Source: Hormoscilla sp.
GTDB lineage: Bacteria > Cyanobacteriota > Cyanobacteriia > Cyanobacteriales > Desertifilaceae
Assembly (NCBI GenBank): GCA_051439505.1
Contig: JBFRWI010000078.1
Location: 1 to 32,558, forward strand
Direction of reading: 5' to 3'
Length of the DNA stretch: 32,558 nucleotides
In this document: positions 1-32,558 of the stretch, in pieces
How positions within the stretch are numbered: the stretch's first letter is position 1
How the letters are laid out: each line of letters opens with the position of its first letter
Made by a program: the position numbers and the translations under genes
The notes under the pieces: model-generated
What the model was told of the DNA's origin: nothing
The model's database searches: none
The model's input: only the letters and a program-made list of their open reading frames with translations

Positions 1-88
1 GTGGTCCCTTGTGAGTCAGATGTAAAAAGCCCCTTTAACATGACCGAGGCAAACTTTACCCCTTTTTAGGGAGAGCCGAAAGGCAGCA
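1..88 (+). ncRNA. ssrS: Probable 3' half of cyanobacterial 6S RNA (truncated by window start)
   Basis: Non-coding stretch GTAAAAAGCCCCTTT..TGACCGAGGCAAACTTTACCCC..GGGAGAGCCGAAAGGCAGC resembles the 3' strand of cyanobacterial 6S RNA as I recall it. It is followed directly by an intrinsic terminator. No covariance search was run. Confidence 0.6.
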
Positions 89-100
89 AAATAGTCACTG

Positions 101-124
101 GCCACGCAGAAGAGTGGCTTTTTT
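101..124 (+). terminator. Rho-independent terminator
   Basis: GCCAC(101-105)-loop-GTGGC(114-118) stem followed by TTTTTT(119-124). Confidence 0.6.
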
Positions 125-230
125 GCGTCGCGTCAACCGCCTAGAGGACGGGATTTTCCGGAAATTACCAGTTTTTTAGTATGCTGGACGCCAACACCGG
201 AATTGGCAGCGAAGCCATAGATAATTGCTA

Positions 231-2123
231 TTAAAGACTTTTTACCAGTTTGTTGGCAGGTTTTTCGGTATATTCGGCAGCAATTTTGCGGAATTCATCT
301 CCCTCGATCGTTTCTCGTTCCAGTAGCAGATCCACGAGGATATCCATGAGGGGTCGATGTTCCCGGAGGATCTGGCGGGCTTTTTCATAGCAGGCCATGG
401 CAATATCCCGGATTTGGCGATCGATCTGAGTTGCCACGGCCTCAGAATACTCAGATCGAGGCATCAAATCGCGACCCAGAAACACCTCGTTACCGGGATT
501 TTCCAAAGCCAATTGTCCCAGATCGGACATGCCGTAGAGAGTTACCATTTCCCGGGCCACTTGGGCTACATATTTGATATCACTTGCGGCTCCACTGGTA
601 ACCTCAGCATCGCCAAAAACCTCTGCTTCTGCCGCCCTTCCTCCCAGGGCTATGGCGATCTTATCTATCAGCCAAGCCCGACTGTAGATACCGCTATCAA
701 CCATCTCTTCATTAAACACTGGTTGAGCAAAGCCGCCAATACCACCAGAGCGAGGGATAATCGTGACTTTATTCAGGGGGTCTGAATTTGGCAGCAACGT
801 CATTAGCAAGGCGTGACCGATCTCATGATAGGCAAGCACTCGCTTTTTCTTGCTGTCTAGTAGTGGTGTCAGGGTCATGCCAATGCTCACCCGATCGATC
901 GCGTCGCTAACTTCTAAAGCTGTAATCGCTTCTTTGCGCCGACGGGCTGTCAAGATTGCAGCTTCATTGAGAACATTAGCTAAATCTGCCCCGGAAAAAC
1001 CGGGAGTGCTGCGGGCGATCGCCTTAAGATCCACGGAAGGATCTAGCTTCTTATTGCGGGCATGGACTTGCAAAATGCCCAAACGCCCCTGATAACTGGG
1101 CAGATCCACAATCACCTGACGGTCAAACCGCCCCGGTCGCAGCAGGGCCGTATCCAAAACATCGGGGCGATTAGTTGCGGCAATGATAATGATACCATTG
1201 TTAGTTTCAAATCCATCCATTTCCGTGAGCAGCTGATTGAGTGTTTGCTCCCGTTCGTCATTGCCACCGCCAATGCCAGTACCCCGTTGGCGTCCCACCG
1301 CATCTATTTCATCAATAAACACCAAGCAGGGTGCATTTTCCTTCGCCTTTCTGAATAAATCCCGTACCCGCGACGCCCCGACCCCGACAAACATCTCCAC
1401 AAATTCCGAACCCGAGATGCTGAAAAATGGCACGCCTGCTTCCCCCGCGATCGCCTTTGCCATCAGAGTTTTTCCCGTTCCCGGACGTCCGATTAACAGT
1501 ACCCCTCTAGGAATTTTCGCCCCCAATGCCGTGAACTTTTCTGGATTTTTCAGGAACGTCACCACTTCTTGCAGTTCTTCTTTCGCTTCTTCAATCCCCG
1601 CCACATCATCGAATTTTACCCCCGTGTTCGCTTCCATTTGAAAGCGCGCTCGCGATTTTCCAAAATTCATTGCTTGACCTGTCGCTTGAGAAGAACGGCG
1701 CAAAATCATCATCAATCCCGTAATCAACAGCACGATCAGCATTAAATTTATTAATATTCCTAAAATTGCACTGCTAGAAGCCGTCCGATGCTCTCCAAAT
1801 TCTACCTTATTTGCTTTCAAAGCCTCCAGCAGTTGGGGATTGCTCTGGAATATCTTGACCTCGATCTTTTCTGCTTTCCCATCCAACTTAACTCGGGCCA
1901 CATTTTGCTCCGAGTCAATCTCAACGGATATCACCTCTCCTGCTTCAATTTTCTCTAACAGTTGGCTGTAATTCTTGATGGAGCTATTTTCCTGGGCCAG
2001 AGCTGGCGTTTTTCCCAGCCCAGGTGATAGCATCATCGTTCCACTCAGCGTCAACAAGGTTCCTATTGCTGCCCCTTTAGCAGCAATGCGGCCCATCCAT
2101 GATGCGATCGAGTCCCTTTTCAT
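231..2123 (-). CDS. ftsH: ATP-dependent zinc metalloprotease FtsH (probably FtsH1-like paralog)
   Basis: N-terminal TM segments, Walker A GRPGTGKT, Walker [28 protein letters not shown], zinc motif HEIGH; GAGGAG SD upstream. Confidence 0.97.
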
Positions 2124-2579
2124 CTTTTCTCCTCTTCAGATCTTCAACTACCGTTATCTGCCAGTTATATGATAGTATATTTCCGATCGCAAGAGCAGGT
2201 TTGGGACTTGACCAAGCCTTTGCTCACCAGCTGCGGTTATTTCAGAGAAGCCCGAGAGATCGCCCCTTGGCCTCGCCAAAAACCAGTAAAAGGTATGGGA
2301 TGTCCCCATGCAGGCGCTCCCTGCTGAGCGGGGAGTAAGTGACAGAAAAAAGAGCGCGAACTAGATTGCCAACAGATTAAGTATTGTTAACCAACTTGAC
2401 AAAAATAAAGCCGGAGTTTGTTAGAATATTGTAGCGGTTTTCACCCTCGTGAGGCCCGGATTTTATACAATAGATAGGGGGCAGCTCCCGGTCCCGTCAG
2501 GCAGGGGAACGCGCCTAAGGAGTCAAGCACAACCCGAGGTTGTTTGGGCGAATTGGACGAAGCATAGCGGTGGGATGGC

Positions 2580-4046
2580 ATGATTTTCTGGTTAATATTT
2601 TTAGGACTGATTACTTACTTTATTGTCGGGCGTAGCGTTGCTGGCATCACCCGGACGCCAGTATGGCTCTTATGGCTAGTGCTCATGACACCGGCTCTGA
2701 TTTGGACGGGCTGGACTTTGATCTATGGTGAGAATACGCCGCCGCCACGGGTGCTGATTTGGGGACCGTTTCTGATTTGTCCATTACTGTACTGGTTGCT
2801 AGTGCGGCTGGGAAGCGAGGGGATGCCACGGCGTCAGGCCGCGCAGCAGCAAGATCTTAGTCGTACATCTGTTCAGCAGGAACCGACCCTGAAATTCGAT
2901 CCCACCTCGGAAACCAAACTCAAAGACTGTTTTCCTTGGTCAGTCTACTACCTCACGGAGATTGAGTATAGACCTCAAGTGATAGTCTGTCGGGGGCGAC
3001 TGCGCACCACACCGGAGGTAGCCTATCAGAAGATTCGGTCCAATATTGAGGCGGAATTTGGCGATCGCTTCTTGGTGCTGTTTCAAGAAGGCTGGAATAA
3101 TCAATCCCAACCCTTCTTTACCCTGTTTCCCAATCCCTATGTTAATAGCACCACTCTTAAGCAGAAGCTGACGCGACCGGGTCTGGCCTTGGGACTGCTA
3201 GCTGCTACGGGTGTTACTACCACTTTCATTGGGACGATCGCGATTGCTGAGGTATCCAGAGAAGCAGTTTTGCAGGATCCGACAAAGTTACTTTTGGGAA
3301 TGCCCTATGCCTTGGCGCTGATGCTGATTCTGGGCATCCATGAATTGGGTCATTATCTGACAGCGCGGCATTATGACATCCGTACCACCCTTCCCTATTT
3401 TATCCCCGTGCCTTTCTTCCTGGGTACCTTTGGAGCCTTCATTCAAATCCGTTCGCCAATTCCCAACCGCAAAGCGCTATTTGATGTGGGTCTTGCCGGA
3501 CCGGTGGCAGGTCTAGTGGTGACATTACCTTTATTTTTGTGGGGATTAGCCCATTCCCAGATAGTGCCGGAAAACCCCGATGCTAGCTTCTTGAGCTTCA
3601 CCGCCCTCGACCCCAAGGGCTCTACCTTACTCGTCCTGATGAGTAAATTGGCATTAGGCAGTGCTTTAACGTCAGACAGCGCAATTCAACTTCATCCTGT
3701 AGCTGTAGCTGGCTATTTGGGGTTGGTGGTTACGGCCCTGAATTTGATGCCAGTGGGACAACTAGACGGAGGTCATGTTGTCCATGCTATATTTGGGCAG
3801 CGCACCGCCGTACTCATCGGTCACGTAACCCGATTCTTAATGCTGATTCTAGCAATTATTAAGCGGGAATTTTTCTTGTGGGCGATGCTCCTCTTGTTTA
3901 TGCCTGTCTATGACGAACCAGCTTTGAATGATGTGAGCGAACTGGATAACTGGCGCGACTTGGCTGGCTTGTTAGCAATAAGTTTATTATTGCTGATTAT
4001 TTTGCCGGCACCTAGGGCGATTACCCAGTTGTTATTAGGAGGTTAA
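2580..4046 (+). CDS. Site-2 protease family (peptidase M50) membrane metalloprotease
   Basis: Multi-TM protein with HELGH, GPVAG and NLMPVGQLDGGH motifs. Confidence 0.93.
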   Translation: MIFWLIFLGLITYFIVGRSVAGITRTPVWLLWLVLMTPALIWTGWTLIYGENTPPPRVLIWGPFLICPLLYWLLVRLGSEGMPRRQAAQQQDLSRTSVQQEPTLKFDPTSETKLKDCFPWSVYYLTEIEYRPQVIVCRGRLRTTPEVAYQKIRSNIEAEFGDRFLVLFQEGWNNQSQPFFTLFPNPYVNSTTLKQKLTRPGLALGLLAATGVTTTFIGTIAIAEVSREAVLQDPTKLLLGMPYALALMLILGIHELGHYLTARHYDIRTTLPYFIPVPFFLGTFGAFIQIRSPIPNRKALFDVGLAGPVAGLVVTLPLFLWGLAHSQIVPENPDASFLSFTALDPKGSTLLVLMSKLALGSALTSDSAIQLHPVAVAGYLGLVVTALNLMPVGQLDGGHVVHAIFGQRTAVLIGHVTRFLMLILAIIKREFFLWAMLLLFMPVYDEPALNDVSELDNWRDLAGLLAISLLLLIILPAPRAITQLLLGG

Positions 4047-4099
4047 TAGTTGATAGTTGATAGTGATAATCACGGCGATCGGCAAGCAAGAAGGGGAAA

Positions 4100-4567
4100 A
4101 TGAATAATGGACAGATAAATATACTGCAACAGCAATTAATCCAAGCACAACAAGAACGCGATCGGGCCTCTGCCAGCGCGGCAAACTGGCATAAACTCTA
4201 CGAAACGGAAGCACGGCAGCGTCGGACAGAGGCAGAGTTGGCGCGGCAAACTATTGCGGAACTCAAGGCGAAAATTCAGGAACTGCAAGGACATCTCCCA
4301 GATGATTCCCCAATAGCAGGAGAAGCTATTTCTGATGATGCGATCGCTCCACAGATTGAACATTTACTTATACCAGCAGAGTTGAAGCAGAAATTGCTCC
4401 ACGCCCTCGGTGAGCGCGATCGCCTGGTCCTGGCACTGCAAGCAGAAAAAGAGCAACATGCCCGCACTAAACAAAGTTTAACATCGGCCCTGGTAGACGC
4501 GATCGAGCAGCTAAATAAAAACAGAGTTCAAAAGCAAGCATCTTCTGAGGGAACAGTTGATAGTTGA
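4100..4567 (+). CDS. Coiled-coil hypothetical protein
   Basis: 155-aa ORF rich in Q/E/A/L heptads, purine-rich GAAGGGG SD, co-oriented downstream of the S2P gene. Confidence 0.8.
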   Translation: MNNGQINILQQQLIQAQQERDRASASAANWHKLYETEARQRRTEAELARQTIAELKAKIQELQGHLPDDSPIAGEAISDDAIAPQIEHLLIPAELKQKLLHALGERDRLVLALQAEKEQHARTKQSLTSALVDAIEQLNKNRVQKQASSEGTVDS

Positions 4568-4862
4568 TAGTTTTCAGTTTTTAGCGCACAATTACGGGAT
4601 CGGTTCAGTTGTTAATAATTGATTGTTAACGATATATTGTATTCATAAATGATCCCGATTCAATTTGCAATTCTCAATTTGCAATAATCAAAAAAAATAT
4701 GAGATATTTTTAGCGACTTAGGGGAGTTGTGTGCCTGGAGTTTTCTTTTTGAAAAAAAATGCGTCTTGTGCGATCGCCCCCGCATTCTATCCTTTGATAG
4801 TCAAAACAGTCTACATGGTGAAGCGGAAATCAGTTTGGCTGCGGCCATTTTCAGCAGTAGCC

Positions 4863-4897
4863 AAGAAACCCGGTTTTTTAGAAAAACCGGGTTTCTT
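4863..4897. repeat. Perfect palindrome (dispersed cyanobacterial repeat; possible bidirectional terminator)
   Basis: AAGAAACCCGGTTTTT-TAG-AAAAACCGGGTTTCTT, 16-bp arms, between convergent genes. Confidence 0.8.
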
Positions 4898-4952
4898 AAT
4901 TCTTACATTGAGATGATCTATTAACCACCTATAACTGACCGCTAATCACCTA

Positions 4953-6065
4953 CTAAAACCCCATTGCTTGAGCTACCGAGGCGATATCTGCTTCAATTCC
5001 GCGCTGCAAGGGATTGTTACTATGTTTAATGGCGATATCCGGGTCTTTCAAACCGTTACCAGTCAGGACGCAAACCACTGTCGCTCCCGTTGGCACTTGC
5101 TCTTTGAGCTTCAGCAAACCCGCTACCGATGCAGCAGATGCCGGTTCGCAGAAAATCCCTTCGCCACTGGCTAGCAACCGGTAGGCATCCAGAATTTCTT
5201 CGTCTGTAACAGCTCCAAATTCTCCGTGACTCGCTTCTTGGGCCCCGATCGCCTTTGACCAGCTAGCGGGGTTACCGATGCGAATGGCGGTTGCTAAGGT
5301 TTCTGGATCTGTTATGCGCCTTCCGGCGACGATCGGGGCGGCACCGGCGGCTTCAAATCCCATCATTCGGGGCAGGCGATCGCATTTTCCCTCCTGATGA
5401 TACTGACAAAATCCCATCCAGTAAGCAGTGATGTTGCCCGCATTGCCCACGGGGATGCACAACCAGTCGGGGGCATCCCCTAAATCATCTACTACCTCAA
5501 ATGCACCGGTCTTCTGACCTTCTATACGATAGGGATTGATTGAGTTTACCAGGGTGACGGGATAATCCGCCGCCATCTGCCGGACAATTTCCAGGGCCTG
5601 GTCAAAATTTCCCTTGACTGCCAGCACCTCTGCCCCGTAAACTAAAGCCTGAGCTAATTTTCCTAGGGCGATATAGCCATCAGGAACCAGCACAAATGCT
5701 TTCAGTCCGCCCCGCCGGGCATAGGCTGCTGCTGAAGCTGATGTATTGCCGGTGCTGGCACAAATTACTGCCCGGGCACCTTCTTCCTTGGCCTTGGAAA
5801 CGGCCAGGGTCATCCCCCGGTCCTTGAAGCTGCCAGTGGGGTTCAGACCGTCAAATTTGACATATACTTGTACCTGTCTGCCGATCTGCCCCGCGATCGC
5901 CGGCGCCGGAATTAGGGGAGTGTTCCCCTCCAGCAAGGTGACAACTGGGGTAGTTTCAGTTACCGGCAGATAATTGCGGTAGGTTTCAATGAGACCGCGC
6001 CAGATGGGGCGTGTTGGGGTAGCCTTAAGGGAGTGGGAGTTTTCGGCTGACAGAGTAAGAGTCAC
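4953..6065 (-). CDS. thrC: Threonine synthase
   Basis: PLP-lysine motif [38 protein letters not shown]. The start is more likely GTG at 6065 (MTLTLS...) than 6149. Confidence 0.95.
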
Positions 6066-6467
6066 TTTCGCTTGCGGGTTTGATTTCAATCTATTTGGTG
6101 CTTCTGTCCAGTTTAACCCGATCTCCCGATCGTAATTCCGGGAAATCACTGTTCTTTTTTGGGATCGCTAGATTGCCGACTGTTGCCGACCGGCGTAGCA
6201 GGGGTGGTACAATGGCAACTAGCTGCTGGCACCCAAACCCAGACAAAAAAGTAGTTTTTTGGGCAAAACCAGTATAATCAGTCGATACTTGGAATTGCTG
6301 AATTTTGGCCCGAGCGGCCACCGTGCCAGATAAATCGGAACTCATACCCAGAGGAGATTACAATTTATTTGGCAAGAAAATTTGTGCAATGAACACACTT
6401 GGCATATGATGAACAGGAAGGACACTGGCGAGTTACCGGACAAGTGATCGGACAAGAAAGGGGAGAA

Positions 6468-6950
6468 ATGAGTTTGACTGAGCTAGCGATCGAAAATCCC
6501 AATACAATAGAACCAGCATCCGCGATCGTTCAGTTTCCATTGACTACGGTAGGGGCACTGGTTGTTAATGGAAGTGGGCGAGTTCTGATTGTCAAAACGA
6601 CCAAGTGGCGGGGCACTTGGGGGGTACCGGGTGGGAAAGTAGAATGGGGCGAAACCCTAGAAGCGGCAGTCAAAAGAGAGTTTAGAGAAGAAGTCGGTCT
6701 AGAATTGACCCAGGTACGCTTCGCGTTACTACAAGAGGCGGTGGAAGACCCACAATTTTTCCGGGATGCCCATTTTATCATGGTAAACTACTATGCTTTC
6801 TCGGCCAGTGAAAACATTACGCCCAACGAAGAAATTGTCGAATGGGCCTGGGTGACTCCCCAACAGGCTATGTCCTATCCTCTCAATAGTTATACCCGCG
6901 TGTTGATTGCCGATTATATAGAAAGGGAAATTGGTTCTTCAGAAAGATGA
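6468..6950 (+). CDS. Nudix hydrolase (possible dihydroneopterin triphosphate pyrophosphatase)
   Basis: Nudix box GGKVEWGETLEAAVKREFREEVG; ATG 6468 preceded by GGGAG. The pterin substrate is inferred from context only. Confidence 0.88.
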   Translation: MSLTELAIENPNTIEPASAIVQFPLTTVGALVVNGSGRVLIVKTTKWRGTWGVPGGKVEWGETLEAAVKREFREEVGLELTQVRFALLQEAVEDPQFFRDAHFIMVNYYAFSASENITPNEEIVEWAWVTPQQAMSYPLNSYTRVLIADYIEREIGSSER

Positions 6951-7921
6951 ATGAAATTATTGGAATCGTCGGCGGCGGGCCAGCAGGTATGTCATGTGCT
7001 CTCTGGTTAAAAAACCTTGGTTTTTTGCCAATGATAGTGGAAAAGAACCAAAGACTGGGAGGTTTACAACAACTAAGTCTATTTGATAACAAATGGTATT
7101 TGGGAGCGATCGGAAAAAAGGGAGTAGAGATAGCAGAACAGTTGGATAAACATATTAAAGTAGAAAATATTCCTACAATCAGAGGTTCTCAACTAAAGAG
7201 GATTATCAAGGTAGGAGAAAACTTCAAGATGATTGCAGAAGAGAAGGAAATTACAGCAAAATGTATAGTTATTGCCACAGGTCAGCGAGTAATAGGATAT
7301 GATGCGATCGCAGAGATTGAGGGAAGTAGGGAACTCTTGTCGTCAGAAAAGGTATGCTTTGATCCAGGTAAAACGCCTTTACTCAGTAATCTTGTAGATG
7401 GACAGGTAGTTGCTGTAGTAGGAGGTGGCGATAACGGAATGGGAACGGTTAGATATATGGAGAATGTAGCAAAAGAGATCCATTTGCTCGTTCGTTCGGA
7501 TATGCGAGGCTTCGCTATCAACAAAAAAAAGATTTTAGATATGATGGCAGCAGATAGCGTTAAGCTACACAGACAAGCACGTTTACGCAGATTTGAGGTC
7601 CGGGGCGAGAAGATTTATATCGCTTTCCAAGACGAAAATAACCCAGAAGCGGAAATCCTCTGCGACTATCTGTGTTTTCGGATGGGCTTTACACCGAATG
7701 TAGAGGAGATAGTTAAACTGCTTGAGGAAGGAGGCGTGGGTTCTCTGAAACTGAGCCCAGATGGATATATCGCGACGGATGGATTTGGGCGTACATCAAT
7801 TGAGAATATTTACGTAGCTGGAGATGTGGCCAATCCTCGGGATCCCTGCGTCGCTACAGCGGTGGCCCAAGGTGCAATGGCGGCCCGAAGTTTGGAGGAA
7901 GACTTGCAGCGTGGTGGTTAG
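6947..7921 (+). CDS. FAD/NAD(P)-dependent oxidoreductase, thioredoxin-reductase-like fold but lacking CxxC
   Basis: GGGPAG FAD motif, ATG motif, VVGGGDNG NAD(P) motif, TSIENIYVAGDV; ATGA overlap with the Nudix gene. Confidence 0.88.
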   Translation: MNEIIGIVGGGPAGMSCALWLKNLGFLPMIVEKNQRLGGLQQLSLFDNKWYLGAIGKKGVEIAEQLDKHIKVENIPTIRGSQLKRIIKVGENFKMIAEEKEITAKCIVIATGQRVIGYDAIAEIEGSRELLSSEKVCFDPGKTPLLSNLVDGQVVAVVGGGDNGMGTVRYMENVAKEIHLLVRSDMRGFAINKKKILDMMAADSVKLHRQARLRRFEVRGEKIYIAFQDENNPEAEILCDYLCFRMGFTPNVEEIVKLLEEGGVGSLKLSPDGYIATDGFGRTSIENIYVAGDVANPRDPCVATAVAQGAMAARSLEEDLQRGG

Positions 7922-7950
7922 GTTCTCTGGGTGATGGATGATGGACTTAA

Positions 7951-7979
7951 TTGGAAAAGTAGTCCTCCGGCGGTATAAT
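7951..7979 (+). promoter_or_regulatory. Putative sigma70-type promoter for the methyltransferase-SDR-DHPS-like genes
   Basis: TTGGAA(7951-7956)-17 bp-TATAAT(7974-7979). Confidence 0.4.
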
Positions 7980-8039
7980 GGAAGAGATTTGGTTGACAAT
8001 ATAAGTTAAGTTAAGAATATCATTGGATACAGATTTATC

Positions 8040-9029
8040 ATGTCGAGCAGTTTTGCAACGGTCTACATTCATCCCAGTCAGTTCCCCGATCGCTGGTATC
8101 AAAGCTATTTAGATGGATTTTCAGGGAAAGAAATCGATAATAGATTTCATTACGATAGCGTTAAGCAAAGTCAAAAGTGGTTGAAAATTCACGCGACATA
8201 CTCTCCATTGACGGTAAATGAAGATTGTATCCAGGCTTACGATCGCTGCTTTGCAGAAACGGCAAAACGCTTAGAAAACGAAAGTCAATTGCAACTGATT
8301 GCTTTAGGATGTGGAGGCGGAAGGAAAGATAGTCGTCTTTTGTCTTGTTTGTTGACAAAGGAAAGAGACATTATTTGTTATCCAGTAGATGTGAGCGTGT
8401 CTTTAGCTTTAATTTCCGCTCGCGCGATGGAAACAGTCGCTCCGAAAGCATCATTTAAACCTATTGTTTGCGACTTGCTTGCCGCCGGCGATCTCATTCA
8501 AATTATCGATAGAGAAGAAACGGGAAAACGAAAGATCGTGACGTTCTTTGGAATGATTCCCAACTTCTATCCGCAGCAAATACTACCCATTTTGAGGGAA
8601 TTTATCGTTCCGGGAGATGTTTTGCTATTTAGTGCGAATTTAGCTCCGGGAAAGGATTACTTGCAAGGAATTCGTGAGGTTGTGCCGCAATACGATAACG
8701 AACTGACTAAAGATTGGCTGATAACGATCTTAACCGATGCTGGGGTGGAAATAGATCGAGGGAAGATTTCAGTGGAGATAGAACCAGATGAAAATAATCC
8801 CGAAATATCGAGGATTGCCTTTTATTTTGAAGTGGAACGGGAGATCGACTTCAAAATAGACGATCGCGAATTCCAGTGGCAAATAGGCGATCGGGTACGC
8901 TTGTTTTTCTCCTATCGCTACACGACGGCAAAAATTCACGACATTCTCGGCAGCTATGGCATCAAGGTGCTAGAATCTTGGGAAGATAACAATCAAGAAG
9001 AAGGTGTTTACCTTTGTGAGGCAAGTTAA
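8040..9029 (+). CDS. EgtD-like (Methyltransf_33) SAM-dependent methyltransferase, divergent
   Basis: RFHYDS, LIALGCGGGRKD (SAM motif I), YPVDVS, FFGMIPNF, PGDVLLFSANL, QYDN and FSYRYT segments are collinear with EgtD motifs. Confidence 0.8.
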   Translation: MSSSFATVYIHPSQFPDRWYQSYLDGFSGKEIDNRFHYDSVKQSQKWLKIHATYSPLTVNEDCIQAYDRCFAETAKRLENESQLQLIALGCGGGRKDSRLLSCLLTKERDIICYPVDVSVSLALISARAMETVAPKASFKPIVCDLLAAGDLIQIIDREETGKRKIVTFFGMIPNFYPQQILPILREFIVPGDVLLFSANLAPGKDYLQGIREVVPQYDNELTKDWLITILTDAGVEIDRGKISVEIEPDENNPEISRIAFYFEVEREIDFKIDDREFQWQIGDRVRLFFSYRYTTAKIHDILGSYGIKVLESWEDNNQEEGVYLCEAS

Positions 9030-9031
9030 AA

Positions 9032-9757
9032 ATGCTAAAACAAGCACTGGTCACGGGATCGGCAAAGGGTATCGGACGAGCGATCGGCCTCGATCTTGCC
9101 AGTAAGGGATTTGATGTCGCATTTCACTACAACCGCAGTGAAATGGCGGCGAACCAAGCCTGTCAGGAAGCCCAAGCCTATGGAGTCAAAGCGATCGCCC
9201 TGCAAGCAGATCTCACCAATAGCGATCTGGCTAAATCTCTGGTTGAAAATGCTGTCGAAGAGTTGGGCGGTTTATCGGTGATTGTGAATAATGTCGGCAA
9301 CTATTGTCAGGAAGAGAATATGACGAGCCAAGTTTCCATCGCAGATTGGCATGAGGTGATCGATTCCAATCTCCATGCCACATTCTACGTGACGCGATCG
9401 GCCATACCCTACCTCAAGGCTGCCAATGGCGGTCGCATTGTTAATTTTGCTTGCGCCAGCGCTCAAAACCTCATTGCCCGAGAGGTTAACACCGCTTACA
9501 TTATTGCGAAAACAGGCATCATCATTTATACTAAATCTTTAGCAACGGAACTGATAAAAGATAAAATTACTGCTAATATTATATCTCCGGGCATTGTGGA
9601 AAATTCTTTCGATGTTGAGGAAATTACCCCGACGTTACCTGCCAAACGTCCCGCAACCCTGCAAGAAATAGTGCGATCGGCTTGGTTTTTTATCTGCCCC
9701 GAAGCTGAATACATTACCGGACAAAACATAGAAGTGTCAGGGGGCTGGTTTTTGTAA
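9032..9757 (+). CDS. Short-chain dehydrogenase/reductase, pteridine reductase (FolM/PTR1-like)
   Basis: TGSAKGIG, HYNRS, NNVG, YIIAK (YxxxK), YITGQNIEVSGG; adjacent to a DHPS-like gene. Confidence 0.8.
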   Translation: MLKQALVTGSAKGIGRAIGLDLASKGFDVAFHYNRSEMAANQACQEAQAYGVKAIALQADLTNSDLAKSLVENAVEELGGLSVIVNNVGNYCQEENMTSQVSIADWHEVIDSNLHATFYVTRSAIPYLKAANGGRIVNFACASAQNLIAREVNTAYIIAKTGIIIYTKSLATELIKDKITANIISPGIVENSFDVEEITPTLPAKRPATLQEIVRSAWFFICPEAEYITGQNIEVSGGWFL

Positions 9758-9797
9758 GGAATTTTAATCTAGTAGTTGATTTATAGAGGAGTGAAGA

Positions 9798-10685
9798 ATG
9801 CTAAAAATTGAAGATCTTTACGAACTACATGAAAAATATCGAGATGCACTCGATGTCAAAGTTGAAGAATTTACAATTGGCAACAAGAATTTTAAGTTTA
9901 ATTCGGAAAAAGCTATTTTAGGAGTGGTAAACCTTTCTACCGACTCTTGGTATCGTGAAAGTGTCTGCTTGAGTGGGGAACAGGCAATTCGTCGCGGTAT
10001 GGTACTCAATGCCCAGGGAGCGGATCTGGTCGATATTGGCGCGGAATCTACTTTAGGGAACGCACAAAGAATTGAAGATGTCAAGCAAAACAGCCAAATT
10101 TTACCCGTCCTTAAAGCCCTCAACCAAGCTGGAGTTTTAACATCCATTGAAACCTATTACCCCGATGTAGTTCGGGAATGCTTGAAAGCGGGAGCCAATG
10201 TTATCAATTTAACCGGAACTGCCGGGACAGAAGAAATTTATCGAATTATTTCCGAATTCGATGCCGGGGTAATTATCTGTTACGTTCAAGGAGAAAACGT
10301 GCGCGAAGTGGGTGATTTTAAATTTGGAGAGGATCCGGCTAATTTGATGTACGAGTATTTCGCGCGGGAAATTGAAACCGCAACTAAATTTGGAATTCGC
10401 AAAATATTTGTCGATGCGGGGTTGGGTTTTTATTACAAAAACCTCCAAGATAGCGAGCAACGCATTAGCTACCAAATGAAGACTTTTTTGAAGACATTCC
10501 GCCTCCGCAAATTAGGGTTTCCCGTTTGTCACGCTCTTCCCCATGCGTTTGAATGTTTTGGCGAAGAAGTTCGCAGTGCCGAGCCGTTTTTTGCCGTATT
10601 GGCTGCCTTGGGGAAAACAGATTTGTTTCGGACTCACGAAGTTCCTAAAATCAAAGCTGTTTTGGATACGTTGAGTTATTTTTAA
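9798..10685 (+). CDS. Dihydropteroate synthase-like pterin-binding TIM barrel (non-canonical)
   Basis: GVVNLSTDSW, DIGAEST, SIETY, VDAGLGF and LFRTHEV match FolP motifs, but the G-x-SRKS motif is absent. Confidence 0.85.
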   Translation: MLKIEDLYELHEKYRDALDVKVEEFTIGNKNFKFNSEKAILGVVNLSTDSWYRESVCLSGEQAIRRGMVLNAQGADLVDIGAESTLGNAQRIEDVKQNSQILPVLKALNQAGVLTSIETYYPDVVRECLKAGANVINLTGTAGTEEIYRIISEFDAGVIICYVQGENVREVGDFKFGEDPANLMYEYFAREIETATKFGIRKIFVDAGLGFYYKNLQDSEQRISYQMKTFLKTFRLRKLGFPVCHALPHAFECFGEEVRSAEPFFAVLAALGKTDLFRTHEVPKIKAVLDTLSYF

Positions 10686-10754
10686 TTGCGAATTGAGAAT
10701 GGTAAAATGGAGCAATACTCAATTTTCCATTCTCAATTTTCCATCCTCAATTTT
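10686..10754. repeat. Heptamer short tandem repeats (STRR-like) between convergent genes
   Basis: CTCAATTTTCCATTCTCAATTTTCCATCCTCAATTTTC, preceded by the inverted-sense AATTGAGAATGGTAAAATGGAG. Confidence 0.65.
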
Positions 10755-12137
10755 CTATTTTAAGACTGAATTAAGTTGTTCTTGATGTTGCTTAGGAATA
10801 TTCTGAGGAGGAGATATTTGCAAGTAAGATTCGTCGAACTCAATATTCGGTATCTGGGCCAGGAAACCCAGAGGTTCGCCGTTTGTAAGACGCAGTTTTT
10901 TGCATTTCGCTAGAGCCATTAAAGTTTCACGCTGTTCGCCAACACATTCAAATGGCTTTTCAGCATCAGAGTTTGATAAACGGATCCAAACGTCCTCTAG
11001 CTTTTTACTGCTTAACAGGTCTTGTCCTACCACCTGTATGGCAAAATTAGAATCGGTTACAGCCTCAATCAAAGCATAAGAAAAAGCACATTTTGGACAT
11101 TCACAACACCAGCGATAACTTCCCTCATCCCACTGTGCTTCGTTGCAGGAAGTCAGATCTTTCAATATATCTTTTTTCCAAAGAGAAAGCTGATGAACTG
11201 TCGCGATGGAGTAACTTTCTTCGCAGATACTAACATACCTGAATGGCAACCCCTTGCAAGCTAAGAAGTTGTTAAAACGCTTGATATAAGCAGCTCCCTT
11301 GGCGCTTTGATGATTGACTTCCCGCCCGCGATAAGTGGCATTAGATTCATTAGAACTTTTATCATTTGCCAAGACAATAAACCGATGTCCCTGCTGGTGC
11401 GCGATTATCATCATCAGGAAAAGTGCATTTGTGATTGTGGGATCGTTGCGAACTCCCCTGTAAGCAAAATGTTCTGATGGGTCTTCCTGGGGATGGGCTT
11501 GTATTTCCCAAAAGTGGGTTTGATTTCTCATGTAATCGAACACTGGAAATTTCCGCAACCAATTATTCCCTAATATTCCTCCAGCGTTGTGTAAGGTAAA
11601 TGCTTCCACGGGAATGTTAGCTTGCTGCATCCACTCAAAGGCAAATGTACTTTCCTTCCCGCCGCTGACAGCCAGAAGGTAGGTATCTTTCACTGATGAA
11701 TCCCCAAAATCTTCTACCAAATTAGTGGAAAACTTGATTTGAGGCATCTTATCCCAGTCCCACTTTTCTAGATAAAACTTTTGCTGAAGATACCAGTAAA
11801 TATCCTCATTCCACCAATCTGATTCCCACGGCAGACAGCCATACCAAGGTACTTCCACTATCTCGGGAGTACATATTTCACAAAGGCGGTAGATTTCAGC
11901 CATCGCTATCCCTATGAGAATAGACGGGTGAGTGCTTTGCGTCTTTTCTAACTCTGGTGGAAAGTCGATGTAGTAAAAATGCTCCCAACTATCAATCAGA
12001 AACGGAAAGATCAGTCGGCGATCGCTCCAATACGGTGCTTGAGAGGAAATGACTGAGCTTTTTGGGGATTCTCCGGTCGCCATGAATTTCATCCGCGACT
12101 CGTGATATCGACTCTTGAATTGTTCGGTTGTTCTCAT
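10755..12137 (-). CDS. MurL-like ATP-dependent (PP-loop) enzyme, UDP-MurNAc-L-Ala-L-Glu epimerase family
   Basis: SGGKES PP-loop, NDKSSN..VNHQSAKG, SCN..WCCECPKC and KPFECVGE are the motif series of the MurL family. Confidence 0.72.
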   Translation of the reverse strand: MRTTEQFKSRYHESRMKFMATGESPKSSVISSQAPYWSDRRLIFPFLIDSWEHFYYIDFPPELEKTQSTHPSILIGIAMAEIYRLCEICTPEIVEVPWYGCLPWESDWWNEDIYWYLQQKFYLEKWDWDKMPQIKFSTNLVEDFGDSSVKDTYLLAVSGGKESTFAFEWMQQANIPVEAFTLHNAGGILGNNWLRKFPVFDYMRNQTHFWEIQAHPQEDPSEHFAYRGVRNDPTITNALFLMMIIAHQQGHRFIVLANDKSSNESNATYRGREVNHQSAKGAAYIKRFNNFLACKGLPFRYVSICEESYSIATVHQLSLWKKDILKDLTSCNEAQWDEGSYRWCCECPKCAFSYALIEAVTDSNFAIQVVGQDLLSSKKLEDVWIRLSNSDAEKPFECVGEQRETLMALAKCKKLRLTNGEPLGFLAQIPNIEFDESYLQISPPQNIPKQHQEQLNSVLK

Positions 12138-12214
12138 TTTCTTGTCAATGTACTCGTAATAGTTTAGTCAAGTTTACCAAATTAGGTATGAGGACGCGAT
12201 GGGTGCGTCGCCGC

Positions 12215-12265
12215 CCGAACCCTAAAGGGTCCGGCTACAGATACAAAGCCCGCCTGCGCGGGCTA
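12215..12265 (+). repeat. Dispersed REP-like repeat, copy 1
   Basis: CCGAACCCTAAAGGGTCCGGCTACAGATACAAAGCCCGCCTGCGCGGGCTA, 48/51 identical to 27561-27611, with two internal hairpins. Confidence 0.9.
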
Positions 12266-12348
12266 TATGGCAAAACCCGGATGGACCCGACGCGATCGGT
12301 CTCCCCCGGGCTCGCTACTTGCACAAAAGGGGGGACTCCGTCGGATTA

Positions 12349-12891
12349 TTAGTTCCGCTTGATAGATAAAGTTACTCCCGAACTGTCTACTTTTTCGACC
12401 AGTTGGGCGATCGCATCTCCGGAGACTGGTTCTATCCAGTCGGGAGCTATTTCCGCCAATGGTACCAACACAAATGCTCTCTGGGTCATGCGCGGGTGGG
12501 GTATTTGCAGTTCGGGTGTTTCCAAAATTAAATCCTCAAATAGAAGTACATCCAAGTCTAGGGTTCGCGGTCCCCAACGCTCTTGACGGACTCGGCCAAA
12601 CTGGTCTTCAATGGCTAGTAGAGTCTTGAGTAATTCTTGGGGATTTAGTTCTACTTCTAGGATAGCACAGCCGTTGAGATAATCCGGTTGTGATGGACCT
12701 ATAGGGGCAGTGTTGTACCAGCTTGAGTAGGTTTTGACGGTAATTCCTGGAGTTTTGTCAATCTTTTCGAGGGCCCCTTCGAGGGTGGCCCGGGAGTCCC
12801 CCATGTTGCTGCCCAGGGCGATCGCGCTTTGGGTTAGTTTTGTTGTTGCTGCCTTGTCAGTTAATACCATCACTTGCGGGAAGTTTGTCAT
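12349..12891 (-). CDS. folK: 2-amino-4-hydroxy-6-hydroxymethyldihydropteridine diphosphokinase (HPPK)
   Basis: IALGSN, QPDYLN, GRVRQERWGPRTLDLD, IPHPRM, RAFVLVPLAEIAP; ATG 12891 overlaps the restored stop of the upstream gene (ATGA). Confidence 0.96.
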   Translation of the reverse strand: MTNFPQVMVLTDKAATTKLTQSAIALGSNMGDSRATLEGALEKIDKTPGITVKTYSSWYNTAPIGPSQPDYLNGCAILEVELNPQELLKTLLAIEDQFGRVRQERWGPRTLDLDVLLFEDLILETPELQIPHPRMTQRAFVLVPLAEIAPDWIEPVSGDAIAQLVEKVDSSGVTLSIKRN

Positions 12892-13581
12892 ATAACAGGT
12901 GTACGAGCGTACCATTGTAACCCGTTCGGTAGTTCTTCAGCAGCAAATTCGATTGTGTTGAACCCGCCGATGGCTGGGTTTGCCTGCTGGTAAGGAGGAA
13001 TGGACTAGCAATGGCTTCATCACCAGCACTCCGCCAGACTTAACTGTAGTAGTTATAGCATGTTTTTTGAGATTTGCAATTGTTTCCCGTGGGAGAATTC
13101 CCCGATTATGGGAACCTGGTATTAGACGTAGGGCACCGTTTTCGGCATCGGCATCATCTAGATGAATGCGTAGGGTTAACATTTTCTCTAATATCCTCAC
13201 TGGAGGCTGGACGTGATCTACCCCTTCTTTAATCGACCAGGGACCGAATCCATCAGTGTCAATGCGTTGGTTTACGGCAATAGTAAGATCCTGATGCCAG
13301 GATACTCCCCAGTTTGCTTCTGGGTTTTTGTCAAAGAAAATGCCCCGCACGGGAAAAGCCCGATCGCCTATTATCGGTTCTACGAGGGCGCGGAGGGCTG
13401 TTTCCTCACACAGTTGACTCACTCCCGGAACCAGTTCCAGGATGCGACGCATGGCATAGCTGCGCCCTAAAGCTAATTGCACTTCATATCTTAGAGCGGC
13501 TACCTGGTGCTTGTCAAGCACTCCCGGAACTATGCTAAACCCATACTGCTCTATGGTCTGACTGTAGCAGGTGCTCTCCAT
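12888..13581 (-). pseudogene. Phytanoyl-CoA dioxygenase (PhyH) family Fe/2OG enzyme with a 1-bp insertion frameshift near the C-terminus
   Basis: FFDK..NWGVSWHQD, RIHLDD, NGAL..PGSH, LVHSS, HRRV. Removing one base at ~12953 gives HRRVQHIEFAAEELPNGLQWY..., ending in TGA that overlaps the folK ATG. As sequenced, the ORF stops at 12937. Confidence 0.8.
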
Positions 13582-13695
13582 CCGATCGGTTATTAATAGT
13601 ATCTGGTATATCTTAGCCTGGAGATATCTGGATCGATTCAGCAATGGGCGATCGCCGTGGGGGCTACCCGTCCGAGAGAAAGATATTGACCATAT

Positions 13696-13725
13696 TTGAC
13701 ACAATTTAAGTCAATCGGCTAAGAT
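13696..13725 (+). promoter_or_regulatory. Putative sigma70 promoter of the dynamin-like operon with an overlapping palindrome
   Basis: TTGACA(13696-13701)-18 bp-TAAGAT(13720-13725); TTGAC-N9-GTCAA inverted repeat at 13696-13714. Confidence 0.5.
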
Positions 13726-13755
13726 GAGGTAAATATTACACAGAAGAGCTACTTG

Positions 13756-16347
13756 ATGGAACTAGAAAAACTGGGCCAATATAAGGAATATGGAGAATCG
13801 GTCCTCCAGGGACTAGAGGGGGTGAAGCAGCCCTTGCCAGACTGGGTGCCACTGGATCTCCGCCACAGTCTGGAAAGCCTCAGACAAGCAGCCACCAAAA
13901 CAGTAGAACGAGCATCGTCGCCGGTGAAGATCGGGGTGATGGGAGAATTCAGTAGCGGCAAAACCTTGCTGTTGGGAAGCTTGATCGGCTACGCGGATGC
14001 ATTACCGGTCAGTCAAACCCCCACTACAGGTAACGTAACTGCTGTCCACCTGCGGCAGGCAGACTCACTCGGGACCACTAAGGTGGACCAGTTTACGATT
14101 AAGTACCTGTCTCACTCTGAGGTAAAGGAATGCCTCAAGTTCATGCTGGAGGAAACGGCCCAGAGGGCCAGGGCGGCACAACTACCTCAGGTACAGCAGG
14201 AGACCCTGAAAAATTTGACCCCGACTCAGACTGTAGATAGTAATGCTATTCTCAAATGGTGCGAGCAAGCCTGGAATGCTGGCCAGAATAGCGAACTGCG
14301 ATCGCTCCTGCGGGAAATGGTAACATTCGTGCGGACCTACAGCGCCTATGGTCAGGATATCTGCGATCGGGTTTACCAGGTAGATGCTGCTACGGCCGAG
14401 GAGGGATTGAGACTGGCAGATCCGCCGATGGGTATTTTAGAACAGGACTTTGCTACCATGCTGGAAGAATCGGCATTGCCAGCTACCGGGAGTACAGCCT
14501 GGCAAAATCTGGCGATGCCATCAGCAAAAGACCTGCTTCACAGCTTCTCCTTGATCCGCCGGGTAGATGTGACAATCACGGTATCGAAGCAAATCTGGAA
14601 TCTGGAAGCTTTGGAAAAGGCACAGGAGTTCGTCATCCTAGACTTTCCGGGGTTGGGGGCGGCAGACTCGGGTGTTAGAGATAAGTTCCTGTCTCTGCGG
14701 GAGTTAAAAGAAGTCCAGACTATCCTGCTTCTGCTCAACGGTGGAAAACCTGGTGGGGATGCCGGTGCTCAAATCCGCAATATGATGGAACAGGATAAGG
14801 GCGTTGACCTCAGAGACCGGATCCTGGTGGGGGTCGGTCGCTTCAATCAACTGCCTTTAACAGGCACAGATCAAAAAAACATTGACGAACTGATTGGCTT
14901 TTTCGGAGACGATCGCCCGCCATTAGAGGAAGCAGAAGTCCTCCAGGAACTGAAAATTCTGAATCTAACGGTAGCGGGTGCGAGAAACTTGACCACGGAA
15001 AAAGACCGGATCGTGCTGCTGTCGCAAATGTGGGCGCTACAGGAATTAGCAGAACGTTTCAGTACCCTGCAAGTAGGCTCTCCAGAGTTTGCACCAGAAC
15101 TGGAAAACTATCTGGGAAAAGATGATGAGACGCGGTTGCGTCAGAAATGGCAGGAATTAAGTGAAAAGCTGATAGACTCAGGAGCAACTAAGATCCTGCG
15201 CCGACAGCTGCGGGACTTTGTAGATGACGGGGGGATTGGCAGACTGCGGGATTTGATCGTAGACCACGTGCAAGAGTATGGAGTCAAGCAACTCTATGAA
15301 GACACTCGTCGTCAGGCAGAGGCGTTGCGGAAAGAACTCAACAAGCTCAAAGGCATACTAGAGATCATCCCTGATTACATCCCGACCACGGAAAGTCAGG
15401 AGTTTGTCACCCTGCGTGAAAGTATCGAGAACATGGTGAGAACCTATAGAAAATTCAAAGAAGATTTGGAGAAAAAGCCCCTTCAAAATAATCACGGGGT
15501 GGCAGTCAGCGAAGTGGTAAAGTCAGAGCTGATATTTAGCATCCACAATTGGAAGGAGTGGAATTTACTGTTCAATAAAATGGCCTCCGGGACGATCGAG
15601 CCCCCCCGCAAAGATGGGGGAAAGGGCAAAGGAGTAATTGGCAGAGGTAAGAAGGAACGGGGACAAAAAAACCCCCTGCCCACGTCTAGCGACGATTTCT
15701 ATGAAACCTTTGCTAAGACGATGGCAGAAATGGAAAAATTCGCAGGTGCTCAGATCCGTCAGGCAGTTTTAGATATGTTGAGCCAGTTGTCGGGAACGGT
15801 GGAGGTAGAGCGCAGCAACATCAGTAAACTGATGCGTCCAGAGATGGAAGAGCAGATCGAGACGGAGTTTGGAGAGTCCGAAGCTGACCTATTTAATATC
15901 CTCCAGGAGGCAACGGATCCCAAGCAATGGACAGATCCAATTATAGAAGAAAGCTCGATCTCCGAGAATAGCCCGATCGACCCGGAAAAGATGTTCCCCC
16001 TGGCCCGTGGAGACGAAAAACATCAGAAGATAGGTCAAGTATTTGACTGGAGTCCAGATAAGAAGCATCCAGCACGGCCAAAACCATTTAATCATCAGAT
16101 GCTGGTGCTGCGGCTGCGAGATGAGATGAGTGCGAGTGCGGGGTTGAACCTGGTTCAGTATGTGAGCGAAAAAACTGAGAAGGTTAAATACGTGCTGCAG
16201 GAGACTTTGGAGGTTACTGAGGATATGTCAGAACTATTGCGAAACGAACGCTTGCTGAGGTATATAGCAACGTCAGAGTCGGACTCCAAATCTCCCGCCT
16301 GGTTGCAGACTCTTTCGCAAACAGCGTCGATTTCTTACCCAGATTAA
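13756..16347 (+). CDS. Dynamin-like large GTPase (SrfC/bacterial dynamin-like)
   Basis: G1 GEFSSGKT (13942-13965), G2 PTTGN, G3 DFPG (14641-14652), G4-like GRFN, long helical C-terminal stalk. Confidence 0.85.
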   Translation: MELEKLGQYKEYGESVLQGLEGVKQPLPDWVPLDLRHSLESLRQAATKTVERASSPVKIGVMGEFSSGKTLLLGSLIGYADALPVSQTPTTGNVTAVHLRQADSLGTTKVDQFTIKYLSHSEVKECLKFMLEETAQRARAAQLPQVQQETLKNLTPTQTVDSNAILKWCEQAWNAGQNSELRSLLREMVTFVRTYSAYGQDICDRVYQVDAATAEEGLRLADPPMGILEQDFATMLEESALPATGSTAWQNLAMPSAKDLLHSFSLIRRVDVTITVSKQIWNLEALEKAQEFVILDFPGLGAADSGVRDKFLSLRELKEVQTILLLLNGGKPGGDAGAQIRNMMEQDKGVDLRDRILVGVGRFNQLPLTGTDQKNIDELIGFFGDDRPPLEEAEVLQELKILNLTVAGARNLTTEKDRIVLLSQMWALQELAERFSTLQVGSPEFAPELENYLGKDDETRLRQKWQELSEKLIDSGATKILRRQLRDFVDDGGIGRLRDLIVDHVQEYGVKQLYEDTRRQAEALRKELNKLKGILEIIPDYIPTTESQEFVTLRESIENMVRTYRKFKEDLEKKPLQNNHGVAVSEVVKSELIFSIHNWKEWNLLFNKMASGTIEPPRKDGGKGKGVIGRGKKERGQKNPLPTSSDDFYETFAKTMAEMEKFAGAQIRQAVLDMLSQLSGTVEVERSNISKLMRPEMEEQIETEFGESEADLFNILQEATDPKQWTDPIIEESSISENSPIDPEKMFPLARGDEKHQKIGQVFDWSPDKKHPARPKPFNHQMLVLRLRDEMSASAGLNLVQYVSEKTEKVKYVLQETLEVTEDMSELLRNERLLRYIATSESDSKSPAWLQTLSQTASISYPD

Positions 16348-16434
16348 CATTGAACAAGTGCCATGTACATGGTATTATGTACATGGCCACCAGTGACAAA
16401 TCACAATTGACAATCACCAAAAGGAAAAGAGCAG

Positions 16435-19400
16435 ATGCCAGTCAAGATAGAGCTTTTTACTAATTACCCCCTGCGGACGAAAAGAAGTGACCCGATGGCA
16501 TTGGACCTGCCCGCGATCGAACTGGCTCCAGCTAGCAGCAAAAATCCGGCCTATATCTCCAGGGTCAGCATATCTGTCAGGGGAAACCCAACAGGGCTAG
16601 CAAACATGATTCAATTTGCCTACAAAGAGGTGACGGCGATCAATCCGATAAAACTGGAAAGGCCCCAGCGAGTCAGGCAATATGATTGCAAGCTGGAGGA
16701 ACCATCAATACCTGCAGATGTCAACTGCATTTTGGAGGTGAAGGTGGAGTATTTTGACTCAGACTCGGAAGGGAATCCTGACATGTCGGTGACCAAAGAG
16801 ACCAAGAGTACCTGTCATATTCGGACAAGTTTTGCCTCAGAGTCAGAGCAGGAGTTAGAGGAATCGGTGGATGTAGGTGAGGTAGAGTCCATAGAGGCAG
16901 AAACGAATGATAAAAATAGCAAAGAAGAAAAAATATTGCCGAGCTTTCCCGGTTGGTTTGCTATAGATTTCGGGACATCTAACTCCACGGTGACACTCTA
17001 CGACCCGAAATATACTGTCCCCCCGGATAGTTTGCCTAGGGAACAGGAAAAAAGTTTGCGGACGGGTTTGGCAGGGTGGTTGAACGATCGCCCGACGGAG
17101 GAGATACCTCGGGTGACGGCATCAGATTGGGAGTCGGAGTGGGAAAAGCTGACGGCGGAATTAAGCAAAGAATTTGCTGGCCTAGACCCCGGGGAGCACG
17201 GTAATCTAGGCGATCGCATATTTAAGGAGAGTGACAATATTGGCTTATTGTCGGGGATCCGTCTGGTGGAAATCGGTTTGAGCATCTGCCGAGATTGGTT
17301 TCGGCGCTCGGCGAGCAAACATCTGCACGAGATCTACCACGAAGTATTTCGGAAACCGACCCTAGAGTGGCAGAGTTTGATTCCGGTAGAACTAGACGAA
17401 CTGCGCCGGGAAAGTGAAATTACCAGCGAGTTAGAAATAGAAGAAATTGGTGGTAGCGCCGAGGGCAGGTTAAAAGTGCTGATGGGCGATCGGGCCAGGC
17501 AGGATAGACTGAATGCGATCGCCCAAGGGCAGGACATCCAAGGCAAGTTCCATCACTCGCCCAAGCGCTATTTGGGTCAAAACCGCTCGATCCCGGCGAT
17601 CGTGAATGGCAGCAGCGAGCAAGTGGCGGTGCAAAAGCTGATCCAAGCAGCGTTCTCTCATCTGATCCAGTTGACGAAAGATTACCGCGATCGCAACCAA
17701 GAGCAATGTTCTGTAGGGCAGTTCAACAGGGCGGTGGTGACTTACCCAACGATATCTCCACCAAAGGTACATAAGGAGGTGAAGGAGCTGGTCGGGAAAC
17801 TGGGCATCTCGGACGTGCAGATGGCTTATGACGAAGCGGTATCCATAGCGATCTTCTTCCTGTGGCGAGAATTCGGCGGGGATTTGAATGTGGGGATTGA
17901 GTCTTTCAAAACCCGCTGTCGGAATTACTTTGACCAATGGTCCCAAAACGTCTTGGTGCTAGATATCGGTGGGGGAACCACGGACCTAGCCTTGATTCGC
18001 CTGGCACTCAAAGAGGTAGATCCGTTTGAGTCGGATGAAGACCGAGGGGACGGGGGACGCTACTATATTATCACCCCCAAACTGCTAGGCTCTTCCGGCC
18101 ATTTACAGTTGGGGGGCGAGTTGATCAGCCTGCGGATATTTCACCTCCTGAAGGCCGCGATCGCCGACTGTCTGCTGACGGCAGTGGCAGCCGGAAATTT
18201 AGAACCGGATATATTGGGGATGCAGCCAGACGAACTGAACGAACGCTTCCTAGATAACGGCAAATTTCAGGCGGGCCTGCTGTTGGCATGCGTGGACAAG
18301 GAGAACCAGGAAGGGGATGTTGCCTACAAAGACGCCCTAGAGGCTGCCGAGAAAGTGCTGTCCACCCGTTGGAAAAATTCCCCCGCTCGTCAGCAAGCCT
18401 TTTACACGCTCTGGGAATACGCGGAAGAGGCGAAACTGAAGCTGGGGAAAAAAGACCAGACCTTAGAGGGAACAGAACCTACCTTTGTCCTGGACGGGCA
18501 GAAAATCTCGGAACTGCTAGCACAAAACGATGTCCAATTACCCCAAAGCAGCCTGAATCATCTGAACGTGACTCTCAGCGTGGCCCAATTTGAAAGGGCT
18601 GTCAAGCCAGCAATCAAAGAGGCGATCGGGATCGCCAGAGGGCTGATGGAAAGTGGCTTAAGTAGACAGGAAGCCAGTCAGTCCAACGAACTAAAAGAGC
18701 AACTAGATTGGTTGATTCTGTCGGGAAAAACCTGCAACCTCTACTTAGTAGAACAGGAACTATATCGGCAATTTAGCAAATCAGACCGTTTCGTGTGGAA
18801 CCCCGAGAAAATCACCTTCGTGCCGGAATACACGAAGCTAGCAACTTCGGCGGGAGCATGCTACGCGGAAAAGCTCAGGCAACTGGTGTTTGCCCCCGAA
18901 GATGCCAAGGAAGTGCTACGGAAGGGGGCAAATCAGCTATACATCGATGTAAAGAACCTGTTTTATTTTCTACCCTGCTCCTTCCTGCTCAAGACCCAAG
19001 ATATCCAGTCTATACCGATCTTTAAGGCAGGGGATAAGCTTTATCAACTCGACCCCAAGGACAAGGTAGCGAAGGTGCGGAGCGAGGGATGGAAGGGAGC
19101 ACAATTGTCGATTTTTATCGAACGGAAAGACTTTGAAGATAAAACGCCACAGCTATGGGGTAGCTACGACGGTCAGCAAAAGCTAGCGACTCCACTGGGA
19201 ATGACGGGGACTGAGTTTAACGAAACAATCAAAGTTCAGTTTGAGATCGACCAAGAACTGAATATCAGCCTGCTGTTTTGCCAAGGGAAGCCCCACTACT
19301 TGATGCAGGCTAAGATCGAGAGTCTAGATGCAACAGAGGCAATCAAAAGGCCAGCAATAATTTCTGAGGGGAAAGTGGTTTGCGATATTGCTGTTAACGT

Positions 19401-19845
19401 GGCCGAATCGGCAAGCGCTCTGAAAACCGACGCTCATACGGTAGTATTTACGGCGGAGAAGGACTATAGCAAGTCTCTGAAGAACTTTCGCTATGAAGGG
19501 GAGGCGACCCCAGAGGTAGGAAGTGGGTTAATCAGCGAGCCATTACCGCCGTTCCCATTGAGTGGGAAACATACTTTCTACTTCCAATTCCGCGATCCAG
19601 ACACCAATAAATGGGAACGAATTGGCGAATTGCCTCAACCGGGTGGGAAAACAGAGTATCCCTGCGAATATCGGGTCACGCTGGATGACAAAGGGATCCT
19701 GAGAATTCATGCAGGTGAGGTTCCCTACTGGACAGGGAACAATAAGGAATGTCTGAAGGAGTACGGATGCGTGTTTCGGACTGCTCTAGAATCGCAACCA
19801 AACGACATCGAGGAAAAGCGCAACCCCTTCTCTGGCACTCATTAA
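16435..19845 (+). CDS. Large atypical Hsp70/actin-fold ATPase (SrfB-like)
   Basis: AIDFGTSNS (phosphate 1), VVTYP, YDEAVSIA, LDIGGGTTD (phosphate 2), GHLQLGGE, AEEAKLKL, LILSGKT, KLATSAGA. At 1136 aa it has extra N- and C-terminal domains. Confidence 0.88.
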   Translation: MPVKIELFTNYPLRTKRSDPMALDLPAIELAPASSKNPAYISRVSISVRGNPTGLANMIQFAYKEVTAINPIKLERPQRVRQYDCKLEEPSIPADVNCILEVKVEYFDSDSEGNPDMSVTKETKSTCHIRTSFASESEQELEESVDVGEVESIEAETNDKNSKEEKILPSFPGWFAIDFGTSNSTVTLYDPKYTVPPDSLPREQEKSLRTGLAGWLNDRPTEEIPRVTASDWESEWEKLTAELSKEFAGLDPGEHGNLGDRIFKESDNIGLLSGIRLVEIGLSICRDWFRRSASKHLHEIYHEVFRKPTLEWQSLIPVELDELRRESEITSELEIEEIGGSAEGRLKVLMGDRARQDRLNAIAQGQDIQGKFHHSPKRYLGQNRSIPAIVNGSSEQVAVQKLIQAAFSHLIQLTKDYRDRNQEQCSVGQFNRAVVTYPTISPPKVHKEVKELVGKLGISDVQMAYDEAVSIAIFFLWREFGGDLNVGIESFKTRCRNYFDQWSQNVLVLDIGGGTTDLALIRLALKEVDPFESDEDRGDGGRYYIITPKLLGSSGHLQLGGELISLRIFHLLKAAIADCLLTAVAAGNLEPDILGMQPDELNERFLDNGKFQAGLLLACVDKENQEGDVAYKDALEAAEKVLSTRWKNSPARQQAFYTLWEYAEEAKLKLGKKDQTLEGTEPTFVLDGQKISELLAQNDVQLPQSSLNHLNVTLSVAQFERAVKPAIKEAIGIARGLMESGLSRQEASQSNELKEQLDWLILSGKTCNLYLVEQELYRQFSKSDRFVWNPEKITFVPEYTKLATSAGACYAEKLRQLVFAPEDAKEVLRKGANQLYIDVKNLFYFLPCSFLLKTQDIQSIPIFKAGDKLYQLDPKDKVAKVRSEGWKGAQLSIFIERKDFEDKTPQLWGSYDGQQKLATPLGMTGTEFNETIKVQFEIDQELNISLLFCQGKPHYLMQAKIESLDATEAIKRPAIISEGKVVCDIAVNVAESASALKTDAHTVVFTAEKDYSKSLKNFRYEGEATPEVGSGLISEPLPPFPLSGKHTFYFQFRDPDTNKWERIGELPQPGGKTEYPCEYRVTLDDKGILRIHAGEVPYWTGNNKECLKEYGCVFRTALESQPNDIEEKRNPFSGTH

Positions 19846-19853
19846 GGCAAGAG

Positions 19854-19991
19854 CGTAGGTTGGGTTAAGCGTCAGCGCAACCCAACCTAGCAGATGGCCA
19901 GCAGTATCGTAGTATCGTAGGTTGGGTTAAGCGTCAGCGCAACCCAACCTCGTAGATGGCAAGTTGGGTTTCGTGCCTCAACCCAACCTAC
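19854..19991. repeat. GTAG-family REP cluster (BIME/REPIN-like)
   Basis: Two identical 35-bp CGTAGGTTGGGTTAAGCGTCAGCGCAACCCAACCT copies (19854-19888, 19916-19950) plus an inverted variant GTTGGGTTTCGTGCCTCAACCCAACCTAC (19963-19991). Confidence 0.9.
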
Positions 19992-20037
19992 AGCTCTACA
20001 GCTCGAACAAAGGAAAAGAAAAAAGGAGAGCATCCGC

Positions 20038-21261
20038 ATGCAGCACCTCAGCAAGTTATTAGAGATAGAAAAATCGAATTTAGCCTGGGTACTGCGGTTG
20101 GGATTAAACGGACTGCGGGCTCAACTACGGGAAGCCAAAAATAAAGATGCAACAGACCCTGGAATTAACGAATGTGAAGAACTGCTGAGGGAGCTGGATA
20201 GCCTTTTGGAACCACCATTAGAACCAGTAGAGGAGAGTAAAGAAACTGATCCCCCCCCAGAGGAGGAATCTCCCTTTGAGGAATCTCCCTTTGAGAAGTC
20301 TCCCTCTGAGGAGTCTCCCTTTGAGGAGGATGAATATCCGTTCGATCCTGTACCGCAGCCCCCAGGAGAACTGAAACTATCCCGCCTGCGCTCGACTTTG
20401 ATTGAAGACCAGAAGCTATTAGAATATGTGGGTAAAGTCGAATTGAGCGACAGCGAGGATGCTCTTTTGTGGAACGAGGTGCAACGTCTGCTGTTGCGGG
20501 TTCCCGCCAGGGAGGCTGACTCTTGGCAAGAACTGGCTATGAGTCTGGCCCAGTCAGTAGGGGCTTCCGAGAATAGGCGATCGCTGGTGAAGCTGCCCTT
20601 CAGTCGGGATGAAGTGATTTATCCGGGTCTCACAGGAGAGGTGAAGGCTCAGGGGTTGCGTTTTTCGACAAAGAAGGCGATCGATCGGCTCCTAACAGAG
20701 GATAAATTAGAGGGAGAACTGTATTTCCTAGGCTGTGTTGTTGATATTTGCCTAAAATTCATGGAAATGGACCCCAATTTGCACCATGCTTTGAAGACGG
20801 TCAATCAATTTGGTGTCATATCTTTGAACGAGGAGTCACAGAACGAGAAGTCACAGAAAGATAAGTATTCGGAGGCGCTGATCGAGCGATTTGGGCGGGC
20901 TGTAGCTGCGGAGAAAACTGCCGATCCAGTAAAGATCCTGCGTGGGAGACTAGACCTAGATGAGGCAATTCACTCTTTGGTATATTATCCCCCAGCAGAT
21001 CGCTTTTCTTGGTGGGGTAAATTACAACAGCAAGCACGAGATCCTCTCCAACAGCTGGCCGATCGGGCGCGTCAGGCAGGTCATCAAGTGCAGGTGCGAT
21101 CGCTATGGGGATCCTATGCTAATGTTTATTCTCGGTCAAAGGACAACTTAGAATTAGATAGTGGAGGCACTCCTGGGGAAGTGTCGGCTTGCCTGCGAGT
21201 TTATGCTAAAATAGATTCCGAAGTATTGCCTGGGAGAGTGCTGTTTCGATCTTTACGTTAG
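20038..21261 (+). CDS. Hypothetical protein, third gene of the dynamin/Hsp70 operon; GrpE-like C-terminal beta head
   Basis: 407-aa ORF with AAGGAG SD. The helical body is followed by GTPGEVSACLRVYAKIDSEVLPGRVLF, which resembles the GrpE C-terminal beta pattern. Confidence 0.75.
   Translation: MQHLSKLLEIEKSNLAWVLRLGLNGLRAQLREAKNKDATDPGINECEELLRELDSLLEPPLEPVEESKETDPPPEEESPFEESPFEKSPSEESPFEEDEYPFDPVPQPPGELKLSRLRSTLIEDQKLLEYVGKVELSDSEDALLWNEVQRLLLRVPAREADSWQELAMSLAQSVGASENRRSLVKLPFSRDEVIYPGLTGEVKAQGLRFSTKKAIDRLLTEDKLEGELYFLGCVVDICLKFMEMDPNLHHALKTVNQFGVISLNEESQNEKSQKDKYSEALIERFGRAVAAEKTADPVKILRGRLDLDEAIHSLVYYPPADRFSWWGKLQQQARDPLQQLADRARQAGHQVQVRSLWGSYANVYSRSKDNLELDSGGTPGEVSACLRVYAKIDSEVLPGRVLFRSLR
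20263..20322 (+). repeat. In-frame 15-bp tandem repeat (4 units; EESPF-type)
   Basis: GAGGAATCTCCCTTT x2, GAGAAGTCTCCCTCT, GAGGAGTCTCCCTTT. Confidence 0.9.
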
Positions 21262-21325
21262 GGGCAACGAACGGATTATACCATTTTGTCGAAACAATGC
21301 AACAATTAGTTTAAGGATTATGGTA

Positions 21326-21407
21326 TTAGTCTGTTTTCAACCGACTGAGCGCCGCGTTACCTGGCTCGGTGCCTGGTAACGCGGGGGTTTGCATCCCCCG
21401 GCGGGCT
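21326..21407 (-). repeat. Composite palindromic repeat: copy of the 31888-31946 family with a different central hairpin
   Basis: Ends TTAGTCTGTTTTCAACCGACT and GGGGGTTTGCATCCCCCGGCGGGCT match the reverse complement of 31888-31946. The centre is the hairpin CCGCGTTACC..GGTAACGCGG (21352-21384). Confidence 0.75.
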
Positions 21408-21472
21408 GACAGCGAAGTGAGGGAATTTCTCGCACATAATTGTAGCAACCTTTTTTACAAATGGTATTATTA

Positions 21473-24400
21473 CTATCCGAGCGGCTGGAACTGACTGATT
21501 TCTCTGCGTGACTCACTATTACTATCTATGCATGCCTCGGCGTGTTCTTTACTCAAGGGCTTGGAGAAGAGATATCCCTGCCCTTGTTCGCAGTCCAACA
21601 TCTTCAAAAGTGCCAATTGCTCCGCTGTTTCTATCCCTTCGGCAATTATGTCCATCTCTAAAGTGTGGGCCAGGGTGACAATAGTTCTGACAATCTCGAA
21701 ATGCTCGTCATCAGCATGCATCCGCATCACAAAAGAACGGTCGATTTTTAAGGTGTTCGCGGGCAACCGGTGCAAATAACTCAAGGATGAGTAGCCCGTG
21801 CCAAAGTCATCCAAACTTAACTTAATATTCCTGGATCTCAGTTGCAACAGCATGTTTCTGGCATTCTGGGCATTCTCCATCAGCACGCTTTCGGTGATCT
21901 CTAGCTTCAAAGCCGAACCATCTAAACCCGTTTCAGCCAGAATATGGTCTATCTGGGGGATTAAATCTGCTTCTCGTAGCTGCTTGCCAGAAAGATTGAC
22001 GCTGACGGTCAAGGGTCCCGATCGCGGATATTGGATCTGCCAAGCCCTCATTTGACGACAAGCCTCTCGCAACACCCACCGACCGATGGGTATAATTAAC
22101 CCAGTTTCTTCGGCGACGGGAATGAACTTCCCAGGAGAAATAAAGCCTTGTGAGGGATGCTGCCAGCGAATCAATGCCTCAAAACCAGTTAACTTACCAG
22201 TGAATAGGGAGACGATCGGCTGGTAATAAACTAAAAATTCCTGACGCTCGATCGCCCGTCGCAGATCTGTTTCCAACTGCAAGCGGGCCACAACTTGTTG
22301 ATGCATTTGGGTATCAAACAGGGCATAACGACCCTTGCCCAGTTTCTTGGCGCGATACATAGCCGTGTCAGCATCCCGCAGGATACATTCCGGTTGGTCG
22401 TAACCTATGGAACTCAAGGCAATGCCAATGCTAGTGTTAGTGAAAACTTCATAGCCCTGGATATAGAAAGGTGATGCCAGCAGCTGTTCGATCCTCTCGG
22501 CCAGGTCGATCGCCTCAGTTTCGGACTTGATATCTGCCAGCAAAATAGCGAACTCATCTCCTCCCAGTCGGGCGAGAGTAGCAGTCGGGAGCATCTTTTG
22601 CAGGCGCCGGGCAAAGGCAATCAGCAACTGGTCTCCCACCATATGTCCCAGACTATCGTTGACCACCTTGAAGTCATCAATATCTAAGAACAGTACGGCA
22701 AACAAGTAGTCAACACCTTGTTTATAACTCTGCAAAGCGATCGCCAGTTTGTCCACAAACAAAGTGCGGTTAGGCAGGTTGGTGAGGGAGTCGTAAAAGG
22801 CATTGTACCGTAATTGCTCCTTAGCCCGCAGGCGATCGGTGATATCTTCGGAAATACCGAGTAAATATTCGGGTTCGCCGTGACTATCGTACAGGGGCAC
22901 CTTAACAGTGTGGAGAAACCTGCGGCCCAAACTGTGAGAGTCGATCGGTTCTGCGGCAATATCCTCAGCAGTACCCCGTGCAAAGGTTTGCAGGTCTTTT
23001 TGGCGGAAAAAGTCGGCCTGTTCTTTGGGGAAAAAGTCGTAGTCGGTTTTGCCCAGCACTTGTCGGGAAGTTAATCCTAACATGAGTTCGCAGGTTCGGT
23101 TCAACAGCCTAAAGGTGCCAAATTGGTCTTTTTTCCCATCCTTGACAAAAACAGATACTGGCAGATGATCGATAATCGCTTGTAGGAAGTTGCGAGTCTG
23201 GCGGATTTCGGTTTCGGCCCGCAGGCGATCGGTAATATCGGTTTGGATACCGACAAAGTGGGTGAGATGTCCCTGGCTATTACAGACTGGAGAAATGTAG
23301 AGTTCATTCCAAAAGCTAGTGCCATCTTGGCGATAATTTCTGAGTCTGACATGGCATTCTCGGGCCTCTCGAATGGCCGATCGCACCTCCTCTAGTTCTG
23401 CTTGATCTCTGTCAGTGGCCTGCAAGAAGCGACTGTTGCGACCGATAGCTTCCGCTGCACTATAGCCTGTGATCCGCTCAAAAGCAGGATTGACATAAAT
23501 GATGGGATTATCTGGGGCCGTGGCGTCGGCGATCACGATGCCGTTGGCACTGTGGGCGATCGCCCGTTCCATCAGGTGCAGGCGTTCCATGGACTGCTGG
23601 TGGGTAATTACTGTTGCCAGCAGTTGGGCGATCGCCTGTAGGAAATTAACATCATCTGCGGTGAACTGGCGTTGTCTGGCGCTATGTGTACCCAAGATCC
23701 CAAAGGGTTGTTTTCCGTAGGGGATGATGACGCTGATGCCACTTACCACCCGGTGATTGTGCAGCAGGGGGGTACCGCTGAACCGAGTTTCGACCCGCAG
23801 GTCTTCTACTATTACCGGCTCATTGATCCGAAGAGTATAGCCCGCTTGAGAATTTCTTACCCCCACCATACAATTGCCCACCAGTTCTGGATGCCAGCCA
23901 ACCCCCGATCGCAAAAGAAACGCCTGACCGTTGGGTAACAGTTCCAATACCTGAGAATATTCCACCTCTAGGGTTTGGGCAACTAGGGTAACAGCTTCCG
24001 ACATCAGCAGGTCCAGGTCCGTAGCTGCCAGGACCATTTGACCCAATTTAGCTACAGCAGCTTGTTGGCGGGCACGAGATTGCAGTTGCGTCTCTGCCCG
24101 CTTGCGGTCTCTTATTTCTTGTCGCAGTTGTCTATTGGCTTCGGACAACTGGAATCTCAGATCCGAGATTCGCCTTTCTTGGTTTAATCCGTCCAGAGTC
24201 AGCTTTGTCAGATGGAGCCTACCGACTCGCTGCGGCCAGTACCAGACTACTACAGAAAGCAAAATCCATCCTACCAGGCATCCAATGTCTACCAAGAAGG
24301 TTTCATCTGCTTTGCTGACAAATGTAGAGACATCTAATATTTGACCTACAAAAATCCCAGTCAAGCTATCAGCTGTCGGTGACCACGAAATTTGATGCTC

Positions 24401-24490
24401 TTGCTGCCCAACCCAGTCTACAAGCCACCCACCGAAGCCCGATCGCCATCCGACAAAAGCACTTATCCTCTCTAATGCTATGTTACACAT
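21473..24490 (-). CDS. c-di-GMP signalling protein: TM-coiled coil-GAF-LOV/PAS-PAS-GGDEF-EAL
   Basis: GAF (SQAGYTL..PVIVEDL..F), LOV-type PAS ([35 protein letters not shown]), second PAS, intact GGDEF, EAL and [10 protein letters not shown]. Confidence 0.95.
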
Positions 24491-24996
24491 CTTAACATGA
24501 GAACCCGATCTTTCAGGGTTCCGATCTAACTTTTAAGTTTTTTGCTCTACTTTTACTCTATATCCAAATCTTAATAAAATATTAAATCGCAATAAAAATA
24601 CATAATTGTGAGAGTCCATATGCTTTTACGTGGCCTCCAATGTAATAATATTGACCTGGTTAGGTATCAGTGGTGGGGAAGTGAGGTAATAATCTTGACT
24701 CTGTTGGGTATCCGTGGTAAGGAAGATGAGAATGGGGTGCATCCGGTGTGAGAGCAAATTGAGAATTGAGCAATTGTTATTGAGATAGGGGCTATTTTCC
24801 ATTCTCTATTAGCCATAGCGCTCCTACACGCTCCGGGCCCCCTCCGCTGCGCGACTGCGTATACGCAATTAGCGGTGTTTAATGCCAAAAGGCAGGCATT
24901 GAGATGCTCCCTGAGAATGTCGGTATTGATAACCGGATAACTCTTGTCATAGCATTGATATATACTTGATAGCTACATTGGGATTGGGGGAAGACT

Positions 24997-25857
24997 GTGA
25001 TTTATTTGCTCATCGTCAATTATTACTCGACCGATTTGATCGCAGGTCTCCTCACCTCTATTTCCCCAGCAGATAGCCTAAATTTCCGGGGAATTATTGT
25101 CAATAATTCTCCAGAAGATCGGGCGATCGGCCAGTTGGCATCTGCCAGAAAAGATATAACTCTGATTACGGCGGGAACTAATTTAGGATTTGGTGCTGGT
25201 TGTAACCTAGGAATTAAACATGTCTATCAAATTAACCCTCAAGCTTTAATCTGGTTGTTGAATCCCGATACTATTATAGAACCCGATGCAGTTGCTTACA
25301 TCAGGGACTGTTTTCAGCAAAATCCCGATTTAGCAATTTTGGGAACTAGAATTAGAGATTCCCAGGGTGACATCTGGTTTAGTGAGGGCAGGTTTAATCC
25401 CAGGATTGGATCCTTGCCACATAAATCGATAGATAATGGGCGCGGAAGGGTGAAGATTATCCCTTGTCGGTGGGTGTCGGGATGCAGTATGATTCTAAAC
25501 TTAGCCAAATTCAACCATTGTCCCAAATTTGACCCCCATTATTTTCTTTACTACGAAGATAATGATTTATGTGAAAGATACTATCAACTAGGATATCAGA
25601 TTGCTGTTACTCAGGATGTTTTGGTGACCCATCTGGTTTCTGCTACCACTCGCAAAGATAAAACGGCTAAGTTTCGCCACGCTACCTACAGTAAATTGTA
25701 CTTCCTTAAGCAGCATGGCACGATTCTGGCTTTGGGGCTTAATCTGCTTTATCTGCTAGCAAAAGTGCTGCTGCTTTTACCGCGAGATCGGGCCTCTGCC
25801 CTAGGTCGCTGGCAAGGTTTACAAAAGTTTATTTTATCCGACTATGAACGATCGTGA
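24997..25857 (+). CDS. Glycosyltransferase family 2
   Basis: IVNY, NLGFGAGCNLG, LLNPD, FLYYEDNDLC; GTG start. Confidence 0.92.
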   Translation: MIYLLIVNYYSTDLIAGLLTSISPADSLNFRGIIVNNSPEDRAIGQLASARKDITLITAGTNLGFGAGCNLGIKHVYQINPQALIWLLNPDTIIEPDAVAYIRDCFQQNPDLAILGTRIRDSQGDIWFSEGRFNPRIGSLPHKSIDNGRGRVKIIPCRWVSGCSMILNLAKFNHCPKFDPHYFLYYEDNDLCERYYQLGYQIAVTQDVLVTHLVSATTRKDKTAKFRHATYSKLYFLKQHGTILALGLNLLYLLAKVLLLLPRDRASALGRWQGLQKFILSDYERS

Positions 25858-26926
25858 ATTAATTATCAACCTTTCAATATTAATGAAGCGTCCGACAGGA
25901 GTAAGTACCTATGCCATGAATTTGCTGCCACATTTAAAATCCCTGTCTCCGACGCTGCTGGTCTCAGAAGCAATTGACAGTTATAATTGTTATCACATAC
26001 CGGCAGGTTTGACTCCAGAACAGGGGGCGATCGGGCATTTGAAGCGTTTAAGATGGACGCAGTTGCAGTTGGGAAGAATATACCATAAACTCAAGGCAAA
26101 ACTGCTATTTTCTCCGATTCCGGAAGCGCCATTATTTGCCAATTGCCGGTTTGCGGTCATGGTTCATGACTTAATTCCGCTGCGGTTTCCGGAAAAAACA
26201 TCTCCCCTGTGGCCTTACTTTCGTTACTACGTTCCCCAAGTATTAGCGCAAGCAACCCAGATTATCTGTAACTCCCAAGCGACAGCAAAAGATGTTACAA
26301 AATTTTACAATATCCCCCTTGACAAAATTACGCCCGTACCGTTAGCATATGATAGTAAGAACTTTAAGTTCCTAGACTTGCCAACAGGTAACTACTTTCT
26401 GTATGTTGGTCGCAGTGCCCCTTACAAAAATTTGCCGAGATTAATTGCGGCATTTGCCCGAATAAGGGAAAAAGATTGCGAACTATGGCTGGCAGGTCCG
26501 CCCGATCGGCGTTATACTCCAGGATTAAGGGCCCAAGTAGAAGAACTGGGCTTGACAGATAAGGTAAAATTCCTCGACTATGTTCCCTATAGTAAACTGC
26601 CAGTGCTGATGAATCAGGCGATCGCCCTAGTATTTCCCAGCTTATGGGAAGGGTTTGGCATCCCAGTCCTAGAAGCGATGGCCTGCGGGACGCCGGTAAT
26701 TACCTCTAACATCTCATCCCTGCCGGAAATTACTGGTGATGCTGCTATCCTGGTAGATCCCTATAATGTAGGAGAAATTACTGCTGCCATGGAGACGGTG
26801 GTCGGGGATGCCGGGGTGCGATCGGATCTCAGCAGGGCCAGTCTGGCCCGGGCCAGTCAATTCAGCTGGACAAAAACCGGACTTGCCACCAGGGAACTGC
26901 TGAGATTGCTAATGGATAATTGCTAA
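25844..26926 (+). CDS. Glycosyltransferase family 4 (GT-B)
   Basis: [31 protein letters not shown]. Confidence 0.95.
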
Positions 26927-26945
26927 TTGTGAATGGCGAATTATT

Positions 26946-27170
26946 ATGCAATGTGTTATTTGCAAACACGGAACAACTCAACCCGGACAGGTAACGGTAA
27001 TGTTAGAAAGGGGAGAGTGCATTGTAATTTTCAAGGGTGTACCTGGGGTAATTTGCTCAAATTGTGGAGAATATTATTTAAGTGAGTCGGTCACAGAGGA
27101 GGTCTTGAAACGAGCAGAAAATGCAATTATTAGAGGTGCCGAAGTCGAAATTGTGAGATATGCAGCTTGA
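26946..27170 (+). CDS. YgiT-type zinc-finger protein (MqsA-family antitoxin-like)
   Basis: MQCVICKHG...FKGVPGVICSNCGEYY with two CxxC motifs, 74 aa. Confidence 0.85.
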   Translation: MQCVICKHGTTQPGQVTVMLERGECIVIFKGVPGVICSNCGEYYLSESVTEEVLKRAENAIIRGAEVEIVRYAA

Positions 27171-27423
27171 TGTCAAGATGATGAAAATAAAAGTAATGAG
27201 TGACCAGCAGATTTTGGAAGAAGGATTTCAAGTGTTGATGACCCATTTAGGACCATCGAAAGCTATGCGTTTTGGGGCAGCTTGTAAGTTAGGGAATGGA
27301 GACTATCTCCAACTAAAAGATAAACTTTTTGGCGACGAGACAGCAGATAGTCTTTATGAAAAAATCATAGCCTATCAGAATTCAAAACAGTCCGACAAAA
27401 AAGAGGAATTAGGCGAGAAATAG
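27160..27423 (+). CDS. Small hypothetical protein, antitoxin-like (start may be 27178)
   Basis: SDQQILEEGFQVL..LGPSK..RF....LGNGDYL resembles small proteins usually paired with PIN toxins. Confidence 0.65.
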   Translation: MQLDVKMMKIKVMSDQQILEEGFQVLMTHLGPSKAMRFGAACKLGNGDYLQLKDKLFGDETADSLYEKIIAYQNSKQSDKKEELGEK

Positions 27424-27533
27424 AACCTAGGGTAAAAGACGGTGGCAAAAAGGCGATCGCTATGGTAAAAAAGACAATGAACCATTAGCGATAGGCTGTC
27501 GCGCATTTAAATTGCATAGACAGAAACGCTGAA

Positions 27534-27634
27534 GGGTGCATCTCATATTTGCATCGCTGTCCGAACCCTAAAGGGCCCGGCTACAGGAACAAAGCCCGCC
27601 TGCGCGGGCTAAATTACAAAAGTGAGATGTACCC
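27534..27634. mobile_element. MITE (101 bp) with 20-bp imperfect TIRs and a 9-bp target-site duplication
   Basis: GGGTGCATCTCATATTTGCA ... TACAAAAGTGAGATGTACCC (16/20 inverted match); flanks AACGCTGAA (27525-27533) and AACGCCGAA (27635-27643). Confidence 0.75.
27561..27611 (+). repeat. Dispersed REP-like repeat, copy 2 (inside the MITE)
   Basis: 48/51 identical to 12215-12265. Confidence 0.9.
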
Positions 27635-27665
27635 AACGCCGAAAAACTTGTTCTAAATTTATTCC

Positions 27666-27699
27666 GAATTTTGAATTTTGAATTTTGAATTTTGAATTT
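27666..27699. repeat. STRR heptamer tandem repeat (GAATTTT)n
   Basis: Four full GAATTTT units plus a partial unit directly before the GT4 start codon. Confidence 0.9.
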
Positions 27700-27702
27700 A
27701 TT

Positions 27703-28908
27703 ATGCCATCCCCAAAATATGCTCTCGTCCATGAATGGTTAACTCCGACAGCTACTGGCGGTTCGGAACTGGTCGTTAAAGAAATCCTCAAGCATATTGA
27801 TGCTGACCTTTATGCTTTGATCGACTTTGAATCCACCAATCCTGACAGCTATCTATTCCAGCGTAAAATTGGCACCACGTTTCTGCAACATTTTCCCCTG
27901 GCCCGTAAAGGCGTTCAGAAATATTTGCCCCTTTTACCGATCGCGATCGAACAGCTAGACTTACGGGAGTATGATGTCATTCTCTCCTCTGCCCACGCAG
28001 TTGCCAAGGGGGTTCTCACTCTTCCCCAGCAACTGCACATCTGCTACTGCCATACTCCCATGCGCTATGCTTGGGATTTAACCTTCGATTACCTGAACAA
28101 TAGTCCGGCAGGTAAGGGAATTCCAGGGATTCTCTCCCGGTATATACTACACAGACTACGCCAGTGGGACGCGATCTCCGCTAATCGAGTGGATTATTTT
28201 ATCGCTAACTCCCAACATACAGCCAGACGAATTTGGCGTTGCTACCGGCGTCAGGCGGAGGTGATTTACCCCCCTGTTAATATAGAAAGATTTCCTTTTC
28301 AGACAGAAAAACAAGATTATTATCTCACCGTTTCCCGACTGGTCAGCTACAAGCAGGTATCTGTAATTGTGCAAGCCTTCAATCAGTTGGAACGCCCCTT
28401 GGTGGTAGTCGGTACGGGACCGGAATTGGGACGCCTGCGCCAGCTGGCTAAACCGAACGTGCAGTTGCTGGGGACCCAACCCGATCGGGTGGTGGAAAAG
28501 TACATGGCCAATGCGAAAGCTTTCGTCTATGCTGCCTGTGAGGACTTTGGCATGGCCCTGGTGGAAGCACAAGCCTGTGGCACGCCAGTTATTGCCTATG
28601 GTGCTGGGGGGGCCCTGGAGACAGTCCGAGATCTGCGGCAACACCCGGATGGGGGTACGGGTTTATTTTTTGCCGCCCAGACAGGGGCGTCCTTGGTGGA
28701 GGCCGTGAAAATATTCGAGCAGTCCAGGGGCCAACTGCATCCCGAAATCGCCCGATCGCGTGCCGCCCAGTTTGACGCCAAAGCCTTTGAACAAAGCTAC
28801 CTAGCTTTTGTGGAACGCTGCTATCATGACTTTCAATCTCGTCAGAACTCCCGGGGTGCCTTACCCCCTGACCCCCTTATCCTGCCAACCGATGGTGATT
28901 GGGGGTAA
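27703..28908 (+). CDS. Glycosyltransferase family 4
   Basis: ALVHEWL..GGSE, CHTPMRYAW, RLVSYK, EDFGMALVEAQACGTPV. ATG 27703 is preferred over the TTG inside the repeat. Confidence 0.94.
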   Translation: MPSPKYALVHEWLTPTATGGSELVVKEILKHIDADLYALIDFESTNPDSYLFQRKIGTTFLQHFPLARKGVQKYLPLLPIAIEQLDLREYDVILSSAHAVAKGVLTLPQQLHICYCHTPMRYAWDLTFDYLNNSPAGKGIPGILSRYILHRLRQWDAISANRVDYFIANSQHTARRIWRCYRRQAEVIYPPVNIERFPFQTEKQDYYLTVSRLVSYKQVSVIVQAFNQLERPLVVVGTGPELGRLRQLAKPNVQLLGTQPDRVVEKYMANAKAFVYAACEDFGMALVEAQACGTPVIAYGAGGALETVRDLRQHPDGGTGLFFAAQTGASLVEAVKIFEQSRGQLHPEIARSRAAQFDAKAFEQSYLAFVERCYHDFQSRQNSRGALPPDPLILPTDGDWG

Positions 28909-28955
28909 CTAGCTTTATGATGAGGACTGTGTGTGGTGTGAAATAGAGGAGTAAG

Positions 28956-29681
28956 ATGACTGCTCAAAGTCAACTCATCTCCGACAAGACCGTGCGGATG
29001 TCCGTGAAGCGCCGCTTCCGCAAGCTAGCGCTTCCAGCTAGAGAGCAACATCTGTCCGGTCTCAACGGAGATTTTTTCAAGCGCCTGTTCGATGTCCTGT
29101 TTTCACTGTCGGTTTTGATTATTTTTTCCCCGCTTTACCTGCTTTTGGGTCTGCTAATTGCCCTCAGTTCCCCAGGCTCAATTCTTTATGTCCAGGAACG
29201 GGTGGGTAAAAACTATAAAAAGTTCCGCTGTCTGAAATTTAGAACCATGGTGAAAAATGCGGACGAAATGTTAGTAGAAATGCTGTCAAGCAATCCGCAT
29301 ATTATTCAAGAATTTGAGGAGAATTTCAAACTAAAACAAGATCCGAGAATCACGAAAATTGGCAGATTTTTGCGACTGACAAGTCTGGACGAATTTCCCC
29401 AATTTTGGAATGTGTTGATTGGAGATATGAGTGTGGTGGGTCCGCGACCTTTAGTGGTACAGGAACTGCCAAAATACGGTAAGCATATCGACAAGGTTCT
29501 GACTATCCGCCCGGGAATTACTGGACTGTGGCAGGTGTCAGGACGCAATGACATCCCCTATCCCCGCAGAATTCAGATCGACCTTTACTATGTGAATTTC
29601 AAAAATTTCTGGATGGACCTGTGGATAATCGTGAAGACGATCGGGGTTGTCATTTTTCCCAAAAACAACGGGGCCTACTAA
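28956..29681 (+). CDS. Bacterial sugar transferase (polyprenyl-phosphate phosphoglycosyl transferase)
   Basis: KRLFD, KFRTM, DPRITKIGRFLRLTSLDEFPQFWNVLIGDMSVVGPRP, PGITGLWQVSGRN. Confidence 0.95.
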   Translation: MTAQSQLISDKTVRMSVKRRFRKLALPAREQHLSGLNGDFFKRLFDVLFSLSVLIIFSPLYLLLGLLIALSSPGSILYVQERVGKNYKKFRCLKFRTMVKNADEMLVEMLSSNPHIIQEFEENFKLKQDPRITKIGRFLRLTSLDEFPQFWNVLIGDMSVVGPRPLVVQELPKYGKHIDKVLTIRPGITGLWQVSGRNDIPYPRRIQIDLYYVNFKNFWMDLWIIVKTIGVVIFPKNNGAY

Positions 29682-29787
29682 GATATGATAGCATCGGCGA
29701 TCGGTCTCGGACAGCTAGAGGCGATCGATCGGATCCCAGATCCCGTTCGGGAAATTTTAGGTTAAGGTAGAGAAGTATGGTCGGGAC

Positions 29788-29829
29788 TGTGGCATTAAAG
29801 GCAGACTATCGGCACTTGTTAATGCCACA
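29788..29829. promoter_or_regulatory. Inverted repeat in the gmd leader
   Basis: TGTGGCATTAA ... TTAATGCCACA, perfect 11-bp arms. Confidence 0.45.
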
Positions 29830-29888
29830 ACCTCCTGACTCCAAATGACAACAGTTACTCGAACCCAAGTACAATCAGGAAATTGAGT

Positions 29889-30920
29889 ATGACGGAACGC
29901 AAACGGGCATTAATCACCGGCATCACTGGTCAAGACGGCTCTTATCTGAGCGAGTTTTTGCTGGAGAAAGGTTATGAGGTTCACGGTATTATTCGACGGT
30001 CTTCAACTTTTAACACCGATCGGATCGACCATATCTATGTGGACCCGCACAACGAGGAGGCGCGGTTGTTTCTCCACTACGGCGACTTAACCGATGGTAC
30101 CACCCTGCGCCGGGTATTGGAAGAAATTCAGCCAGTGGAAGTTTACAATTTGGGGGCTCAATCCCACGTGCGGGTAAGTTTTGACACTCCCGAATATACA
30201 GTTGATACTGTGGCGATGGGGACATTGCGCCTGTTGGAAGCGATCCGGGACTACCAGCACCGTACTGGGATTGAGGTGCGGTTCTATCAGGCGGGTTCTT
30301 CGGAGATGTTCGGCAAGGTACAGGAAGTGCCCCAGAAGGAGACGACTCCCTTTTATCCCCGCAGTCCCTATTCCTGTGCTAAGGTTTACGCCCATTGGCA
30401 GACAATCAACTATCGGGAATCTTACAAGCTATTTGCCTGTAATGGCATATTATTTAACCATGAATCGCCGCGTCGGGGGGAAACCTTTGTGACCCGCAAG
30501 ATTACTCGGGCTGTGGCCAAAATTGTGGCTGGCAAGCAGAAAAAACTTTACCTGGGAAATCTGGATGCCAAGCGGGACTGGGGCTATGCTAAGGACTATG
30601 TGCGGGCGATGTGGATGATGCTTCAGCAAGACCAGCCGGATGATTACGTGATCGCTACTAATGAAACTCACTCGATCCGGGAGTTTCTCGACCTGGCATT
30701 CAACTATGTCAACTTAAATTGGCAGGACTACGTGGAGTTCGATCCGCGCTATCTGCGCCCAGCGGAGGTGGATCTGTTGATTGGCGACTCGACTAAGGCG
30801 CAGCAAAAGTTAGGTTGGCAACCCTCTGTCACCTTTAAGGAGTTGGTGGAGTTAATGGTGGATGCTGATATCAAAGCCCTGGAACGGCAGGTTCCAGTTT
30901 CGGGCAATGAGTTTGATTAG
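29889..30920 (+). CDS. gmd: GDP-mannose 4,6-dehydratase
   Basis: [59 protein letters not shown]. Confidence 0.98.
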
Positions 30921-30942
30921 TTGATGTTCCGGGAGGATAACA

Positions 30943-31887
30943 ATGACGGTTTTAGAGTTAAAAGAAAAACGGATTTTGGTGACGGGTGGGGCTGGTTTTC
31001 TGGGACGTCAGGTTCTAGACCAATTGACTAAGGCGGGGGCGGACCCCCAGAAGATTACTGTGCCCCGATCGCGGGACTACGACCTGCGGGAGATGGATGC
31101 CTGCCAGCGAGTGGTGCAAAATCAGGAAATTATCATTCATCTGGCAGCCCACGTGGGTGGCATCGGTCTGAACCGGGACAAGCCAGCAGAGTTATTTTAC
31201 GATAATCTGATGATGGGCACCCAGCTAATTCATGCTGCCTATCAAGCAGGGGTAGAGAAATTTGTCTGTGTGGGCAGTATCTGCGCCTATCCCAAATTCA
31301 CGCCCGTACCTTTCAAGGAAGATGACCTTTGGAATGGCTATCCGGAGGAGACCAATGCCCCCTATGGCATTGCCAAGAAAGCCTTATTAATTCAACTCCA
31401 GTCCTATCGGCAACAGTACGGTTTCAATGGCATTTTCCTATTGCCTGTAAATTTGTACGGTCCGGAGGATAACTTTGACCCCAGTAGTTCCCACGTGATT
31501 CCGGCTTTAATTCGCAAGGTACACGAGGCCCAGCAACGGGGAGATAAGACATTGCCAGTCTGGGGTGATGGCAGTCCCAGTCGCGAGTTTCTGTACTCGA
31601 CTGATGCGGCGCGGGCTATTGTCATGGCGACTCAGAAATACAATGAGTCTGACCCGGTTAATCTGGGAACCCATTATGAAATTACGATTCGCGATTTGGT
31701 AGAATTAATTTGCGAATTGATGGAATTTGATGGGGAACTTATCTGGGAAACGGATAAGCCTAATGGTCAGCCCCGGCGGTGTTTGGATACGGAACGGGCA
31801 AAGGAGAAGTTTGGCTTTACTGCCGAAATGGAGTTTAAGCAGGGGCTGAAAAATACGATCGACTGGTATCGACAGCATGCTGAGTAG
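30943..31887 (+). CDS. fcl: GDP-L-fucose synthase
   Basis: GGAGFLG, HLAAHVGGIG, YGIAK, NLYGPEDNF..SSHVIPALIRK, WGDGSPSREF; directly follows gmd. Confidence 0.96.
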   Translation: MTVLELKEKRILVTGGAGFLGRQVLDQLTKAGADPQKITVPRSRDYDLREMDACQRVVQNQEIIIHLAAHVGGIGLNRDKPAELFYDNLMMGTQLIHAAYQAGVEKFVCVGSICAYPKFTPVPFKEDDLWNGYPEETNAPYGIAKKALLIQLQSYRQQYGFNGIFLLPVNLYGPEDNFDPSSSHVIPALIRKVHEAQQRGDKTLPVWGDGSPSREFLYSTDAARAIVMATQKYNESDPVNLGTHYEITIRDLVELICELMEFDGELIWETDKPNGQPRRCLDTERAKEKFGFTAEMEFKQGLKNTIDWYRQHAE

Positions 31888-31946
31888 TTAGCCCGCCGGG
31901 GGTTCAAACCCCCGGCTAATAGCTAAAGTCGGTTAAAACCGACTAA
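31888..31946 (+). repeat. Double-hairpin dispersed repeat (possible terminator after fcl)
   Basis: GCCGGGGGTTCAAACCCCCGGC and AGTCGGTTAAAACCGACT palindromes. Confidence 0.8.
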
Positions 31947-31954
31947 TAACATTT

Positions 31955-32227
31955 TAAAATATTGCTGCTACAATTGACAGCAATTATTATTCGCTGATTT
32001 TCATCAGAACGTGCTTATGGAGAATGCTTGCCCGTAGCAGCAATGACTTTAGTTGTGGAAGCAAAGGAGATAGAACAATGTTAGCCAAAAATCCCAGATT
32101 TAATCAATTGATGGATGCAGCTAAACAACGCATCAAAGCAACAGGCGGAATTAAGCATGATGAGTTCTGGAAGCTGGTAGAACAGTCAGATACCAATAAA
32201 ATAAAAGCCCGATCGAGCCGTTCGTAG
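31955..32227 (+). pseudogene. Possible decayed Phd/YefM-like antitoxin; intact remnant ORF 32078-32227
   Basis: Segments VLMEN / PVAAMTLVVEAKEIEQ / MLAKNPRFNQLMDAAKQRIKATGGIKHDEFW need two frame changes to join, but together resemble one antitoxin-like protein. Confidence 0.4.
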
Positions 32228-32274
32228 TAAGCACTTTAGTTCTTCCCAGGCGCTTTCGCGCCTATGAACTGGTA

Positions 32275-32556
32275 TTAGCCGCCCATTTTTAACCAGTCAA
32301 ACACTTGAGCGACTGTGAGTTGCAATTCAATTTCTGGTAACATGGGTAATGGATCGTTTCCGTGCAGGAGTACGGGTTGTTGTTGGGGATAAAATACCAA
32401 AATACTCAGGTCGTCCGGATCGATGAACCAGCCTAATTTACTGCCTGCTTCCAGACAGTAGAGAATGTTGCCAATGACTTTATTAGATTGCTGTTCGGGG
32501 GAGAGGATTTCGATCGCCCAGTCTGGCGGGATCTCGAAGCGATCGGGGACTTGGCC
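32275..32556 (-). CDS. Uma2 family (PD-(D/E)XK) endonuclease, 3' part (truncated by window end)
   Basis: My translation: GQVPDRFEIPPDWAIEILSPEQQSNKVIGNILYCLEAGSKLGWFIDP...LTVAQVFDWLKMGG*. Confidence 0.9.
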   Translation of the reverse strand, partial: GQVPDRFEIPPDWAIEILSPEQQSNKVIGNILYCLEAGSKLGWFIDPDDLSILVFYPQQQPVLLHGNDPLPMLPEIELQLTVAQVFDWLKMGG

Positions 32557-32558
32557 TT

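What the first reader, a model, noticed from the sequence alone, without database searches (positions are those of the whole stretch)
13756..21261. Three-gene module: dynamin-like GTPase + giant atypical Hsp70 + GrpE-like protein, a candidate uncharacterised NTP-driven membrane-remodelling or defence system
Seen: three co-oriented genes behind one putative promoter. The first is an ~860-aa P-loop GTPase with dynamin-type G1-G3 motifs and a long helical stalk. The second is an 1136-aa protein with all actin/Hsp70 ATPase motifs. The third is a 407-aa protein ending in a GrpE-like beta motif. Known: bacterial dynamin-like proteins act in membrane repair and anti-phage defence (DynA, LeoABC/Eleos), and the SrfB (Hsp70-like)/SrfC (GTPase-like) pair occurs in poorly understood stress/conflict operons. 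Inference: this is a self-contained machine in which a dedicated Hsp70 and its own nucleotide-exchange factor assemble or disassemble a dynamin polymer, for example during phage attack or membrane stress. No DnaJ is present, and none of the genes looks like a housekeeping chaperone.
Basis: partly seen in the sequence, partly recalled or inferred. Interest (0 to 1): 0.85.

Follow-up and report, generated by a model that had tools for sequence, protein, structure and literature searches.

The report
Dynamin, giant Hsp70, GrpE-head operon
Three neighbouring genes (a dynamin-like GTPase, an oversized Hsp70-type ATPase and a partner ending in the head domain of the Hsp70 helper GrpE) form a conserved operon that almost all heterocyst-forming cyanobacteria appear to keep; the first two were noted as a pair in 2018, but its job is untested.

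Summary
The triad is real. A (864 aa) has dynamin G1-G3 and a variant G4. B (1136 aa) folds as an Hsp70 ATPase (Z 26.8) with intact catalytic residues, a substrate-domain-like part and no lid. C (407 aa) ends in a GrpE-type beta head (Z 6.0 over 57 residues), seen by fold only, not by sequence. All three occur in the same 44 of 45 genomes of one family (inferred: heterocyst formers), in 17 of 283 other order members, and in distant metagenome contigs. The Nostoc PCC 7120 homologues alr1146-48 form one transcript, induced 2- to 9-fold after nitrogen removal, and are published as Nostocales signature genes of unknown function. A+B is the 'chaperone clade' of Jilly et al. 2018, whose text never mentions GrpE. 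Best reading (0.4): a private Hsp70 and exchange factor cycle a dynamin polymer for membrane upkeep in filaments. An immune role is the main rival (0.3). Binding could not be modelled. This scan found the module before on other DNA (e1-7820183, e1-7820187).

The parts
13696..13725 (+). sigma-70-type promoter-like site (TTGACA-18-TAAGAT), about 30 nt before the A start
   Evidence: 10 of 12 matches; number of sites in the region not above chance. The PCC 7120 transcript has a 29-nt 5' leader.
13753..16347 (+). gene A, dynamin-like GTPase, 864 aa (ATG at 13756); G1 at 13942-13965, G3 at 14641-14652, variant G4 R363-F364-N/D; no predicted membrane segment
   Evidence: Jilly 'chaperone clade'
16435..19845 (+). 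gene B, giant Hsp70-type ATPase, 1136 aa
16435..16824 (+). B residues 1-130: all-beta N-terminal domain followed by an acidic disordered linker (134-166); dispensable
   Evidence: 15 intact matches begin only at residues 155-201; 991-aa forms
16939..18882 (+). B residues 169-816: Hsp70 nucleotide-binding domain with large insertions
   Evidence: Z 26.8, rmsd 3.1, 358 aligned to Ssb1 (3gl1_B); MreB Z 23.3
18967..19842 (+). B residues 845-1136: beta-rich region holding a part like the Hsp70 substrate-binding beta domain, no long alpha-helical lid
   Evidence: secondary structure; BiP 5e84_A 463 aligned, model 168-1122 against chain 24-528
20038..21261 (+). gene C, 407 aa: three-helix N-terminal bundle (1-60), acidic linker (about 60-110), mixed middle domain, four-helix bundle (217-350), beta head
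21085..21258 (+). C residues 350-407: GrpE-type beta head
   Evidence: GrpEL1 9bls_B Z 6.0, rmsd 2.9, 57 aligned, chain 159-217; E. coli GrpE 1dkg_A rank 2 (E 0.095) and four more GrpE entries among the rows shown
19853..19995 (.). short genome-wide repeats in the B-C spacer (not part of the module)
   Evidence: (120 blastn hits in the own genome)

Best explanation
A self-contained chaperone-dynamin machine of filamentous bacteria. A binds GTP and polymerises, probably on a membrane surface. B is a dedicated Hsp70-type ATPase that grips A (or A's cargo) through its beta-rich C-terminal part and uses ATP to assemble or take apart the A polymer. C docks on B's nucleotide-binding domain by its GrpE-type head and releases ADP, so the cycle runs apart from the housekeeping DnaK/DnaJ/GrpE. 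The likely use is membrane upkeep or remodelling under stress and during cell differentiation. Shown here: the genes, their order, co-occurrence, joint decay, the folds of B and C's head, and conserved catalytic residues. Published: one transcript and a nitrogen response in PCC 7120. Inferred: every binding step, exchange activity, membrane action and the physiological role.
For: The same 44 of 45 genomes of family f6 hold A, B and C; 41 of those 44 have them contiguous in A-B-C order, and all three carry stops in G314. Order is kept at 25-38% identity in metagenome contigs L062, L063 and L068. Catalytic positions of B are kept: D178 and T181 in 68 of 69 rows (1 gap), K377 in 67 of 69, and E467, D510 and D517 in 69 of 69. 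B matches full-length DnaK at E 6e-17. C's head matches GrpEL1. alr1146-alr1147-alr1148 form one 7727-nt transcript (PMC10287535 supplement). Fold change after nitrogen removal at 12 h/21 h is 9.1/5.3, 2.5/1.8 and 8.7/7.7 (PMC4365693 Table 6). Flanks are housekeeping and vary between genera. An Hsp70 with co-chaperones taking apart a membrane-shaping polymer is known for clathrin and for chloroplast VIPP1 (recalled, no call).
Against: A has no predicted membrane segment (highest hydropathy window 1.1) and was not folded. C shows no sequence likeness to GrpE (hhalign E 0.095-0.3, within the shuffled range; GrpE not among the 25 of 89 Pfam families shown for 134 members) and lacks the long GrpE stalk in the model. 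C lies away from A-B in 3 of 44 genomes and was not found in 7 of 46 named loci with at least 5 kb downstream. A second data set shows only log2 +0.99 at 9 h and -0.07 at 24 h. The module is dispensable in the window's own genus: intact in G402, interrupted in G403, in pieces in G404, not found in G405. No J-domain partner was found.
Confidence: 0.4

Rival explanations
1. An immune (conflict) system of multicellular bacteria: B senses an invader or its damage, with C as the reset, and licenses A to seal, sever or kill the infected cell so that infection does not spread along the filament.
For: A's closest PADLOC model is LeoA in 18 of 18 members (best E 9.5e-8; residues 12-100 in the window protein). 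Distant loci have conflict-type neighbours: CHAT protease and PP2C in L063, TIR in L062, an Hsp70-FHA protein in L064, a second small Hsp70 in L062. Kaur et al. describe GTPase + HSP70 + GrpE themes in multicellular bacteria (PMC7159879 section 29). Presence outside f6 is patchy (17 of 283) with decay in the own genus. An NB-ARC/TPR gene sits between A and B in L013 and a similar TPR gene in L060.
Against: Retention in 44 of 45 genomes of one family, mostly single-copy and 50-60% identical, is unlike a typical defence system. No effector domain was found in A, B or C. Of 134 flanking ORFs scanned, 25 hit PADLOC, mostly generic domains (6 methyltransferases, 5 Uma2-like, 2 kinases, 2 TnpB-like, 2 TPR); no control set was run. 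The window's neighbours are folate, redox and glycosylation genes.
Confidence: 0.3
2. A machine specific to heterocyst (or akinete/hormogonium) differentiation, such as reshaping thylakoids into the honeycomb or narrowing the septum.
For: All three genes are in the published heterocyst-specific core set and are nitrogen-induced. TCCGGA occurs in 12 of 49 upstream regions of A against 18 of 341 for other ORFs. A weak HetZ ChIP peak (1.19-fold) lies at alr1147/alr1148 in one mutant data sheet (PMC13342950 supplement).
Against: Named homologues occur in Okeania, Trichodesmium, Oscillatoria, Kamptonema and Hormoscilla, which do not form heterocysts (recalled), and in non-cyanobacterial contigs. 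Nostoc azollae forms heterocysts yet lacks alr1147. The TCCGGA sites fall at two unrelated distances in related genomes and are missing upstream of A in L110. No mention in the HetR ChIP or DIF-promoter supplements searched.
Confidence: 0.15
3. A soluble, membrane-independent machine: A works like the membrane-less bacterial dynamins (chaperone rescue or nucleoid and division roles; recalled for RdcA and CrfC), with B as its partner chaperone or as a polymer-forming actin-fold protein; C's head is a reused fold without exchange activity.
For: No hydrophobic segment in A or C. B has large insertions and no lid. C has no GrpE sequence signal.
Against: B is closer to Hsp70 than to MreB, FtsA or ParM (Z 26.8 against 23.3, 19.8, 19.4) and keeps a substrate-domain-like part. 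A GrpE-type head next to an Hsp70 in a conserved operon is unlikely to be chance.
Confidence: 0.15

Closest known systems
'Chaperone clade' of cyanobacterial dynamin-like proteins (Jilly et al. 2018, PMC5827413)
   Same: Dynamin-like gene with a DnaK-domain gene downstream; 11 listed members, with neighbours labelled 'molecular chaperone' or 'SrfB'. The Mastigocoleus BC008 row has a four-helix-bundle gene downstream, exactly as in locus L008, so it is this family.
   Different: The paper has no third gene (GrpE: 0 occurrences), no structure, no link to alr1146-48, no non-cyanobacterial members in its cyanobacterial table, and no experiment on this clade in the passages read.
Nostoc PCC 7120 alr1146-alr1147-alr1148 (PMC2823733, PMC4365693, PMC10287535)
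   Same: Lengths 847/1128/364 aa. A 1128-aa B homologue carries accession BAB73104.1 (P0475); reading that accession as alr1147 rests on length, order and recall. Same reported range: Nostocales plus Streptomyces aurantiacus and Frankia.
   Different: Listed only as hypothetical proteins. In a quick tree the window's B falls in a different cyanobacterial lineage from the PCC 7120 protein, so it is a homologue and strict orthology is not shown.
GAP1-N2 DO-GTPase conflict systems, HSP70+GrpE theme (Kaur et al. 2020, PMC7159879)
   Same: GTPase, HSP70 and GrpE in one neighbourhood, sometimes a second short HSP70; multicellular hosts; kinase/PP2C themes.
   Different: Those have DO-GTPases, GAP1 and FNIII-DnaJ proteins, mainly in actinobacteria and firmicutes; 'dynamin' does not occur in that paper. 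The triad here has none of those partners.
LeoABC/Eleos, DynA and Campylobacter DLP1/2
   Same: Dynamin-type G domain: LeoA model E 5e-6; 5owv E 7e-4 and Slr0869 E 0.038 with the A profile.
   Different: Those are dynamin pairs or fusions without a dedicated Hsp70 (recalled). The match covers only the P-loop region and is far below the NCBIfam cut-offs (13.4 against 325 bits).
DnaK-DnaJ-GrpE
   Same: Hsp70 ATPase fold and catalytic residues; GrpE head fold.
   Different: B is 1136 aa with extra domains and no lid; C lacks the GrpE sequence profile and long stalk; no J protein; a separate canonical GrpE exists in the genome.
SrfABC
   Same: Databases label B 'virulence factor SrfB'.
   Different: PF07520 scores 19 bits against a cut-off of 27.1 over 71 of 992 positions; A does not hit a SrfC family.

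Membership tests
Bacterial dynamin-like protein (A) | G1, G2, G3 motifs in a Dynamin_N domain | tested here: met
Bacterial dynamin-like protein (A) | canonical G4 (N/T)KxD (motif recalled) | tested here: inconclusive
   R363-F364 invariant, followed by N or D, after the hydrophobic strand where G4 is expected; a variant, not confirmed on a model
Bacterial dynamin-like protein (A) | helical neck and trunk | not tested
Bacterial dynamin-like protein (A) | lipid binding, polymerisation, GTP hydrolysis | not testable with these tools
   needs bench work; no membrane segment predicted
Jilly 2018 chaperone clade | cyanobacterial dynamin-like gene with a DnaK-domain gene downstream, same family as the listed members | tested here: met
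Hsp70 (B) | Hsp70-type nucleotide-binding domain with catalytic residues | tested here: met
Hsp70 (B) | substrate-binding beta domain | tested here: inconclusive
   BiP alignment runs on to chain residue 528 (463 aligned), but the domain was not folded and searched alone
Canonical DnaK (B) | alpha-helical lid and DnaK family score | tested here: not met
   C-terminal region is beta-rich; 12.7 bits against a cut-off of 648
GrpE (C) | C-terminal beta head fold | tested here: met
   (Z 6.0, 57 of about 58 residues; a small domain, moderate score)
GrpE (C) | PF01025 sequence profile | tested here: not met
   (C is not among the own genome's four hits)
GrpE (C) | long dimeric coiled-coil stalk | tested here: inconclusive
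   monomer model shows compact bundles instead; a dimer was not modelled
GrpE (C) | nucleotide-exchange activity on an Hsp70 | not testable with these tools
   needs bench work
GAP1-N2 DO-GTPase system | DO-GTPase(s) with GAP1 and FNIII-repeat genes | tested here: not met
   one dynamin-type GTPase only; no such families among 22 window ORFs; no further gene conserved beside the triad across genera
LeoABC/Eleos | two or three dynamin-derived genes reaching the family models | tested here: not met
SrfABC | full-length SrfB and SrfC family matches | tested here: not met
J-domain co-chaperone (C N-terminus, considered) | HPD motif between two helices | tested here: not met
   HPD in 3 of 120 rows; no profile match

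The most novel reading that the evidence does not exclude
A J-protein-independent Hsp70 engine with a monomeric GrpE-head exchange factor drives the assembly cycle of a bacterial dynamin. It became fixed in heterocyst-forming cyanobacteria as a filament-level membrane-severing or sealing machine, perhaps domesticated from an immune system of multicellular bacteria.
Probability: 0.25. Interest if true: 0.8.

Novelty: new variant of a known kind. Interest (0 to 1): 0.55.

Why it matters
It gives folds and a testable mechanism to three of the 51 'unknown function' genes in a published heterocyst core set (PMC4365693), in a genetically tractable model (Nostoc PCC 7120, one transcript). If B and C control A, it would be a bacterial case of a dedicated Hsp70 regulating a dynamin, and a new build of nucleotide-exchange factor. 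It also corrects the database label 'virulence factor SrfB' on these proteins.

Tried and rejected
Profile-profile comparison of C with 27 GrpE sequences was not above shuffled controls (shallow template). The wide fold search of whole C gave only generic helical bundles, best Z 8.6, and did not list GrpE; the head was not folded alone. C's N-terminal hairpin as a J-domain was rejected. NtcA boxes upstream of A: 2 of 51 against 4.3 expected. DIF1 promoter: inconclusive. The Atlas search on B 835-1136 gave nothing above 0.81. Nine weak A hits outside f6 cover only the P-loop region; the one checked is a TerB-dynamin of another family. The three extra GrpE-profile hits in the own genome have no dynamin or Hsp70 motif pair beside them in the stretches fetched. 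One RNA-library run holds contigs of a relative about 95% alike across all three genes; contigs cannot show transcription. Paper searches without a description of the triad: 0 papers; alr1146-48: 2 papers; 0. Subscription journals are mostly missing from the library, and bioRxiv supplements were closed, so a mutant or regulon entry could exist unseen.
Full report
Observation. The three ORFs exist as described: A 13753-16347 (864 aa), B 16435-19845 (1136 aa) and C 20038-21261 (407 aa), all on +, with GC like the surroundings. A TTGACA-18-TAAGAT site at 13696-13725 is the best of 6 promoter-like sites, with 6.6 expected by chance. The neighbours are PhyH, FolK and a MurL-like gene upstream and a GGDEF/EAL gene downstream. 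None of the 22 window ORFs scanned hits DnaJ. Each gene is single-copy in the 93%-complete own genome, which has a canonical GrpE elsewhere.

Gene A. Dynamin_N scores over its cut-off. In 54 aligned rows G64, F66, S67, G69, K70, T92 and D297-F-P-G300 are invariant; where G4 is expected there is an invariant R363-F364 followed by N or D. The A profile's only PDB hits are the Campylobacter dynamin-like protein (E 7e-4) and Slr0869 (E 0.038). LeoA is the nearest PADLOC model in 18 of 18 members, over residues 12-100 in the window protein, far below the family cut-off. No membrane segment is predicted. A was not folded.

Gene B. The model (pLDDT 86) has an all-beta domain (1-130), an acidic disordered linker, an Hsp70 ATPase domain (169-816; Z 26.8, rmsd 3.1, 358 aligned to Ssb1, ahead of MreB at 23.3) and a beta-rich tail. 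Foldseek's top rows are full-length DnaK (E 6e-17). The alignment to BiP runs to chain residue 528, which suggests a substrate-binding beta domain; there is no long helical lid. Catalytic positions are kept in 67-69 of 69 rows; their DnaK equivalents are recalled. The N-terminal domain is absent from 15 intact matches. The 'SrfB' label rests on a sub-threshold match.

Gene C. No family is hit; 252 representatives at 50% identity form its own family, with Atlas clusters in Cyanobacteriota and Actinomycetota. The model (pLDDT 92) ends in a small beta domain. Foldseek had no match at E 0.001, but ranked E. coli GrpE second (E 0.095) with four more GrpE entries among the rows shown. Re-alignment places model 350-407 on GrpEL1 159-217 (Z 6.0, rmsd 2.9, 57 residues). 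Against this, hhalign with GrpE sequences was not above shuffles, the wide search did not list GrpE, and the long GrpE stalk is replaced by compact bundles. C is therefore GrpE-like in its head and is not a GrpE family member.

Distribution. In 400 other genomes of the phylum, B and C were found in 44 of 45 genomes of family f6 and in 0 of 355 others; full-length A was in the same 44. From the listed coordinates, 41 of the 44 are contiguous A-B-C, C lies elsewhere in G268, G071 and G026, and all three carry stops in G314. In an overlapping sample of the order, C was in 17 of 17 f6 genomes and 17 of 283 others. In the own family it was in 3 of 13, all of the own genus: intact in G402, interrupted in G403, in pieces in G404. 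Families are unnamed; I infer that f6 is the heterocyst-forming family from the named loci and the published lists. In those named loci A was present in 49 of 49 with room upstream and C in 39 of 46 with 5 kb downstream; no fourth gene is conserved across genera. Metagenome contigs L062, L063 (GC 64-67%) and L068 hold A-B-C in order at 25-38% identity, and L064, L065, L067 and L069 hold B-C; L066 is too short. Kin are not independent. A quick tree of 30 B rows (SH-aLRT only, careful search unfinished) splits the cyanobacterial copies into two lineages: the window with Okeania and Trichodesmium beside Scytonema, Calothrix and Fischerella, and PCC 7120 with Oscillatoria and Kamptonema. Two B homologues share a longest-contig length (P0009/P0044, P0011/P0057), which fits old paralogy; transfer is not excluded.

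What is in print. PMC2823733 (passages, supplement search) lists alr1146 (847 aa), alr1147 (1128) and alr1148 (364) as Nostocales-specific hypothetical proteins. PMC4365693 (section 13 read whole) has all three among 51 heterocyst-core genes of unknown function, with fold changes 9.1/5.3, 2.5/1.8 and 8.7/7.7 at 12/21 h after nitrogen removal, alr1147 absent in Nostoc azollae, and outside hits only in Streptomyces aurantiacus and Frankia. P0475 (1128 aa, BAB73104.1) is a B homologue; that it is alr1147 rests on length, order and recall. PMC10287535 (passages, supplement rows) gives one 7727-nt transcript, log2 +0.99 at 9 h and -0.07 at 24 h. PMC13342950 (supplement search only) has one weak HetZ peak, 1.19-fold. 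Supplements of PMC4192349 and PMC6133370 had no mention. PMC5827413 (passages, whole supplement) defines the 'chaperone clade' of 11 dynamin-like proteins with a DnaK-domain gene downstream; its Mastigocoleus row matches locus L008 down to the inserted four-helix-bundle gene. PMC7159879 (passages, section 29) describes DO-GTPase systems with HSP70 and GrpE. I reached both papers through earlier scan notes, two of which describe this same module on other DNA. Passages of PMC9950537, PMC9239167 and bioRxiv 10.64898/2026.10.19.760177 added nothing on the triad. No paper describing the triad or a mutant was found in the searches listed under Tried and rejected.

Mechanism. Joint presence, joint decay and one transcript say the three proteins work together. 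An intact Hsp70 beside a protein with a GrpE head most simply means a private ATPase and exchange-factor pair, and the always-adjacent dynamin is the obvious client. I put 0.4 on a membrane-upkeep machine in which B, recharged by C, assembles or dismantles A polymers. Defence gets 0.3: distant loci carry CHAT, TIR, PP2C and FHA neighbours, but in cyanobacteria the operon behaves like a core gene set, and only 25 of 134 flanking ORFs hit PADLOC, mostly through generic domains, with no control set. A heterocyst-only role gets 0.15: TCCGGA is in 12 of 49 upstream regions against 18 of 341 controls, but at two distances and among kin, and non-heterocystous carriers exist. A soluble, membrane-free role gets 0.15. 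No binding step was tested.

Verdict. The feature is real and conserved, and is a new variant of a known kind. The A-B pair is published as a neighbourhood. The GrpE-head third partner, the architecture of B, the link to alr1146-48 and the spread to other phyla were not found in print. Interest 0.55.

Noticed in passing
window 19853-19995 and 21262-21472: Both spacers hold short repeats dispersed through the own genome (120 and 204 blastn hits); the B-C spacer has tandem palindrome-like copies.
   Followed up: partly
window 8040-13704: SAM-dependent methyltransferase, short-chain reductase and pterin-binding genes, then a MurL-like gene, folK and a PhyH dioxygenase. PhyH has no match between folK and A in G402 and G403, so it may be a recent insert.
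   Followed up: partly
L062:11208-13835, L063:11065-18813, L064:2028-3320: High-GC loci extend the triad with a second short Hsp70-like gene, a coiled-coil protein, PP2C, a zinc-ribbon protein or an Hsp70-FHA fusion; CHAT and TIR genes lie nearby.
   Followed up: partly
L013:4259-7588, L060:4581-7904: An 1110-aa NB-ARC/TPR gene (L013; a similar TPR gene in L060) lies between A and B on the opposite strand in two Scytonema loci.
   Followed up: no
L113:4992-5816 (also L114, L115): In one genus B lacks its N-terminal domain and a co-oriented DUF2887 gene sits between A and B.
   Followed up: partly
L106 (G314:C2:328820-335906): All three genes are decayed together in one otherwise complete genome.
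   Followed up: partly
L105:4782-7385: An unrelated 867-aa TerB-dynamin fusion in family f3 explains at least one of the weak A hits.
   Followed up: partly
L021:14531-15544 and related Rivularia-type loci: An endonuclease/exonuclease/phosphatase gene directly precedes C in about 11 loci of one lineage.
   Followed up: no
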